DNA from: Kiritimatiellia bacterium | GTDB lineage: Bacteria > Verrucomicrobiota > Kiritimatiellia > CAIKKV01 | NCBI GenBank assembly: GCA_046484345.1 | Contig: JAWOJA010000088.1 | Location: forward strand, 8,271-72,270 | Length of the DNA: 64,000 nt | Direction of reading: 5' to 3' | In this document: in pieces, positions 1 to 64,000 of the stretch | Position numbering within the stretch: the stretch's first letter is position 1 | Layout of the letters: every line of letters starts with the position of its first letter | Program-made: the position numbers and the translations under genes | Notes under the pieces: model-generated | The model's input: only the letters and a program-made list of their open reading frames with translations | What the model was told of the DNA's origin: nothing | Database searches by the model: none

Positions 1-419
1 ACATCAATTAAAAAGCCTAACAGTCCTGACAGGAACTCATAATTCGGCTTTGGTTCATTACCGATAAAAGAAGACAACTTGCGGCCCGGTAGTAATTCCT
101 CGCTATATACCAGATAATTGCCCGCAGCAACAGTTACACACCTTGGCTCTAATGACCCAAGCCTGACGATACACGGAGCAGTACACAATCGAAGCGCTTC
201 AATTTCACGTTGAGCGCGAGCCGTTTGCTCTTCAATGTCCGTCAGTTCGAAACCATCCGCTTCCGTCGGTATATAAATTGCTTTAATCGCCTCGGTATGT
301 TTCGACTTGTCAACTCCCTTAAATACAACCTTAAAGCCCCCCTTATCGATGTAGGTAAGGTCAACAAACGCACCAAGGGCTTGTTTGAGTTGATCGATAT
401 CAGGGATCGGTATTCTCAT
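1..419 (-). CDS. Protein-kinase-like protein, N-terminal 139 codons only (ORF runs off the left edge)
   Basis: Hand translation of the minus strand from ATG at 419-417 gives 139 codons with no stop: MRIPIPDIDQLKQALGAFVDLTYIDKGGFKVVFKGVDKSKHTEAIKAIYIPTEADGFELTDIEEQTARAQREIEALRLCTAPCIVRLGSLEPRCVTVAAGNYLVYSEELLPGRKL... It matches Hanks subdomains I (KGGFKVVF G-loop), II (AIK lysine), III (REIEAL Glu) and the hinge (YSEELLPG). It is missing from the supplied ORF track because it has no stop in the window. Confidence 0.6.
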   Translation of the reverse strand, partial: MRIPIPDIDQLKQALGAFVDLTYIDKGGFKVVFKGVDKSKHTEAIKAIYIPTEADGFELTDIEEQTARAQREIEALRLCTAPCIVRLGSLEPRCVTVAAGNYLVYSEELLPGRKLSSFIGNEPKPNYEFLSGLLGFLID

Positions 420-478
420 GTATAATTCTCCATCATAGTTTCCGGTTCAATAGCGCTCATCCCTTCCAATGTCCCCCT

Positions 479-1837
479 CTACTCGGTATGAATTGTTACG
501 TCGTACCCCAAGGCATATAGCGCCTTGCTTGTGCGGCCATTGCGTGGCGGGAACTCTTTCGGGAGCGCCCAGCCAACGATCTCTCCGAAGGTGCTAAGTC
601 CCGCATGACGGATGCGCCGCGAAGCGGTGAAGGAAATCTCGAAAAGGCGCTCGGGAAGATCCGATTGTTCGCCACCATAAAGCAGGTATTTCAGAAGCTC
701 AAGGAAGGTTTCTCCCTTTTCCGTCTCCTCGCCATATAGTCTTTTTGCTAAATAGACACCACGTTCTTCGCTCGACATCTGCGGTAGTTTCTTCGAAAGA
801 CCCAACGATTTATAATTTGCTCGATCCGCATAATTACGAAAAGCGTGAACTTTTGTAAATACCTCTACAAATGTCTCTTCGTCAATGCTGCGAATCCTGG
901 AAGCGGACAGATTGCGTGCGATAAATGGAGCCCATTCATTCATGGTACGGTCTTCTGAACTAGGAGCGGTTTGAAGGTTACGCCACCATCTAGTAGCTTC
1001 CTCTAAAGCTTGGTGCGGTCGTTTTTTGTTATTCTCGTGATATTCTCGATGCCGGGCATTGCGTCCTTCCATAACACGGTTGTAGTAATAGGCGTGCAGG
1101 AACTGATCTGCCTGAACACCGGCAGGTATATTGGGCGCAACCCATGGTGGCCGATTTTCTGGTTGTGAAACTGTGATTGCAATGTCGCGAATATAACCCA
1201 AAGTACGATTCCATTCCTGAAGGAATTCCCGGCGCCGACGTTCACCCGAATTCGACTTCTTTTGAACAGAAACGAGGGAGTCTAGGCGAGGTATTTTCCG
1301 ATGCTCTTCAAAATCTTTCCGCATGCGTTCCAACTCGATGAATCGAGGATCTTCCTGATGCTTCTTAATTTCATCGACGAGTTCCTTTGTTAGGCCGTGG
1401 GCGACCTCATCGAGTTCGGCGAAGAAGGTTTCTAGTTCATCTGTGAGTCCTTCGTCCACGATTTCGTCCTGTGAAAGGAATAGTCCAGCTTCTATGTTTC
1501 CGAACCAGGCTTTTCGTGTAAGGTTGGCTGAGCCTATGTATACTCCGAATGACCGCCACCAGATGACCTTGGGGTGGAAAATATCGGGTACGAGCTTGCA
1601 AACCGCCAGCGGAGATTTACCTAGAAACCATTCTAGAATACTAACATTCACAGGCACGGTATAGTCGTATCGGGCCCAGAGACGAAACCGGATGCGCTTC
1701 TCATGGCAGGGCTTGATGAGGGAACTATCATCCATAACGTAAGCAACGGCAGCCCAGACCTCATCGCATTCCTGTAATGCGTCGCGGTTAAGCATATCTA
1801 TCGGCGATTGATGGTGAATTCCCCGAATGAGTTTCAT
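479..1837 (-). CDS. PLD-family (single HKD motif) nuclease with a large C-terminal domain of unknown function
   Basis: ORF 479..1909. The likely start is MKLIRG at 1837, whose ATG overlaps the hsdS stop (ATGA). The HKD-type motif FHPKVIWWRSFGVYIGSANLT has Nuc/BfiI-like spacing, HxK-x4-(R instead of D)-x6-GSxN. The C-terminal ~270 aa have no motif I recognise. The extreme C-terminus (AGLSTFGEIVGWALPKEFPPRNGRTSKALYALGY) looks helix-hairpin-helix-like. Confidence 0.85.
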   Translation of the reverse strand: MKLIRGIHHQSPIDMLNRDALQECDEVWAAVAYVMDDSSLIKPCHEKRIRFRLWARYDYTVPVNVSILEWFLGKSPLAVCKLVPDIFHPKVIWWRSFGVYIGSANLTRKAWFGNIEAGLFLSQDEIVDEGLTDELETFFAELDEVAHGLTKELVDEIKKHQEDPRFIELERMRKDFEEHRKIPRLDSLVSVQKKSNSGERRRREFLQEWNRTLGYIRDIAITVSQPENRPPWVAPNIPAGVQADQFLHAYYYNRVMEGRNARHREYHENNKKRPHQALEEATRWWRNLQTAPSSEDRTMNEWAPFIARNLSASRIRSIDEETFVEVFTKVHAFRNYADRANYKSLGLSKKLPQMSSEERGVYLAKRLYGEETEKGETFLELLKYLLYGGEQSDLPERLFEISFTASRRIRHAGLSTFGEIVGWALPKEFPPRNGRTSKALYALGYDVTIHTE

Positions 1838-3093
1838 TTTATCACCCTCGCTTCTCCCGTCAGCAGTTTTTGCATCAGCCCCTTCTTCTGATGCTCCAAC
1901 GCCGCACACTCGGTCTCCAACGCCTTGATCTCCTCATCGGCGGCGGAAAGAACGGCGGCGATGGCGCGTTGCTCGGCGAGAGCGGGAGAAGGGATCTTAA
2001 GGTTGAAAAAGTCGGCTGCGTTTAAATTCAAAAGCCCGTTGTTTCGCACGCCGGTGTTCACCCATTGCCGCAACTGTTCACCGTGAAGGCCCGAACGAAA
2101 GAACTGTTCTACAAAACCTTCGTCGGCGACTTCTGAAATCACGCGGAACGAAAAGAAGACATCCGGAACCAATCCTTCGTCATACTCGGACAACCGATAC
2201 GCACAACCCTGTGGAAATCTATATGAGTTACCCTTGTTGTATGCGAACTCGCCGCGTTTCAACAGTATGTAATTTTCAATATGACGGCCTGCAATAACCC
2301 TGCTGAACTTTTCTTCTTGCGAGACAAAGCCTGTGCCAGCCGTAATGCTTAACACCGCGTACCCTTTCGTCGATTTCGGGCTTTCTGTAATTCGCCTGGA
2401 AACCTGGGACATCTTTTTCACGGGCCATTTCCCTCCAAACCCCGGCAACCGCCTCTTACCCGTCAACAACTGCTGCATGAGCCCTTTTTTGCGGCGTTTG
2501 GCTGCGGCAACCAGGCGGCGGGCGTGCTCGATCGCCTCGTCCCAGGCGGACAGGATTTCAACGATTTTCTTTTGTTCGGGAAGAGGGGGGAGTGGCAGAG
2601 GTAGCGCTAGTAGTTTCTCTCTGGTTAGGTGTGCAATGCTGGTTCGCGAGGTAAGATTCAGAATAATCGGATCCTCTGTCATCCGGAATAAGAATGCCTG
2701 GGCAAACGCATTAAGGATCCGACCGTCCTTTGCTCGTAGTCTGTGAAGCGCCTTCTGAAAATAACAAGGGCGGATCTGTTCAGTCCATATCGCGCACCTA
2801 CCAGGTTCACCGCCTTCACAAACAAGAAGATCCCCTAAGCGCAACTCAAACTTTTTTCTTTCCGTTTCTGAGAAATCCATCTTCTGTATAAACGAATGGT
2901 CGAATGATGCCCAACGCACATTGAAGTTGGCTAAATACGGCTGAGGATCCTTCCCCACTCGGGCAAGGCTGCTTAACATTTTTCCTAGCTGAACATCATA
3001 GACTTCTCCAAGAGGCACGCACTCCCACTCCTCCGGAATCCACCCCACCTTGGTTTTCTTGTAGCCGGGCCGGTTGGCATTGCGGTCGGTCAT
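1834..3093 (-). CDS. hsdS: Type I restriction-modification specificity subunit HsdS (full length, two TRDs)
   Basis: 419 aa with two target-recognition regions. They are separated and followed by the conserved HsdS helices LPPLPEQKKIVEILSAWDEAIE...GLMQQLLTG and PSPALAEQRAIAAVLSAADEEIKALE...GLMQKLLTG. Confidence 0.9.
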   Translation of the reverse strand: MTDRNANRPGYKKTKVGWIPEEWECVPLGEVYDVQLGKMLSSLARVGKDPQPYLANFNVRWASFDHSFIQKMDFSETERKKFELRLGDLLVCEGGEPGRCAIWTEQIRPCYFQKALHRLRAKDGRILNAFAQAFLFRMTEDPIILNLTSRTSIAHLTREKLLALPLPLPPLPEQKKIVEILSAWDEAIEHARRLVAAAKRRKKGLMQQLLTGKRRLPGFGGKWPVKKMSQVSRRITESPKSTKGYAVLSITAGTGFVSQEEKFSRVIAGRHIENYILLKRGEFAYNKGNSYRFPQGCAYRLSEYDEGLVPDVFFSFRVISEVADEGFVEQFFRSGLHGEQLRQWVNTGVRNNGLLNLNAADFFNLKIPSPALAEQRAIAAVLSAADEEIKALETECAALEHQKKGLMQKLLTGEARVIK

Positions 3094-3263
3094 GGGATGC
3101 TCTTTCTGGAGAGTCGGGTTCGTGAGCGAACGGCTTCCGCCGACATGATCAAAATATCGCGTTTCCTATACATATCGCATTGAACCTGCATAGATTTGAT
3201 GCGTTCTGTCGCTCATACCGGCAATTCGGTGCCTTCGTTGAGAATATCGAGGTAGGTCGGATA

Positions 3264-3289
3264 TGTAAGGATACAGCATCATCCTTACA
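3264..3289 (-). terminator. Hairpin about 35 nt downstream of the hsdM stop (possible terminator or processing site)
   Basis: Perfect 9-bp stem TGTAAGGAT / ATCCTTACA with an 8-nt loop, inside the 229-bp lower-GC gap between hsdM and hsdS. No U-tract follows on the minus strand, so intrinsic-terminator function is doubtful. Confidence 0.2.
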
Positions 3290-3322
3290 AATACGGGTCT
3301 GTTGTGTAAGGTTCGCGGCATT

Positions 3323-4867
3323 TTAGAACCCCAACTCCTTCAAATATCCCCGCATCTTCTTCCGCGTTTCGCCCAGCTTTCCCTCGATCTCTTCGATTTC
3401 CTTCTGAACCGCCGCAATATCCACCTCCGGCTCGGGCTCAAAGGTGTCCACATACCGGGGGATATTCAGGTTGAACTCGTTTTCCTCAAGCTCGGTATAG
3501 GGTGCCAGACGGGAATATTTTGGGATCTCCTTGCGTCGGCGGAAGGTGTCCACAATCTTTTCGATATCCTCCGCCCGGAGCTTGTTCTGATTGGTGCCCT
3601 GCTCATACTCCCGGCTGGCATCAATAAACAACACCCCGCACTTCCCCTTGAGTTTGCGGCTCTTGTCGAAAATCAACAGTGCGGCCGGAATACCCGCCCC
3701 ATAGAACAGGTTGGCCGGCAAACCGACCACGCCATCCAGCAAATTCTCCTCGATCACGCTCTTGCGGATAGTCCCCTCGGCGCCCCCCCGAAACAGCACC
3801 CCGTGCGGCACCACCACCCCAACCCGCCCCTTGCCTTCCACTGCCGTGGCCAGCATGTGCAGCACGAAGGCCCAGTCCCCCTTGCTCTTGGGGGGAACGC
3901 CCCGTCCGAACCGGCCAAACCGGTCCCCGGAAGCCATCTCCTGGCCCCACTTGTCCAGACTGAACGGCGGATTGGCCACAACCACGTCAAACTTCATCAG
4001 CGCCGTGCCCTCCAGCAGCAGCGGGTGGCGAATGGTATCCTCCCACTCGATGCGGGCGGAATCCAGTCCGTGCAAAAACATGTTCATTTTGCACAAAGCC
4101 CAGGTGCTGCCGTTCATCTCCTGGCCGAACAGCGACACGTTCTGCCCGCCCGCCTCCGTGGCCGCCTTGATGAGCAGCGAACCCGAACCGCATGTGGGAT
4201 CGCAGATCCGGTCGCCCGGTTTCGGCCGCACCAGCTTGGCCAGGGTGACCGACACCTCTTTCGGCGTGTAAAATTCCCCCGCTTTTTTGCCCGCCTGCGA
4301 AGCGAACTTGGCAATCAGGTATTCATAGACATCGCCGATAATGTCCATGTGCCCGATGCGATCGGGCCGTAGATCGAGCTTGGGATCGGCAAAATCCTCC
4401 AGCAACGACTTCAGCCGCACGTTCCGTTGCCGCGTCTGGCCCAGGTTGGCCTCGCTGTTGAAGTCGATGTTGCGGAAGACGTTATGCAGCTTGTCCTTCT
4501 TGGCGTCTTCAATCGCCTCCAGGGTGATGTTGATGATCTCCCCGATCCGGGTGTTGCCGCGCCTTTCATAGAGACTATCGAAATTGCCGGGAAACGAATC
4601 ATCAACCTTCCCGTTCGTGTCTTTCAACTCCACTTGGGGCACAATGAACCGCTCCAGCGCCATGGCACGATCCACGCGGACCTTGTCACCTTTATACTTT
4701 TTCTCGTATTCCTCCCGCTTCGCCTTATGGACATCGCTCAGGTATTTGAGAAACAGCATGGTGAGGATGTAATCCTTGTACTGCGTCGGATCGATGACCC
4801 CGCGAAAGGTATCGCACGCTTTCCACACCACATTAAAAATCTCGTCGCGAATCTGATCGTCGTTCAT
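3323..4867 (-). CDS. hsdM: Type I R-M N6-adenine DNA methyltransferase HsdM
   Basis: 514 aa with an HsdM_N-like N-terminus (YILTMLFLKYLSD), an AdoMet site (DPTCGSGSLL) and the catalytic motif VVANPPFS. Its ATG overlaps the stop of the upstream half-size hsdS (ATGA at 4864-4867). Confidence 0.95.
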   Translation of the reverse strand: MNDDQIRDEIFNVVWKACDTFRGVIDPTQYKDYILTMLFLKYLSDVHKAKREEYEKKYKGDKVRVDRAMALERFIVPQVELKDTNGKVDDSFPGNFDSLYERRGNTRIGEIINITLEAIEDAKKDKLHNVFRNIDFNSEANLGQTRQRNVRLKSLLEDFADPKLDLRPDRIGHMDIIGDVYEYLIAKFASQAGKKAGEFYTPKEVSVTLAKLVRPKPGDRICDPTCGSGSLLIKAATEAGGQNVSLFGQEMNGSTWALCKMNMFLHGLDSARIEWEDTIRHPLLLEGTALMKFDVVVANPPFSLDKWGQEMASGDRFGRFGRGVPPKSKGDWAFVLHMLATAVEGKGRVGVVVPHGVLFRGGAEGTIRKSVIEENLLDGVVGLPANLFYGAGIPAALLIFDKSRKLKGKCGVLFIDASREYEQGTNQNKLRAEDIEKIVDTFRRRKEIPKYSRLAPYTELEENEFNLNIPRYVDTFEPEPEVDIAAVQKEIEEIEGKLGETRKKMRGYLKELGF

Positions 4868-5514
4868 GGCTGTGCTCCTGTTTCCTCAAAAGGCCGAAGT
4901 ATTTGTCGATTATAAAAGTCGAGCATTTCACGGCGCTTCCGGCCCAAGTCGGCCAGCAACGATTCTTCCTGCCGCGCCAACCGGTCGAGTTCAACCAGCG
5001 CAAGCTGGGTTTTGAGCGGAGGCAGCGGAATGACCAAGTTTTCCAGCATGGTCCGTCGGATGACGGGCAGATAGACACCGCTTCCGGCCTGGGCGGTTAG
5101 CGAGCGGATCACGGATTCCCGGTTCAAATACCACGCCAAGTAGTCGGCGTTCAAGTTGGACTCCGGGCGAAGTACGAAAAAATTAGCTGCCGCCAAGGAT
5201 GGTTCTGGAAGCGCCTCGATCGCATACGCAAATGGCCGCTGCCCTTTGGCCATAAACAGCACTTCCCCCGCGCACAAAGGTTTGACCGAAATGCTTGCCT
5301 CCGGGGTGAACCGCAGCAGTGCCGTCGCGTTTAACAAAGTCTTTGCACTGTCAAAATCCCCGATTTGCACCAAGTGATGCGACCCATTCGCATCCGGTAC
5401 CACCGCCCTGCGGGCGAGATAACCGGTTCGGATCGTAGCAAGCTGGCCTAGCGTCACACTCAATTCCTGCTCCAGTGTTAAAGCAACTGCACAGGAAATT
5501 ATACAATCACGCAA
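4864..5514 (-). CDS. Half-size (single-TRD) HsdS-like specificity protein
   Basis: 216-aa ORF with one TRD followed by an HsdS-type conserved helix (LVIPLPPLKTQLALVELDRLARQEESLL). The ORF-track start at 5514 is TTG and sits upstream of the predicted promoter -10 element. A TTG at 5463 preceded by GGAG, or the GTG at 5457, is the more likely start. Confidence 0.7.
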   Translation of the reverse strand: MRDCIISCAVALTLEQELSVTLGQLATIRTGYLARRAVVPDANGSHHLVQIGDFDSAKTLLNATALLRFTPEASISVKPLCAGEVLFMAKGQRPFAYAIEALPEPSLAAANFFVLRPESNLNADYLAWYLNRESVIRSLTAQAGSGVYLPVIRRTMLENLVIPLPPLKTQLALVELDRLARQEESLLADLGRKRREMLDFYNRQILRPFEETGAQP

Positions 5515-5524
5515 AAAATGTCAA
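5498..5524 (-). promoter_or_regulatory. Sigma70-like promoter for the half-hsdS/hsdM operon
   Basis: The minus strand reads TTGACA (5524-5519), a 15-nt spacer, then TATAAT (5503-5498). It lies at the GC-content boundary of the island. Confidence 0.4.
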
Positions 5525-5544
5525 TTATAATTGCAGTAATTCGT

Positions 5545-6189
5545 TTACTGCTTCAACACATTCGAGTGATTGGGCAGCCGGCGGATGCGCGGCAGGCCGA
5601 CTTTATAGCGCATGGCGAGCAGGCGCAGGATAAACGTTACCAATATGCAGGAAAAAAGCTGGGTGTTCAACGAATAGCCGCCGAGGCGGACCCCGTCAAA
5701 AACAATCGCCCCCGCAATGGCGGCGGTGGCATAAAAACCGGTCCGCAACACGGCCGGGATCTCGCGCACCAGCACGTCGCGCACCACGCCGCCGCCGGTG
5801 GCCGTAATGGCCGCCAGCATCAGGATCCCCACGTGCCCCAGGCCGGCCCCGGTCGCCTTCGCCGCACCCAGCGCCGCAAACACGCCAAGCCCCACGGCAT
5901 CGGCCGCCATCACGCCGTCCCACCAGGGGGCAATCCGCTTGGACGCCACAAAGACCACCAGCCCGCCGGCCAGGCAAATCAGCAGGTAGCGCTCGTCGCG
6001 GAAAGCGAAGGGCGTCCCATTACCCGCCATCAGGTCGGCCATGATCCCGCCGCCCACGCCCGTGGCGGTGGCCAGCACCAGCACGCCGAGCAGGTCCAGC
6101 TCATATTTGATGGCCCGGAAGGCGCCGGACAAAGCGAAGGCAAACGTGCCGAAGAGATCCAGCAAATTCAGCATGGCGGGCGCTTGCAT
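5545..6189 (-). CDS. Trimeric intracellular cation channel / UPF0126 (YadS-like) membrane protein
   Basis: Two UPF0126-type repeats (FGTFAFALSGAFRAI...GGGIMADL and ...TGGGVVRDVL). The likely start is MQAPAMLN at 6189 rather than the ORF maximum at 6231, which would overlap murA. Confidence 0.8.
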   Translation of the reverse strand: MQAPAMLNLLDLFGTFAFALSGAFRAIKYELDLLGVLVLATATGVGGGIMADLMAGNGTPFAFRDERYLLICLAGGLVVFVASKRIAPWWDGVMAADAVGLGVFAALGAAKATGAGLGHVGILMLAAITATGGGVVRDVLVREIPAVLRTGFYATAAIAGAIVFDGVRLGGYSLNTQLFSCILVTFILRLLAMRYKVGLPRIRRLPNHSNVLKQ

Positions 6190-6194
6190 AGTCT

Positions 6195-7469
6195 TCAGCC
6201 TTCCCTCACGAAGGCCGCGCCCAGCGAACACAGCTTCTCGTCGATCCGCTCATACCCGCGGTCCACGCACTGCGCGTTGTCCACCACGCTTTTGCCCTTG
6301 GCGCAAAGCGCGGCCAGGATCAGCGCCATGCCGGCGCGAATATCGGGACTGACCAGGTGCGAGCGGTGCAGCCGCGAGGGGCCCACCACCACCACGCGGT
6401 GCGGATCGCACTGCACGATGCGGGCGCCCATCTCGATCAGGCGGTCCACGAAATAGAGACGGCTCTCGAACATCTTCTCGTAAAAGATCACCGTGCCGGT
6501 CGCGCGGACGGCCATGACCACCGCCACGCTCATCAGGTCGGAGGGGAACGAGGGCCAGATGCCGTCCTCTATGCGGGGCACGGCGAAGCCGTAATCGTGC
6601 ATCACCCTCAGCTTGCGGTGGGCGGGCAGGCGCAGGGTTCCGCTCTCCATCGTAAAACCCGCGCCGAGCTTGCCGAACACCTGGGCGATGGGGCGCATGG
6701 TCTCGGGCGGCACCCCCTCCACGGTGAGCTCGCCGCCCGTGATGGCGGCGGCCGCCAGGTAGCTGCCGATCTCGATGTTGTCGGGCTGCACGGTGTAATC
6801 CGCCCCGCGCAGCACCGGCACCCCGTCGATGACGATCCGGTTCGTGCCGTGCCCGCTGATTTTGGCGCCCATGGCGATCAGCAGATTGCACAGGTCCTGC
6901 ACATGGGGCTCGCAGGCGGCATTGAAAACAACGGTCCGCCCCTCGGCCAGGCAGGCGGCCATGACGGTGTTTTCCGTGCCCGTCACGCTCGCTTCGTCGA
7001 GCAGGATGTCGGCGCCCTTCAACTTCTTCGCCGAAAACGAATAGTCCCGCGCGCCGCGCACCTCCACGCCCAGGGCCCGCATGGCCAGCAGATGCGTGTC
7101 GAGCCGGCGCCGGCCGATCACATCGCCCCCGGGCGGGGCGAGGGTGGCCCGGCCGAAGCGGGCGACCAGGGGGCCGGCCAGAAGGATGGAGGCCCGCAGG
7201 CGGGCGCAAAGGGCCGGATCCAGCCGCCGGCGCCGCAACCCCTTGGCGCAGACGCGCACGGCGCCGTCCTGCTCCTCGACCGCCGCGCCCAGGGCGCGGA
7301 GGATCTCGAGCATCACGCGCACATCCTCGATGCGCGGCACGCGGTGAAGCGTGACCGGCTCGTCGGTAAGCAGGCAGGCGGCCAGCATGGGAAGCGCGGC
7401 ATTCTTGTTGCCGCCGGGCGTGAGAACGCCCGACAACCGCCGGCCTCCTTCAATGACAAAACGGGCCAT
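6195..7469 (-). CDS. murA: UDP-N-acetylglucosamine 1-carboxyvinyltransferase
   Basis: 424 aa. The N-terminus FVIEGGRRLSGVLTPGGNKNAALPMLAACLL and overall EPSP-synthase-fold similarity are typical of MurA. Confidence 0.95.
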   Translation of the reverse strand: MARFVIEGGRRLSGVLTPGGNKNAALPMLAACLLTDEPVTLHRVPRIEDVRVMLEILRALGAAVEEQDGAVRVCAKGLRRRRLDPALCARLRASILLAGPLVARFGRATLAPPGGDVIGRRRLDTHLLAMRALGVEVRGARDYSFSAKKLKGADILLDEASVTGTENTVMAACLAEGRTVVFNAACEPHVQDLCNLLIAMGAKISGHGTNRIVIDGVPVLRGADYTVQPDNIEIGSYLAAAAITGGELTVEGVPPETMRPIAQVFGKLGAGFTMESGTLRLPAHRKLRVMHDYGFAVPRIEDGIWPSFPSDLMSVAVVMAVRATGTVIFYEKMFESRLYFVDRLIEMGARIVQCDPHRVVVVGPSRLHRSHLVSPDIRAGMALILAALCAKGKSVVDNAQCVDRGYERIDEKLCSLGAAFVREG

Positions 7470-7478
7470 GACCGGGCC

Positions 7479-9479
7479 TCACTTGACGGCGAGCAGCTCC
7501 TGAGCCACGCGCACAACGTTCTCCGGGGTGAACCCATATTTCTCGGCCAGCACCTGGTACGGGGCGGAGGCGCCGTAGTCGTCCAGTCCGATGATGGCCC
7601 CGCGGCAGCCCGTGTATTTCTGCCAGCCGGTCGTGGAGCCGGCCTCGATCGCCACGCGCTTGCGGCAGCCGTCGGGCAACACGCTCTGCTTGTAGGCGGG
7701 GTCCTGCTTCTCGAAATATTCCCAGGAGGGCATGCTTACCACGCGGACCTTGCACTGGGCGGCGAGCTGGCGGGCCGCCTCGAGGGCGAGCGACACTTCC
7801 GAGCCCGTGGCCATCAGGATCAGCTCCGGGTCGCCCGGCGCGCTGTCCCAGAGGATGTAGGCGCCCTTCTCGAGCGAATTGGCGGGCGGAAACGCCTTGC
7901 GGTCAATCACCGGCAGGTTCTGGCGGGTGAGCAGGATGGCCGTGGGGCCGTCCTTGTGCTTGAGCGCCGCGATCCAGGCCGCGCTGGTCTCGGTCGCATC
8001 GGCCGGCCGCAGAACCGTCATCCCGGGAATCAGCCGCAGGCTCATCGTCTGCTCGACGGGCTCGTGGGTGGGGCCGTCCTCGCCCACATAGAAGCTGTCG
8101 TGCGTGAACACGTAGATGACCGGCAGCTTCATGATGGCGGAGAGGCGGACCGAGGATTTGCAGTAATCGAGGAAGGAGAAGAACGTGGAGCCGAACACCC
8201 GCAACCCGCCGTGCTGCGCGAGGCCGTTCAGGAGGGCCGCCATCGCGTGCTCGCGGATGCCGAAGTGGAAGTTCACGCCCTTGAACGAGCCGGGGCCGAT
8301 GTCGCCCCCCCCGTCGATGTAGGTCTTGGTGCTGGGCGCCAGGTCGGCCGCGCCGCCCGCCAGGAACGGCAGGGCCTTGGCCAGTTTCTGCAGCACGAGC
8401 CCCGAGGCGTTGCGGGTGGCCACCGGCTTGGCCGGGTCAAACACGGGAAGCAGCTGGTCGAGGTTCGAGGGAATGCGGCCCTTCTGATAGACCTCCCACA
8501 TGCCCGCCTGTTCCGGATTCTTCTCGCGGTAAATCCGCATCAAATCCTTCCACTTGGCCAGGCGCTTCTCCATCTCCTTCGCGCGGGCGGCGAAGATGTC
8601 CCGCACCTCCGGGGAGACGAAGAAATGCTGGTCTTCAGGCAGGCCCAGCGCTTTCTTGGTGGCCGCGATCTCCTCTTCGCCCAGGGGCTCGCCGTGGCAC
8701 TTGTGGGAACCGGCCAGCTTCGGGGCGCCCTTGCCGATGGTCGAGTGGGCGATAATGAGCGTAGGCCGCTCCTTTTCGTTGCGGGCTTCCGCCAGCGTGC
8801 GGTCGATCTGGGCCAGGTCGTGCGCGTCCATCTCCAGCACGTTCCAGTGGTAGCCCTCGAAGCGCTTGCGGACATCGTCGCTATAGGCCAGCGAGGTGTT
8901 GCCCTCAATCGTGATGCGGTTGTAGTCGTAGATCAGGACCAGCTTGCTCAGACCGAGATGGCCGGCCAGCGAACAGGCTTCGTGGGAGATGCCTTCCATC
9001 ATGCAGCCGTCGCCGCAGATGACGTAGGTGCGGTGGTTGACGATCTCGCAATCCGTGGTGTTGAAGCGATCGGCCAGCATGCGCTCGCCGATTGCCATGC
9101 CGACGGCGTTGGCAATGCCCTGCCCCAGCGGGCCGGTGGTGGTTTCCACCCCCGCCGTGTGCCCGTATTCGGGATGGCCCGGGGTTTTGCTGCCCCATTG
9201 GCGGAATTTCTTCAATTCGTCGAGGGGCAGGTCGTAGCCGGCCAAGTGCAGCATGCTGTAAAGCAGCATCGAGCCGTGTCCGGCGGAAAGCACAAAGCGG
9301 TCGCGGTCCGGCCAGCTGGGATCGACCGGCGAATAGTTCAGGTGTTTGAGATAGAGCACGGCGGCGACATCGGCCATGCCCATGGGCATGCCGGGGTGAC
9401 CGGACTTGGCTTTCTGCACGCCGTCCATGGCGAGCCCACGAATAGTGTTGGCAACCTGGGTAAACTCGTTCATCGGCAT
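7479..9479 (-). CDS. tkt: Transketolase
   Basis: 666 aa with [30 protein letters not shown], the [13 protein letters not shown] ThDP motif and a full-length Tkt pattern. Confidence 0.95.
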
Positions 9480-9606
9480 CTCCTGGACTTCCTATTTAGC
9501 GTAAATGCAAGCCCAACTAGGATACGGAAAAGACGGCCCATGTCGAGCCTGATTCTTCGCCCTGACCATGGATGTGCGGGGTTTCGCGAATCGCAAAAAG
9601 TTAAGA

Positions 9607-9636
9607 TTGCGAATCCCATCGATGTTGCCTTATAAT
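9607..9636 (+). promoter_or_regulatory. Sigma70-like promoter placing the transcription start at or next to the ATG at 9643 (possible leaderless mRNA)
   Basis: TTGCGA (9607-9612), an 18-nt spacer, then TATAAT (9631-9636). Only 6 nt separate the -10 element from the ATG at 9643. A direct repeat GCGAATC...GCGAATC overlaps the -35 region. Confidence 0.35.
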
Positions 9637-9642
9637 TGTCGG

Positions 9643-10845
9643 ATGATCACGATCGCTAAAAGATTGTCAGGCCATGCCTGCATCCTTTCCCTGTTGTTGA
9701 TAGCGAACGGTTGTTCCGAGCAGAAAGGCCCCGATCTCAAGCTTCCGGAACCGCGAAAAGCGGTCCAAAAAGCGCCTGAAAAGGCCGCCGGTGCCGTTGT
9801 GCCCGCCGCTATGGAGCAGGTTGCCAAAAATAATGCCATTTTCAAGGAATATGTCCGACAATTAAAAGCCGGCGACCTGATTCAAGCCCAGGCTAATCTG
9901 GCGACCTTGAAGAGTCACCTCAAGGGCGAAAACCTGGATGATCCCTTCTGGAATGAGCGGATCCCGGCAGAATTCCGAAAAATCCTCCAGGTGGGGGCGC
10001 TCTGTTCCTCCTGTTTGGACGGTTCGTGCGCCTACTGTAAAGGAAAGGGCGACTGCCCGGCATGCCTGGGAAAAGGCCTGTGCAAAAGCTGCGAAGGCCG
10101 GGGTGGCACCCCTCGGGTCTGCACCAAATGCGTCTGTCCCACCTGCTCCGGGACCCGCCTCTGCACGGCGTGTAAAGGCCGCCGGTTCGTCACCTGCAGC
10201 ACCTGCAACGGGTCGGGAACGGGCCGTGAGGAGCGGAAATTCGAGCCTTGTCGTTCCTGCCGGGGGTTGGGCTGGAAAGAAGGCTTAAAGGCGGCCGGCG
10301 GAGTCGTAACCAAGCTCCGTTGCCTTCTTTGCGGCGGAACCAAGGGCGTCTACAACACCGTCCGCTTCCCCTGCGCGGTCTGCGACGGCGAGGGGCGGAG
10401 AAATTGCGCAAACTGCCAGGGCCTGGGCGTCTGCCCCTCCTGCAAGGGCCTGGGACGGCGCGGCGATTGCCTCATCTGCAAGGGGCGCGGCCGTTTTCTG
10501 GAGCCTTGCATCGACTGCAAGGGCACCCGGCAATGCGTGGAATGTGCGGGAACCAAGCTCTGCAAAAGATGCAAAGGCCGCCATACGTGCTCGGCCTGCG
10601 CGGCCCGCAACCTGCTCATCCGCTATAACATCCCCATCGATCAACGCTGGCTCGTCCAGCCCGAGGCAAAACTCATCCGGCTGGAAACGGAGGAGCTCTC
10701 CTATGAAACCCCCGCCGGAGCGCCCCTGACATTCCAATTCCGCGGAAGAACCCTATCCGCCGAACTGGAGGAAGGCCGCCTGCTGTGGGTTTCCGCCCCG
10801 GAGAATTTCAGGCGGATCCGCGACCTATTCACGCCGGAACCCTGA
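9643..10845 (+). CDS. Cysteine-rich putative lipoprotein with tandem DnaJ-type CxxCxGxG zinc-finger-like repeats
   Basis: From M26 of ORF 9568..10845 the protein starts MITIAKRLSGHACILSLLLIANGC, a signal peptide plus a lipobox-like ANGC. A helical segment follows, then 18 CxxC motifs, many as CxxCxGxG (e.g. CAYCKGKG, CPACLGKG, CKSCEGRG, CANCQGLG, CPSCKGLG, CLICKGRG). Confidence 0.8.
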   Translation: MITIAKRLSGHACILSLLLIANGCSEQKGPDLKLPEPRKAVQKAPEKAAGAVVPAAMEQVAKNNAIFKEYVRQLKAGDLIQAQANLATLKSHLKGENLDDPFWNERIPAEFRKILQVGALCSSCLDGSCAYCKGKGDCPACLGKGLCKSCEGRGGTPRVCTKCVCPTCSGTRLCTACKGRRFVTCSTCNGSGTGREERKFEPCRSCRGLGWKEGLKAAGGVVTKLRCLLCGGTKGVYNTVRFPCAVCDGEGRRNCANCQGLGVCPSCKGLGRRGDCLICKGRGRFLEPCIDCKGTRQCVECAGTKLCKRCKGRHTCSACAARNLLIRYNIPIDQRWLVQPEAKLIRLETEELSYETPAGAPLTFQFRGRTLSAELEEGRLLWVSAPENFRRIRDLFTPEP

Positions 10846-10848
10846 TCA

Positions 10849-12663
10849 TTAGCAGCGGCTGAGCGCCATGGCATGCGCTTCGCCATAATACCGGCCCAGC
10901 TTGCCCCAGTCGAATTGAACGGATGCGCTTTCCACCTCGTTTCGCAAGGCGATCCGCTCGCGGCGATCCAGTTTGACAAAATTCAAACAGACATTCATCA
11001 GTTCTTGGACAGCCGTTTCGTACGAATTGTGCCGGCGGTGAATCACCCGGACGCCCCGCTGCTGCAACCCGTCCATCTCGCGCTGGACATAGGTGCCGAA
11101 TCCCGCCAAATCGCTGGTTACCGCCGGCACGCCCAGCGCCATCGCCTCCAGGGGGGCATAGCCCCAAGGCTCATAATAGCTGGGAAAGAGCCCCATGTGG
11201 CAACCGCGCACAAACTGGTCGTAATCCATTCCCAGCAAAGGGGATATGGCAGATACGAAATCGGGGTGATAGACAATTTTGACCCGATCCTCCGGCCGGT
11301 TGAACAGGGAGCAGGCCCGGATCTTGTTCAGCACCTCGTCGTTCCGGTCGTCCTCGAGGTCGTGGGTCACCACCGCCGGCAACCGGGGGGTCTTCCACGC
11401 CAACAGTGTGCGACGCAGGCGCAGGCGCCAGTATTCGTCCACCAAACCATCGAGCCGGGGCCAGGTTCCTTCGGCCGACGCCGCAAACAGCCGCTCGCCC
11501 ACCTGATCCTTGATGGCTTCGCAGGTGCTGCGGATCTCCTGCAAAACCGCCTGTTTCTGCAGCACATCGGCATTGACCGAGCGGCTCGGCCGCCGCGTGA
11601 CGATGAAAAACACCACGGTAACCGTTTCGCTCAGGGCCTTGAGCCGTTCGTTGAGCCGCACCATGGCGTCCAGGGTGAGGTCGAATCCCTTGTTCACATA
11701 CTCATAGCGGCCGGAAGTGAAGAAATAGAGGGTGTGGTCCAGGTCAAAAGTGTAACTGGGGAAAAAATGGCCCATGATGAACTGGTTGATTTTATCCTTA
11801 TAGACACGGTGCAGGTTTTGGAACTCATGCACCGCGGCAAACCGCTGGATATTGAGGCCGTTCGGCAGGATCAGGTCCGGCTTCCGGCCCAGCAGATACT
11901 CGCATTCGAAGGCCGTGATGTCGCTGACCGTCGTGAAGACATGCGCCCCATGCGCCGCCGCCCGCTCGAGCAACACCTGCGGCTCCACGTTGAAGCGGCG
12001 CGCATCGGCCCGCCAGTCCACAAACGGCACGTGATCGTAAAAACCCGAGTCCTGCATGGCCAGGTACCGGCCCAGCAGCGTGGCATGGGTGGTGAAGACG
12101 ATGCCAACAGGAACCCGCTCGCGGCGCAGCTCGGGAATGGCGGAGCCGGCCATCCATTCGTGAAAATGGCCGATGAGCTTGCGCTCCCCGGCAACCGCCG
12201 CCAAGGCCCTCAAAAACTCCCCGACCAGGAAACCGAAGGCCGTGACCTGGTGCGCCAGGGGATCCGCCCCCAGCATGCCGATATGGTGGTGCTCCCACAG
12301 GAGATATTCGATCTCGCCCAGCTTCCCCATCACGCTCTGGGGGTCCAGCAACACCACGCGCGGCCGGCCCGTGACCAGCCAGATGCCGGTCTTGACCCCA
12401 AAACCGCGGGCTTGCAACGAGCGAACCGCCGCCCCCACCTCGCCGACGGCCTTGGTCTCCTCGAACTCCGCGGGGGAGGACTGCGGGTTCCACGGCCCCA
12501 CCAGGCAATACCGGGCTCCCCATTCAAGGACCATGGCGGGCGCTTTGGAGCGCAAAACAGTATAGATTCCGCCCGCCTGCTGGCACACTTCCCAGGAAAC
12601 CTCGCACAAAAGAGGGGCGCTTGTCTCCGTGTCGCCCTGTTTGATGATCGGCGCCAATTTCAT
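10849..12663 (-). CDS. GT3-family (eukaryote/Bacteroidetes-type) glycogen synthase
   Basis: 604 aa. The N-terminal LLCEVSWEVCQQAGGIYTVLRSKA matches the GT3 glycogen synthase signature (FE.SWEV.NKVGGIYTV). It is not GlgA (GT5)-like. Confidence 0.8.
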   Translation of the reverse strand: MKLAPIIKQGDTETSAPLLCEVSWEVCQQAGGIYTVLRSKAPAMVLEWGARYCLVGPWNPQSSPAEFEETKAVGEVGAAVRSLQARGFGVKTGIWLVTGRPRVVLLDPQSVMGKLGEIEYLLWEHHHIGMLGADPLAHQVTAFGFLVGEFLRALAAVAGERKLIGHFHEWMAGSAIPELRRERVPVGIVFTTHATLLGRYLAMQDSGFYDHVPFVDWRADARRFNVEPQVLLERAAAHGAHVFTTVSDITAFECEYLLGRKPDLILPNGLNIQRFAAVHEFQNLHRVYKDKINQFIMGHFFPSYTFDLDHTLYFFTSGRYEYVNKGFDLTLDAMVRLNERLKALSETVTVVFFIVTRRPSRSVNADVLQKQAVLQEIRSTCEAIKDQVGERLFAASAEGTWPRLDGLVDEYWRLRLRRTLLAWKTPRLPAVVTHDLEDDRNDEVLNKIRACSLFNRPEDRVKIVYHPDFVSAISPLLGMDYDQFVRGCHMGLFPSYYEPWGYAPLEAMALGVPAVTSDLAGFGTYVQREMDGLQQRGVRVIHRRHNSYETAVQELMNVCLNFVKLDRRERIALRNEVESASVQFDWGKLGRYYGEAHAMALSRC

Positions 12664-12748
12664 GAATCCTCCTGCTCAACCCTTTTTGACTATACACTTT
12701 TTCGTTACGTTGTGGTAAGATTAAAGTGTCAAAAGAATTAGGGGTTTC

Positions 12749-13078
12749 ATGAACGCCTCCTTGAAAAGTCCGTGTCCCGAATTCAGCCATTACATGCGCG
12801 AATTCCGGAACCGTCTCAAACATGCGCTAGACGAAAACAAATGGTACCTGAGCGAACAGGAAGGCCATGACGTCGGCGAGCAGAGCGCCACGCAGGATTT
12901 TCTACAGCGCCATTTCGACCGGTTCGCCGAGGAGATCCGCACCCGCTTCTGCGAGCACCAGTGCGCCCGGCAAAAAGAGTGCCCCCTTTCCCTCTTTATC
13001 CGCTCCCTCCCGCCCAGCGCCAAGGCGTTGGAAGTGCACAAATCCCGCAAGAAATCCGATACCCCAGCCCCCTGTTGA
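12749..13078 (+). CDS. Hypothetical protein (109 aa)
   Basis: ATG-initiated ORF in an otherwise gene-free gap, divergent from the glycogen synthase gene. The sequence is not low-complexity (KWYLSEQEGHDVGEQSATQDFLQRHFDRFAEEIR). I cannot name a family with confidence. Confidence 0.5.
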   Translation: MNASLKSPCPEFSHYMREFRNRLKHALDENKWYLSEQEGHDVGEQSATQDFLQRHFDRFAEEIRTRFCEHQCARQKECPLSLFIRSLPPSAKALEVHKSRKKSDTPAPC

Positions 13079-13087
13079 CGGAGTCCC

Positions 13088-13555
13088 ATGCGCCACGGCA
13101 TCCTGTCTGTTTTCTGCGCCTTCCTCTTTTCGCTCGCTTCCGCCCGCGCCGCCGACCGGGGCGTCTGGGTGGGCGGCATGCTCGGCGAGCCCACCGGCGC
13201 CACGCTCAAGCTCTGGATCGACCAGGACGAAGCCTGGTCCTTCGGGCTGGGCTTCAACCCGTTCGGGGAAAATTCGTTCCAGCTTCATGCCGACTACCTG
13301 CTGCACAATTTCGAGCTCGGCAACAAACTCAACGTTCCCTCACTGGCCTGGTACGCCGGCCTCGGCGCCCGCTTCAACGGCCCCGACGAGACGGACAGCT
13401 TCGAGCCGGGCATTCGCTTCCCCGCCGGCCTGACCTATTTCCTGGAATCCCGGAACATGGAGCTGTTCGCCGAATTCGCGCCCGTGCTCGATCTGTCGCC
13501 CGATATCGAAATCGACATCAACTGCGTCGCCGGCGTCCGCTACTTCGGCTGGTAG
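13088..13555 (+). CDS. Small secreted beta-barrel-like outer-membrane protein
   Basis: Signal peptide MRHGILSVFCAFLFSLASARA-AD, alternating beta-strand pattern and a C-terminal aromatic end ...GVRYFGW typical of OMPs. Confidence 0.6.
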   Translation: MRHGILSVFCAFLFSLASARAADRGVWVGGMLGEPTGATLKLWIDQDEAWSFGLGFNPFGENSFQLHADYLLHNFELGNKLNVPSLAWYAGLGARFNGPDETDSFEPGIRFPAGLTYFLESRNMELFAEFAPVLDLSPDIEIDINCVAGVRYFGW

Positions 13556-13637
13556 TTCATCTGGGCGTTGAACCGCGCGCGGTCGGTCATCGCCCCCTTC
13601 CGATTGGGTCGGCACGACACAATCGTTTTCTCGCTCG

Positions 13638-14855
13638 CTATTTGTTCCTCTTTTTAAATCGAACCGGTACAGCTTTCAGCCGGCCAATCTTCGGCAGGGG
13701 TCCGGCCAGAGGCCGCGCATAATCGAGAAAAGCGGCGGTGACATCGTTGCCCGCCTTACTGATAAAAGCATCCGGCATGCGCCGGGTCTCTTTCGCCACG
13801 CTCGCCAGCGGCAGGCGGGCGAACGTCACCCCATAGGCCCGGCCGGGCTTGCGACGGATCGCCACCGTGCCGTTCGGCTCCGCCGAAAACGCCAGCCGCA
13901 CCGCCGCCGCGCCCGCCCGGCGCGCCTCGCGGGCGTCCACCGCCGAAACGACCCCCGGAAACGAGCGTTGCAGGTAGCCGAAAGTGTCGGCCCGCACCCG
14001 GGTGATCGCCGTGCGCGCCTTCAGCTCGCCGGCCAGCAGGTCGCCCAGCGCGCCCGTGCCGCCGAGCTGCGCGTTGCCGTGGGAGTCGACCTCCTTCGAA
14101 AACCGGGCCGCGATCAGTGTCCCCTTTTCATCGACAATGCCTTCGGAAACGGCCACGACGCAGTAGCCCAGTTTCTTGTGCACCGCCTCCACGTCCGCGG
14201 CAAACCGGTCGAAAGAAAAAGGCCGCTCCGGCAGGTAAATCAGGTGCGGCCCGTCGTCCGGCCGCGTCCGCGCCAGGGCCGAGGCGGCCGTGAGGAACCC
14301 CGCATTCCGCCCCATGATGACGTCGATCTTCACGCCCGGCATCGCGCGGCAGTCCAGCGTGTCGCCCATGACGGCCGAGGCCACAAACCGGGCGGCGCTG
14401 CCGAACCCGGGGGTGTGGTCGTTTCCCCGCAGGTCGTTGTCGATGGTCTTCGGTATGTGGTAGCACGCCATCTCGTAGCCGACCTTGGCGGCGCTCTCGT
14501 TGATCAGGTGGGCGGACTCGGCGCTGTCGTTGCCGCCGATGTAGAAAAAGAAGCGGATGTCGTAGCGCCGCAGGATCTCGAACACGCGGGCGCATTCCTC
14601 GGGCGTCGGTTTTTTCCGCGCGGAACCCAGCGCGGCCGCCGGGGTGGCGGCCACCGCTTCAAGGTTCGCTTCCGATTCCCGGCGCAGATCGATGAACGCC
14701 TCCTCCAGGATGCCCTTCATGCCGTGGGCGGCGCCGTAAATGCCCCGGATGGCCTTGTGTTTCTTCGCCTCCAGCACGGCCCCGACCAGGCTCTGGTTGA
14801 TCACCACGGTCGGGCCGCCGCTTTGGCCGATCAGCATGTTTCCCCGCAAAGCCAT
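13638..14855 (-). CDS. Phosphofructokinase-family protein (divergent, GGND variant)
   Basis: 405 aa with LIGQSGGPTVVINQS, YIGGNDSAESA and HIPKTIDNDL. The Lys in PKTIDND is the PPi-type signature, but the GGD(G/D) position reads GGND. Confidence 0.9.
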   Translation of the reverse strand: MALRGNMLIGQSGGPTVVINQSLVGAVLEAKKHKAIRGIYGAAHGMKGILEEAFIDLRRESEANLEAVAATPAAALGSARKKPTPEECARVFEILRRYDIRFFFYIGGNDSAESAHLINESAAKVGYEMACYHIPKTIDNDLRGNDHTPGFGSAARFVASAVMGDTLDCRAMPGVKIDVIMGRNAGFLTAASALARTRPDDGPHLIYLPERPFSFDRFAADVEAVHKKLGYCVVAVSEGIVDEKGTLIAARFSKEVDSHGNAQLGGTGALGDLLAGELKARTAITRVRADTFGYLQRSFPGVVSAVDAREARRAGAAAVRLAFSAEPNGTVAIRRKPGRAYGVTFARLPLASVAKETRRMPDAFISKAGNDVTAAFLDYARPLAGPLPKIGRLKAVPVRFKKRNK

Positions 14856-14869
14856 GGCCGCGCCTTTCT

Positions 14870-16099
14870 TTAGTGTTTTACGTCTAGCTTGCCGCCCTTG
14901 GGCTGACCGATCGCCTGCAGCAGCTCGGCGAACCAGGGCTGCTCGATGTCAAAGGGCTTGCCGCCCTTGATGCGGGGAAATTCGATGGCCCGCAGCTTTC
15001 CGTTGCGGTCCTCATCCTCGCCCACCACGCCGCCCTTGCCCTTGAGGGCGCAGGCCACCGCCTTGTTGGCGCACTGGCGGATCAGCTTGCGGTCGGCCGC
15101 ATTGGGCGGGGCCGCGCGGCTGAAATAGCCGCTCTTCTGGACCAGCGTCTTCTCGGCGCCCAGCATGTCGCCGAACTGCTTGCCGAACCAGGCGCCCACG
15201 TTGACCTTGTCCAGCTTGGCGTGGCCGAAGGCGTCCCGCGGCACTTCCTCGCCGCGCGATTCGAGCTCCCGGATGATCGCCTCGAGGCAGGCGCCCTCGG
15301 AAACGAAAATGTTCACGCAATCGTTCCGGTCCATCACCTGGCGCAGGCGCGCGGCCTCGCCCTGCAGGTCCACGGCCATCTCGGGCACATACACGGCATG
15401 CACCTCGCGCTGGCCGCGCCCGAGGCCCAGGTCCGGCAGGAAGGTCATCCCGTCGAGCAGCTTGCGGTATTCCGCGGCCGTCGCGGCGGTCAGCCAGCCG
15501 CAGTTGCGGCCCATGACCTCGTGCACGATCAACATGCGCGGGTTGGCGCTGTGCTCGGCCGCCACGTTGGCGAAAAAACGCGCGCCTTGTTCGGCCGCCG
15601 TCCAGGCTCCCAGGCTCTGGCGGATGGGGTAGACGTCGTTGTCCACCGTCTTGGGCAGGCCGACCACCGTGAGCTTGTACTGGTTTTTCGCCAGGAAGGC
15701 GGCCAGCTCCGCGGCCGCCGTGTTGGTGTCGTCCCCGCCAATCGTGTGCAGCACGTCCACGCCGTCGCGCGTCAGCTGGTCGGCCGCCACCTGCTGCGGA
15801 TCCTGCCCCTCTTTCACCAGTCCGCGCTTCAGGCAGTCCTTGACGTTGGTCAGCTTCACGCGGCTGTTGCCGATGGCGCTGCCGCCGAATTCGGCCAGCT
15901 TCAGCGCGTCGCGCCGCACGTCCGGGGTCACCGGCCGGCTGTCGCCCTTCAGAAGGCCCATGTACCCATTTATATAACAGATGATCTCCACCTCGGGCGC
16001 CGCCTTGGTGTAGCGGTCGATGAGATAACCGATGGCGGAGCTGAGGCAGGGGGCGAGGCCGCCCGCCGTTAAAATGCCGACTTTCTTGATCGATGTCAT
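14870..16099 (-). CDS. pfp: Pyrophosphate-dependent phosphofructokinase (diphosphate-fructose-6-phosphate 1-phosphotransferase)
   Basis: 409 aa with GILTAGGLAPCLSSAI, TIGGDDTNTAA (Asp, PPi-type) and GLPKTVDNDV (Lys, PPi-type). Confidence 0.85.
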   Translation of the reverse strand: MTSIKKVGILTAGGLAPCLSSAIGYLIDRYTKAAPEVEIICYINGYMGLLKGDSRPVTPDVRRDALKLAEFGGSAIGNSRVKLTNVKDCLKRGLVKEGQDPQQVAADQLTRDGVDVLHTIGGDDTNTAAAELAAFLAKNQYKLTVVGLPKTVDNDVYPIRQSLGAWTAAEQGARFFANVAAEHSANPRMLIVHEVMGRNCGWLTAATAAEYRKLLDGMTFLPDLGLGRGQREVHAVYVPEMAVDLQGEAARLRQVMDRNDCVNIFVSEGACLEAIIRELESRGEEVPRDAFGHAKLDKVNVGAWFGKQFGDMLGAEKTLVQKSGYFSRAAPPNAADRKLIRQCANKAVACALKGKGGVVGEDEDRNGKLRAIEFPRIKGGKPFDIEQPWFAELLQAIGQPKGGKLDVKH

Positions 16100-16187
16100 A
16101 CGAACCCTTCCTTTTTAAAAAATCAATGTGTCATCTTATTCAAACGCCGCCAAGACTCAAGCATAAGTCCACGTCGGCGGCCGCGCC

Positions 16188-17366
16188 CTAACGGGGAGCG
16201 GCCAGGAGGTCGCGGCCCACGAGCAACATGCGGGGCAGGTGGAAGAACCCCTTCCACTTGCCGCCCTTGAGGTAATGCGTGGGGTTGCCGAAGCGGTCCA
16301 GGTACCCGATCCATTCGCCGTACTGCGGATCGGGATAGCGGGCCCACGTCCAGGCGTGCAGCTTGTCGAACCAGTCGGCAAATTCCGCCCGCCCCGTCAG
16401 CCGGTGGGCCAGCGCCGCCGCCAGGATCGCCTCGTTGTGCACCCACCAAAGCTTCATGTTCCATTGCAGCTCCACGTGCGGCTTGCCCAACACGTCCATG
16501 AAATAATAGATCCCGCCATGCTCGCGGTCCCACCCGAACTCCAGCTCCGCCAGGATGATCTCCGCCGCCCGCGGAATCCAGTCGGGACGGTTCAACTGCT
16601 TCGCCGCATGCAGGATGAACCACATCGCCTCCAAGGCGTGGCCCGGATTCAAATGCCGGCCGTTCATCGACTCCAGGTCGAACGTCCCGTCCAACCCGAC
16701 ATTCTCGAACAGCACCTTCTTTTCCGGATTCCAGAACGTGTTGAACACCAAATCCACAGTGCGCGCCAGCTCGGCGTCGTGCGTGGTGTCCCCCAGACAC
16801 TCGCGCAGCACCATCCGCAGGTTCACCTTCATCATGTAGAATCCGAGCGACCGCATCGGCTTGCGGCCGGGCAGCTCCTTGGTCCACTCCCCCTTTGGCC
16901 TCTCCTCGCGCGCCAGGTACGCCGCATAGGCGCGCAACGCCTCGGCCCGCGCCGCCGGATCGCCGTTGGCCCGGAACAGCGCCGCACAGCCCATGACGGC
17001 GAAACACTCCGAAAATACGGAATAGGGCGCCATTGCGGGCGCGCCCGCCCGGTTGAGGGAAAAATAGTACCGCCCCTGCCCGTCACGCCCGTGGCGCATC
17101 AGGAAGTTGTATCCGTTTTCGGCCAACGCCAGCCACTCGGGGTTGCGGTCGACCTTGACATACAGCTCGCTGAGCATCCATACCACGCGCCATTGCAGCC
17201 ACATGAACTTCTCCGTGTCGTACACGGAGCCGTCGCGGTCCAGGCAGGTGAAATAACCGCCCGCGTCGTGGTCCGGGCAGTGACGGATCCAAAACGGGAT
17301 CACATCGTCCGTCAACGCCCGCTCATAGGTTTCACGATAAGGCGCCAGCCGATCCATTCCAGCCAT
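16188..17366 (-). CDS. AGE-family (N-acylglucosamine / cellobiose 2-epimerase-like) epimerase
   Basis: ORF 16188..17414. The likely start is MAGMDRLAPYRETYERAL at 17366. VIPFWIRHCPDHDAGGYFTCLDRDG and repeated (alpha/alpha)6 barrel motifs are typical of the AGE family. Confidence 0.85.
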   Translation of the reverse strand: MAGMDRLAPYRETYERALTDDVIPFWIRHCPDHDAGGYFTCLDRDGSVYDTEKFMWLQWRVVWMLSELYVKVDRNPEWLALAENGYNFLMRHGRDGQGRYYFSLNRAGAPAMAPYSVFSECFAVMGCAALFRANGDPAARAEALRAYAAYLAREERPKGEWTKELPGRKPMRSLGFYMMKVNLRMVLRECLGDTTHDAELARTVDLVFNTFWNPEKKVLFENVGLDGTFDLESMNGRHLNPGHALEAMWFILHAAKQLNRPDWIPRAAEIILAELEFGWDREHGGIYYFMDVLGKPHVELQWNMKLWWVHNEAILAAALAHRLTGRAEFADWFDKLHAWTWARYPDPQYGEWIGYLDRFGNPTHYLKGGKWKGFFHLPRMLLVGRDLLAAPR

Positions 17367-17511
17367 GTGAATCTCCTTGGTGACGTAAATTCGAAATCCT
17401 ACCCCATCACACACCCCCGCGCAAGCCTGTTACCCGGGCAAAAAAAGCAGGCCAACACCCCCATTGACAGTATTTACCAATCTACGTTTTTTAATATGGT
17501 GTGATTATACA

Positions 17512-17540
17512 TTGACGAGCGGGAGGAGGGTTTCTAAAAT
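17512..17540 (+). promoter_or_regulatory. Sigma70-like promoter upstream of the CBS / hydrogenase-like operon
   Basis: TTGACG (17512-17517), a 17-nt spacer, then TAAAAT (17535-17540), in an AT-rich intergenic region. A GGAGG RBS precedes the ATG at 17595. Confidence 0.4.
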
Positions 17541-17594
17541 AAAGCCATCGGATACAATTTTGTCCTCAAATCAGTTCCAAACACCACAGGAGGC

Positions 17595-18041
17595 ATGCCG
17601 ATGAATACGCCGATCGCCCAATTGCTGGACCGCAAAGGTCACACTGTCGCTACCATCTCCCCCACCGCTTCCGTCTTCGAAGCCATTCAGTTGATGGACG
17701 ACAAACAGGTCGGATCCCTTCTCATCATGAACAAAAGCGGCAAATTGGCCGGACTCCTTACCGAACGCGACTGCTTCCGGAAGGTCATTCTCGTCGAAAA
17801 ACAGCCCCGCACGGTCACCGTCAAGGAGGCCATGACCAAAAAAGTCATCTACATGACGCCCGAATCCACCATCGACGACGCCATGGCCGTCATGACCCAA
17901 AAGCGCATCCGCCACCTTCCCGTGATCGATAAAGACAAAGTCTGCGGCATCATCTCCATCGGCGACCTGGTCAAATTCATGGCCACCGAACAGGACCTGA
18001 TGATCCACAATCTCGAAAAATATATCGAGGGCTCGCTGTAA
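17595..18041 (+). CDS. CBS-domain pair protein
   Basis: 148 aa with two CBS repeats (VATISPTASVFEAIQLMDDKQVGSLLIM... and VIYMTPESTIDDAMAVMTQKRIRHLPVIDKDKVCGIISIGDL). Confidence 0.85.
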   Translation: MPMNTPIAQLLDRKGHTVATISPTASVFEAIQLMDDKQVGSLLIMNKSGKLAGLLTERDCFRKVILVEKQPRTVTVKEAMTKKVIYMTPESTIDDAMAVMTQKRIRHLPVIDKDKVCGIISIGDLVKFMATEQDLMIHNLEKYIEGSL

Positions 18042-18063
18042 CATCCCGCCGGAGGCAGATCCC

Positions 18064-18615
18064 ATGACCGATTCCGCCGCTCCCCGCCCCTGCGCCTGCG
18101 CCTGCCAATCCGATCCCTTACCCGAGTCTGTCCTTTACAGCAGGCTGGATGAGGTGATCGCCGAGTACAAGGACAAACCGGGCGGGCTCATCCCCGCCCT
18201 CCAAACCGCCCAGGCCATCTTCGGCTTCCTGCCCGAGCCGGCTCTTCAGAAAATCAGCGCCGGCTTCAACAAGCCCTACAGCGAGGTCGCCGGCGTCGTC
18301 AGCTTCTACTCCTTCTTCTCCACCACCCCGCGCGGCAAATACCTCGTCCGCGTCTGCCTCGGCACCGCCTGCTACGTGCGCGGCGGCAAGGAGGTCCTCG
18401 CCGCCATGAAGAAAAAACTGGCCATCGATGTGGGCCAGACCACCGCCGACCGCCTCTTCTCCCTCGAAGTCGGGCGCTGCTTCGGCGCCTGCGGCATGGC
18501 CCCCGTGGTCATGATCAACGACACCGTCCACCAGCGCGTGAAGCCCGCCCGCATCGGCGAGCTGCTCGCCCGCCTGGCCGCCGATGAAAAGCCCGCCGCG
18601 AAGGAGCGTCCATGA
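18064..18615 (+). CDS. NuoE/HydC-like [2Fe-2S] thioredoxin-fold subunit
   Basis: 183 aa with the motifs VCLGTACYVRG...VGRCFGACGMAPV, the four Cys of the NuoE-type 2Fe-2S cluster. Its stop overlaps the next ATG (ATGA at 18612). Confidence 0.9.
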   Translation: MTDSAAPRPCACACQSDPLPESVLYSRLDEVIAEYKDKPGGLIPALQTAQAIFGFLPEPALQKISAGFNKPYSEVAGVVSFYSFFSTTPRGKYLVRVCLGTACYVRGGKEVLAAMKKKLAIDVGQTTADRLFSLEVGRCFGACGMAPVVMINDTVHQRVKPARIGELLARLAADEKPAAKERP

Positions 18616-21600
18616 GCCCGTCCGCCCCCGCCCCCATCCGTTCGACCGCCGAACTCGACGCCCTGCGCAAGGCCGAGCAGGCCACCAACCCCTCCTGCGA
18701 CGCTTCCGACAAACGCCGCATCCTCTGCTGCATGGGCGGCAGCTGCCTCGCCTCGGGCTCCCGCGCCGTGCGCGACGCGCTCGCCGCCGAACTCACCGCC
18801 GCCGGCCTGCAGGACCAGGTCGCCCTCGTCGATACCGGCTGCATGGGCCCCTGCGTGATCGGACCCGTCCTGCTCATGGGCGACGACCAGACCTTCTACC
18901 AGGGCGTGAAGCCCGAGGACGCGCGCGATATCGTCCGCCAGCACCTCGGCGACGGCCGGCGCGTCGACCGCCTGCTGGTCCACGACGCCGCCGGCAAGAA
19001 CCCCCAGCCCCTGCGCGACGATATCGATTTCTTCAAGCGCCAAGTCCCCCTGGTCCTGCGCAACTGCGGCTGGATCAACCCGGAACGGATCGAGGACTAC
19101 ATCGCCCGCGACGGCTACGCCGGCCTGGCCAAAGTGCTCGGGGGCATGACTCCCGAACAGGTGATCGAACAGATGAAAAAGGCCGGCCTGCGCGGCCGCG
19201 GCGGCGCGGGCTTCCCCACCTGGATGAAGTGGAACTTCACCCGTCAGGCCGCCGGCGACGTGAAATACGTGCTTTGCAACGCCGACGAGGGCGACCCCGG
19301 CGCCTACATGGACCGCAGCGTGCTGGAGGGCGACCCCCACAGCGTCATCGAGGGCATGGCCATCGCCGCCTACGCCGTGGGTGCGGCCCAGGGCTACGTC
19401 TACGTCCGCGCGGAATACCCCCTCGCCGTGGAGCGCCTCTCCACAGCCCTCACGCAGGCCCGCGAACGCGGCCTGCTGGGCCCTTCCATCCTGGGCACGC
19501 CTTTCGCCTTCGACCTCGAAATCCGCATGGGCTCGGGCGCTTTCGTCTGCGGCGAGGAAACCGCCCTCATCGCTTCCATCGAAGGCAAGCGCGGTGAACC
19601 GCGCCCGCGGCCGCCTTTCCCCGCCCAGAAGGGACTCTGGAACAAGCCGACCGTGCTCAACAATGTGGAAACCTATGCCAACGTGCCGGCCATCCTGATC
19701 AAGGGCGGCGACTGGTATGCCGGCTGGGGCACCGCGAAAAGCAAGGGCACGAAGGTCTTCGCCCTCGCCGGCGCGGTGCGCAACACCGGCCTCGTGGAGG
19801 TACCCGTCGGCACCTCGTTGGGCGAGGTCATCTACGATATCGGCGGCGGCATCCGCAACAACCGCCGCTTCAAGGCCGCCCAGATCGGGGGCCCGTCGGG
19901 CGGTTGCATCCCGCGCGAACACCTCAACGTGCCGCTCGACTACGAAACACTCTCCAACCTGGGCGCCATTATGGGCTCGGGCGGCCTGATCGTGATGGAC
20001 GAGGATGCCTGCATGGTGGATGTGGCCCGCTTCTTCATCGAATTCGTCCAGGAGGAGTCCTGCGGCAAATGCCCCCCCTGCCGGGTCGGCACCCGCCGCA
20101 TGCAGGAAATCCTCGAACGCATCTGCGCGGGCAAGGGCGAAATGAAGGACATCGACCGGCTGCTCGAGCTCGGCGCCTTCATCAAGGAATCCTCCCTTTG
20201 CGGGCTGGGCCAAACCGCCCCCAACCCCGTGCTCTCCACCATCCGCCATTTCCGGCACGAATATGAGGCGCATATCCGCGACAAGCACTGCGAGGCCGGC
20301 GTCTGCCCGTCCCTCGTCCGCGCCCCCTGCCTGAGCGCCTGCCCCGTGGGGGTGGATGTGCCGGGCTTCGTGGCCCTCGTGGGCGACAAGCGCTACGCCG
20401 AAGCCCTCAAGCTGCACCGCGACAAAAATCCCTTCGCCTCCGTCTGCGCGCGGGTCTGCTTCCACACCTGCGAGGATAAGTGCCGCCGCGCTTCCCTCGA
20501 CGAGCCCGTCTCGATCCGCGGGGTCAAGCGGTTCATGGTCGACCAGGAGGTCACGCTACAGGTTCCCGAAGTGCGCGAAAATCCCGCGAACGCGGCCCGC
20601 AAGGTGGCCATCGTGGGGGCCGGGCCGGCCGGCCTCTCGTGCGCCTACTTCCTGGCGCGCCTCGGGTACAAGCCCGATGTCTTCGAGGCCGAGCAGCGGC
20701 CCGGCGGCATGCTGGTGCAGGCCATTCCCGCCTACCGGCTCCCGCGCGAGGAGCTCGCCCGCGAAGTGCGCATGATCGAACAACTCGGCGTGACCCTCGA
20801 GACAGGCAAGGCGCTGGGACGCGACTTCACCCTGCCCGAGCTGCACGATCGGGGCTATGAGGTGGTCTTCGCCGCCGTTGGGGCCCCCCAGGGCATGACC
20901 TTGGAGATCCCCGGCGTGGAGGCCAAGGGCGTGACGGAGGCCATGGCCTTCCTGCGCCAGTATAACATCCGCGGCTCGGTGCCGGTCGGCAAACGCGTGG
21001 CCGTCATCGGCGGCGGCAACGCGGCCATCGATGCGGCCCGCACCGCCATCCGCCTGGGAGCAACCAGCGTGACCGTCCTCTACCGCCGCACACGGGAGGA
21101 GATGCCGGCCTACGCGGAGGAGATCGAGGAGGCCCTTCAGGAAGGTGTCGCGCTGCGCACGCTGACGAATCCCGAGGCCTGCGTGGTCGAGGCCGGCCGG
21201 GTAACCGGCGTCCGCTGCCGCTCCATGAAGCTCGGCGAATTCGACCGCTCGGGCCGGCGCCGGCCCGAGGCCGATGGCCCCGAGGCCACGGAAATCATAC
21301 CCGCCGACCAGGTCATCCTTGCCATCGGCCAGACGCTCAACGCGAAGGCGCTCTTCAAGCCGCTGGAGGTGGAGCTGACCGAACGCGGCTGGATCAAGGC
21401 CGATCCGCGCACGGGCCGGACCTCGGTGCCGTGGCTCTATGCGGGCGGAGACGCCGCCGCGGGCCCCTCTTCGGTGGCCGAGGCCATCGGCGCCGGCGAA
21501 CGCGCGGCCGTGGCCATGGATGCGGCCCTCTCCGGCGCCTCGCACGCCTTCTGGCGCGATTACACGGAAGTGTCGGTCGGCTTCAATCCCGAGGCGGACC

Positions 21601-21782
21601 CCACCGCGGATCCGCGCGAAAAACTGCACACGATCGGACTCGAACGGCGGCGCCACAACTTTACCGAGGTGGAACAGCCCTGGAGCGAAAGCACGGCCGT
21701 CCGCCAGGCCCGGCGGTGCCTGCGTTGCGATTATGGAAAACAACCCTGCCCGAGCGTAGATGGGGAGAACCGGCCATGCTGA
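18612..21782 (+). CDS. Fusion protein: HndB-like 2Fe-2S domain + NuoF/HydB-like flavoprotein + GltD/NfnB-like FAD/NAD(P)H oxidoreductase
   Basis: 1056 aa.
- N-terminus: CCMGGSCLASG...TGCMGPCVIGP, a thioredoxin-like ferredoxin.
- Middle: GLRGRGGAGFPTWMKW, NADEGDPGAYMDR and ESCGKCPPCRVGT (NuoF FMN/NADH/N3 motifs).
- C-terminus: APCLSACPVGVDVPGF...NPFASVCARVCFHTCEDKCRR, then VAIVGAGPAGLSCAYFLARLGY...GGML and VAVIGGGNAAIDAART (GltD/NfnB-type). Confidence 0.9.
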   Translation: MSPSAPAPIRSTAELDALRKAEQATNPSCDASDKRRILCCMGGSCLASGSRAVRDALAAELTAAGLQDQVALVDTGCMGPCVIGPVLLMGDDQTFYQGVKPEDARDIVRQHLGDGRRVDRLLVHDAAGKNPQPLRDDIDFFKRQVPLVLRNCGWINPERIEDYIARDGYAGLAKVLGGMTPEQVIEQMKKAGLRGRGGAGFPTWMKWNFTRQAAGDVKYVLCNADEGDPGAYMDRSVLEGDPHSVIEGMAIAAYAVGAAQGYVYVRAEYPLAVERLSTALTQARERGLLGPSILGTPFAFDLEIRMGSGAFVCGEETALIASIEGKRGEPRPRPPFPAQKGLWNKPTVLNNVETYANVPAILIKGGDWYAGWGTAKSKGTKVFALAGAVRNTGLVEVPVGTSLGEVIYDIGGGIRNNRRFKAAQIGGPSGGCIPREHLNVPLDYETLSNLGAIMGSGGLIVMDEDACMVDVARFFIEFVQEESCGKCPPCRVGTRRMQEILERICAGKGEMKDIDRLLELGAFIKESSLCGLGQTAPNPVLSTIRHFRHEYEAHIRDKHCEAGVCPSLVRAPCLSACPVGVDVPGFVALVGDKRYAEALKLHRDKNPFASVCARVCFHTCEDKCRRASLDEPVSIRGVKRFMVDQEVTLQVPEVRENPANAARKVAIVGAGPAGLSCAYFLARLGYKPDVFEAEQRPGGMLVQAIPAYRLPREELAREVRMIEQLGVTLETGKALGRDFTLPELHDRGYEVVFAAVGAPQGMTLEIPGVEAKGVTEAMAFLRQYNIRGSVPVGKRVAVIGGGNAAIDAARTAIRLGATSVTVLYRRTREEMPAYAEEIEEALQEGVALRTLTNPEACVVEAGRVTGVRCRSMKLGEFDRSGRRRPEADGPEATEIIPADQVILAIGQTLNAKALFKPLEVELTERGWIKADPRTGRTSVPWLYAGGDAAAGPSSVAEAIGAGERAAVAMDAALSGASHAFWRDYTEVSVGFNPEADPTADPREKLHTIGLERRRHNFTEVEQPWSESTAVRQARRCLRCDYGKQPCPSVDGENRPC

Positions 21783-23542
21783 CACTCATGATCAACGCGC
21801 GCAAACTGAGCGTTCCGGAAGGCAGCTCAATCCTGGCGGCCGCCCGCGGGGCCGGCATCTCCATACCAACTCTCTGCCATATGGAGCATCGTGAACCAAT
21901 CGGCGCCTGCCGGGTCTGCCTGGTGGAGGTCGAGGGCGCCCGCACCCTGGCGGCGGCCTGCTCCACGCCCGTGACCGAAAACATGGTGGTCCTGACACAC
22001 AGCCCGCGGGCCCGCGCGGCCCGGCGCAAGGTGGTGGAGCTGTTGCTCTCCGAGCACGATGGCTACTGCCCGACCTGCGACCGCAACCGCAGCTGTGAAT
22101 TACGCGCTTTGGCGGACGAATTGGGGGTCGCCCGCCTGCCTTTTGAAGGAGAAAAAACCGCGCCCCACCGGGATGAATCGACTCCCGCCCTGGTGCGCGA
22201 CAACGCCAAATGCGTCAAATGCCGCCGCTGCGTCACGGTCTGCGCGGAGGTGCAGGGCGTGGGCGCGCTGTTCCCGCAGGGGCGCGGCTTCAAGACGATG
22301 ATCGGGCCGGCTTTCACGCGCGATCTCGAAGGCGTGGCCTGCGTGCAGTGCGGCCAGTGCGCCGCCGTCTGCCCCGTGGGGGCCATCTCGGAGAAAAGCG
22401 CCATTCCGGAAATCTGGAAGGCTTTGGAGGATCCCGCCAAGACCGTGCTGGTGCAGACCGCGCCCGCCATCCGGGCGGCGCTGGGCGAGGAATTCGGCTA
22501 TCCGGCCGGCACGCGGGTGACCGGTAAAATGGCCGCCGCCCTGCGCCGGATCGGCTTCGACGGGGTGTTCGACACCAACTTCACGGCCGATCTGACCATC
22601 CTCGAGGAAGGCACCGAGCTGCTGACCCGTCTCAAAAACGTGCTGGTCGACAAGGGCAATGCGGCGCTGCCGCTCTTCACGAGCTGCTCGCCGGGCTGGA
22701 TCAAGTTCGCGGAATACTATTTTCCCGAATTTCTGCCCAACATCTCCACCTGCAAGTCGCCCCAGCAGATGTTCGGGGCGGTGGCGAAAACCTATTACGC
22801 CCAGAAGCTGGGGCGCAAGGCCGACGATATCGTGGTCGTGTCGGTCATGCCCTGCACGGCGAAAAAGTTCGAGGCCCAGCGGCCGGAAATGAACGCCAGC
22901 GGCGTGCGGGACGTGGATTACGTGATGACCACGCGGGAACTGGCCCGGATGATCCGGGAGGCGGGCCTCGATTTCACCACCCTGCCGGATGAGGCGATGG
23001 ACGCCCCGCTGGGGCTCTCCTCGGGCGCGGCCGACATCTTTGCCAACACGGGCGGGGTGATGGAGGCGGCGCTGCGCACGGCCTATGAAATCGTCACCGG
23101 CCGCGAGCTTCCGTCGGACAACCTGCATGTCGGCGCCATCGCGGGCCTGGAGGGAATCAAGGAGGCCTCGCTGCCGGTCACCGGCTGTCTGCCGGCGTGG
23201 TCCTTCCTGGAAGGCGCGGTTTTGAAGGTGGCGGTGGCGCACGGTCTGGGGAACGCCCGCAAGTTGTTGAATCTCATCAAGAGCGGGGCGACCTATCACT
23301 TCATTGAGATCATGACCTGTCCCGGCGGTTGCATTGGCGGGGGCGGCCAGCCCCGGTATACTGATGATGCCGTGCGGCTGAAACGAATCGCGGCCATCTA
23401 CGCCGAGGATGAGGGCAAGCCGATCCGCAAGTCGCACCAGAACCCCGACGTCATGAAGCTCTACGAGGAATTCCTGAAGAAGCCGCTGGGCGAAAAATCC
23501 CATCACCTTCTTCACACGCATTACCATCAGAGGAACACGTAG
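21776..23542 (+). CDS. [FeFe]-hydrogenase HydA-like catalytic subunit with an atypical H-cluster L1 motif (TSCSPGW)
   Basis: The start MLTLMINARKL at 21776 overlaps the upstream stop. It has an N-terminal 2Fe-2S (NuoG-like) domain and 4Fe-4S domains (CVKCRRCVTVC, CVQCGQCAAVCP). H-domain motifs L2 MPCTAKKFE and L3 EIMTCPGGCIGGGGQP are intact. L1 reads FTSCSPGW (22679-22699) instead of TSCCPxW. Confidence 0.9.
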   Translation: MLTLMINARKLSVPEGSSILAAARGAGISIPTLCHMEHREPIGACRVCLVEVEGARTLAAACSTPVTENMVVLTHSPRARAARRKVVELLLSEHDGYCPTCDRNRSCELRALADELGVARLPFEGEKTAPHRDESTPALVRDNAKCVKCRRCVTVCAEVQGVGALFPQGRGFKTMIGPAFTRDLEGVACVQCGQCAAVCPVGAISEKSAIPEIWKALEDPAKTVLVQTAPAIRAALGEEFGYPAGTRVTGKMAAALRRIGFDGVFDTNFTADLTILEEGTELLTRLKNVLVDKGNAALPLFTSCSPGWIKFAEYYFPEFLPNISTCKSPQQMFGAVAKTYYAQKLGRKADDIVVVSVMPCTAKKFEAQRPEMNASGVRDVDYVMTTRELARMIREAGLDFTTLPDEAMDAPLGLSSGAADIFANTGGVMEAALRTAYEIVTGRELPSDNLHVGAIAGLEGIKEASLPVTGCLPAWSFLEGAVLKVAVAHGLGNARKLLNLIKSGATYHFIEIMTCPGGCIGGGGQPRYTDDAVRLKRIAAIYAEDEGKPIRKSHQNPDVMKLYEEFLKKPLGEKSHHLLHTHYHQRNT

Positions 23543-23612
23543 TCACGACTGCAGTGCCGTGCGGCTACGCCCGAGCCAAGGCGCTAATAGAGGTCAAGGG
23601 TAGAGTAGGCGG

Positions 23613-23800
23613 GTGGCCATCCAGATCGATATTGGCTGCGGCGATGCCCTGACGCCCGAGCCACAACTGATCGACTATCGCAACCTGCGAGAAGGCGGCG
23701 CCACCCCTGCCAAGATGCTGTGTGGACGGGGTGGCACCCGTCCCTCCCAAGAGAAGAACCGGAAATCGAAATCAGAACCGGGGTCCTGCCTCCGCCATCT
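23613..23800 (+). pseudogene. Remnant of an AbiEii/DUF1814-type nucleotidyltransferase toxin gene
   Basis: The short translated stretch AIQIDIGCGDALTPEPQLIDYRNL resembles the conserved (V/I)DIGFGD(A/V)(V/I)TPxP...(D/E)YP.L core of AbiEii-family proteins as I remember it. There is no full-length ORF, and downstream similarity seems to shift frame (..PRE..). This is a recollection-based call. Confidence 0.3.
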
Positions 23801-23808
23801 CCTGCCTC

Positions 23809-24195
23809 TCAAAGCACAAGACCTAAGATCGCTCGCAAGTGCGCGCGTGCTAGTTTCATGATGGAAATGGCGATTTTGGCGTCCCCGTTTGTTGCCGATT
23901 CTCCAGGGTAACGGAACTCAACTGCATAGACGGATAACCGCACCATGTCCGGTCGCAAAGATATTAGAGAAGGATAGGCGACGACACATTGGTCCAGCAA
24001 GACGGGCAAGGCGTGGATCTTATGGACAACGGATTCATGCTTTTCAAGAATAGCTTTCAGGTATTTCTCGACGCATTGCTGCGCATGAAAGCATACGGCG
24101 TTATGGGCGGAATAACGACGGACCCGCCCCAGTGACAGGGCCACCTGAAAATCTTCCTCTGCCTTTTCCACCCATTCGTCCACGGGCTTACTCAT
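23809..24195 (-). CDS. HEPN-domain protein (toxin of a HEPN/MNT pair)
   Basis: 128 aa with WVEKAEEDFQVA...FHAQQCVEKYLKA...H.L..L....EFRYPG, the pattern of PF05168-type HEPN proteins. It overlaps the upstream MNT gene by 8 bp. Confidence 0.85.
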   Translation of the reverse strand: MSKPVDEWVEKAEEDFQVALSLGRVRRYSAHNAVCFHAQQCVEKYLKAILEKHESVVHKIHALPVLLDQCVVAYPSLISLRPDMVRLSVYAVEFRYPGESATNGDAKIAISIMKLARAHLRAILGLVL

Positions 24196-24514
24196 AGAGC
24201 ACCTCGCCGTCTTCCAGGATGCTCCGGATAAAGGTGTCGTTCATAGCCAAGCGTTCGGCCACTTCCGCCGGCCGCTTGACCAGCAAATCCATGGGAAAGG
24301 GAGTGTCCGCTGTCAGGCGGATGGCAATGGCCTGGTCCACGTTCCGAGGCTTGTCGTGGTCCATGATGACCAGAATATCGACATCGCTATCTTCCGTGGC
24401 CTTGCCGCGGGCATAGGAGCCGAAAAGGACCACGCGCTGCGGACGGAACTCCCGGCCCAGCGTTCTGGCATATTTTCGAATGAGGGTACGATTAACCATG
24501 ATCGTTCTTTTCAA
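24188..24514 (-). CDS. Minimal nucleotidyltransferase (MNT antitoxin of the HEPN/MNT pair)
   Basis: 108 aa with VVLFGSYARGKATEDSDVDILVIM, the GSxxRG...DxD pol-beta nucleotidyltransferase signature. Confidence 0.9.
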   Translation of the reverse strand: MKRTIMVNRTLIRKYARTLGREFRPQRVVLFGSYARGKATEDSDVDILVIMDHDKPRNVDQAIAIRLTADTPFPMDLLVKRPAEVAERLAMNDTFIRSILEDGEVLYE

Positions 24515-24721
24515 GCACGTTTATTGGCACGGGGACAATATAACAGGAACCGCTGCCGAAGGCGAAAGCAAAAAGATGGCTGTTATTGCGCGATCCTTCG
24601 GGGCTCAAGGGAGATTCTCCCATGCACAGCGAGTCCTCATCCCGCTGGCCCCGGCTGGTACCAAGCCCGAACAAGCCCACCAGCCGCCTTCTGGCCATAG
24701 GGGTCACTTAGAGAATAGCGG

Positions 24722-25732
24722 CTATTTCATCTTCTCTAGGACTCGCTCAATTTTCTCTACGCGGCGCGCAAGGTGCGGATCGTATTTTATGCGATCCATC
24801 GCCTGGCGAATCTGATATCCCACGCCCGTCCCGCTCTCGATCCCCAGCAAGGGCCCAATGGCACGGCGAGTCAACCCCGCATGCTTTTCGAGCAGCCACG
24901 CCGCCACTCCCTTTGACGGGCAGCCACGCCTTCGTAGCGACAAGTCGGGCAAACCGATCCGCCACCGTGCGGCAACGGCTTCCAACACGTGTTCCGGGGA
25001 CATCCAGGCTTCCGCCGGTCGGAATGACACATCCTCGCCCCTCTCGTGACTTTTCATTAGCGCCCGATGCTGTTCCTCGACCCATTCCCGATATTCTTCA
25101 GCACCGATACTCCGCGGCGAACGCATCATTTCATCCAGGAACTCGTCGTCCGGCCGAACCAGTCCCGCTTCCACATAACGTTCATACTCGCGGTCGGCAT
25201 CCGGACCTTCTCCCGCAATCAGCCTTTTCAATGGCCTGTAGCTGACCCACGCCTCGGGCGGATCAGCGCCAATGTAGGCCCGGTAACTGCTCCATCGATG
25301 CTCGCGTAAAGCCGCCGTCCGTTCCGCCAAAGGGCGGGTATTCCAACTCTTCACTTGAACTGGATTCAGGTGAACGTATCGGCTCAGCTTGAGCAGGTAG
25401 TCATTCCCCGCCACCAGTCGGGCCCCATAGCGGCCCTGCGTCACATGCCCGCAATGGCGGTTGCGCAGGTTATACCCGATCGTGTAGCTAGTCAGGATGG
25501 ACTGCATGAATCGGGTCAAATTCCCGCGTGGAGTATCCACGACCAAGTGGAAATGGTTATCCATCAGGCAGTAGAGGTAGATCCTTACGCCATAACTGGC
25601 GACGCTCTCCTCCAGGCGGCGACATAGCGCCCGACGATCCTTGTCCGTCCTAAATATCGTCTTCCTGCCGTTTCCCCGAACGGTCACATGATAGATCGCA
25701 CCTTCGTATTGAATGCGCAGTGGTCGAGCCAT
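24722..25732 (-). CDS. IS200/RAYT-like Y1 (HUH) transposase with a C-terminal DnaA_C-like HTH
   Basis: 336 aa with YHVTVRGNGRKTIF, the HUH motif MDNHFHLVV, catalytic-Tyr-region QGRYGARLV and YVHLNPV. The C-terminal AAWLLEKHAGLTRRAIGPLLGIESGTGVGYQIRQ resembles DnaA domain IV. Confidence 0.85.
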   Translation of the reverse strand: MARPLRIQYEGAIYHVTVRGNGRKTIFRTDKDRRALCRRLEESVASYGVRIYLYCLMDNHFHLVVDTPRGNLTRFMQSILTSYTIGYNLRNRHCGHVTQGRYGARLVAGNDYLLKLSRYVHLNPVQVKSWNTRPLAERTAALREHRWSSYRAYIGADPPEAWVSYRPLKRLIAGEGPDADREYERYVEAGLVRPDDEFLDEMMRSPRSIGAEEYREWVEEQHRALMKSHERGEDVSFRPAEAWMSPEHVLEAVAARWRIGLPDLSLRRRGCPSKGVAAWLLEKHAGLTRRAIGPLLGIESGTGVGYQIRQAMDRIKYDPHLARRVEKIERVLEKMK

Positions 25733-25787
25733 GATTCTTAAAAATTACCATCCGCCCACGCTCTTCGCAAGCTATTCTCTATTATTA

Positions 25788-25823
25788 GGACTGACCCCTT
25801 GAGCGAGGACTGACCCCTTGAGC
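25788..25823. repeat. Tandem direct repeat 2 x GGACTGACCCCTTGAGC (2-nt spacer)
   Basis: Exact 17-mers at 25788-25804 and 25807-25823, 56 nt upstream of the transposase start. They share the core CCCTTGAGC with the inverted copy at 24602-24610. Confidence 0.8.
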
Positions 25824-25959
25824 CCGGACAAGCCAAAAGCCCCTGGCCGCAGGGTGGGCCTGGCCCATTTCTGCTTGAGGGGCTCCCCGATATATGACAT
25901 TATAAATTTTTTATCGCATAAAAAAGATGATGGTAAAAGTTTAAGCAAGGATCACGAGA

Positions 25960-27966
25960 ATGAATGCAATCCTTGAGGAGTTACGGATGCGGGTAGCCAG
26001 ACGACCCGCCCTTCCGCACGGTTCAATTTGGATGCCAGTGGGGCTCGCGCTGGCCGTGCTCCTTTTCCTTGTCAGCCGGGTCAACTACCCGCTGTTTCAT
26101 TGCATCTCCGATATGGCCGCCGTCTTCATCGCCGGCAGCGTTTTCCTCGTTGTCTGGAACGGACGGCGGCACCTGGACAACCACTACTACTTGCTTGTCG
26201 CCATGGGATTCCTTGCCTTCGCCGGGCTGGACTTCATGCACCTGATCGGCAACAAGGGAATGGGCGTTTTCCCCCAGTACGGGAACCTTGGGCCTTCATT
26301 CTATATCGCCAACCGGTATGTATTGGGAGTTTCATTCCTGCTGGCACCGCTCTTCATCAAGCGGAAATTAAACGTTTTCCCGGTGCTCGCGGTTTACCTA
26401 TTGGCGGTGGCGGTGGTGTTGCTTTCCATCCTCGTCTGGGGCGTCTTCCCGAAGACATTCATCGAAGGCAAGGGGCTAACGACGTTCAAGGTTTACAGCG
26501 ACTACGCCGTCTGCCTCATGCTCCTGGGGGGGCTGGGGTTGCTGATCCGGAATCGGGGGGCTTTCGAAACCGGGGTGCTCAGGGTCATCGCGCTTTCTCT
26601 TGTCCTTTTCATCGCCACCGGGCTGGCGTTCACCCTGTATGCCGATCCCTTCGGAATCACGAACGCGATAGGCCACCTGTTCCAGATCGCGGCATTCTGC
26701 TTCATCTACCTTGGGTTCGTGGATACCGTCCTGACTAAACCCCAGACCATCCTTTACCGGAACCTGAAACAGAGCAAAGAACGGATACTCGGACTGAATG
26801 CCGAACTTAAAGACCTGAACCTCAACCTGAACCGCGACATCGCCGCGCGCAAGAAGGTTGAAGCGGCCTTGCGCGAGAGCGAGCACCGGCTGCGCCTGTT
26901 CATCGAACATGCCCCGGCATCGCTGGCCATGTTCGACCGGCAGATGCGCCACCTGAGCGCAAGCCGCCGCTGGATCCACGACTATGGGCTGAAAGATCGC
27001 GTCATCATAGGGCAGTCGATCTACGACGTGTTCTCGGAGCTCCCGGATCGCTGGCGCGAACTTCACCGTCGCGCGCTGGCTGGAGAAGTGCTGCGGATGG
27101 AAGAGGATTCCTTCCGGCGAGCCGACGGCAGCACGCAATGGTTGCGCTGGGAAATCCGGCCGTGGCGTGAGGCGGGCGGGGAAATCGCGGGCATCGTCAT
27201 CTTTACGGAAGACATTACCGGTCGCAAGAAGGCCGAGGAGTCCTTGCGTCAGGCGAATGAATGCCTCGCGCAGGCCGCGAACGACCTGTCCCGCTCGAAT
27301 GATGACCTTCAGCAGTTCGCGCGCATCGTCAGCCACGACCTCCGCGAACCGTTGCGAACGATCAGTGGTTTCCTGTCATTGCTCCATGAACGCTACCGCG
27401 ACCGGCTCGATGACAAGGCCATGGAATACATCGACTTTTCCATCGAGGGAGCGGGGCGTATGTCCAACCTGATCCGTGACCTGATCGAGTACGCCAGAGT
27501 CGAACGCAAGGGCAAGGCTGTTCGGAATGTGGACACCGGGCAGGCCATTGTTAGCGCAACAGCCAATCTTAGGGCGGCTATTCAGAACGCACAAGCCACG
27601 GTCACCCATGATACAATGCCCGATGTCCCTGGCGACCCGACCTTGCTGTCGCAGCTTCTCCAGAACCTTATCGCCAATTCGGTCAAATTCCGTGCGGCCG
27701 GCCGACCGTGCAAAATCCATGTCGGCGTTGATCGAAAAGACAACCATTGGGAATTCTCCGTCAAGGACAACGGCATCGGCATCGACCCCGCCTTTTCGGA
27801 TCGCATCTTCTCGGTATTCCAGCGGCTGCACACTCGCGAGCAGTACGAAGGCACCGGCATCGGCCTTGCCATCTGCAAGAAAATCGTCGAGCGGTACGGG
27901 GGGCGGATATGGGTGGAATCGGAGCCTGGCAAAGGGGCGACCTTTTACTTCACGATTCGCGACTGA
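25960..27966 (+). CDS. Membrane sensor histidine kinase (polytopic N-terminal sensor, PAS, HisKA, HATPase_c)
   Basis: 668 aa with about 7 TM helices (MASE3-like start YPLFHCISDMAAVFIAGSVF), a coiled coil, PAS (LRLFIEHAPASLAMFD...), H-box FARIVSHDLREPLRTI, N-box LLQNLIANSVKF and G-boxes DNGIGI / GTGIGLAICKKIV. No response regulator is adjacent. Confidence 0.9.
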   Translation: MNAILEELRMRVARRPALPHGSIWMPVGLALAVLLFLVSRVNYPLFHCISDMAAVFIAGSVFLVVWNGRRHLDNHYYLLVAMGFLAFAGLDFMHLIGNKGMGVFPQYGNLGPSFYIANRYVLGVSFLLAPLFIKRKLNVFPVLAVYLLAVAVVLLSILVWGVFPKTFIEGKGLTTFKVYSDYAVCLMLLGGLGLLIRNRGAFETGVLRVIALSLVLFIATGLAFTLYADPFGITNAIGHLFQIAAFCFIYLGFVDTVLTKPQTILYRNLKQSKERILGLNAELKDLNLNLNRDIAARKKVEAALRESEHRLRLFIEHAPASLAMFDRQMRHLSASRRWIHDYGLKDRVIIGQSIYDVFSELPDRWRELHRRALAGEVLRMEEDSFRRADGSTQWLRWEIRPWREAGGEIAGIVIFTEDITGRKKAEESLRQANECLAQAANDLSRSNDDLQQFARIVSHDLREPLRTISGFLSLLHERYRDRLDDKAMEYIDFSIEGAGRMSNLIRDLIEYARVERKGKAVRNVDTGQAIVSATANLRAAIQNAQATVTHDTMPDVPGDPTLLSQLLQNLIANSVKFRAAGRPCKIHVGVDRKDNHWEFSVKDNGIGIDPAFSDRIFSVFQRLHTREQYEGTGIGLAICKKIVERYGGRIWVESEPGKGATFYFTIRD

Positions 27967-28054
27967 GTGACCGGCACGGCAGGGTTATAGCCCATAGGAG
28001 AAAGGCGCTCTTTTGTAAAACTGTGAGCGGCCCTTTCACAGAAAGGCTGAGCGC

Positions 28055-30763
28055 ATGAAAAAGGAACAACATTCCACACCGTGGCACGCCTTGGATGTAA
28101 AGGCGGTCTTTGAGCGTCTGGACTCCGGCGATCGTGGTCTGGACGAGGCGCAGGCCAAACAGCGGCTGGAAAAAGCTGGACCGAATTCGCTGGAAGCCGG
28201 GGAAGGCGCCGGTCCGTTGCGCCTGCTGGCACGGCAGGTGCACAACCCGTTGATCTATCTGCTGATCGGTGCGGCGGTGCTCTCCTTTGTGATTGGCCAT
28301 CGTGTGGATGCGGGGGTAATCATCGGCGTCGTCATCCTGAACACGCTGCTGGGATTTTTCCAGGAGTGGCGGGCCGAGGGCGCGCTGAATGCCCTGCGCG
28401 AAATGTCCGCGCATCACACCCGCGTTTTGAGAAACGGCAAGCCGCTGCAAATCGACGCATCCCGGGTGGTGCCCGGCGATGTGCTGGTCCTTGAAACAGG
28501 GGATCGGGTGGCCGCCGATGCCCGCCTGCTCTCGGGGGACAATTTGCACGTGGATGAATCCGCCTTGACCGGAGAATCCCAAGCCGTCACCAAGCAGCCG
28601 CAAAACGCGGCGGAAGAGACGCCGCTGGCGGATCGGCATAACATGGTGTGGATGTCCACCAATATCACCGGAGGCCGCGGCCGCGCGTTCGTTGTCGAGA
28701 CCGGAATGCGCACCGCCATGGGAAAGATTGCCGGAGAAGTCCGCGCAACCGTCCGGGAAAATACGCCGCTGCAAAAGCGCATGCATAAACTCGGCCTGGT
28801 TTTGGGCGCCGGCGGTATTATGCTGGCGGCGGTAGTGTTCGGACTGGGCCTGCTGCGGGGTCATGAATGGATGGGGATGCTGATGTATTCCGTGGCGGTG
28901 GCCGTCTCGGCGATTCCCGAAGGGTTGCCCGCCGTCATCAGCGTGACCTTGGCTCTCGGTGTGCGGCGCATGTCCCGGCGAAATGCAATCGTCCGGCGTA
29001 TGTCGGCTGTGGAGACGCTCGGCTCCACGACCGTCATTTGCTCCGACAAAACCGGTACGATCACCGAAAATCAGATGACGGCGCGCAAGCTCTGGGCGGG
29101 CGGGCGCTCGTTTGAGATCAGCGGCGATGGCTATCGGCCCGAAGGAGAATTGCGGCAGGAAGGCGGCGAAGCGGTTGGAGAACGTCCCCTGGCTCTTGAA
29201 CGGCTTCTGCGGATCGGCGTGTTGTCGAACCATGCCGAGCTGAAGGAAGAAGACGGTCAGTGGAGGGTCGATGGCAATCCCAGCGAAGGCGCGCTGCTGG
29301 CCGTGGCCATCAAAGCCGGCATGGACATCGAAGCGCTTCGACATGAGAATGCGCGTTTCGCCGAGATCCCGTTTTCCAGCGATGCCAAATACAATGCTAC
29401 GCTTCATCCGGATCCGAACGGCGACGGGCGTCTCGCCTTCGTGAAGGGCGCGCCGGAGCGGATTATTGGATTCTGCTCCCATGTGCTGATGGACGGCAAG
29501 CCGGAGCCCTTGAACGACGGGCTTCGCCGGGAAATCAACGAAATCGGCGAACGCTACGCGACCCAGGCGCTGCGGGTCATGGCCGGGGCATACCGGGAAC
29601 TGCCGCCGGATCAGGCCCGGCTGGAAAAAACCGATGTGGAAAGCGGCCTCACGCTGGCCGGACTCTGGGGAATGCTTGATCCGCCGCGCAAGGAAAGCGC
29701 TCAGGCGGTAAGCGATGCCAAGAGCGCGGGAATCCATCCGATCATGATCACAGGCGACCACGCCCTCACCGCGCTGGCCATTGCCCGGCAAGTGGGGATC
29801 ACCAAAGACGGGCCGGCCCTGACGGGAGCGGATATCGAAAAAATGGAGAAACCCGACCTGGCCAGGGCGGCATTGGCCGGCGGCGTTTTCGCGCGCGTCT
29901 CCCCCGCGCACAAACTCAAGCTCATGGAGGCGCTCAAGGAACAGGGGCACATCGTCGCCATGACCGGCGATGGCGTGAACGATGCCCCCGCGCTAAAAGG
30001 CGCGGACATCGGCATCGCCATGGGCCGGGCCGGCACCGAGGTTGCCAAGGAGGCCGCCGATATGGTGCTGACCGACGACAACTTCGCCACCATCGTTCAC
30101 GCCGTGGAAGAGGGCCGGGTCATTTACAACAACCTGCGCCGCGTGGTTTACTTCCTTCTGACAACCAACCTGGGGGAAATCCTCACGCTGGTCGGGGCGC
30201 TGATTATCGGCATGGATTTGCCCCTGACGGCCGTCATGGTCCTCTGGATCAATCTGGTGACGGATGGCGCCTGCACGGTGCCGCTCGGCGTCGAGCCCCT
30301 GCACTCGGATGTCCTCCGGCATCCGCCGCGGGATCCCAAAGCGTTTATCGTGGACCGCAAGGCGGCGCTGCGCATGGCGCTGCTGATGCCGCTCATGGCC
30401 ATCGGCACGCTGGGCCTGTTCGGGTATGCGCGACAGCACGGCGAACTGAATTATGCCCGAACCGTTGCCTTTACCGCGATGGCGGCTTTCCAGTGGTTCC
30501 AGGCCTTCAACGCGCGTTCCACCTTCCAGTCCGTTTTCTCCATCGGCGTGTTCAGCAACCGCCCGCTGCTGCTGGGCGTGGGGGCGGCCATTCTGCTGCA
30601 GCTTGCCGTCTTATACACACCGTTCGGACAGAGGCTTTTCAACACCACCACGCTGTCGGGCATGGACTGGCTTCTGATTCTGGCGGTATCGAGTTCCATT
30701 TGGGTGGCGGATGAAATTTTGAAACAGCTGGGCGTGTACGGAAAACCACTGAAGAGCCCGTGA
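28055..30763 (+). CDS. P-type (P2A, SERCA-like) cation-transporting ATPase, probably Ca2+
   Basis: 902 aa with TGES, the [10 protein letters not shown]4 motif, [11 protein letters not shown] phosphorylation site, [10 protein letters not shown] and [12 protein letters not shown]. Confidence 0.95.
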
Positions 30764-30909
30764 TGCCGTTTTTGCGCGAGCCCAAGTAAGAATTAGATAA
30801 TCCTGCATCCTTGCAGGCGCGCGGGAAATCCGAAATGGTGACTTGCCCGGGCGGGTCGTTTTGAGGTATCATTCAAGCTCTTGCACGTGGACGGACGCAC
30901 CCCTCATTC

Positions 30910-31686
30910 ATGAATTCAAGCCCCCCCATCTTTCAATCCGTTACCCGCAGCCTGAGCCCGCTCCTGGCCCTCCTGGGCCTCGCCGGCGCCGTCTCCGCCG
31001 CGTTGGTTGCGCCGGTGCCCAAGGAGGACTTCGAGACCGACTTCACCCTGGACGCCGTGCTCGCGCGCGGCAATACGGAAAATGGCGAAATCGGATCCAA
31101 GATTGAAACCGAGGGCGCCACGCCCTATTTCGATTCCATCCGCGCCGGCGCCTCCTTCGCCTACGGGGAGTCCCGCGCGGATTCCGTTCGCTCCATCACG
31201 GCCAACCGCTGGGAGATTTTCGGCAACGCCCGGCGGCCGTGGGACCCCAACCGGACCTACACGTTCGCCGACGGCAAATTCCAGCGCGACTCCGTCGCCG
31301 ACTTGCACTTCCGATCCACCCAAGGCGGCGGCATGGGCTGGTACCTGGACAAGGCCGAAAGCCTGGAATGGACCGTCGACACGGGCCTCTCCTGGATTTT
31401 CGAGGAGACCAGCGACGGCTCCGACAACTACCCGGCCTTCCGCCTAAGCGAGCGCTACGAGCGCCAGTGGGTAGAGGGTCCCAAGGTAAGCCACAAACTG
31501 GAAGTGCTGCCCCATGCCTTCCAGCTCGACAATTTTCTGCTCAATGCCGACGTGGGGCTCGAAACGGTCATCTCCGCGGTTTCGAGGCTCCGCGCCCTTC
31601 TTGAATATCGCTACCAAAGCCGGCCTCCGGATGACACCAAGTCCTACGACCTCCGGCTGGTGCTGGGGGTCACCTGGAAAATGTGA
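30910..31686 (+). CDS. DUF481 (YdiY-like) outer-membrane beta-barrel protein
   Basis: 258 aa with a signal peptide (LLALLGLAGAVSA). GNTENGEIG...YGESRAD...RWEIFGNARRPW...ADGKFQRD and the C-terminal ...LVLGVTWKM are typical of DUF481. Confidence 0.75.
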   Translation: MNSSPPIFQSVTRSLSPLLALLGLAGAVSAALVAPVPKEDFETDFTLDAVLARGNTENGEIGSKIETEGATPYFDSIRAGASFAYGESRADSVRSITANRWEIFGNARRPWDPNRTYTFADGKFQRDSVADLHFRSTQGGGMGWYLDKAESLEWTVDTGLSWIFEETSDGSDNYPAFRLSERYERQWVEGPKVSHKLEVLPHAFQLDNFLLNADVGLETVISAVSRLRALLEYRYQSRPPDDTKSYDLRLVLGVTWKM

Positions 31687-32996
31687 AAACAAGCCCCTTC
31701 ATGCGCAGTCTGACCTTCGGCCTGATCGCCGGAAGCGTCTGCCAGTTTCTGATCCTGTGGCTGCTGGCCTATTCGGGAGGAACCCTGGCCGACAAGGCCG
31801 TGCATTATTACAGCGCCGCCCGCCTGTTCGCCTCCCCGACCGCGGCAAAGGCGCTCGCGGAGGCCGAGCCGGCCTGGATGTCCCGGCTGAATCCGGACGA
31901 TCGGCTCCGCATCCGCAACCGGCTCCATGGCTACGTCAACTACCCGCTGTCCGACAGCCTCATCCGCCTCTTTTGTTCCGCCCGGACCGGGGACCAGCCG
32001 CTCGCCTCCTGGAGCTTTCCGGTCAATATCTCCTTCTTCCTGCTCTTTCTGCTGGCTCTGGGCTGGCTGATCGCCGTCACCGCCCGCAACCCGGTCGACA
32101 CCCTGGTTCTGTTCGCCGTCCTGATGGCGGCGGCTTTCCAATTCGCCCTACCCGCCCTGGCCCCGGCCGCCGATCCCTCGGCCGCTTTTCTTTCCCTGGC
32201 GCCGGAGGGGGCGGCCACGTTGCTCCTTTTCGTCTCCTTCGCCTGTTTCGCGCGAAGCCACCACCTGCTGATGGGCGCCAGCCTCCTGCTGGCCTTCGCC
32301 TGGCATGCCGGGTTTGCGGCCGTGGCTGTCCCCTGCGCCCTGCTGTCGTTCGGCCTGGCCCGGATCGACCGGGCCGGCAATCGTGACGTTCGCATGTTAA
32401 CCGCCATCCTGGTGGCACTGGCCGCCGTGGTCCTCGGCTGGCTGCTGCCCGGCCCATTCCAATATTTCCAAACCTGGATTCCAGCCGGCCTTTTAATCGC
32501 GTTTCTCTTGGCCGGCCCCCAGGCCGATAGTCCCGCCCTGCGGACAGCCGCCAGTCTCTGCGGCCTTCTTCTTTGGCTTCTTCTTGTGCGGGCGTTCCTC
32601 GGGTTGGACGGCCCGCGCCACTGGCTCATCCGCGTCACGGGCAACCCCTTTGTCACCGACATACCGGTCCGCCTCTCCGGCCTACGGCACCTGGCCGCCC
32701 TGGCGCTTCCGGTGACGATAACGCTCGGCATGCTCGATCGGCTTCTGCCCCTTTCCTTGGCGGTCAAATGGCGACACGTCGTCCTGACGCTTCTGTTCGC
32801 CTCGGGGCTGATCGCCGCGTTTGCCTTGAAGATTAACGAATGGCCCGGGGCCGGCCGCCATGCCGCCCTTCTGCTGCACGCCGAAGAAGGGCGCTGGACC
32901 CGTACCCCTACCGCCCCCGAGGCGCTTCCCGCCCTCGATCCGCGGCACGAAACCGCTTTCTTCTCCGCCCTCGGCGACTTTCTTCTTTCCCGATAA
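31683..32996 (+). CDS. Polytopic inner-membrane protein of unknown function (about 10-12 TM)
   Basis: 437 aa. The GTG start overlaps the DUF481 stop (alternative ATG at 31701). The protein is highly hydrophobic with Ala/Leu-rich helices and a periplasmic-loop-like segment early on. I see no recognisable catalytic motif. GT-C, polymerase or ligase-like is only a guess. Confidence 0.65.
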   Translation: MKTSPFMRSLTFGLIAGSVCQFLILWLLAYSGGTLADKAVHYYSAARLFASPTAAKALAEAEPAWMSRLNPDDRLRIRNRLHGYVNYPLSDSLIRLFCSARTGDQPLASWSFPVNISFFLLFLLALGWLIAVTARNPVDTLVLFAVLMAAAFQFALPALAPAADPSAAFLSLAPEGAATLLLFVSFACFARSHHLLMGASLLLAFAWHAGFAAVAVPCALLSFGLARIDRAGNRDVRMLTAILVALAAVVLGWLLPGPFQYFQTWIPAGLLIAFLLAGPQADSPALRTAASLCGLLLWLLLVRAFLGLDGPRHWLIRVTGNPFVTDIPVRLSGLRHLAALALPVTITLGMLDRLLPLSLAVKWRHVVLTLLFASGLIAAFALKINEWPGAGRHAALLLHAEEGRWTRTPTAPEALPALDPRHETAFFSALGDFLLSR

Positions 32997-33051
32997 TCGA
33001 GGTTTTCCGGTTTTTGTCCGTTACAAACCTTATTGACGTTATATTGCGGGG

Positions 33052-34593
33052 ATGAGAATATCCCTGACGAAATTGTATCACTCTACCGGAAATGGGAATA
33101 ACGCGATGATTGTGGCAGCTCTTACTCTGTTGGCGATCGTTTACGGCGCCGCCAATGTGGGCCTGATGATCTACGGTCTGAACTGCTACGTCATGGTCTA
33201 TCTCTCCCGGCAAGGCTGGCTCCGCGCCGAAAAAGCCCGCAAAGCGGATCCGACGCCGGATCAGGCCGGCGCCGAACTGCCGGTCGTCACCACCCAAATC
33301 GCCGTCTACAACGAAGTCAATGTGGTGGAACGCGTCCTGCGGGCCGCCTGCGCCATGCGCTACCCCGCCGGCCGGCACGAGATTCAAGTGCTGGACGATT
33401 CCAACGACGAAACGGTCGCGGTCATCGACCGGGTCGCCGCGGAACTGCGCGCCAAGGGCCACGACATTCACGTTCTGCGCCGGACCCACCGGATGGGCTA
33501 CAAGGCGGGCGCGCTCGACGCCGGCGTCCAGCAGTCCCGCGGCGAACTGGTGGCCGTGTTCGACGCCGATTTCGTCCCGCCCCCCGATTTCCTGATGCAG
33601 ATTGCCCCCTTCTTCACAAAAAACGCAAAGCTGGGTTTTGCCCAGGCGCGCTGGGGACACCTGAACCGGAAGCGTTCACTGCTGACCCTGGCGCAGGCCA
33701 TCGGCATCGACGGCCATTTCCTCGTGGAACAGCCCGCGCGAAGCGGCTCCGGGCTCTACCTGAATTTCAACGGAACCGCCGGCATCTGGCGCAAGGCGGC
33801 CATTGTCTCGGGCGGGGGCTGGTCGTGGGACACGCTGACGGAGGACCTGGACCTCTCCTACCGCGTTCAATTCGAAGGCTGGGAGGCGCTTTACCTGCCC
33901 GACGTGGTCGTTCGGGCGGAACTTCCCGAAGATATCAACGCCTTCCGCAGCCAGCAGTTCCGCTGGGCCAAGGGCTCGATCCAGACCGTGATTAAACTAT
34001 TCCCCCGGCTGCTTGCCGCCAAGGTCTCACGCTTCAAGAAGATCCAGGCCTTCCTGCACATGACGGGCTATATGGTCCATCCGCTCATGCTGATTCTCGC
34101 GGTGTGCGCCCTGCCCGTTCTGACGCTGACCAGCCTCTTCAAAATGAGCGCCGTCCCCTTCGCCATCCTCTCCTTCCCCCTCGTCCTCTCCGTCCTGGCG
34201 CCCACCACGATGTACACGGTGGGTCAGTTCAAGGCCGCCGCCAGCTGGAAACGCCGCATCCTGCTGATGCCGCTGCTCATGATCGTCGGCGTCGGGCTCG
34301 CGCTCTCCAATTCGCGGGCCATCCTGGAGGCGGCCATCGGCAAGAAAAGCGAATTCGTGCGCACCCCCAAGCGGGGCGGCGGCAAGGAGCTGAAACACTA
34401 CCGCATGCGCATGCCCTGGGCCGGCGTGCTGGAACTCCTGCTCGGCCTCTACTGCGCCCACACGCTCGCCGTTTACATCGCGGCTGCCAAGTTCACCGTC
34501 AGCCCCTTCCTCGCCATCTATACCGCCGGCTTCCTGTTCATCGGCCTGATGACCATCGCCGAGGCGGTGGACCAGTCCCGCCAGCGGGACTGA
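33052..34593 (+). CDS. Processive family-2 glycosyltransferase, plant CslA/CslC-like beta-glycan synthase
   Basis: 513 aa (alternative start M19 at 33106). It has N-terminal TM helices, then D (VLDDSND), DxD (VFDADF), FNGTAGIWR, TED (TEDLDLSYR) and QxxRW (QQFRWAKGS), followed by 4-5 C-terminal TM helices. Confidence 0.9.
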   Translation: MRISLTKLYHSTGNGNNAMIVAALTLLAIVYGAANVGLMIYGLNCYVMVYLSRQGWLRAEKARKADPTPDQAGAELPVVTTQIAVYNEVNVVERVLRAACAMRYPAGRHEIQVLDDSNDETVAVIDRVAAELRAKGHDIHVLRRTHRMGYKAGALDAGVQQSRGELVAVFDADFVPPPDFLMQIAPFFTKNAKLGFAQARWGHLNRKRSLLTLAQAIGIDGHFLVEQPARSGSGLYLNFNGTAGIWRKAAIVSGGGWSWDTLTEDLDLSYRVQFEGWEALYLPDVVVRAELPEDINAFRSQQFRWAKGSIQTVIKLFPRLLAAKVSRFKKIQAFLHMTGYMVHPLMLILAVCALPVLTLTSLFKMSAVPFAILSFPLVLSVLAPTTMYTVGQFKAAASWKRRILLMPLLMIVGVGLALSNSRAILEAAIGKKSEFVRTPKRGGGKELKHYRMRMPWAGVLELLLGLYCAHTLAVYIAAAKFTVSPFLAIYTAGFLFIGLMTIAEAVDQSRQRD

Positions 34594-34656
34594 CGCCCGC
34601 CCCGTTTAACTCGTCCCTTTTTTGCGCGTGGCCGCCCGCATCGATTACGGATTATT

Positions 34657-35238
34657 TTGTGTTTGAACATCCTTGCTTGCGGCTGTAAGATGCATTTCAT
34701 GCGCGCACATCACTACAGCAAAAGGCTGGCAATCGGGCTGGGGGTTCTCCTCCTGCTGTCCCCTTTTCAGCTAATAGCCGCGCCCGTCGATGTTCGCCCC
34801 CCCGAGCCGCAGCCCCAGCCGCCGCCGCGCACCCTCCTCCACCGAACGCTCTGGTACCTGCCCAATCGGCTCCTGGACCTGGCCGATATCGCGCGCCTGC
34901 GCGTCCGGATCGGGCCGGGCCTGGCGGTCCGCGCCCACGCCACCCACTGGGTCACCTTTTTCTCGGGCGAATACCACGCCGCCTACGCGGGGCTGCCCGG
35001 CCCGCGCCAGGCCCCCGGCTGGCCGATCCCCGCGGGACTGGAACAGGAAAAAGGGCTGTGCCTCTTCGGCGTAGACGCCACGGACACCCTGCCACACGAG
35101 CCGGTCTATTCAAAATCCGAATTCGTCCTGGGCGCGCACGTTCTCGCCGCCGGCGCCGAGGCGGGCGTCGATCCCGTGGAGATCGTGGATTTCTTGCTGG
35201 GCTTCGTCCTGATCGATATCCGGAAGGACGACCATTAA
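34657..35238 (+). CDS. Secreted hypothetical protein
   Basis: The probable start is ATG 34699 (MRAHHYSKRLAIGLGVLLLLSPFQLIAAP signal peptide), followed by a Pro-rich linker PPEPQPQPPP. Two related motifs are present, DLADIARLRVRIGPG and DPVEIVDFLLGFVLIDIRKDD. I do not recognise a family. Confidence 0.6.
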   Translation: MCLNILACGCKMHFMRAHHYSKRLAIGLGVLLLLSPFQLIAAPVDVRPPEPQPQPPPRTLLHRTLWYLPNRLLDLADIARLRVRIGPGLAVRAHATHWVTFFSGEYHAAYAGLPGPRQAPGWPIPAGLEQEKGLCLFGVDATDTLPHEPVYSKSEFVLGAHVLAAGAEAGVDPVEIVDFLLGFVLIDIRKDDH

Positions 35239-35278
35239 CCCGCGCGGAACCAGACGGTCGGCGCTGCTCCTGTCCGCG

Positions 35279-36337
35279 TTGCTGGCGCTGGCGGGCCAGC
35301 CCCTTCTCGCGCAGCCAGCCGCCGCTGAACGGGAAGCCGCGGAGCCGGAGTCCGAGCGCACGATCTCCTTTGAGGGGGGGGTCCCCTCCCCAACCGCGCA
35401 CGGCCCCCTGCTGATAAAGCCGGACCGGTTCAACAGTTTTTCGGAACGGCTCGATTTCATCCACGCCAACATGGAGCCCACCCTGAAGCGTCATGTCATC
35501 CGGGCGGATGATCTGTTCCGAAACAACACGCTCTTTCCGTCCCGGCAGCCGGAGACGCGGTTCCGGCTTGTCACACAGGCCGAATTGCGGGCCAAGCGGA
35601 ACGATTGGAGTTACCGGTTCGAACCCAACTTTGACGCCGATATCGACCTTCCCGCCCTGGAGCACCGCTGGCGCCTTTACCTGCACAGCCGCGCGCGCGA
35701 TACGATCGGCGAACGCGATCCCGACGAGGGCGAGCGGACCACCCGTTTGGGCCTGTACCGTTTCCGTAAAGAGTACAACATCAGCACGGACACCGGCGTG
35801 CGGCTGAGGACCATTCCCGAGGCCTACGCCCGGATCCAGTGGGGACACAACTGGAATCCCGGCCTCTGGGTCATCCGACCGGGTCAGCGGTTTTTTTATG
35901 AAACCGACAAGGGCTACGGCTCGTTAACCTCCCTCACCTTCCACCGCTGGGTCAGCACCAAGCCCCATGTGTTCATCCAGGCCATCAGCTCCGCCGAAAA
36001 CAGCGAAACCTCCCAAGGCACGGAATTCGAACAGGTCTTCCGCGTGGGCAAAGTCCGGGAAGCCCTCGAATTCATGGATCGCTGGGAGCGCGTGTTGGGC
36101 GACCGGGACATCGCGCGGGGCTATGTGTTCCGCTTCAGCGTGACCGGCCGCGACGAGCATGAAAGCGTGGTGGACGGCTACCGGCTGGGGGCGGTCATCC
36201 GCCGCCCCCTGTACAAGAAATGGATCTACCTGCACATCAATCCGGAAGTGATGTGCGAGAACGACTCAAACTGGGAACCCGAACTGCGGATCCGCGTGTC
36301 GTTCGACATGCTGTTCTGGGGCGCCCAGGAACGGTAA
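35279..36337 (+). CDS. Secreted beta-strand-rich protein (candidate outer-membrane component)
   Basis: 352-aa ORF from TTG 35279. The same frame is open from 35213 and encodes RRSALLLSALLALAGQPLLAQPAAA, so the signal peptide starts upstream of the track start. The rest shows alternating aromatic/polar beta-strand patterns (WVIRPGQRFFYETDKGYGSLTSLTFHRW...). Confidence 0.65.
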   Translation: MLALAGQPLLAQPAAAEREAAEPESERTISFEGGVPSPTAHGPLLIKPDRFNSFSERLDFIHANMEPTLKRHVIRADDLFRNNTLFPSRQPETRFRLVTQAELRAKRNDWSYRFEPNFDADIDLPALEHRWRLYLHSRARDTIGERDPDEGERTTRLGLYRFRKEYNISTDTGVRLRTIPEAYARIQWGHNWNPGLWVIRPGQRFFYETDKGYGSLTSLTFHRWVSTKPHVFIQAISSAENSETSQGTEFEQVFRVGKVREALEFMDRWERVLGDRDIARGYVFRFSVTGRDEHESVVDGYRLGAVIRRPLYKKWIYLHINPEVMCENDSNWEPELRIRVSFDMLFWGAQER

Positions 36338-36350
36338 CCCAGCGGACGGC

Positions 36351-36554
36351 TCAGCGGCGCCGCCCCACCACGGTCAGGGTCCAAAGGCTGCCGATGGTAA
36401 TCCCGATCAGCAAGGTCAGCCCCAGCAAGACGGCATTCGGCATCGTGACCGTGACAAAGAGGAACCGGGTGTTCACGGGTTGCGCGTTTTGAAGGATCAC
36501 GACAACACCCAGCAACAGCGCCGCAAGCATCCCGATCAGTTTTGCTTTTTTCAT
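36351..36554 (-). CDS. LapA/DUF1049-like small inner-membrane protein
   Basis: 67 aa with two TM helices and the pattern ...ILQNAQPVNTRFLFVTVTMPNAVLL... typical of the LapA domain. Confidence 0.7.
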   Translation of the reverse strand: MKKAKLIGMLAALLLGVVVILQNAQPVNTRFLFVTVTMPNAVLLGLTLLIGITIGSLWTLTVVGRRR

Positions 36555-36595
36555 TCCAAGACACTTTCTTTCAGGAACCCCGCGGGCCGGAGAGC

Positions 36596-38164
<1,569 letters not shown>

Positions 38165-38180
38165 GCCGCCCTCCCGCGCG

Positions 38181-39331
38181 CTAGGCGCGACGGATCAGTT
38201 CCCGAAACCGCTCGAACAGGTAGAAGGCGTCATGGGGACCCGGACCGGCTTCCGGATGGTACTGCACCGAGAACATGGGCGCCCGGCGGTGCCGCAGCCC
38301 CTCCACGGTCTGGTCGTTCAAATTGATGTGCGTCACTTCCACCGCCGCCCCGTCCAGCGTCGCCGGATCGACCGAGTAGTTGTGGTTCTGCGAGGTGATC
38401 TCCACCTTGCCGGTATGCAAATCCTTCACCGGCTGGTTGCAGCCGTGGTGGCCGAATTTCAGGCGGAACGTGCGCCCGCCCATGGCCAGGCCCAGAATCT
38501 GGTGGCCCAGGCAGATGCCCATCACCGGCGTTTTTCCCACCAGGCCCTTCGCCGCTTCGATGGCGTAGGTCAGGGCGGCCGGGTCGGCCGGGCCGTTCGA
38601 CAGGAACACGCCGTCCGGCTTCATCGCGAGCACCTGGGCGGCCGGCGTTTTCGCCGGCACCACGGTCACCGCCATGCCGCTGCGGCGCAGGCCGCGCAAA
38701 ATGTTCCACTTGATCCCGAAGTCATAGGCCACGATCTTCAGGTCCGCCGGCCGCGGCGTCTCCGCCGGCCCGAAGCTCGCCGTCAGGCTCCCGTCGGGAT
38801 CCCAGGCATAGGGCTTTGCGCACGAGACTTTCGCCGCGTAATCCTGCCCGTCCAGCCCCTCCCACGCGCGGGCCCGCCGCACGCCCTCTTCGGGCGTCAC
38901 GGAACCCGTGGCGCACAAGAAGCCCTTCTGCGTTCCCTTTTCGCGCAGCAGCGCGGTGAGGGCGCGGGTGTCGAGCCCCGCCAGCGCGGGGATGCCCTGC
39001 TCGATGAGGGCGGCGGCCAGCGACCGCTCCGAGCGCCAGTTGCTCGGCTCGCGCATGTCGTGCACAAGGAAGCCCGAAGCGTGGAAGCGCGCCGACTCCA
39101 TGTCGGCCGCGTTGACGCCGGTGTTCCCGATCTGGGTGCTTGTCATGACCACGAACTGCCCGGCGTAGGAGGGATCGCTCAGGATCTCCTGGTACCCGCT
39201 CAGCCCGGTGTTGAACACGGCTTCGCCCAGCGCGTCGACGGGCGCGCCCGCGGACCAGCCCCGCAGCACGGTGCCGTCGGCCAGGGCCAGGAAGGCCTTG
39301 CGGTCGCGCTGTTCTTTCCAATTCCAATGGC

Positions 39332-39335
<4 letters not shown>
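38181..39335 (-). CDS. carA: Carbamoyl-phosphate synthase small (glutaminase) subunit
   Basis: The true start [26 protein letters not shown] at 39335 overlaps the carB stop (ATGA). Class-I GATase motifs GICLGHQIL and ...HH.... are present. The 842-aa track ORF is a run-through into antisense carB. Confidence 0.95.
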
Positions 39336-42661
<3,326 letters not shown>

Positions 42662-42688
42662 GTCGCCCTCTCCCCTTGCCGATCCGTT

Positions 42689-44314
42689 CTACCGCGAACT
42701 CCCCGGGCCGCGTTTCGCCGCGGCCACGAACCCGCGGAACAGCGGGTGCGCCTCCAGCGGCGTGGAGCGGAACTCGGGATGAAACTGGCAGGCCACGAAC
42801 CAGGGATGGTCCTTCAGCTCGACCAGCTCCACGAGTTCCCCGTCCGGGGACATGCCCCCGAACACGAGCCCCTTCTTCGCCATGGCGTCGCGGTAGGCGT
42901 TGTTAAATTCATACCGGTGGCGGTGGCGCTCCGTGACCGCCGCCCGTTCGTAGGCCGCCCGGCCCTGCGTGCCCTCGGAAAGGGCGCAGGGGTAGGCCCC
43001 CAGCCGCATGGTGCCGCCCTTGGCCCGCACCGTCTTCTGGCTCTCCATCAGGTGGATCACCGGGTGCGGGGTCGCCTCGTCAAATTCCGTGCTGTTTGCC
43101 CCCGCCAGGCCGCAGACGTTGCGGGCGAACTCCATGACCGCGCATTGCATGCCCAGGCAGATGCCGAAAAACGGGATCCGGTTTTCGCGGGCGTGGCGCA
43201 CCGCCGCAATCTTCCCCTCCACCCCGCGGCCGCCGAAGCCGCCGGGCACCAGGATGCCGGCCGCGCCCTTCAGCAGGGCCTCCGCGCCGCGGGCCTCGAT
43301 CTCCTCGGACTCCACCATCCGCACGGCGACCTTCACGCCGTTGGCGATGCCGCCGTGCGTGAGCGCCTCGTAAATGCTTTTGTAGGCGTCGCGCAGGGTG
43401 ATGTACTTGCCCACCACCGCGATCTCCACCTCGCCGCCGGGGGGCGCGATGAGCGTCTGCACCATCTTCTGCCAGTCCCCAATATCGAGACGATTGACGT
43501 GCAGGTTCAGCGCCTCGAGCACGTAGACATCGAGGTCCTGGCGCGCCAGGTCGAGCGGCACCTCGTAAATCGAGTGCGCCACGTCCTTCTCCTCGATCAC
43601 GAACTCCTCGGCCACGTTGCAGAACAGCGCCAGCTTGTCGCGGTGCTCCTTCTGCATCGACCGCTCGCAGCGGCAGATGAGGAAATCGGGAACAATGCCG
43701 AGGCCCTGCAGGATCTGCACCGACTGCTGCGAGGGCTTCGTCTTCATCTCGCCGGCCGCCCGGATGTAGGGCACCAGCGTGACGTGCACGAAGAGGGCGT
43801 TGGCGCGCCCGATGTCGTGCCGGAACTGGCGGATGGCCTCCAGGAAGGGATGCGACTCGATGTCGCCCACCGTGCCGCCGATCTCCGTGATCACCAGGTC
43901 CGTGTCGGGCGTGGCCGCCGAGCGGATCGCGGCCTTGATCTCGTCCGTCACGTGCGGAATCACCTGCACGGTCCTGCCGAGATAGCCGCCCTCGCGCTCG
44001 CGGGCGATGACGGCGCTGTAGATGCGCCCGGTCGTGTAGTTGCTCTCCCGGGTACAGGGCACGCCCGTGAACCGCTCGTAGTGGCCCAGGTCGAGGTCCG
44101 TCTCCGCCCCGTCCTCGGTGACGTACACCTCGCCGTGCTGGTAGGGCGACATGGTGCCGGGATCCACGTTGATGTAGGGATCCATCTTCTGAAGCTTGAC
44201 CTTGTACCCCCGGCGGGACAGCAGCAGCGCCAGGGAGGCCGCCGTGAGTCCCTTGCCCAGGGAGGAAACCACCCCGCCGGTGACGAAGATGTGTTTGGTC
44301 CGCGCGCTCTTCAT
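42689..44314 (-). CDS. pyrG: CTP synthase
   Basis: The start [28 protein letters not shown] is at 44314. The C-terminal GATase carries GICLGMQ. The upstream part of track ORF 42689..45715 is antisense read-through of purF. Confidence 0.95.
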
Positions 44315-44322
44315 GCCCCCTC

Positions 44323-45741
44323 CTAGTCCCGCTCCAACGATTTCTTGCCGCTCGCCGGGTCCGACGGAATCGGATAGTCGCCCGTGAAACAGGCCGTGCA
44401 GAAATCGGACGGATTCTTGAACGGCGACAGCAGACCCTCGACGCTGAGATAGCCCAGCGAGGAGGCCCCGAGAAACCGGCGGATCTCCTCGACGGACTTG
44501 TGGCCCGCGATCAGCTCTTCGCGGGTCGGGAAATCGATCCCGAAGAAACAGGGATTGGCGGTCGGCGGGCACGAGATGCGCATGTGCACCTCCTTCGCCC
44601 CGGCCGCTTTGAGCATGTCCACGCGCCGCTTGGCCGTGGTGCCCCGCACGATCGAGTCGTCCACCACCACCACGCGCTTGCCGCGGACCACCTCCGTCAG
44701 CACCGCCAGCTTCAGGTCCACGCTCTCGCCGCGCTGGCCGGCCTCGGGCATGATGAAGGTGCGGCCGACATAGTGGTTGCGGATGAAGCCGTAGTCGAGG
44801 GGAATGCCGCTGCCGCGCGAATAGCCCAGGGCCGCGGAGTTGCCGCTGTCGGGCACGGCGATGACGACGTCCGCCTCGACCGGGTGCTCCATGGCCAGCC
44901 GCTGGCCGTACCGCAGCCGCACCTCGTGCACGCTGCAGCCGAACACCATGCTGTCGGGCCGCGCGAAGTAAACCAGCTCGAAGACGCACTGCGCCCGCCG
45001 CGGGCAGGCCTCGCAGTAGGCGTGGGCCCGCATGCCCGTCTCGTCCACGATCACCACCTCGCCCGGCTGAACGTCCCTTAAATAGGTCCCGCCCACCTGC
45101 GCGATCGCGCAGGTTTCGCTGGCGAAGATCCAGGCGTCGCCCAGCCGCCCGATGGCCAGCGGACGGAAACCCCAGGGATCCCGCGCCGCCATGACCGACT
45201 TGGGCGTCATGAGCAGAAATGAAAAAGCGCCCTTGAGCTCGGCAAGGGCGCGAGAGACCCGCTTGGGCCGGTTGCGGAACAGCGGATCGGCCAGCAGGTG
45301 GATCAGCACCTCGCTGTCCGTGCTGGTCTGAAAAATGGAGCCCGCCTCCTGGTACATCCGGCGCAGGGTCGCGGCGTTCACCAGATTGCCGTTGTGCGCC
45401 ACCGCCCACAGACCGTCCACGCATTCCGCCACGAGCGGCTGCACGTTCTGAATCCGCGAGGAGCCGGTCGTCGAGTAGCGTACATGCCCGATGCCGATCG
45501 AACCGGTCAGCGGCTCCAGCGACCCCTTGGTCACCACGTCGTTCAGCAGGCCGATGCCTTTGAGCGAACGCACCTTTTCGCCGTCCGAGACAACAATGCC
45601 GGCCCCCTCCTGCCCGCGATGCTGGAGGGAAAACAGGCCTTGGTATATCAGCGAGGCCGCCCCCGGCCTTCCGTAAATTCCGAAGATGCCGCAGGACTCC
45701 TTCGGTTCGTCGCATTCCATAACCACGTCTCCCGTTGGCAA
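44323..45741 (-). CDS. purF: Amidophosphoribosyltransferase
   Basis: 472 aa with the Ntn Cys in ...[10 protein letters not shown], a PRTase motif [13 protein letters not shown] and C-terminal Cys ligands ([16 protein letters not shown]) of the 4Fe-4S type. Confidence 0.95.
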
Positions 45742-45783
45742 TGACCCAGAAAGGCTAAACTATATCATTTTGAAGGGCTATTG

Positions 45784-47229
45784 TCACGCCCGAACAAAAT
45801 CCCGCATCACTTGTTGCGCCGTTTTTATCCCGTCCGCAATGGCGCGGACAACGAGGGACGGGCCCAGCGCCAGATCCCCCACGGCGTAAAGGCCCGGTCG
45901 CCCCGGAATGGCGCCGCCGGCCTCGCGAACCAGGCCGCCGCGCGGACCGACTGCCGCCTGGATCTGCTCGAGCAGGCCGTTTCGCACCGGGCCCGTGAAG
46001 CCCAGGGCCAATAGCACCAGCCCGGCATCCACCCCAAATTCCGTGCCGGGCTTCTCCACCGGTTGCGGCGCCGTTCCGGCTGCCGCTACCCGCCACTCCA
46101 CTTCCGCCGCCCGGAGCCCGCTCACGCGGCCATTTTCGCCCAGAAAAGCCTTGGAGGTTACGCACCAGCGCCGAACGCAGCCCTCTTTGTGGCTGCTCGA
46201 TTCGCGCGCCACCTGCGGCCACTGCGGCCAGGGGTTGCCCGCGGCCCGGCAGGGCGGCGGCTGCGGCAGGATTTCCAGCTGCAACACGGAGGCCGCGCCC
46301 TGCCGGATCGCCGTTCCCACACAGTCCGAACCCGTGTCCCCCCCGCCAATCACCACCACGGCCAGGCCTTTGGCCGAAATCGGGGGTCCCTCCACCGGAT
46401 CGCCCCCATTCAGGCGGTTCTGCCGCGTCAGGTACTCCAACGCCGGATAAATGCCCGCCAGCTCGCGGCCCGGAATCTTCAAATCGCGCGGCTCGCGCGA
46501 GCCGCAGGCCAGAATGATCGCCTCATGCCGGTCCACGAGAAAGCGGATGGAGAGGTCGCGCCCCACCTCCACGCCGCATTCAAACCGCACGCCTTCCGCC
46601 TCCATCAGGGCCACCCGGCGGTCCACCACCGACTTGGCCAACTTGAAATCGGGAATGCCGTAGCGCAGAATGCCGCCCGCCCGGGGCGCGTGCTCGTAAA
46701 CCGTTACCGTGCAACCGGCGCGATTCAGGGCGTCCGCCGCCGCCAGACCCGCGGGACCGGAGCCGATCACGGCCGCCCGGACCCCGTTGCGCGCCGCCGG
46801 CGGCCGGGGCTGGATCAGGCCGGATTCAAACCCGCGTTCGATGATCTCCAGCTCGATCTGACGGATGCCGACCGGGTCACCACCCGCCAGGCCGCACACG
46901 CAGGATCCTTCGCATAGGGCCGGACAGATCCGCGCCGTGAACTCGGGAAAGGGGTTCGTGGACTGGAGGACGGCCAGCGCCTCCGCCCAGCGGCCGTATT
47001 GGACGTGCCGGTTGAACTCCGGAATGAGATTCCCCAGCGGACAGGCATGGCCATGACAGAACGGCGTGCCGCATTCCATGCACCGGGCGGCCTGGCGTTT
47101 CAGCTCCTCTTCCGAAAGCCGCTTTTCCACAGGCATGAAATCACGCACCCGTTCCTCCACGGGCCGGTAACCCGGATCCCGTCTCGGAATGTCCAAAAAC
47201 GCCCGATCGCGATTGATTGGCTGGTCCAT
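45784..47229 (-). CDS. gltD: Glutamate synthase small subunit (NADPH)
   Basis: 481 aa with CMECGTPFCH...CPLGNLIPEFN...FPEFTARICPALCEGSC, AVIGSGPAGLAAA and VVIGGGDTGSDC. Confidence 0.95.
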   Translation of the reverse strand: MDQPINRDRAFLDIPRRDPGYRPVEERVRDFMPVEKRLSEEELKRQAARCMECGTPFCHGHACPLGNLIPEFNRHVQYGRWAEALAVLQSTNPFPEFTARICPALCEGSCVCGLAGGDPVGIRQIELEIIERGFESGLIQPRPPAARNGVRAAVIGSGPAGLAAADALNRAGCTVTVYEHAPRAGGILRYGIPDFKLAKSVVDRRVALMEAEGVRFECGVEVGRDLSIRFLVDRHEAIILACGSREPRDLKIPGRELAGIYPALEYLTRQNRLNGGDPVEGPPISAKGLAVVVIGGGDTGSDCVGTAIRQGAASVLQLEILPQPPPCRAAGNPWPQWPQVARESSSHKEGCVRRWCVTSKAFLGENGRVSGLRAAEVEWRVAAAGTAPQPVEKPGTEFGVDAGLVLLALGFTGPVRNGLLEQIQAAVGPRGGLVREAGGAIPGRPGLYAVGDLALGPSLVVRAIADGIKTAQQVMRDFVRA

Positions 47230-47255
47230 ATTCTTCCTGATCCCATCTCTAAATT

Positions 47256-50200
47256 CTACAGCCGCGAAACCTCTTCGCGCTCTGTAGCCTCATCTTCCCG
47301 CATCATCTGCCCCAGCACGCGCCGGTATTCCATGGGGAACACCTTGACGAACCGGATTCGCGCGTTATCCCAGTCGCCCAGCAGCGCGGCCGCCTTGGGG
47401 CTGCCCGTACACTCGACATGGCGGGCCAGCAGGGCGCGCAGCTCCCGCTCGTCGGCGGCCGTCAGCACCAGATCCAAGTCCGCCATTTCCAGGTTGCAGC
47501 AGGAATCGAACGTGCCCGTTTCATCGTAGACATAGGCGATTCCGCCGCTCATGCCGGCCGCAAAGTTCACGCCTGTCGGCCCCAGCACCACGGCCCGGCC
47601 GCCGGTCATGTACTCGCACCCGTGGTCGCCGCACCCCTCCACCACGGCCGTCGCGCCGCTGTTGCGGATGCAGAACCGTTCGCCCACCTGCCCGTTGACG
47701 AAAACTTCCCCGTCGGTCGCGCCGTACAACAGCACGTTGCCGGCAATGACGTTGTGCGCCGGGTCGTAGGCGGCGCCCGGATAGGGCCGGATCGCGATCC
47801 GCCCGCCCGAGAGCCCCTTGCCCACATAGTCGTTCGCCTCGCCGCTGAGCAGCAGGGTCAACCCCCGGGCCGCAAACGCGCCAAAACTCTGGCCCGCCGC
47901 GCCGGTGAAGGCAAGGGTGATGGAATCGGGCGCCAGGCCGGCCTGCCCATAACGCCGGGCAATCCGGCTGGAAATCACGGCGCCCACCGTGCGATGGACG
48001 TTGCGGATCGACAGGTCCACCCGAACCGGGGCCCCGCCCGCAATGGCGGATTGCACGCGCGGCAACAGGGCATAGTCGAGCGACTGCTCCAGCCCGTGAT
48101 CCTGCGCCTGCAGGCAGCGGCGCGGGCCCGCCGGCGACTGGTGGAAGATGCGGGAGAAATCCAGACCCCGCGCCTTCCAGAAGGTGACGGCGTGATTCGT
48201 ATCCAGCCGGTCGCTCCGGCCCACCATCTCGTCAAACGTCCGGAAGCCAAGCTGCGCCATCCATTCGCGCACCTCTTCGGCAATGAAGCGAAAGAATTCG
48301 ATGACATATTCCGGCTTGCCGCTGTACCGCTTGCGCAGGAGCGGATCCTGGGTGGCCACGCCGACCGGGCAGGTGTTGTTGTGGCACTTGCGCATCATTA
48401 CGCAGCCGCACACCACCAGCGGAGCCGTGGCGAAGCCGAACTCCTCGGCCCCCAACAGGGCGGCCACCACCACGTCGCGCCCCGTCTTCATCTGGCCGTC
48501 GGCCTGAAGCCGCACCCGGCTACGTAGACCGTTCAGCACGAGGGTCTGCTGCGTTTCGGAAAGGCCCAGCTCCCACGGCGCGCCGGCATGCTTGATCGAC
48601 GAGAGCGGCGAGGCGCCCGTGCCCCCGTCGTAGCCGCTGATCAGAATCATGTCGGCCTTCGCCTTGGCCACGCCCGCGGCCACGGTCCCGACACCGACCT
48701 CGGAAACCAGCTTCACCGAAACACGCGCCTCGTCATTGGCGTTCTTCAGGTCATAAATCAGCTGGGCAATGTCCTCGATCGAATAGATGTCATGATGCGG
48801 CGGCGGGGAAATCAGGGTGACCCCCGGCGTGGCGTGGCGGACGCGGGCGATCTCGCGGTCGACCTTATGCCCCGGGAGCTGCCCGCCCTCGCCGGGCTTC
48901 GCGCCCTGGGCGATCTTGATCTGCAGCTCACGGGCGTTGTTGAGGTATTCCGCCGTTACGCCGAAGCGTCCGCTGGCCACCTGCTTGACCGCGCTGCACC
49001 GGCTGTCGCCGTTGGGCAAAACCTTGTAGCGGGCGGGATCCTCGCCGCCTTCCCCGCTGTTGCTGCGACCGCCGAGCCGGTTCATGGCAATGGCCAGGGT
49101 TTCGTGCGCTTCGCGACTGAGCGAGCCGAAGCTCATGGCGCCGGTCACGAAGCGCTTGACGATGGAATCGGCGGACTCGACCTCTTCGAGCGGCACTGCG
49201 GGGCCCGGCTTGAAGACGAACAGGCCGCGCAGGGTGCTCAACCGCTCGGCCTGGTTGTTGATCAGGTCGGCATATTTCCTGTAAAGAGCCCGGTCGGCGG
49301 TGCGGGTCGCCTGCTGGAGCAGGGAAATCGTTTCCGGCGTCCAGAGGTGGCGTTCGCCATCCAGCCTGTAGCGGTACTGGCCGCCGGCAGGGAGGAGTTC
49401 GGGTTTTTCATGGTGCGCAAGGCGCCAGCGCGCGAGCGCCTCAGCCGCTATTTCGGGCAGGCCGATGCCCCCGATGCGGGAAGCGGTGCCGGTGAAGAAG
49501 CGGCCGGAAACATCGCTGTTCAGCCCCACGATCTCAAAAACCTGCGCATTGCGGTAGCTGCGCAGGGTCGAGATGCCCATTTTCGACATGATCTTGAGCA
49601 ACCCCTTGCAGCAGGCCTTGATGTAATTTTCGATGGCGGTCGTCACGTCCAACTTGGCGGACAGGACACCGCGCAGGGCCAGGTCGGCCACGGATTCGTA
49701 AGCCAGATAAGGATTAACCGCCGAGGCGCCGTAGCCGAGCAGCAGGGCCAGGTGCATGACCTCGCGGGCCTCGCCGGTTTCGATCAGCAGACTGGTGCGG
49801 GTGCGGACACCCTGCCGTACGAGATGCTGGTTGACGGCGGATACGGCCAGCAACGCCGGAATAGGCGCCTCGTCAGCGGGCAGGTCCCGGTCGCTGAGGA
49901 CAATTATGCGGGCGCCGGCCCGAATGGCGGCTTCGGCGTCCCGACAGAGCCGCTCGAGCGCCTGCTCCAGCTCGGAGCCTCCCGCCGGCAACGGAAAACC
50001 GGCGGGCAGCGTGACGCTACGGAAATCGTCCAGGTTCAGGGCGCGGATGCGGGCCAGGTCCTCGTTGGACAGAATCGGGTATTTCAGTTTGACCAGCCGG
50101 GCGTAGGCGGGCTTTTCTTCGAGAATCTGGTCGGTATTGCCAATGAAGGTCATGAGCGACATGACCAGCTCCTCGCGGATGGGATCGATGGGCGGGTTGG

Positions 50201-51827
50201 TCACTTGCGCGAAGAGCTGCTTAAAGTACCAGTACAGAAGCTGAGGTTTTTCGGACAACACGGCCAGCGGCTGATCGGCGCCCATCGAGCCCACAGGCTC
50301 CTGGGCCTTGGCGGCCATGGCGTCGAGTATCAGATCGCAATCTTCTCGGCTGTACCCGAAAAGAAGCTGGCGGGCGCGCAGGCTGGCGGTATCGGGGGTC
50401 ACGGCGCCAACGGCGTTGAAGAAACCGTGGATATCGATGCGGTTCTCCTCCACCCAGCGGCGGTACGGCTGGCGCCGGGCCAGGCGCATCTTGACCTCAT
50501 AATCCTTCATCAGCCGGCCGGTGGCGAGATCGGCCAGGATCATCTGCCCCGGCCGCAGCGCGCCTTTCTCCACGACGTCGGAGGCGGGGATGTCCAACAC
50601 CCCGGCCTCGGAGGCAAAGACCATAAAACCATTGCGGGTAACGGTGTAGCGGGCGGGCCGAAGGCCATTGCGGTCAAGCGTGGCGCCCACGAGCCGGCCG
50701 TCGGTGAAGGCCACGGCCGCAGGTCCGTCCCAGGGCTCCATCAGGCCGGCGTGATATTCGAAAAAGCCCCGCAAGTCGGGGCCCATCGGATATTTCACCC
50801 CCCAGGCCTGGGGCATGAGCATCAGCATGGCATGCTCGAGGGAGCGGCCCCCGAGGGTCAGCAGCTCGAGCGCGTTGTCCAGATTGCCCGAATCGCTGGT
50901 GGAGGCTTCCAGGATCGGCGACAGCTTGGCCGCATCGGCGCCAAAAAGGTCGGATTTCAAGTTCCGTTCGCGCGACTTCATCCAGTTGCGGTTGCCGCGC
51001 AGGGTGTTGATTTCGCCATTGTGGGCGAGGAACCGAAAGGGCTGCGCCAGGGGCCAGGAGGGAAAGGTGTTGGTGCTGTAACGCTGGTGCACCACCGCCA
51101 CGGCGCTGGCAAAGAGAGGGTCCCGCAGGTCCGGATAAAAGCCGGGCACCTGGGGGGCGGTCATCATCCCCTTATAAACCACGGTTTTGCAGGAAAGACT
51201 GGCGACGTAGAAACCGTCGGCCCCTTCTGGATCCAGCCCGGCCCGTTTTTCCACCTGCTTGCGCAGGACATACAAGCGGCGCTCCAGGGCATCGCCCGAC
51301 AGTTTTCCGCCCGCCACAAAACACTGCTCCACCACGGGCATGCAGGCTCGGGCGGTCTCGCCCACCGCCCCGGGGTCCACCGGCACGGTCCTCCAGCCCA
51401 GACACTCCAGGCCCGTTTCAGCCGCCACGGTTTCAACGAGCATCCGACAGTTCCGTCGAAGCACGGGATTTTGCGGCAAAAAGAGCATGCCGGCGCCATA
51501 GGAGCCGGCCCGCGGAAGGACGAAATCAAACGCCGCCGTGACCTTCCGGAAAAAGGCGTCCGGCACCTGCACCAGCAACCCCGCGCCGTCCCCGGTCTGC
51601 ACATCCGCCCCCGTGGCGCCCCGGTGCAGCAGGTTCACGAGAACCTCAATGCCCTTCTCCACGATCGCGTGCTCGGCGGTTCCGTTTAAGTTTAAAACAA
51701 ACCCGACACCGCAGGCGTCATGCTCGTTCTGAGGATCGTATAAGCCGGTCGCTTTCACTGTCCACGCTTCCTTTTTATCTCCCTGATATAAGAGCAGAGA
51801 ATGTGCCAAACCCTCTAATGTGCACAT
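47256..51827 (-). CDS. gltB: Glutamate synthase large subunit
   Basis: 1523 aa with the Ntn amidotransferase start ...HDACGVGFV, plus FMN/3Fe-4S central and GXGXG C-terminal domains. The exact start codon is uncertain. Confidence 0.95.
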   Translation of the reverse strand: MCTLEGLAHSLLLYQGDKKEAWTVKATGLYDPQNEHDACGVGFVLNLNGTAEHAIVEKGIEVLVNLLHRGATGADVQTGDGAGLLVQVPDAFFRKVTAAFDFVLPRAGSYGAGMLFLPQNPVLRRNCRMLVETVAAETGLECLGWRTVPVDPGAVGETARACMPVVEQCFVAGGKLSGDALERRLYVLRKQVEKRAGLDPEGADGFYVASLSCKTVVYKGMMTAPQVPGFYPDLRDPLFASAVAVVHQRYSTNTFPSWPLAQPFRFLAHNGEINTLRGNRNWMKSRERNLKSDLFGADAAKLSPILEASTSDSGNLDNALELLTLGGRSLEHAMLMLMPQAWGVKYPMGPDLRGFFEYHAGLMEPWDGPAAVAFTDGRLVGATLDRNGLRPARYTVTRNGFMVFASEAGVLDIPASDVVEKGALRPGQMILADLATGRLMKDYEVKMRLARRQPYRRWVEENRIDIHGFFNAVGAVTPDTASLRARQLLFGYSREDCDLILDAMAAKAQEPVGSMGADQPLAVLSEKPQLLYWYFKQLFAQVTNPPIDPIREELVMSLMTFIGNTDQILEEKPAYARLVKLKYPILSNEDLARIRALNLDDFRSVTLPAGFPLPAGGSELEQALERLCRDAEAAIRAGARIIVLSDRDLPADEAPIPALLAVSAVNQHLVRQGVRTRTSLLIETGEAREVMHLALLLGYGASAVNPYLAYESVADLALRGVLSAKLDVTTAIENYIKACCKGLLKIMSKMGISTLRSYRNAQVFEIVGLNSDVSGRFFTGTASRIGGIGLPEIAAEALARWRLAHHEKPELLPAGGQYRYRLDGERHLWTPETISLLQQATRTADRALYRKYADLINNQAERLSTLRGLFVFKPGPAVPLEEVESADSIVKRFVTGAMSFGSLSREAHETLAIAMNRLGGRSNSGEGGEDPARYKVLPNGDSRCSAVKQVASGRFGVTAEYLNNARELQIKIAQGAKPGEGGQLPGHKVDREIARVRHATPGVTLISPPPHHDIYSIEDIAQLIYDLKNANDEARVSVKLVSEVGVGTVAAGVAKAKADMILISGYDGGTGASPLSSIKHAGAPWELGLSETQQTLVLNGLRSRVRLQADGQMKTGRDVVVAALLGAEEFGFATAPLVVCGCVMMRKCHNNTCPVGVATQDPLLRKRYSGKPEYVIEFFRFIAEEVREWMAQLGFRTFDEMVGRSDRLDTNHAVTFWKARGLDFSRIFHQSPAGPRRCLQAQDHGLEQSLDYALLPRVQSAIAGGAPVRVDLSIRNVHRTVGAVISSRIARRYGQAGLAPDSITLAFTGAAGQSFGAFAARGLTLLLSGEANDYVGKGLSGGRIAIRPYPGAAYDPAHNVIAGNVLLYGATDGEVFVNGQVGERFCIRNSGATAVVEGCGDHGCEYMTGGRAVVLGPTGVNFAAGMSGGIAYVYDETGTFDSCCNLEMADLDLVLTAADERELRALLARHVECTGSPKAAALLGDWDNARIRFVKVFPMEYRRVLGQMMREDEATEREEVSRL

Positions 51828-51858
51828 TTATGTCAAAAAAGCGTGAAATATACCAAAT

Positions 51859-51867
51859 ATTATAACA
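51859..51867 (-). promoter_or_regulatory. Possible extended -10 promoter element for gltB
   Basis: The minus strand reads TGTTATAAT in the only AT-rich stretch upstream of gltB. No convincing -35 is present. If it is used, the gltB start codon must lie downstream of 51827. Confidence 0.2.
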
Positions 51868-52016
51868 AATTTGTCATGCTATCGGGTCCAAAGAAACAAT
51901 TTTGTAACAACAAAGCCCTACGCCTTAAGAAAGGCGTCGACCTTGCCAAACCGGAACCAACGCTGCGGCACGGCCGCGAGGTCATCTTGACGGAATTGGT
52001 CGCCCTTTTGCTCTCT

Positions 52017-53516
52017 TTACAATTTCCGCAAAAGCGGCTGTAAGGCGGGGAAAAGTTGCCGGTAAAGGGCCGCCCGCTCCCGGTACACGGCATGCCGCGC
52101 GGCATCGGGCTCAAACACGCGGTCACGGCGCACAAAAAGGCCGACCCCCTCGGCGGCGTTCGCATAGACGCCCGTCCCCAGCCCCGCCAGGATCGCCGCC
52201 CCGAGCACGCCGGCCTCGGTGATCGCCGGACGGATGAAGGGCACGCCAAAAATGTCGGCCTTGATCTGGAGCCACTTGTCCGATTTCGCCCCGCCGCCCG
52301 TCGCCGTGAACGACGAGGCGTCCGCGCCCAGCTCCCGCAACCCGGCGAGGCTGTCGACGAAATAGTAGGTCACGCTCTCGAGGATGCACTTGAATATCTC
52401 GCCGCGCGTTGTTCCCGTTTTAAGCCCGACAATCGCGCCGGCGGCGTCGGCCGTGAAATCCGGCGGGCCGGTCATTTCAAAATAGGGCAGCGCCAGCAGC
52501 CGCGTGGGCTCCACCGGCAGCTCGCCGTCGAGCTTCGCGTAGATCGGGCCGCCCGCGGCGTCCCGCTCGCCCGCCGCAAAGGTGTCGCGGAACCATTTCA
52601 CCAGCGTGCCGCCCTGGTTGTACAGGAAGGAGACGTAAAGCCCCGGCAGGACGTGGTGCTCGGTGTTCAGCCCGCGCGCCAGCATGGGCGCCGGCTCGGG
52701 GATCCGGTCGTAGGCGGGGGTGAGACATTCGAAGGAGCCGATCCCGCAAACCGCCTGACCGGACCGGCAGACGCCGGCGCCGAGCGCGTTGCAGCACTGG
52801 TCGTGCCCGCCGGCCACGATGGCCGTGCCGGCCGGCAGGCCGAGCTCGCGCGCCAGCGCGGCGCAGACCGTGCCGGTCACCGTGCCCGCGGGCACGCAGC
52901 GGCCCAGCTTCTCGCGCGAAAGCCCGGCCACGCGCAGCAGCTCGTCGGACCAGTCCCCGCGCCGCAGATCGAACAGCAGGGTGCGGCTGGCCAGCGAGTG
53001 GCAGGCAACCGCCTCGCCGCCGAGCAGGTAGCCCACGGCGTCGCCCCACAGCAGAAACTTGTCGGCCCGCTGGAACAGCTCCGGCTCGTGAACGCGATGC
53101 CACAGCAGCTTGGGCAAGGTGTAATTGGGGCCCAGGATATTGGCGTTGATGCGATAGAACTGCTCGGCCGTGTAGGCGCCCCGGACCGGCCCGAGCAACT
53201 CACCGCCGCGCGTGTCGCTGGACAGGATGCTGCGCCCCGCAATGCGGCGATCGCGGGTGAGCGGCACCACCGCCTCGCCCATGGAGCTGCAGCTGAGAGC
53301 GGAGACGGGATCGCCCGCGCCGGCCGCGCCGGCCGCCGCGCCGGCGATCACCGCCTTGACCGCCTCCCACACGGTGGTACTGTCCAGCTCGGAGCGGTCC
53401 GGCGCGGGGTGCAGGGTCGGATATTCCCGATAGACCGACGAAAGCGGCCGGCCGTCCGCCGAGAAGGCGGAGGCCTTGCAGCCCGTTGTTCCCACATCAA
53501 CGCCAAGCAGGCTCAT
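52017..53516 (-). CDS. FGGY-family carbohydrate kinase (xylulokinase/fuculokinase-like)
   Basis: 499 aa starting MSLLGVDVGTTGCKASAF, with FGGY N- and C-domain patterns. It overlaps the upstream isomerase gene by 4 bp. Confidence 0.9.
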   Translation of the reverse strand: MSLLGVDVGTTGCKASAFSADGRPLSSVYREYPTLHPAPDRSELDSTTVWEAVKAVIAGAAAGAAGAGDPVSALSCSSMGEAVVPLTRDRRIAGRSILSSDTRGGELLGPVRGAYTAEQFYRINANILGPNYTLPKLLWHRVHEPELFQRADKFLLWGDAVGYLLGGEAVACHSLASRTLLFDLRRGDWSDELLRVAGLSREKLGRCVPAGTVTGTVCAALARELGLPAGTAIVAGGHDQCCNALGAGVCRSGQAVCGIGSFECLTPAYDRIPEPAPMLARGLNTEHHVLPGLYVSFLYNQGGTLVKWFRDTFAAGERDAAGGPIYAKLDGELPVEPTRLLALPYFEMTGPPDFTADAAGAIVGLKTGTTRGEIFKCILESVTYYFVDSLAGLRELGADASSFTATGGGAKSDKWLQIKADIFGVPFIRPAITEAGVLGAAILAGLGTGVYANAAEGVGLFVRRDRVFEPDAARHAVYRERAALYRQLFPALQPLLRKL

Positions 53517-54919
53517 AGCGCCGTCACGTCGTAGCCCAGGTACTTCGTCATCGCCTCGCCCATGGGCGCGGCGGCCAGGCCGGCGGCAACGCTGACGTGG
53601 TGACGGTGGCCCTGGTAGCCGATGGTCTGAAGCTTGGCTTGCAGCCCGGGAATTTCCGCGACCCCGGCGCAGCCGAAAAAGTCGGCCGGCACGGGATCGG
53701 CGGTGAAGCGGCCCTCGCCGAGGTAACAGCAGAGCTTGCCGTCACGGGTGAGCAGGCTGCCGAAGGTGATGGGATTCGGGGCGATCCGCCCCACGTTGCA
53801 GCCGAACGCCTTGCCCTTGCCCACCGCATTGGCGAGGATGGCGTGATCCTGGATCTCGCCGCGGGAAATCATCAGGCTGGAGGGAACCGGCCCGCAGTGG
53901 AAGAGAATGCACTTGTCGGCCTCGTCCCCGTAGTTGTTGTTCCAGTCGAGGCAGGTCGGGGCCCCGCCCGTGGCGAGATGCAGCGCGCGCATCATGATCG
54001 CGTTGCCGACATCCACCTCGCAGGCGGTCGGAATGCCGCGTTCATTCATTTCGGAGAGCAACACGCAGGGCGAAATGCCGAGTTGCTGCTGCATTTCGAC
54101 CCAGCAGCGTACGGCCAGGCAATCGAGCCCGTCCTGCTCCACCAGCCGGTCGAGCGTCACGCCAAGCCGCACGATCTGGTCCACGGCGCGCGCGGGCACG
54201 CCCTTCCAGCAGGTGTAGGCGCCCAGCGTTTTAGCCTTTGCCTTCAGCGCGGAATCGCCCGCCTTGAGCGCCGCCATGGCGGCGAACACGGAGGAGAGGT
54301 CGTAGGTCTCCATCGTAATTCCATGTTTCTGCAGGGCGATTTCGTCGATCCGCACGGTTTTGAACGCCGTGGTGCGGGCCCCGACCGATCCGACGGTGAA
54401 GCGCTTGAGTCCGCCGGCCACGCGGCACAGCCGGTCGAAGTAATCAAGCTGGGCGGCAAAGGCCGGGCTGCCGGGGTGGGCGGTGTGCGGAGGCAGCACG
54501 GTGAAGGGCAACCCGTATTGCGCGAACACGTCCATGATGGAAAACTTGCCGCAGAACGCGTCGCGCCGCACGGCCGGGGCCATCTTGGCGAGCTCGTCCG
54601 GATAGGCCTGGACCAGGATCGGGACGCCACAATCGCGCAGCGCGGCAATGGCGCCGGTCTCGTCGCCAAAGTTGGGCAGGCACAGAATGACGCCGCCGAA
54701 CTTGCCTTTGTTTTTGGCCAGGAAGGCGGCATACTTGTCGCCTTCGGCGGGGGTTTCCACCGCGCCGTGGCGGGTGGCATCGGCCTCCATCATGAGCGCC
54801 TTATAGCCGCGGGCCTTGAGCACGGCGGTCATTTCCGCGCGCGCGCCGACCTGTAGCGAAGCGGGGAAAAACCCGCGATTGCCGAAAAACACCGCGAACG
54901 TCGTCTTTTCAACCTTCAT
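53513..54919 (-). CDS. L-fucose/L-arabinose isomerase-family sugar isomerase
   Basis: 468 aa with N-terminal FAVFFGNRGFFP...LPNFGDETG and a C-terminal barrel pattern typical of the FucI/AraA superfamily. Substrate unknown. Confidence 0.8.
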   Translation of the reverse strand: MKVEKTTFAVFFGNRGFFPASLQVGARAEMTAVLKARGYKALMMEADATRHGAVETPAEGDKYAAFLAKNKGKFGGVILCLPNFGDETGAIAALRDCGVPILVQAYPDELAKMAPAVRRDAFCGKFSIMDVFAQYGLPFTVLPPHTAHPGSPAFAAQLDYFDRLCRVAGGLKRFTVGSVGARTTAFKTVRIDEIALQKHGITMETYDLSSVFAAMAALKAGDSALKAKAKTLGAYTCWKGVPARAVDQIVRLGVTLDRLVEQDGLDCLAVRCWVEMQQQLGISPCVLLSEMNERGIPTACEVDVGNAIMMRALHLATGGAPTCLDWNNNYGDEADKCILFHCGPVPSSLMISRGEIQDHAILANAVGKGKAFGCNVGRIAPNPITFGSLLTRDGKLCCYLGEGRFTADPVPADFFGCAGVAEIPGLQAKLQTIGYQGHRHHVSVAAGLAAAPMGEAMTKYLGYDVTAL

Positions 54920-54941
54920 GTCCGTCTCCTTGGATATCTTG

Positions 54942-55862
54942 TTAAGCGTTTAAAGCGGTTCCCAGCCGATCGGCCGATCCCATCATCTGCAACTCGTCGC
55001 GGATCACGGCGCGGGCGGCCTCCGCCGTGCGCCGATACGCCTCCGCGGCCGATACGGCGACGCCGGCCTCGTAGGCCTGGCGCAGCGTGGTGCCGACGTT
55101 GATTTTCGCGATGCCGTGGCGGATGCCCGCCTGAATGGATTCCGGGCGGATGCCGGAGCCGCCGTGAAGCACGAGGGGCAGGCCGGGGCAGGCCGCGCGG
55201 ATGCGGTCAAGCTGCTCAATGGCAACGCGGGCTTGAACCTTCTTCTCGCTTTTGGCCGCCCCGCTGATGGCCCCGTGAATGTTGCCCACGGCCACGGAGA
55301 GCCAATCGACGCCGGTTTCCGCGACAAACCGCCTGGCCTCGGCGGGATCGGTGAACCCGCGGCCGGAAAGAAACAGCTCCTCGTAGGGCGGCAGGGGGCC
55401 GGCCTCGTGGCCGAGCACGGCGCCCAGCTCGGCCTCGATGGGCAGGCCGGCCACATGGGCCATGCGCACGGCCTTGGCCGTCTCGGTAATATTGGCTTCC
55501 AGCGACAGGCGCGAACCGTCGATCATAAGCGACTCGTACCCCAGGGCGATGGCCTCGGCCAGGATGGCCTCGACGTCCACGGAGAGATTGTCCTCGTCGA
55601 TCACCGGCACGTGGTCGAGGTGCAGCCGGGTGAAACGTTCGTCTTTGCAGGCGGCGTAGGTGTCGCGGATGGCCTTGAGGCTGCCGGACTTGAACTTCAT
55701 CCACTCCAACCGGGCCACCTGGATGAGGCCGAAACAGCGGGTATCGCGCAGCGCCTCCACAACCGGCTCCATCATGGGCAGGTGGGGAATGTTGAAGGCT
55801 GGAACCACCAGGCTCTGCCGGGCGGCTTGAAGCACAATTTCGCGGGTCGAGAGTCGGGCCAT
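54942..55862 (-). CDS. Class II ketose-bisphosphate aldolase (FBA/tagatose-bisphosphate aldolase family)
   Basis: The likely start is MARLSTREIVLQAARQSLVVPAFNI at 55862. Motifs are LHLDHV, AELG and LVLHGGSG. Confidence 0.9.
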   Translation of the reverse strand: MARLSTREIVLQAARQSLVVPAFNIPHLPMMEPVVEALRDTRCFGLIQVARLEWMKFKSGSLKAIRDTYAACKDERFTRLHLDHVPVIDEDNLSVDVEAILAEAIALGYESLMIDGSRLSLEANITETAKAVRMAHVAGLPIEAELGAVLGHEAGPLPPYEELFLSGRGFTDPAEARRFVAETGVDWLSVAVGNIHGAISGAAKSEKKVQARVAIEQLDRIRAACPGLPLVLHGGSGIRPESIQAGIRHGIAKINVGTTLRQAYEAGVAVSAAEAYRRTAEAARAVIRDELQMMGSADRLGTALNA

Positions 55863-55942
55863 GGGAAACCTTTCATTGCAGATATAAAACGGAATAATAG
55901 CCTTGGGAAAGGGCAAATGCAAGCGGTCCCGCTCGCGCCCGT

Positions 55943-56143
55943 TTGCGCGTCGTTTTTTGCCAAGATCCAGCTGCGGGTGCCGGCCGGCCGGGCGTTTTTG
56001 TGACCGGCGGCTACGACTGGCTCCACTCGGGCCATGTTCGCTTTTTCGAGGAATGCGCCGGCCGCGCGAAGGCCTTCCGCAACGGCAAAGCCCGGTTCTG
56101 CGGGGATTTTAAGGAGTCCCCGAGAAAGAACGCCAAGCGGTGA
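55943..56143 (+). pseudogene. Truncated cytidylyltransferase-family (HxGH) gene fragment
   Basis: The 66-aa ORF contains VFVTGGYDWLHSGHVRFFEE, the nucleotidyltransferase (T/H)xGH N-terminal signature. It terminates about 45 aa later and runs into the 3' end of the convergent lipoprotein gene. Full-length family members are about 130-160 aa. Confidence 0.35.
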
Positions 56144-56582
56144 AGCCGCTCTTCTGTCCGTCGGCCCCGACGCTTCGCACCGCCCAGCGGTATTGCGTCC
56201 AGGCCGGGTTGAGGCTGTAGGAAAACTCGAAAGCGTCGGTCACGGGATTCGCCGCCGCCTGCCACCCGCCCGACCCGAGCCCCTGGATCGCCAGCTCGAA
56301 CTCCACGGCGCCCTGGGCGTCCGTCCAAACCAGGGTGACCTTCGACCCGGAAACCGTTTCATTGTTGCCGGGCGAGAGCAACGTCGGCACCCCGGGTGCG
56401 GCGGTCCGGTCGGTCGGCTCGTCGGTATCCGGATTCTGGTTGGCTCCGCCGGTGTCCTTTCCGGTGCCGGTATTGCCCGTCGGCGTGCTGGAGTCGGACG
56501 AACTGCTCGGGCTCTTCTCATCCCCGATTTCCAATTCGCAGGCGGAAAGAAAGAGCGCAGCGCCCAGCGCGAGGACCGGCAT
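56109..56582 (-). CDS. Lipoprotein with a Ser/Thr/Gly-rich linker and a beta-sandwich-like C-terminal domain
   Basis: The likely start is MPVLALGAALFLSAC (lipobox LSAC) at 56582. A low-complexity linker SSSSDSSTPTGNTGTGKDTGG follows, then LLSPGNNETVSGSKVTLVWTDAQGAVEFELAIQ... (FN3/Ig-like). Confidence 0.6.
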   Translation of the reverse strand: MPVLALGAALFLSACELEIGDEKSPSSSSDSSTPTGNTGTGKDTGGANQNPDTDEPTDRTAAPGVPTLLSPGNNETVSGSKVTLVWTDAQGAVEFELAIQGLGSGGWQAAANPVTDAFEFSYSLNPAWTQYRWAVRSVGADGQKSGFTAWRSFSGTP

Positions 56583-56711
56583 GCCGCAAACCCGATAGAA
56601 GATTGTAATAGTCATGGGGAACTCCTTTAATATTTTATAATACCGAAAACGAATAAAGCCTGCAAACTTTCCGTGCTTTTCATTCCGTTCCCATTCCCCT
56701 ATGATCCCCGC

Positions 56712-57623
56712 ATGAAAGCCGCGCTCATCCTCCTGCTCACCGCCCTGGCGATCGGCTGCGGCCCGTCGGAGCGCGCCGCCGACACCGGCCCCCTACACGT
56801 GGCCGCAACCACGGCCATCGTGGGCGATGTGGTCCGCGTCGTGGGGGGCCCCGACATCCGGCTCACCGTCCTGCTGCCCCCGGGGCAGGATCCGCACGCC
56901 TTCAATCCGGCCCCCGCCGAGTTGGCCGCCCTGACCCGGGCCCGCGTGCTCTTTGCCAACGGACTGGGATTGGAGCCCTTCCTGCCGCGACTCCCCAAGG
57001 GGCCCCCTGTCGTCGAACTCTCCGGAACCCTCTCCGCGCGCGAACTCCACGACTCACACCCCGCCGACGGGCATGAGGAGCATGCCCCCAGTGATCGCGA
57101 CCCGCACGTCTGGTTCAACCCGCTGCACGTGGCCACCTGGACAGATGCCATCCGCGACTCCCTCACGGCCTACGACCCGGACCACGCGGCGGATTACGCC
57201 TCCCGCGCGGCGGCCTACCGGGACGAGCTGGTGGCGCTCGACGCCTGGATCCGCGAGCAGACCGCCCGGCTGCCGCCCGAAAGGCGCCGGCTCGTGGCCG
57301 ATCATGCCGTGCTGGGCTATTTCGCCGACCGCTACGGCTTCACCCTCCCGGGCGTTCTCGTGCCCAGCTTCAGCACGGCCGCCGAACCCTCGGCCCGGGA
57401 TCTCGCCGCTCTGGAGGACGCGATCCGCGCCCAGGGCATCCCCGCCATTTTCATCACCCGCACGGTTTCGCCCGCCCTGGCCGAACGCGTGGCGAACGAC
57501 ACCGGCGTGAAACTGGAATTTTTCTACGACGGCACGCTCAGCCCGGCCGGGGGACCCGCCTCCACCTATCTCGATTTCATGCGGCACAACGTGACGGTTT
57601 TCATCAACGCCCTCAAGGAGTAG
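56712..57623 (+). CDS. Metal (Zn/Mn) ABC transporter substrate-binding lipoprotein, ZnuA/TroA family
   Basis: Starts MKAALILLLTALAIGCG (lipobox). It has DPHAF and DPHVWFNP metal-ligand motifs. A His/acidic loop HDSHPADGHEEHAPSDRD favours zinc. Confidence 0.9.
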   Translation: MKAALILLLTALAIGCGPSERAADTGPLHVAATTAIVGDVVRVVGGPDIRLTVLLPPGQDPHAFNPAPAELAALTRARVLFANGLGLEPFLPRLPKGPPVVELSGTLSARELHDSHPADGHEEHAPSDRDPHVWFNPLHVATWTDAIRDSLTAYDPDHAADYASRAAAYRDELVALDAWIREQTARLPPERRRLVADHAVLGYFADRYGFTLPGVLVPSFSTAAEPSARDLAALEDAIRAQGIPAIFITRTVSPALAERVANDTGVKLEFFYDGTLSPAGGPASTYLDFMRHNVTVFINALKE

Positions 57624-57625
57624 CC

Positions 57626-58429
57626 GTGCTGCGCCAACCCCACACGCCCCACGACCCCGAAGCCGCCGACCTGGAGTTGGAGGGCGTGGAGCTCCGGTAT
57701 GGCACGATCCCGGCGCTCGAAGCCGTCTCCTTCCGCGTCGAGGCCGGCGAGCGCATGGCCGTCATCGGCCCCAACGGTGCGGGCAAAAGCACCCTTTTCA
57801 AGGCGATTTCGGGGCTGATGCACCCGACCGCCGGCCGCATCCGCGTCGGCGGCAGCCACCCCGCCCTGCACACCTGCATCGCCTACCTCGCCCAGCGCAG
57901 CGATGTGGACTGGCATTTCCCGATCACCGTGCTCGAGGCCGTCCTGATGGGGCGCATCGGGCGCATCGGCCTGTTCCGGCATGCCGGCCGGAAGGACCGG
58001 CAAATCGCGTCCGACTGCCTGGCCACCGTGGGGCTGGCGGACCTGGCGCGCCGGCGGATCGACGAGCTCTCCGGCGGCCAGCAGCAGCGGATGTTCATCG
58101 CCCGCGCTTTGGCGCAGGAGGCCGGCATCATGCTCATGGACGAGCCCTTCGCGGGGCTGGACGCGCCGGCGCGGGAGGATATTTTCACCATTCTCGACGA
58201 TCTTAAAAAAAGGAACGTGGCCGTGCTGGTGGCCCTGCACGACCTGCACCTGGCCGCCACCCGGTTCGACCGCGTGCTGCTGCTGAACCGCCGGATCATC
58301 GCCGCCGGTCCGGCCCGCGATGTGCTGACCCCGCCGCGGCTCGAGGCGGCCTACGGCGGACGGCTCCACGTGGTGCAAACGGCGGACGGCCATGTTATCT
58401 TCACCGACTCCTGCTGCGAGGGGGGCTGA
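57626..58429 (+). CDS. Metal ABC transporter ATP-binding protein (ZnuC/TroB-like)
   Basis: Walker A GPNGAGKST, signature LSGGQQQR and Walker B IMLMDEP. It starts with GTG. Confidence 0.9.
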   Translation: MLRQPHTPHDPEAADLELEGVELRYGTIPALEAVSFRVEAGERMAVIGPNGAGKSTLFKAISGLMHPTAGRIRVGGSHPALHTCIAYLAQRSDVDWHFPITVLEAVLMGRIGRIGLFRHAGRKDRQIASDCLATVGLADLARRRIDELSGGQQQRMFIARALAQEAGIMLMDEPFAGLDAPAREDIFTILDDLKKRNVAVLVALHDLHLAATRFDRVLLLNRRIIAAGPARDVLTPPRLEAAYGGRLHVVQTADGHVIFTDSCCEGG

Positions 58430-58431
58430 TC

Positions 58432-59286
58432 ATGGTGGATTTTCTCAACCTGCTCGCCGAACCCCTTCAATACGGCTTCATGCTGCGCGGCATGGCCGCG
58501 GCCGTCCTGGTGGGGGTGCTGTGCGCCCTCATCGGCACCTTTGTGATCCTGCGCGGCATGGCCTTCCTGGGAGACGCGCTCTCCCACGCGATCCTGCCCG
58601 GGGTGGCCGCCGGCCTGCTGCTCGGCGGGGGCAGAACCTCCTTGTTTCTCTGGGCCCTCGCCACGGCCCTGGCCGCCTCGTTCGGCATCGGCTTCGTCCA
58701 GCGCCGGGCCCGGATCAAGGAGGACGCCGCCATCGGGATCGTCTTTTCCGGCCTCTTCGCGCTCGGCGTGGCCATCCTCTCGGCGCAGCGCAGCATGAGC
58801 ACGGACATCACCCACATCCTGTTCGGCAACGTCCTGGCGGTCGGGCCGGGCGACCTGGGCCTGATCCTTGGCTTCGCCGTTGCCGTGCTGCTGGTCCTGG
58901 CGCTCTTCTACAAGGAGCTGGTGCTGGTGACCTTTGACGAGACGTTCGCCGTGACGCTGCGCCTGCCGGCGGCCTTCCTCACCTACCTGCTGCTCGGGCT
59001 CACGGCGGTGACCACGGTCGTCTCGCTGCAGACCGTGGGGGTGACGCTCGTGCTGGCACTGCTGGTGGCGCCCGCGGCAACCGGGTTCCTGCTGGCCCGC
59101 CGGCTGCCGGGCATCATGGTCGCGGCCGCCATCTGCGGGGCGGTCTCCGGGGTCGCCGGCCTGTACCTGTCGTATTACCTCGGCATCGCCTCGGGCGCCG
59201 CCATCGTGCTGGTCAGCGTGGGGCTCTTCGCCGTGACCCTCGTTTTCGCCCCCGCCCGCGGCCGCCGGATGTTCGTTACAAGCTGA
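58432..59286 (+). CDS. Metal ABC transporter permease (ZnuB/TroC-like)
   Basis: 284 aa, about 8 TM, with an ABC-3 family pattern (FMLRGMAAAVLVGVLCALIGTFVILRGMAFLGDALSHAILPG). Confidence 0.9.
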   Translation: MVDFLNLLAEPLQYGFMLRGMAAAVLVGVLCALIGTFVILRGMAFLGDALSHAILPGVAAGLLLGGGRTSLFLWALATALAASFGIGFVQRRARIKEDAAIGIVFSGLFALGVAILSAQRSMSTDITHILFGNVLAVGPGDLGLILGFAVAVLLVLALFYKELVLVTFDETFAVTLRLPAAFLTYLLLGLTAVTTVVSLQTVGVTLVLALLVAPAATGFLLARRLPGIMVAAAICGAVSGVAGLYLSYYLGIASGAAIVLVSVGLFAVTLVFAPARGRRMFVTS

Positions 59287-59440
59287 TTCTCGCGCGCGGT
59301 ACGGGATGGTGAGCGGCCAGGATCAGCAGCCCGCACAGCCTTTTAAGATTCCGCCTATTTCTTAAATGCGATTCAACAGAGCCGGCTTGCTTTGAAACTG
59401 CAACAGCTCTAGACTGCTATCGTAGCAAAGGAGATAGACC

Positions 59441-59644
59441 ATGGATCCTGTGACGCTCCACACGCCGGAACAGATTCTTCGGGCCGCCCTCGCCAGGGAA
59501 AAACAGGCGCACGATTTCTATGAAAACATGGCCCTGCACTGCAAAGTCGAATTGGTGCGCAGGCTGCTGGACGATCTGAAAAACGAAGAGAGCCGCCACA
59601 TCCGCCTGATCCAGGCCCTGCTGGCCAAAATGGAGCTCGGCTGA
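59441..59644 (+). CDS. Small ferritin/rubrerythrin-like protein
   Basis: 67 aa with REKQAHDFYENMA...LKNEESRHIRLI (E...ExxH diiron-type half-site). A GGAG RBS lies upstream. Confidence 0.55.
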   Translation: MDPVTLHTPEQILRAALAREKQAHDFYENMALHCKVELVRRLLDDLKNEESRHIRLIQALLAKMELG

Positions 59645-59650
59645 ATCCCC

Positions 59651-60433
59651 ATGCAAACGATCACCTACCGCACGATCAACGACAGTCCGCTCCAAATGGA
59701 CATCTGTCTGCCGGAGGGAACCCCCGGCCCCCGGCCGGGCGTGCTCTTCCTCCACGGCGGCGGCTGGGGCGGCGGCAACCGCGCCCAGTTCACCTGGCAC
59801 ATCCACGAACTGGCCCGCCACGGCTTCGTGGCCGCCTCCGCGAGTTACCGGCTTTCGGCGGTCGCCCGCTATCCCGCCGCGTTGGACGACGTGCAGTGCG
59901 CCATGCGCTGGCTGCGGGCTCATGCGCAGGAACTCCAGCTGGATCCCGCGCGCCTCGGCGCCTTCGGCGGCTCGGCCGGCGGCCATCTGGTCGCCTGCCT
60001 GGGCACGAGGGAAACGCGGGCCGACTGCGAACCCACCCTTAGCGGTTTCTCCAGCCGCGCGCAATGCGTGGTGGACGTTCACGGCATACACGATTTCCAC
60101 GCTCTGACCGATATGGCCGACCTGGAGCCCTCGGTCTTGCGGTTCCTCGGCACGAAAGAAGAAAACGCGGACGCCTGGACCGACGCCTCGCCCATCCATT
60201 TCGTCGATGGGGACACGGCTCCCATGTTCCTGGCGCACGATCCGGCCGATTACCTGGTGCCCTACGGGCAAAGCGTCTTTTTTGCCGCGGCGCTCGTCAA
60301 GGCCGCCCGGCCAGTCGAATTCCTGCCCACACCCGGCTCCGGCCACGGCTATTGCTACAACCCCGAAAATGCCTGGACCCAGAAGCTCTGGCCCCGGACG
60401 GTCGCCTGGCTGACCAGCTGGCTGAAACCCTGA
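59651..60433 (+). CDS. Alpha/beta hydrolase (esterase/lipase, HGGG type)
   Basis: 260 aa with the oxyanion motif FLHGGGWGGG, nucleophile elbow GGSAGGHL and a C-terminal GSGHG. Confidence 0.85.
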   Translation: MQTITYRTINDSPLQMDICLPEGTPGPRPGVLFLHGGGWGGGNRAQFTWHIHELARHGFVAASASYRLSAVARYPAALDDVQCAMRWLRAHAQELQLDPARLGAFGGSAGGHLVACLGTRETRADCEPTLSGFSSRAQCVVDVHGIHDFHALTDMADLEPSVLRFLGTKEENADAWTDASPIHFVDGDTAPMFLAHDPADYLVPYGQSVFFAAALVKAARPVEFLPTPGSGHGYCYNPENAWTQKLWPRTVAWLTSWLKP

Positions 60434-60458
60434 TTGCCGGCCGCGGCCTTATGACGCC

Positions 60459-61268
60459 TTAGGAATAACTCTGCGCATCGGCCGGAAAACGGCCGGCGCG
60501 CACATCTTCGTGGTAGGCGGCCAGTGCCCCGCGCATGGCGGCGCCCACTTCGGCATACCGTTTCACAAATTTCGGGGTGGCTTCCGCCGGCGTCATGCCG
60601 AACAGGTCATGGGACACCAGGATCTGCCCATCACAGGCCGGGCCCGCTCCAATGCCGATGGTCGGCACTTTGACAGCCGCCGTCAGCTCGGCCCCCAATT
60701 CCGCCGGCACACATTCCACCACAAGTGCAAAAACGCCGGCCTGCTCCAGGGCCTGCGCGTCCGCCAGCAGCCGCTTGGCCTCCTCCGGCCGCCGGCCCTG
60801 CACCTTGTAGCCGCCCAATTCGCGCAGACTCTGCGGCGTCAGCCCGATATGCCCCAGCACCGGAATGCCGTTCCGCACCAGCGCGGCGATGGTCTCCGCG
60901 CGCAACGCGCCGCCTTCCAGCTTCACGGCCCCCACGCCGCCCTCTTTCAAAAAGCGGCCGGCATTCTCCAGCGCCTGCTCGCGGGAAACCTGGTAGGACA
61001 TGAACGGCATGTCGCCCACCACCAGCGCCGACTTCACGGCCCGCGAAACCGCGGCCCCGTGATGCAACATCTGCTCCAGCGTCACGGGCAGGGTCGATTC
61101 ATATCCCAGCATCGTCATGCCGAGCGAGTCGCCCACCAGAACCAGCGGGATGCCGGCCTCATCCACCAGGCGGGCGGTAAAATAATCGTAGGCGGTCAGG
61201 CACGCGATTTTCTCGCGCCCCTTCTGCGCCTTGATCTTCGCGGCGCTCCATTTGACGAGTTCGGCCAT
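60459..61268 (-). CDS. panB: 3-methyl-2-oxobutanoate hydroxymethyltransferase
   Basis: 269 aa with ACLTAYDYFTARLVDEAGIPLVLVGDSLGM and KLEGG. Confidence 0.95.
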   Translation of the reverse strand: MAELVKWSAAKIKAQKGREKIACLTAYDYFTARLVDEAGIPLVLVGDSLGMTMLGYESTLPVTLEQMLHHGAAVSRAVKSALVVGDMPFMSYQVSREQALENAGRFLKEGGVGAVKLEGGALRAETIAALVRNGIPVLGHIGLTPQSLRELGGYKVQGRRPEEAKRLLADAQALEQAGVFALVVECVPAELGAELTAAVKVPTIGIGAGPACDGQILVSHDLFGMTPAEATPKFVKRYAEVGAAMRGALAAYHEDVRAGRFPADAQSYS

Positions 61269-61283
61269 ATGTTCCCCTTTTCT

Positions 61284-61781
61284 TCACAGCGATTCCGCGA
61301 ACACCCGCACGCCGCCGGCCGGCAGCGCCGTCAGCGCCTCGCGCGCGGTCTGCCGGTTGCCCGGCAGGACGAGGTCCGGCCGCACCTCCGCGAGCGGCTC
61401 CACCACAAAGCGCCGCTCCGCCCACCGGGGATGCGGCACCATCAAATCGGGTTCATCCAGCCGCGCCGCGCCGGCATACAGGATATCCACGTCCAGCGTC
61501 CGCGGCCCGTTGCGCTCGCCGCGCACCCGCCCCGCCGCCCGCTCGAGGGCCTTGGCCGCCGCCAGCAGTTCCCGCACCGTGCCCGGCCATTCCACAATCA
61601 CCACGGCATTCAAAAAGGCCAGGCCGCGATAGGCCGCCGGCACCTCGACGGGCTCAGTTTCATAAACGCGCGACCGCGCCAAAACCCGAACGCACGGAAG
61701 CGCGGCCAGGCGGCTTACCGCCTGCCTCAACTGCTCCAGCCGGTCGCCCAGGTTGGAGCCCAGACTCAAGCCCGCTTCCAT
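61284..61781 (-). CDS. folK: 2-amino-4-hydroxy-6-hydroxymethyldihydropteridine diphosphokinase
   Basis: 165 aa with LSLGSNLGDR, PRTLDVDIL and PHPR. Confidence 0.9.
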   Translation of the reverse strand: MEAGLSLGSNLGDRLEQLRQAVSRLAALPCVRVLARSRVYETEPVEVPAAYRGLAFLNAVVIVEWPGTVRELLAAAKALERAAGRVRGERNGPRTLDVDILYAGAARLDEPDLMVPHPRWAERRFVVEPLAEVRPDLVLPGNRQTAREALTALPAGGVRVFAESL

Positions 61782-61793
61782 AAGGGGGGTCCT

Positions 61794-62597
61794 TTATTTC
61801 AGACCCAGCACGTCCTGCATATCGTAAAGTCCGGCCTTGCGGCCCGCCGTCCACTTCGCGGCCTGCAGGGCGCCATGCGCGAAGCCGTCGCGCCCGGAGG
61901 CCTTGTGGGTCAGCTCCACCCGATCGCCTTCGGCGGCAAACATAACCGTATGATCGCCCACCACATCCCCGCCGCGCAGGGCGTGAATGCCGATTTCGCC
62001 CCTGGGCCGTTCGCCCGTCTGCCCGTGGCGCCCGTAATTGGCCACCGCGTCCAGGGACTGCCCGCGGCCCGCGGCCGCGGCCTTGGCCAGGCCCAAAGCC
62101 GTTCCGCTCGGCGCGTCCTTCTTGAAATGATGATGCATTTCGACGATTTCAATATCGTACGCCGGGCCCAGGGTCTGCGCCGCGCGCCGGACCAGGGAAA
62201 AAAGCAGATTCACACCCAAGCTGTAGTTGGGGGCCCAGACAATGGGCACGCGCGCCGCCGCCTGGGTCACGCGCGCCGTCTCGGCCGCGTCCAGGCCCGT
62301 CGTTCCAATAATCACCGGCTTGCCGAGGGCGGCGCAGAGCTCCGCATTTTCCGGAACGGCGGCGTGGAAAGTGAAATCGATCGCCACGTCCGCCGCGGCC
62401 AGAACCGCGCGCAGGTCGGAGGCAATGAGCACGCCGGTGTCGCCGATTCCGGCCGGCTGGCCCGCATCGCGGCCAATCCAGGGGCAGCCCCCCTTTTCAA
62501 CAGCAACGGCCAACTTCACGCCTTCCACAGCCGCACAGCCGCGCACCAGCGCCTGGCCCATGCGGCCGGCAGCCCCCAATATCGCCACCTTGATCAT
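61794..62597 (-). CDS. dapB: 4-hydroxy-tetrahydrodipicolinate reductase
   Basis: The start MIKVAILGAAGRMGQAL is at 62597. Motifs are EMHHHFKKDAPSGTA and IHALRGGDVVGDHTV. The upstream part of track ORF 61794..62906 overlaps dapA out of frame. Confidence 0.95.
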   Translation of the reverse strand: MIKVAILGAAGRMGQALVRGCAAVEGVKLAVAVEKGGCPWIGRDAGQPAGIGDTGVLIASDLRAVLAAADVAIDFTFHAAVPENAELCAALGKPVIIGTTGLDAAETARVTQAAARVPIVWAPNYSLGVNLLFSLVRRAAQTLGPAYDIEIVEMHHHFKKDAPSGTALGLAKAAAAGRGQSLDAVANYGRHGQTGERPRGEIGIHALRGGDVVGDHTVMFAAEGDRVELTHKASGRDGFAHGALQAAKWTAGRKAGLYDMQDVLGLK

Positions 62598-62611
62598 ATA
62601 CCGTTCTCCGT

Positions 62612-63490
62612 TTACACCTTCACCAGGCCGAGGGCCGCCAGGGTGGCGCGCAGCTTGGCGCGCGGCGCCGGCGCCATCTCGCAAAGCGGAAGGCGATAGG
62701 TTTCCTCGATCAGGCCGGCCATGGCCATGGCGGCCTTGACAGGAATCGGATTCGTATCCAGAAACAGATCCGTGAACAGCGCGAAGAGCCGGTCGTGCAG
62801 CGCCAGCGCCTTCGGCCAGTCGTTCGCGCGGGCCGTGCGCACCAGCTCGACCACGAGGCCCGGGGCCACGTTCGAGGCCACGCTGATCACGCCAACCGCG
62901 CCGCAAGCCATCATGGGCAGGGTCAGGCTGTCATCCCCTGAAATGATCGTGATGCCGCAGGCGGCGCGGATGCGGCTGACCCGCTCCACGCTGCCGCCGG
63001 CCTCCTTGACCGCCACGATATTGGGATGCCTCGCCAGTTCGGCGATGGTGGGGACCTCGATTTCGCGCGCCGAGCGGCCGGGCACGTTGTAAAGAACCAC
63101 GGGCAATCCCAGGTCGGCCACCGCCGAAAAATGGCGGATCAGGCCGGTCTGGCTGGGCTTGTTGTAATACGGCGTCACCTGGAGCGTGCCGTCGGCCCCC
63201 GCGTAGAGCGCGAAACGCGTCAGCTCCACCGCCTCGCCCGTCGCATTGGCGCCCGTGCCGGCAATGACCTTCACCCGGCCGGCCGCCGTCTGAATCACCA
63301 CCTCAATGACCTTCTTGTGCTCGTCGTAATCGAGCGTGGGCGACTCACCCGTGGTGCCCACGGGTACCAGGCCGTCGACGCCGGCGGCCACTTGGAGTTC
63401 CGTCAGCTCCTGGAGCTTGCGGTAATCCACGGCGCCGGTGTTCGTGAAAGGCGTCACGAGCGCGGTATACGTTCCCTCAAACATGTTCAT
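62612..63490 (-). CDS. dapA: 4-hydroxy-tetrahydrodipicolinate synthase
   Basis: 292 aa with GTYTALVTPF, VPVGTTGESPTL, YNKP and VAVKEA (Schiff-base Lys). Confidence 0.95.
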   Translation of the reverse strand: MNMFEGTYTALVTPFTNTGAVDYRKLQELTELQVAAGVDGLVPVGTTGESPTLDYDEHKKVIEVVIQTAAGRVKVIAGTGANATGEAVELTRFALYAGADGTLQVTPYYNKPSQTGLIRHFSAVADLGLPVVLYNVPGRSAREIEVPTIAELARHPNIVAVKEAGGSVERVSRIRAACGITIISGDDSLTLPMMACGAVGVISVASNVAPGLVVELVRTARANDWPKALALHDRLFALFTDLFLDTNPIPVKAAMAMAGLIEETYRLPLCEMAPAPRAKLRATLAALGLVKV

Positions 63491-64000
63491 GCTCCTTGCT
63501 GCGCAAACGGCTGCTCGCCGCGAACGAGGTCGGGCCAGACTTCCCTCTCGCGCACGAGAGATTGACGCGAACCCTCCACCATCACCTCGGCCACACGCGG
63601 CCGGCTGTTGTAGGTGGACGACATACTGAACCCGTAGGCCCCGGCGCTCATCACCGCCACCAGGTCGCCGCTCTGCACGGCCGGCAGTTCGCGGTCGGCG
63701 GCCAGAAAATCGCCCGATTCGCAGATCGGGCCGACCAGGTCACCGAACAGCTTGCCGGCCGTCTCCTTCACGGCCAGCACCTCGTGATGGGCCTGGTAAA
63801 GGGCGGGCCGGATCAGGTCGTTCATGCCGGCGTCAATCACCACAAACTTCTTGAAATAGCTCTCCTTGACCGCCACGACCCGGGCCACCAGCATGCCGCC
63901 GTTGCCGACCAGCGTGCGGCCGGGCTCCATCACGGCCTGCAGGTCCAGCTTTTTCAACCACGGCACCAGGGCGGCGGCGTATTTTTCCAGCTCCAGCTCC
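63487..64000 (-). CDS. lysA: Diaminopimelate decarboxylase, C-terminal part (5' end beyond the window)
   Basis: The C-terminal sequence ...GPICESGDFLA...MSAGAYGFSMSSTYNSRPRVAEVMV is typical of LysA. The reading frame stays open to position 64000, and the stop overlaps the dapA ATG. Confidence 0.9.
   Translation of the reverse strand, partial: ELELEKYAAALVPWLKKLDLQAVMEPGRTLVGNGGMLVARVVAVKESYFKKFVVIDAGMNDLIRPALYQAHHEVLAVKETAGKLFGDLVGPICESGDFLAADRELPAVQSGDLVAVMSAGAYGFSMSSTYNSRPRVAEVMVEGSRQSLVREREVWPDLVRGEQPFAQQGA

What the first reader, a model, noticed from the sequence alone, without database searches (positions are those of the whole stretch)
1..5545. Type I R-M locus with no HsdR in view, carrying a PLD nuclease coupled to hsdS and a kinase-like gene
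Seen in the sequence:
- A co-directional minus-strand array: half-size hsdS (4864-5514), hsdM (3323-4867, ATGA overlap), a 229-bp gap with a hairpin, full hsdS (1834-3093), a PLD nuclease (479-1837, ATGA overlap with the hsdS stop), a 58-bp gap, and a kinase-like ORF (1-419, open at the edge).
- No ORF anywhere in the window has HsdR/SF2-helicase features.
- The right flank is housekeeping (TRIC channel, murA).
- Hand-counted G+C of sample lines is 37% (1-60) and 47% (3301-3360), against 68% in murA (6301-6360). That fits a horizontally acquired island.

Established knowledge:
- Type I cleavage needs HsdR.
- PLD-fold nucleases serve as restriction endonucleases (BfiI, the R subunits of NgoAVII/CglI) and as defence components (DISARM DrmC, Mokosh).
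- Type I loci are known hosts for embedded defence genes (prrC in EcoprrI).
- Ser/Thr kinases act in Pgl/BREX type 2 (PglW) and in Stk2 abortive infection.

Inference: there are two readings. PLD+kinase may be a guest defence cassette inside an hsd locus whose hsdR lies beyond the left edge. Alternatively, PLD+kinase may replace HsdR as the effector module of an M/S recognition complex. I know of no described system with the combination M + S + PLD + kinase.
Basis: partly seen in the sequence, partly recalled or inferred. Interest (0 to 1): 0.72.

Follow-up and report, generated by a model that had tools for sequence, protein, structure and literature searches.

The report
Type I restriction locus carrying guest defence genes
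This is the front part of an ordinary Type I restriction-modification operon whose cutting subunit almost certainly lies just past the window edge, and which carries two unrelated, uncharacterised guest genes (a PLD-type nuclease and a small protein kinase) rather than a new four-part system.

Summary
The gene array is real at the stated coordinates: short hsdS-like gene, hsdM, hsdS, a PLD-domain gene and a kinase 5' fragment, all on the minus strand. The ATGA overlaps, the hairpin and the low G+C are also confirmed.

The proposed M+S+PLD+kinase system is not supported.
- In all six closest loci with enough sequence (PLD 63-76% identical, HsdM 72-75%), a canonical 1066-1083-aa hsdR plus ygjP lies 10 nt to about 2.3 kb downstream of the PLD gene.
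- The slot that holds the kinase here holds DUF3800, Schlafen-like genes or nothing there.
- The PLD protein belongs to a family of more than 1,200 constant-length proteins. Each has a single-HKD nuclease domain (closest solved structure SauUSI) plus a 270-aa all-helical domain with no match in PDB or BFVD.
- This family occurs as a lone gene beside Type I (with hsdR always present), Type III, BREX, Hma/DUF499 and Septu systems, beside housekeeping genes, and on 28 viral contigs.
- The kinase belongs to a family of about 295 aa resembling PD-T4-6. In relatives it is always followed by a conserved partner of about 400 aa, often sits after hsdS, and is once fused to HsdS.
- PLD and kinase never co-occur elsewhere.

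Verdict: a Type I locus with two independent embedded candidate defence modules, which is a known phenomenon.

The parts
5533..5551 (-). Terminator-like hairpin at the 3' end of the TRIC-like gene. It marks the right boundary of the low-G+C island.
   Evidence: The terminator scan found GCAGTAAACGAATTACTGC followed by an A/T-rich tail. G+C drops from about 0.65-0.68 to about 0.53-0.56 here.
5498..5524 (-). Promoter-like element: TTGACA, 15-nt spacer, TATAAT. It is the candidate promoter of the hsd operon.
   Evidence: Read directly from the sequence. The consensus scan did not report it because the spacer is 15 nt. Its function is inferred.
4864..5514 (-). Short (half-size) hsdS-like gene. The likely true start is TTG 5463. 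Its stop overlaps the hsdM start (ATGA).
   Evidence: PADLOC Specificity_I E 1e-14 and Methylase_S E 0.002. A 192-214-aa homologue (34-48% identical) sits in the same position in L001, L004, L007 and L008.
3323..4867 (-). hsdM, the Type I N6-adenine DNA methyltransferase subunit.
   Evidence: N6_Mtase 8e-102, HsdM_N 7e-25, and TIGR00497 at 291 bits, above its cut-off. It is 72-75% identical to HsdM of L001, L004, L007 and L008.
3258..3295 (-). Hairpin in the 229-bp hsdM-hsdS spacer. In relatives this spacer is a cargo slot.
   Evidence: Inverted repeat of 15 nt, 87% complementary, with an 8-nt loop. No T-run follows it. In L001 the same slot holds CBASS genes, and in the P0002 contig it holds two ORFs.
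1834..3093 (-). Full-size hsdS with two target-recognition domains.
   Evidence: Two Methylase_S stretches and a full-length PADLOC Specificity_I match, 7e-82. The C-terminal half is 65% identical to the L001 HsdS while the N-terminal TRD differs.
479..1837 (-). PLD-CTD gene. Residues 1-175 form a single-HKD PLD-fold nuclease domain (H88, K90, G102-S103-x-N105). Residues 186-452 form an all-helical domain of unknown fold ending in a conserved GLSTxGEIVGW...PPRNGRTSKAL motif.
   Evidence: Invariant residues in a 44-sequence alignment. AlphaFold model with pLDDT 90.5. Foldseek matches to SauUSI 7clg (E 5e-6), NucT, Nuc, Zucchini and BfiI, and a profile match to 7clg. The CTD model has pLDDT 91.7 and pTM 0.88, with no PDB or BFVD match. 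The family has 1,219 homologues.
1..419 (-). 5' part (139 of about 295 codons) of a Hanks-type Ser/Thr kinase gene of a PD-T4-6-like family. It carries the glycine-rich loop, K46 and E72. The rest lies beyond the window edge.
   Evidence: Translation. The exhaustive search gave 117 relatives, with full-length members of 292-306 aa. These match Pkinase at 1e-23 to 1e-32 and have the K/E/HRDxKPxN/DLG/APE motifs. PADLOC PD-T4-6 scores 1e-36 to 1e-38 for the full-length relatives.

Best explanation
Window 1-5514 (minus strand) is the promoter-proximal part of a horizontally acquired Type I restriction-modification operon. Its framework, seen in relatives, is short-S / M / S ... R / YgjP.

Shown:
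- hsdM, hsdS and a short hsdS-like gene are present.
- The closest relatives of this locus carry a canonical hsdR and a ygjP-like gene downstream of the PLD gene.
- The intervals M-S, S-PLD and PLD-R hold different cargo in different relatives (CBASS, Olokun, DUF3800, Schlafen-like genes).

Inferred:
- hsdR lies a few kb beyond the left edge, and M2S1 / R2M2S1 complexes methylate and restrict as in any Type I system.
- The PLD-CTD gene is an autonomous one-gene unit. Its single HKD motif implies a dimer forming one active site, as in Nuc, BfiI and SauUSI, that cuts nucleic acid. The helical C-terminal domain, with a helix-hairpin-helix-like end, would give substrate recognition. Its recurrence at the tail of methylation-based systems suggests a backup or complementary nuclease, for example against DNA that escapes methylation-based restriction.
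- The kinase fragment is the first gene of a separate two-gene cassette (kinase of about 295 aa plus a translationally coupled partner of about 400 aa). This cassette probably acts like PD-T4-6/Stk2-type kinases, by phosphorylation triggered on infection. The partner gene is predicted to follow just beyond the edge.
For: Synteny in the closest loci:
- L007 and the P0002 contig (PLD 76% identical): short-S, M, [cargo], S, [cargo], PLD, HsdR (10-11-nt gap), YgjP.
- L001-L003 (67%), L004/L005 (63%) and L008 (65%): the same frame with 1-2 cargo genes between PLD and HsdR.
- HsdM is 72-75% identical and the short S-like gene is conserved.

PLD autonomy:
- The family has 1,219 homologues of constant length, about 452 aa.
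- In 80 genome loci no neighbour is universally conserved.
- Upstream co-directional neighbours include HsdR (5 loci), HmaC/DUF499 (5), BrxL, a Type III Res subunit, PtuA/PtuB, OloB, and also housekeeping genes.
- 28 viral contigs carry it, and none shows a gene matching this locus's Type I proteins within 6 kb.
- It stands alone on plasmids, annotated as 'phospholipase D family protein'.

hsdR is always present where Type I genes are: the four loci that looked like M-S-x-PLD carry an EcoEI-type HsdR upstream.

PLD fold and motif.

Kinase cassette:
- Arrangements seen are hsdM-SLFN-hsdS-kinase-partner...hsdR-DUF1016-YgjP (L171-L173), hsdS-kinase-partner (L088), an HsdS::kinase fusion (P0146), and one context without Type I genes (L169/L170).
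- The partners are 37-40% identical to one another and have about 780 homologues, all called hypothetical.

PLD and kinase are independent.

The general phenomenon of defence genes embedded in Type I, BREX, DISARM and Hma loci is described in bioRxiv 10.1101/2024.01.29.577857. TgvAB is an example embedded in a Type I operon (PMC11411939).
Against: - hsdR itself was not seen. The window ends inside the kinase gene and exact-sequence look-ups of the source contig failed, so its presence rests on synteny in six relatives.
- In the closest clade the PLD gene is retained while other cargo turns over, and here it is translationally coupled to hsdS. That would also fit a functional tie to this Type I lineage.
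- No activity of any component has been tested.
- The C-terminal domain has no recognisable fold, so the substrate (DNA, RNA or lipid) is inferred only from the nuclease-like PLD relatives.
- The PLDc_2 score (26.8) is marginally below Pfam's cut-off (27).
Confidence: 0.72

Rival explanations
1. PLD-CTD is not autonomous. It would be an accessory or backup effector that docks onto, or is licensed by, methylation-based complexes (Type I M2S1, BREX, Hma/DUF499, Type III). It could also act as a guard that fires when those complexes are inhibited, in the manner of PrrC with EcoprrI.
For: - It is translationally coupled to hsdS here (ATGA) and to the preceding gene in relatives.
- It is retained in all six closest Type I loci while neighbouring cargo changes.
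- It sits directly after the last gene of four kinds of methylation-based system: Type I (three HsdR types), Type III, BREX-1 and Hma.
- PLD nucleases are effectors of methylation-based systems in MANTIS (bioRxiv 10.64898/2026.09.23.753747). Auxiliary nucleases around BREX are described in PMC12839542.
Against: - Most of the 80 genome loci and all 28 viral loci show no detected methylation-based partner nearby. Some neighbours are housekeeping genes.
- One conserved protein is unlikely to dock onto four unrelated complexes.
- Co-location of defence genes is common without any interaction.
Confidence: 0.17
2. One reading: PLD (with the kinase) replaces HsdR as the cleavage module of the M/S recognition complex, making an R-less Type I-like system.
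For: - There is no hsdR in the 64-kb window.
- The PLD start overlaps the hsdS stop.
- Precedents exist for PLD nucleases as effectors: NgoAVII/CglI (PMC4267654) and MANTIS MtsD.
Against: - All six closest loci have a full hsdR plus ygjP downstream of the PLD gene.
- All other Type I-linked PLD loci examined have an hsdR.
- PLD and kinase never co-occur elsewhere.
- PLD-CTD has no motor domain, unlike NgoAVII N-subunit partners, SauUSI or MtsD.
Confidence: 0.04
3. The locus is a decaying or methylation-only remnant. hsdR would have been lost, or the island truncated on the left, leaving M+S as an orphan methyltransferase with unrelated passenger genes.
For: - hsdR was not observed.
- One kinase relative is interrupted by an IS element (L006).
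- The PLD gene is frameshifted in L013, and a fragment of it survives next to a Tn7-like element on Klebsiella plasmids. Decay of these genes therefore does occur.
Against: - All five ORFs in view are intact, with coupled starts.
- The window simply ends mid-gene.
- The source contig is recorded as 81,199 nt, so more sequence exists.
Confidence: 0.05
4. The PLD-CTD protein is not a defence nuclease at all. It could be, for example, a lipid-acting PLD enzyme or a mobile-element maintenance factor.
For: - The PLD superfamily includes phospholipid enzymes, and phosphatidylserine synthase appears among the Foldseek matches.
- Some neighbours are housekeeping genes.
- It is carried on plasmids and viral contigs.
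Against: - The best structural and profile matches are nucleases (SauUSI, NucT, Nuc, Zucchini, BfiI).
- It has a single HKD copy, as in the nuclease branch.
- There is strong enrichment next to restriction, BREX, Hma, Septu and Olokun genes.
- No membrane or secretion features were noted.
Confidence: 0.05

Closest known systems
Defence genes embedded in Type I R-M operons (PrrC in EcoprrI; rlo genes in Campylobacter; TgvAB in Vibrio cholerae VPI-2, PMC11411939; 'guilt-by-embedding' survey, bioRxiv 10.1101/2024.01.29.577857)
   Same: Unrelated defence-type genes sit between hsdS and hsdR of an otherwise canonical Type I operon. The cargo differs between related loci. The same cargo families also occur embedded in BREX and Hma loci.
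   Different: The two cargo families here are not among the characterised examples. The PLD-CTD protein and the kinase partner have no full-length PADLOC or Pfam model. No ABC ATPase/anticodon nuclease (PrrC) or GmrSD domains are present.
SauUSI, Nuc/NucT and BfiI: PLD-family (single-HKD) nucleases
   Same: The N-terminal 175 residues share the PLD fold and the HxK...GSxN motif. The best solved match is the SauUSI nuclease domain. A single HKD copy implies dimerisation to form one active site.
   Different: There is no helicase/ATPase domain (SauUSI, MANTIS MtsD) and no B3-like DNA-binding domain (BfiI, R.NgoAVII). Instead there is a 270-aa helical domain with no structural relative in PDB or BFVD.
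DISARM DrmC
   Same: It is a PLD-domain protein found in a methylation-associated defence locus, with weak HKD-region matches.
   Different: It scores 24 bits against a cut-off of 133 for NF038319, and only about 50 residues match. No DrmA/DrmB neighbours are present. It is roughly twice the size of DrmC and has an extra domain.
PD-T4-6 / Stk2-type single-gene Ser/Thr kinase defences
   Same: Full-length relatives of the kinase fragment match PD-T4-6 models end to end (E 1e-36 to 1e-38). They have all catalytic motifs of Hanks-type kinases.
   Different: This family is always followed by a conserved, translationally coupled partner of about 400 aa with no known domain. It often lies after hsdS and is once fused to HsdS. 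Only 139 residues are in the window.
MADS (methylation-associated defence system, bioRxiv 10.1101/2023.03.30.534895)
   Same: It combines a methylase, an HsdS-like specificity subunit and a kinase-domain protein in one operon. The mad6 kinase domain is among the best PADLOC matches of the kinase family.
   Different: HsdM and HsdS here score far below the MAD2/MAD5 cut-offs (47 against 720 bits; 26 against 400 bits), while hsdM passes the canonical hsdM model. The kinase is about 295 aa, not the roughly 659-aa MAD6. No mad7 or mad8 is seen.

Membership tests
Type I restriction-modification system | HsdM: N6-adenine methyltransferase with HsdM_N domain | tested here: met
   N6_Mtase 8e-102, HsdM_N 7e-25, and TIGR00497 at 291 bits, above the cut-off of 242.75.
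Type I restriction-modification system | HsdS with two target-recognition domains | tested here: met
   Two Methylase_S stretches and a full-length PADLOC Specificity_I match, 7e-82.
Type I restriction-modification system | HsdR (SF2 motor plus nuclease) encoded in the locus | tested here: inconclusive
   It is absent from the whole window, but the window ends inside the cargo region. It is present downstream of the PLD gene in all six closest loci.
Type I restriction-modification system | Sequence-specific methylation and ATP-dependent restriction | not testable with these tools
   This needs methylome data or restriction assays.
PLD-superfamily nuclease (Nuc/BfiI/SauUSI branch) | HxK...GSxN catalytic motif | tested here: met
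   H88, K90, G102, S103 and N105 are invariant in 44 homologues.
PLD-superfamily nuclease (Nuc/BfiI/SauUSI branch) | PLD alpha/beta fold | tested here: met
   The AlphaFold model has pLDDT 90.5. Foldseek gives 7clg at E 5e-6, plus NucT, Nuc, Zucchini and BfiI.
PLD-superfamily nuclease (Nuc/BfiI/SauUSI branch) | Pfam PLDc_2 above the gathering score | tested here: inconclusive
   It scores 26.8 bits against a cut-off of 27, on residues 83-129 only. Many homologues carry a precomputed PF13091 hit.
PLD-superfamily nuclease (Nuc/BfiI/SauUSI branch) | Nuclease activity through a phosphohistidine intermediate | not testable with these tools
   This needs biochemistry.
DISARM (DrmC) | DrmC equivalog score, with DrmA/DrmB (DUF1998 helicase) neighbours | tested here: not met
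   NF038319 scores 24.1 bits against a cut-off of 133. No such neighbours are present in the window or in the close loci.
SauUSI-like Type IV restriction enzyme | PLD nuclease fused to an SF2 helicase and a target-recognition domain | tested here: not met
   Only the PLD domain aligns (167 columns). Residues 186-452 are helical with no helicase motifs and no PDB match.
PD-T4-6 kinase defence | Full-length match to PD-T4-6 kinase models | tested here: inconclusive
   The window fragment scores E 0.003. Full-length relatives (43-47% identical to the fragment) score 1e-36 to 1e-38. The gene is cut by the window edge.
PD-T4-6 kinase defence | Single-gene system | tested here: not met
   In relatives the kinase is always followed by a conserved, overlapping partner of about 400 aa.
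MADS | MAD2 and MAD5 equivalog scores; MAD6/7/8 mandatory | tested here: not met
   MADS2 scores 47 bits against 720 and MADS5 scores 26 against 400. Only a kinase N-lobe resembles mad6. No mad7 or mad8 is in view.

The most novel reading that the evidence does not exclude
The embedded genes may be guards wired to the Type I machinery rather than passengers. Three observations point this way:
- the translational coupling of PLD-CTD to hsdS;
- its recurrence directly after the last gene of Type I, Type III, BREX and Hma systems;
- a natural HsdS::kinase fusion (P0146).

PLD-CTD and/or the kinase-partner pair might bind the M/S complex, or sense its inhibition by phage anti-restriction proteins, and then fire. 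That would be a PrrC-like logic carried out with a new nuclease architecture (PLD plus an unknown helical fold) and a kinase.
Probability: 0.18. Interest if true: 0.75.

Novelty: new member of a known kind. Interest (0 to 1): 0.4.

Why it matters
The headline idea, a Type I-like system that cuts with a PLD nuclease and a kinase instead of HsdR, does not hold. The locus is a further example of Type I operons acting as landing pads for other defence genes.

Two large, unnamed protein families remain and could be tested as defence candidates:
- The PLD-CTD family has more than 1,200 members. It follows restriction, BREX and Hma systems across many phyla, and its C-terminal domain has no known structural relative.
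- The kinase plus 400-aa partner cassette has about 780 partner homologues, with one natural fusion to HsdS.

Showing what the PLD's helical domain recognises, or why a kinase is fused to a specificity subunit, could reveal how layered defences are coordinated.

Tried and rejected
- Exact-sequence look-ups of the window's PLD (two alternative starts) and hsdS, meant to recover the source contig and read leftwards, found nothing. The PLD protein is nevertheless listed from an 81,199-nt contig.
- The word-indexed search with the 139-aa kinase fragment gave one hit, an IS-interrupted gene. The exhaustive search was needed.
- The metagenome scan with the kinase alignment used the generic HRDxKPxN motif. 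Apart from one closer relative (L089, 35% identical), it returned ordinary kinases at 25-36% identity with no hsd genes nearby, so it says little about this family.
- Three home-made ORF callers for the 80 genome loci were unreliable in high-G+C DNA, producing shadow ORFs and over-trimming. I dropped them. Instead I used homology to reference proteins, all-against-all clustering, and family scans of the nearest co-directional upstream ORF.
- phmmer with HsdR references from one Type I family missed EcoEI-type HsdR. The count of about 21 of 86 Type I-linked loci is therefore a lower bound.
- Foldseek searches of the C-terminal domain against PDB and BFVD gave nothing, and Pfam, NCBIfam and PADLOC have no model for it. 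My helix-hairpin-helix reading of its last 40 residues is by eye only.
- About 1,200 Klebsiella and Enterobacter plasmid hits turned out to be a 41-residue match to an 87-aa ORF next to a Tn7-like tnsE. This is probably a gene remnant and not informative.
- DrmC, ZacB and PDC-M27B matches cover only the HKD motif and were not taken as membership.

Full report
OBSERVATION. The minus-strand array is real.
- ORFs lie at 4864-5514 (short hsdS-like), 3323-4867 (hsdM), 1834-3093 (hsdS) and 479-1837 (PLD), with an edge-truncated ORF at 1-419.
- hsdM matches N6_Mtase (8e-102) and HsdM_N, and passes the NCBIfam hsdM equivalog at 291 bits against a cut-off of 242.75.
- hsdS has two Methylase_S stretches and a full-length PADLOC Specificity_I match.
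- The short gene is a weaker but clear S-like protein (PADLOC 1e-14).
- Both ATGA overlaps are real. The 58-nt gap before the kinase ATG carries a GGAG, and the hand-counted G+C values are exact.
- The hairpin in the 229-bp M-S spacer is at 3258-3272/3281-3295 and has no T-run after it.
- The island (52.5% G+C) abuts a TRIC-like Gly_transporter gene and a murA-like ORF in 65-69% G+C DNA. No tRNA lies nearby.
- tblastn with three HsdR and two YgjP proteins from related loci finds nothing anywhere in the 64 kb.
- One correction: a TTGACA-N15-TATAAT element at 5524-5498 lies inside the mechanical ORF of the short S-like gene, and homologues align only from about residue 19. The real start is therefore probably TTG 5463.

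WHERE IS hsdR? Exact look-ups of the window's own proteins failed, so I used relatives. The PLD protein has 1,219 homologues of nearly constant length. The closest ones on long contigs all sit in the same Type I framework.
- L007 and the P0002 contig (76% identical): short-S, M, [cargo], S, [cargo], PLD, then a 1077-1083-aa HsdR after a 10-11-nt gap, then a YgjP-like gene.
- L001-L003 (67%): short-S, M, CBASS genes, S, two large ORFs, PLD, DUF3800 plus one ORF, HsdR, YgjP.
- L004/L005 (63%): short-S, M, S, PLD, Schlafen-AlbA_2 plus one ORF, HsdR, YgjP.
- L008 (65%, a Victivallales MAG): the same frame, with OloB (Olokun) just upstream of PLD and DUF3800 downstream.

HsdM of these loci is 72-75% identical to the window's. 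The rank order of PLD identity follows that of HsdM, and the short S-like gene is conserved. These are orthologous loci. The window simply ends in the variable interval between PLD and hsdR. Where the window has a kinase, the relatives have DUF3800, a Schlafen-like gene, or nothing.

THE PLD GENE.
- Only residues 83-129 hit Pfam PLDc_2, at 26.8 bits against a cut-off of 27.
- H88, K90, G102, S103 and N105 are invariant in 44 diverse homologues.
- An AlphaFold model (pLDDT 90.5) shows a PLD alpha/beta domain in residues 1-175, followed by an all-helical domain.
- Foldseek against PDB matches the N-domain to the nuclease domain of the Type IV enzyme SauUSI (7clg, E 5e-6), then to NucT, Zucchini, Nuc and BfiI. 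A sequence profile also finds 7clg.
- The C-terminal domain modelled alone is confident (pLDDT 91.7, pTM 0.88) but has no match in PDB or BFVD, with best E of 2 or more. It has no Pfam, NCBIfam or PADLOC model.
- Its last 40 residues (GLSTxGEIVGW...PPRNGRTSKAL) are the most conserved part. By eye they resemble a helix-hairpin-helix. This is inference only.

IS THE PLD GENE TIED TO TYPE I SYSTEMS? I fetched 80 loci from species-representative genomes spanning Verrucomicrobiota, Nitrospirota, Alpha-, Beta- and Gammaproteobacteria, and Bacteroidota.
- No neighbour family is universal. The commonest conserved neighbours are HsdM, HsdR, HsdS and YgjP, in 13-17 of 86 loci each.
- Arrangements differ: M-S-R-YgjP-PLD (L042, L045, L046, L052, L075), M-S-R-PLD (L053), and R-M-S-[Septu or other cargo]-PLD with an EcoEI-type HsdR (L010, L013, L017, L087).
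- Elsewhere the gene directly follows BREX-1 brxL in Klebsiella oxytoca (L060), and the DUF1156 methylase plus DUF499/HmaC pair of Hma (BREX-related) systems (L041, L044, L049, L059).
- It also follows a Type III Res subunit (L077), a Mokosh-like helicase (L039), a Tiamat-like protein (L068) and PIN-TPR proteins. In several loci it follows plain housekeeping genes.
- 28 IMG/VR viral contigs carry it, with no gene matching this locus's Type I proteins within 6 kb.
- On plasmids it stands alone and is annotated 'phospholipase D family protein'.
- In every Type I-linked case that I could resolve, an hsdR is present.

The family therefore behaves as a mobile one-gene unit with a marked liking for the tail of methylation-based defence loci. 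It does not behave as a substitute for HsdR.

THE KINASE.
- The 139-residue fragment carries the glycine-rich loop, K46 and E72.
- An exhaustive HMMER search found 117 relatives. Full-length members are 292-306 aa, are good Pkinase matches, and have the HRDxKPxN, DLG and APE motifs.
- They match PADLOC PD-T4-6 models end to end (1e-36 to 1e-38) and the kinase domain of MADS mad6.
- In every context recovered, the kinase is followed, with a 4-nt overlap, by a conserved protein of about 400 aa. These partners are 37-40% identical between contexts, have no Pfam or PADLOC hit, and have about 780 homologues, all called 'hypothetical'.
- L171-L173 read hsdM, Schlafen-like, hsdS, kinase, partner, ..., hsdR, DUF1016, YgjP. 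L088 reads hsdS, kinase, partner.
- P0146 is a 742-aa HsdS::kinase fusion directly after hsdM. L169/L170 have no Type I genes nearby.
- None of these loci has the PLD gene, and none of the 86 PLD loci has this kinase family.

The window's kinase is thus the first gene of a second, independent embedded cassette. Its partner should lie just beyond the edge.

MECHANISM.
- Shown: domain content, synteny, and the independence of the two cargo modules.
- Inferred for the host system: M2S1 methylates and R2M2S1 restricts, as in any Type I system. The short S-like protein may provide a second specificity or a regulatory role.
- Inferred for PLD-CTD: it dimerises to build one HKD site and cuts nucleic acid selected by its helical domain. 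It would act as a complementary or backup nuclease.
- Inferred for the kinase pair: it acts like other defence kinases, by phosphorylation on infection.
- A minority view that I cannot exclude (about 0.17-0.2) is that PLD-CTD or the kinase pair is physically or functionally wired to the M/S complex, as PrrC is to EcoprrI. The coupling to hsdS, the retention of the PLD gene in the closest clade and the HsdS::kinase fusion all point that way.

COMPARISON WITH KNOWN SYSTEMS.
- The phenomenon of defence genes embedded in Type I, BREX, DISARM and Hma operons is established. Examples are PrrC, the rlo genes and TgvAB (PMC11411939), the systematic survey of Payne et al. (bioRxiv 10.1101/2024.01.29.577857), and the auxiliary effectors around BREX (PMC12839542).
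- PLD nucleases as effectors of methylation-based systems are also known, in DISARM DrmC, NgoAVII (PMC4267654) and MANTIS MtsD (bioRxiv 10.64898/2026.09.23.753747).
- This protein fails the DrmC model (24 against 133 bits) and has no motor domain.
- The combination methylase + S subunit + kinase exists in MADS (bioRxiv 10.1101/2023.03.30.534895). The MAD2 and MAD5 models are far from met.

VERDICT.
- The 'guest genes with hsdR off-window' reading is supported, with the correction that there are two separate guests.
- The 'HsdR replaced' reading is not supported.
- Novelty is limited to two uncharacterised candidate defence families found in a known kind of arrangement.

Noticed in passing
window 5498-5524 and 5461-5473 (minus strand): A near-consensus TTGACA-N15-TATAAT lies inside the mechanical ORF of the short hsdS-like gene. 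A GGAG then precedes a TTG at 5463. The gene probably starts there, giving about 199 aa rather than 216.
   Followed up: partly
window 4864-5514; L001 72-680, L004 6582-7160, L007 864-1508: A half-size HsdS-like gene overlapping the hsdM start is conserved across this Type I lineage, alongside a full-size hsdS. It could give a second (palindromic) specificity or have another role.
   Followed up: partly
P0146 (742 aa; JGI 3300048101 contig, gene 5316-7544): A natural fusion of an HsdS (Methylase_S) domain to the same kinase family, encoded directly after an HTH-HsdM gene. This is a Rosetta-stone hint of a functional link between this kinase family and Type I specificity subunits.
   Followed up: partly
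L171 10882-12081; L169 3682-4890; L088 1629-2195: A conserved protein of about 400 aa always follows the kinase with a 4-nt overlap. It has no Pfam or PADLOC match and about 780 homologues, all annotated 'hypothetical'. Kinase plus partner looks like an undescribed two-gene cassette.
   Followed up: partly
window 482-1282 (PLD residues 186-452): A confidently modelled all-helical domain (pLDDT 91.7, pTM 0.88) has no structural match in PDB or BFVD and no family model.
   Followed up: yes
L001 2175-5027; L008 7804-9561; L007 4275-7795: Related Type I loci carry other embedded systems in the same slots. L001 has CBASS (SAVED, SMODS, E2) between hsdM and hsdS. L008 has an Olokun OloB-like gene just upstream of the PLD gene. 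The 599- and 571-aa ORFs in L007 are probably the same pair.
   Followed up: partly
L060 1319-11350 (Klebsiella oxytoca NBRC 105695): A PLD-CTD homologue sits directly after brxL of a complete-looking BREX type 1 locus (PglX, PglZ, BrxL).
   Followed up: partly
L174 4869-5132 (Klebsiella pneumoniae plasmid NZ_CP031582.1) and about 1,200 similar plasmids: An 87-aa 'hypothetical protein' next to a Tn7-like tnsE is 73% identical to the last 41 residues of the PLD-CTD protein. It is probably a gene remnant spread with these plasmids.
   Followed up: partly
L013 10001-11362 (Methylotuvimicrobium sp. KM1 chromosome): The PLD-CTD homologue, and the adjacent hsdM, are each split into two ORFs. This suggests frameshifts or decay in that genome.
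   Followed up: no
L004 1-1487 and 18634-19779: The related Type I/PLD island in this 5-Mb contig is flanked by terminase and Mu-type portal genes and an IS110 transposase. It may therefore sit inside a prophage.
   Followed up: no
window 9251-10000: A second local G+C dip (0.52-0.55) occurs just beyond the transketolase-like ORF. I did not examine it.
   Followed up: no

Follow-up and report, generated by a model that had tools for sequence, protein, structure and literature searches.

Serine at an H-cluster ligand position in a Kiritimatiellia HydABC-type [FeFe]-hydrogenase encoded next to a GltD-fused HydB

Serine forms and related complexes described to date

The closest structurally described relative of the hydrogenase considered here, HydA1 of the electron-bifurcating HydABC(D) complex of Acetobacterium woodii (PDB 7Q4V, 7Q4W, 8A5E), carries a serine, Ser301Aw, in place of Cys299Tk as a ligand of the A1 cluster, the [4Fe-4S] subcluster of the H-cluster; this residue has no effect on the FTIR signature of the H-cluster, and the activity of the enzyme is similar to that of the cysteine-containing T. 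kivui enzyme (PMC10021017). The serine ligation is a cryo-EM model in which the Fe-O bond is modelled, not proven, at that resolution, and FTIR, which probes the diiron site, need not reveal a modestly shifted [4Fe-4S]H potential. The same residue recurs in sequence surveys: in Hydrogenedentota, the motif is written xTSCxPxW, and four of five subtypes often have serine as its fifth residue (PMC11406978), and TSCSPGW was remarked on in the 2013 Melainabacteria (ACD20) paper (PMC3787301), in both cases without biochemistry. As a natural variant, the Cys-to-Ser exchange in L1 has long been established; it is widespread and tolerated, and is documented in sequence surveys, structure and spectroscopy.

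Two other systems resemble the locus in the subunits that surround the catalytic one. Stn/NfnABC complexes (PDB 8OH5, 9BOV, 9N5U) are Bfu-type transhydrogenases with a NuoE-like and NuoF-like core; their StnC subunit is a fusion of GltD with a NuoG/formate-dehydrogenase-like part and has no H-domain, while StnB keeps its ferredoxin domain (PMC10482914). For Kiritimatiellia, the accessible part of a recent preprint counts 163 genomes, out of 898, in which an FAD/NAD(P) oxidoreductase module is added to hydB, and in 132 of these an unfused operon occurs as well; the L1 motif is not discussed in that part (bioRxiv 10.64898/2026.10.06.756941). Our search for a biochemically characterised NuoF-GltD fused hydrogenase turned up no report in the literature beyond this 2026 preprint.

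A complete active site apart from one cysteine ligand

The window, a stretch of 64,000 nucleotides from a Kiritimatiellia bacterium (GCA_046484345.1 JAWOJA010000088.1:8271-72270), contains a hydCBA operon preceded by a gene for a CBS-domain protein (Table 1). On its sequence, HydA is classified as the catalytic subunit of a multimeric HydABC/Bfu-type [FeFe]-hydrogenase (group A3 of HydDB; "group A6" in NCBIfam). Its Pfam domain order, 2Fe-2S, His-ligated 4Fe-4S (NuoG-type), 2x[4Fe-4S], H-domain and a small-subunit-like C-terminus, is the M3 architecture (PF02906, Fe_hyd_lg_C, 4.1e-94 over the full profile; PF02256, 1.1e-26; PF13510; PF10588), and the protein scores above the NCBIfam cut-offs for NF040763, labelled "NADH-dependent [FeFe] hydrogenase, group A6" (865.3 bits vs 765), and TIGR02512 (511.7 vs 405.95). 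The genes for the NuoE-like HydC and the NuoF-like HydB overlap or abut hydA, as expected for the HydABC/Bfu type. The features of sensory [FeFe]-hydrogenases (HydS, groups C/D), namely a changed relay cysteine, a PAS or other signalling domain and a lack of NuoEF partners, were not found: the relay residue Cys304 is kept, there is no PAS domain, and the adjacent partners are of the NuoE/F type. The protein begins MLTLMINARKLSV, and alignments of solved homologs, which begin at residue 1-2, support the ATG start of hydA.

Table 1. Features of the hydCBA locus; positions count from the first nucleotide of the window.
Feature	Size or residues	Position	Strand	Remarks
CBS-domain protein	148 aa	17595..18041	+	Upstream of the operon; same neighbor in the three relatives' loci examined (L019, L020, L021)
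hydC, NuoE-like [2Fe-2S] subunit	183 aa	18064..18615	+	PF01257, 1.5e-47
hydB fused to a GltD/StnC-type FAD-NADPH module	1056 aa	18612..21782	+	
hydA, M3-type group A [FeFe]-hydrogenase catalytic subunit	588 aa	21776..23542	+	
L1/P1 motif TSCSPGW	HydA 302-308	22679..22699	+	Gap-free alignment to ITSCSPGW (7q4v_A) and FTSCCPSW (8a6t_A)
Ser305 codon TCG	HydA 305	22688..22690	+	Equivalent to Ser301 of A. woodii HydA1 and Cys299 of T. kivui HydA
L2 motif MPCTAKKFE	HydA 358-366	22847..22873	+	Canonical
L3 motif EIMTCPGGCIGGGGQP	HydA 511-526	23306..23353	+	Canonical; both Cys kept

The best match among solved structures is A. woodii HydA1 (7q4v_A; E 1.5e-194, 54% identity over 566 aligned residues), with which HydA shares the M3 domain order, an L1 with serine at the ligand position, a cysteine just before KSPQ, and canonical L2 and L3 motifs. 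Thermoanaerobacter kivui HydABC (PDB 8A6T; E 2.3e-186), whose structure comes from the same publication as that of the A. woodii complex, has the same family and architecture, but L1 of its HydA has cysteine, Cys299, as the ligand, and the residues before SPQQ are Ala-Arg.

The L1 codons read ACG AGC TGC TCG CCG GGC TGG, in frame within hydA (the translation around them contains LPLFTSCSPGWIKFAEYYFPEFLPNISTCKSPQQMFGAVAKTYY); TSCSPGW, first noticed in an earlier note on this DNA, is therefore what the gene encodes. The description of L2 and L3 as canonical in the same note is borne out too: the translated frame carries ALPLFTSCSPGWIKFAEYYFPEFLPNISTCKSPQQMFGAVAKTYY as well as MPCTAKKFE and EIMTCPGGCIGGGGQP, and the latter two fit MPCxxKxxE and ExMxCxxGCxxGGGQP and keep all three cysteines. 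L1 itself, with the relay cysteine retained, fits the relaxed xTSCxPxW and fails only the strict classical TSCCPxW, as does that of the active A. woodii enzyme. Ser305 occupies the position of Cys300, a [4Fe-4S]H ligand, in CpI numbering. The remainder of the site is in place: Cys304, the proton-relay cysteine; Cys360 and the lysine of L2; Cys515 and Cys519 of L3; and E278, E281, R285 and S324, the counterparts of the proton-path residues E279, E282, R286 and S319 of CpI, all kept.

How would such a site work? The [4Fe-4S] part of the H-cluster would be held by Cys360, Cys515 and Cys519, with Ser305 replacing the fourth cysteine and taking the ligand position as its homolog does in A. woodii HydA1; by the same homology, it is very probable that HydA acquires a normal H-cluster and is active on H2. 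We are confident, by analogy, in the reading in which a Ser-ligated [4Fe-4S]H goes together with a normal H-cluster and H2 turnover in the HydA of a HydABC/Bfu-type hydrogenase. Ligation by serine and activity are argued here from homology, while the sequence, its conservation and phylogenetic spread, the intact remaining active site and the maturase genes are read directly. The earlier note had proposed, as one option, a Ser-ligated cluster "with shifted properties": the ligation agrees with the 7Q4V model, but the shifted properties do not sit well with the normal FTIR spectra and activity of the A. woodii enzyme. Wild-type-like H-cluster spectra and activity, the outcome that the note had itself said would make the exchange functionally neutral, are reported for the A. 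woodii homolog, although not for this protein.

The serine form of L1 is already known and ordinary, and is no sign of a broken enzyme. Serine at the fifth P1/L1 position, reported as common, links HydA to the group A3 BfuA proteins of Hydrogenedentota (PMC11406978) and to those of Melainabacteria ACD20 (PMC3787301); unlike HydA, in which L3 is intact, the ACD20 proteins have also lost one L3 cysteine. In genome annotation, TSCSP should not be taken as the mark of an inactive hydrogenase, and motif filters should accept TSC[CS]PxW.

Absence of hydE, hydF and hydG from the window had also been noted; it is correct but says nothing about activity, because HydF (TIGR03918, 529 bits), HydE (TIGR03956, 297.7 bits) and two HydG homologs (TIGR03955, 486.6 and 444.1 bits), all above the cut-offs, are encoded on other contigs of the genome. 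The two HydG genes lie at C80:6118-7506 (the higher score) and C17:13762-15150, the second within a longer, 596-aa open frame. The genome also encodes a second, canonical HydA (L002; contig C98:799-2550, minus strand; 583 aa), with TSCCPAW and an alanine before KSPQQ; the HydB encoded beside it is of the ordinary kind and ends in a 2x[4Fe-4S] part. This hydABC operon is cut, its contig being only about 3.4 kb long.

Conservation of the serine and its neighbors

The source genome is a 104-contig draft, and an error of sequencing or assembly that turned a true TGC TGC into TGC TCG is one explanation to consider. The best 120 matches from a collection of 5.8 billion proteins, 74-100% identical to HydA and, where a source is named, from Kiritimatiellia MAGs, all contain TSCSPGW, and their L2 and L3 are canonical. 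With each species represented by a single genome, a further scan yielded 80 orthologous loci, 65-85% identical, from about ten phyla (Kiritimatiellia, Lentisphaerae, Omnitrophota, Spirochaetota, Planctomycetota, Hydrogenedentota, Fibrobacterota, Ignavibacteria/Kapaibacteria and others), the cultured Alkalispirochaeta alkalica among their sources; serine is present in 78, encoded by TCG (35), TCC (17), TCA (12), TCT (12) or AGC (2). Because the same motif recurs in all 120 best homologs and in 78 of the 80 orthologous loci, Ser305 is, as far as conservation can tell, a real, inherited state, with a base-call artefact excluded. An error, which would have to be repeated in independent assemblies and in varied serine codons, has a negligible probability and was rejected. 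The residue is ancient. The argument that going from TGC to TCG takes two substitutions, made in the earlier note, does rule out a single miscall, but it has little evolutionary weight because TGC to TCC is one non-synonymous step, TCC to TCG is synonymous drift, and the orthologs use five serine codons.

The two exceptions (L092 and L101) have a TGC codon and read TSCCPGW. They are nested separately inside the serine clade, L101 as the sister of L075 (support 0.96); thus, reversals from serine to cysteine do occur, and are tolerated, within the fused-HydB clade. At a greater distance, the two states mix. Among 129 usable H-domains from the nearest 150 of 1.84 billion 50%-identity representatives, 18 (about 14%) have C-S at the relay and ligand positions with L2 and L3 intact, and these serine forms are interspersed with C-C forms on the tree instead of making up one clade. 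In the order to which the source genome belongs (20 genomes of that order plus the source genome), 24 of 30 H-domain loci have TSCSPGW and six have TSCCPxW.

Several of the representatives have unusual architectures. One (P0124) is a predicted protein of 4122 aa with seven tandem H-domains, all TSCCP and nearly identical to each other; this could be a genuine, if unusual, multi-H-domain polyprotein, or an artefact of assembly or gene calling. Others (P0185, P0153/P0168, P0127, P0211) are fusions of HydA: 2Fe-2S with GltD and HydA; HydA with NuoE and NuoF in one chain; an epimerase-like domain with HydA (TSCSPAW); and WD40 with HydA and flavodoxin.

Could another residue have taken over as the fourth ligand? 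HydA has a cysteine, Cys326, in NISTCKSPQQ, at the position of Ala321 in CpI; Ser305 would then be a bystander. A cysteine just before KSPQ is shared by HydA and A. woodii HydA1, both serine forms, while the TSCCP paralog on contig C98 and T. kivui HydA have alanine. This pattern does not extend to the wider sample: column 326 is cysteine in 14 of 18 serine forms but also in 59 of 92 cysteine forms, and four serine forms do without it; furthermore, Ser301 is the ligand in the published interpretation of the A. woodii structure. Migration of the ligand to Cys326 was rejected, with no covariation with Ser305 across the 129 H-domains, because cysteine at this column is about as common in TSCCP as in TSCSP forms, and we consider it barely credible. 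A column-by-column search for covariation with Ser305 gave nothing convincing: the lowest values, at positions 514 (p about 5e-5) and 367 (p about 1e-4), are uncorrected for the roughly 380 columns scanned and for relatedness, and these signals are weak and probably phylogenetic. Residue 514 (23315-23317), just before the first cysteine of L3, is alanine in 71 of 85 TSCCP representatives vs 6 of 18 TSCSP ones, a weak difference uncorrected for phylogeny; it is threonine in HydA.

The fused HydB and the role of the serine

The surrounding operon, with its GltD-fused HydB, is more interesting than the L1 motif itself. Residues 35-570 of the fused HydB match HydB/BfuB subunits (7t2r_B, 7q4v_B, 8oh5_B); the HydB/StnB matches stop near residue 570 of 1056, where a GltD-type Fer4_20 domain starts, and residues 570-1040 correspond to the GltD-type NADPH module found in StnC/NfnA (9bov_A; 8oh5_C, E 1.6e-96; 9n5u_A). 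Laid out from end to end, the protein is a three-part fusion of a thioredoxin-like 2Fe-2S domain, a NuoF core and a GltD/StnC-type 2x[4Fe-4S]-FAD-NADPH module. By contrast, the HydB of A. woodii (7q4v_B) has 599 aa and ends in a 2x[4Fe-4S] ferredoxin domain; in the hydCBA operon described here, this usual C-terminal domain is replaced by the FAD/NADPH module, and we infer that the latter occupies the place of the ferredoxin-reducing branch. In operon type, and in having an unfused operon elsewhere in the same genome, the locus resembles the fused-hydB hydABC operons described in the accessible part of the Kiritimatiellia preprint (bioRxiv 10.64898/2026.10.06.756941).

Of the 80 orthologous loci, 77 encode the GltD module immediately before hydA, and 65 of these have it in a single reading frame with the NuoF part; the other three loci are cut off upstream, so that every close ortholog with enough upstream sequence has the module. 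The presence of the fused-HydB operon in about ten phyla suggests horizontal spread.

Does a GltD module next to an H-domain that lacks a ligand cysteine make the complex a transhydrogenase? The earlier note had offered, as its other option, a catalytically impaired H-domain, which would fit an Stn/Nfn-like, non-hydrogenase role of the complex. One part of this suggestion has found support, as the partner subunit HydB does carry a module homologous to StnC/NfnA (the match to 8oh5_C above), beside a NuoE-like and NuoF-like core as in Stn/NfnABC. The architecture differs, however: the NuoG-like subunit here has a complete H-domain, which true Stn/NfnABC complexes have lost altogether, and the GltD module sits on HydB, in place of the C-terminal 2x[4Fe-4S] ferredoxin domain that is a feature of the Stn B subunit; membership of the complex in the Stn family was rejected on these grounds. 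Impairment has the missing ligand cysteine in its favor, but an identical serine is found in the active A. woodii enzyme; the strict conservation of the other H-cluster motifs and of the proton-path residues from phylum to phylum is not what one would expect of a dead site; the genome encodes HydE, HydF and HydG; and serine is the majority state in the order, with or without the NADPH module. An impaired H-domain in an Stn/Nfn-like transhydrogenase is thus very unlikely, and the complex is best read, from the domains that it encodes, as a hydrogenase carrying an extra NADP(H) site rather than as a transhydrogenase with a dead H-domain.

If the enzyme is a hydrogenase, is the serine there for the sake of the NADPH module? 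Oxygen ligation generally shifts the potentials of Fe-S clusters, and serine could have been selected to tune [4Fe-4S]H for a special coupling, e.g., with the NADPH module that the fused HydB carries. The residue is almost fixed in the fused-HydB clade (78 of 80) and its codon has changed many times without altering it, a pattern suggestive of purifying selection. Yet in the same order the GltD-fused HydB adjoins only 12 of the 24 serine loci; the other 12 lack a GltD match upstream, where a 2x[4Fe-4S] ferredoxin end is clear in three cases. Serine is also present in A. woodii, in which HydB is unfused and no spectral effect is seen, and two independent reversions to cysteine have occurred inside the fused clade. 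Tuning of the potential for such a coupling is unlikely. Its more specific form, in which the near-invariant serine ligand would shift the [4Fe-4S]H potential and couple H2 to both NADH and NADPH without ferredoxin, is quite unlikely; if true, it would make the serine of the fused-HydB family a functional adaptation instead of a neutral variant. As a mark of the GltD-fused HydB, and with it of an NADPH-linked complex, the serine was rejected because half of the serine loci in the order are without GltD and the A. woodii HydB is unfused.

Downstream of the operon, 2.4 kb separate hydA from a gene for a MASE3-PAS histidine kinase (25960-27966), and within this gap lies an ORF for an IS200-like Y1 transposase (24722-25732, minus strand; PF01797, 1.4e-9).
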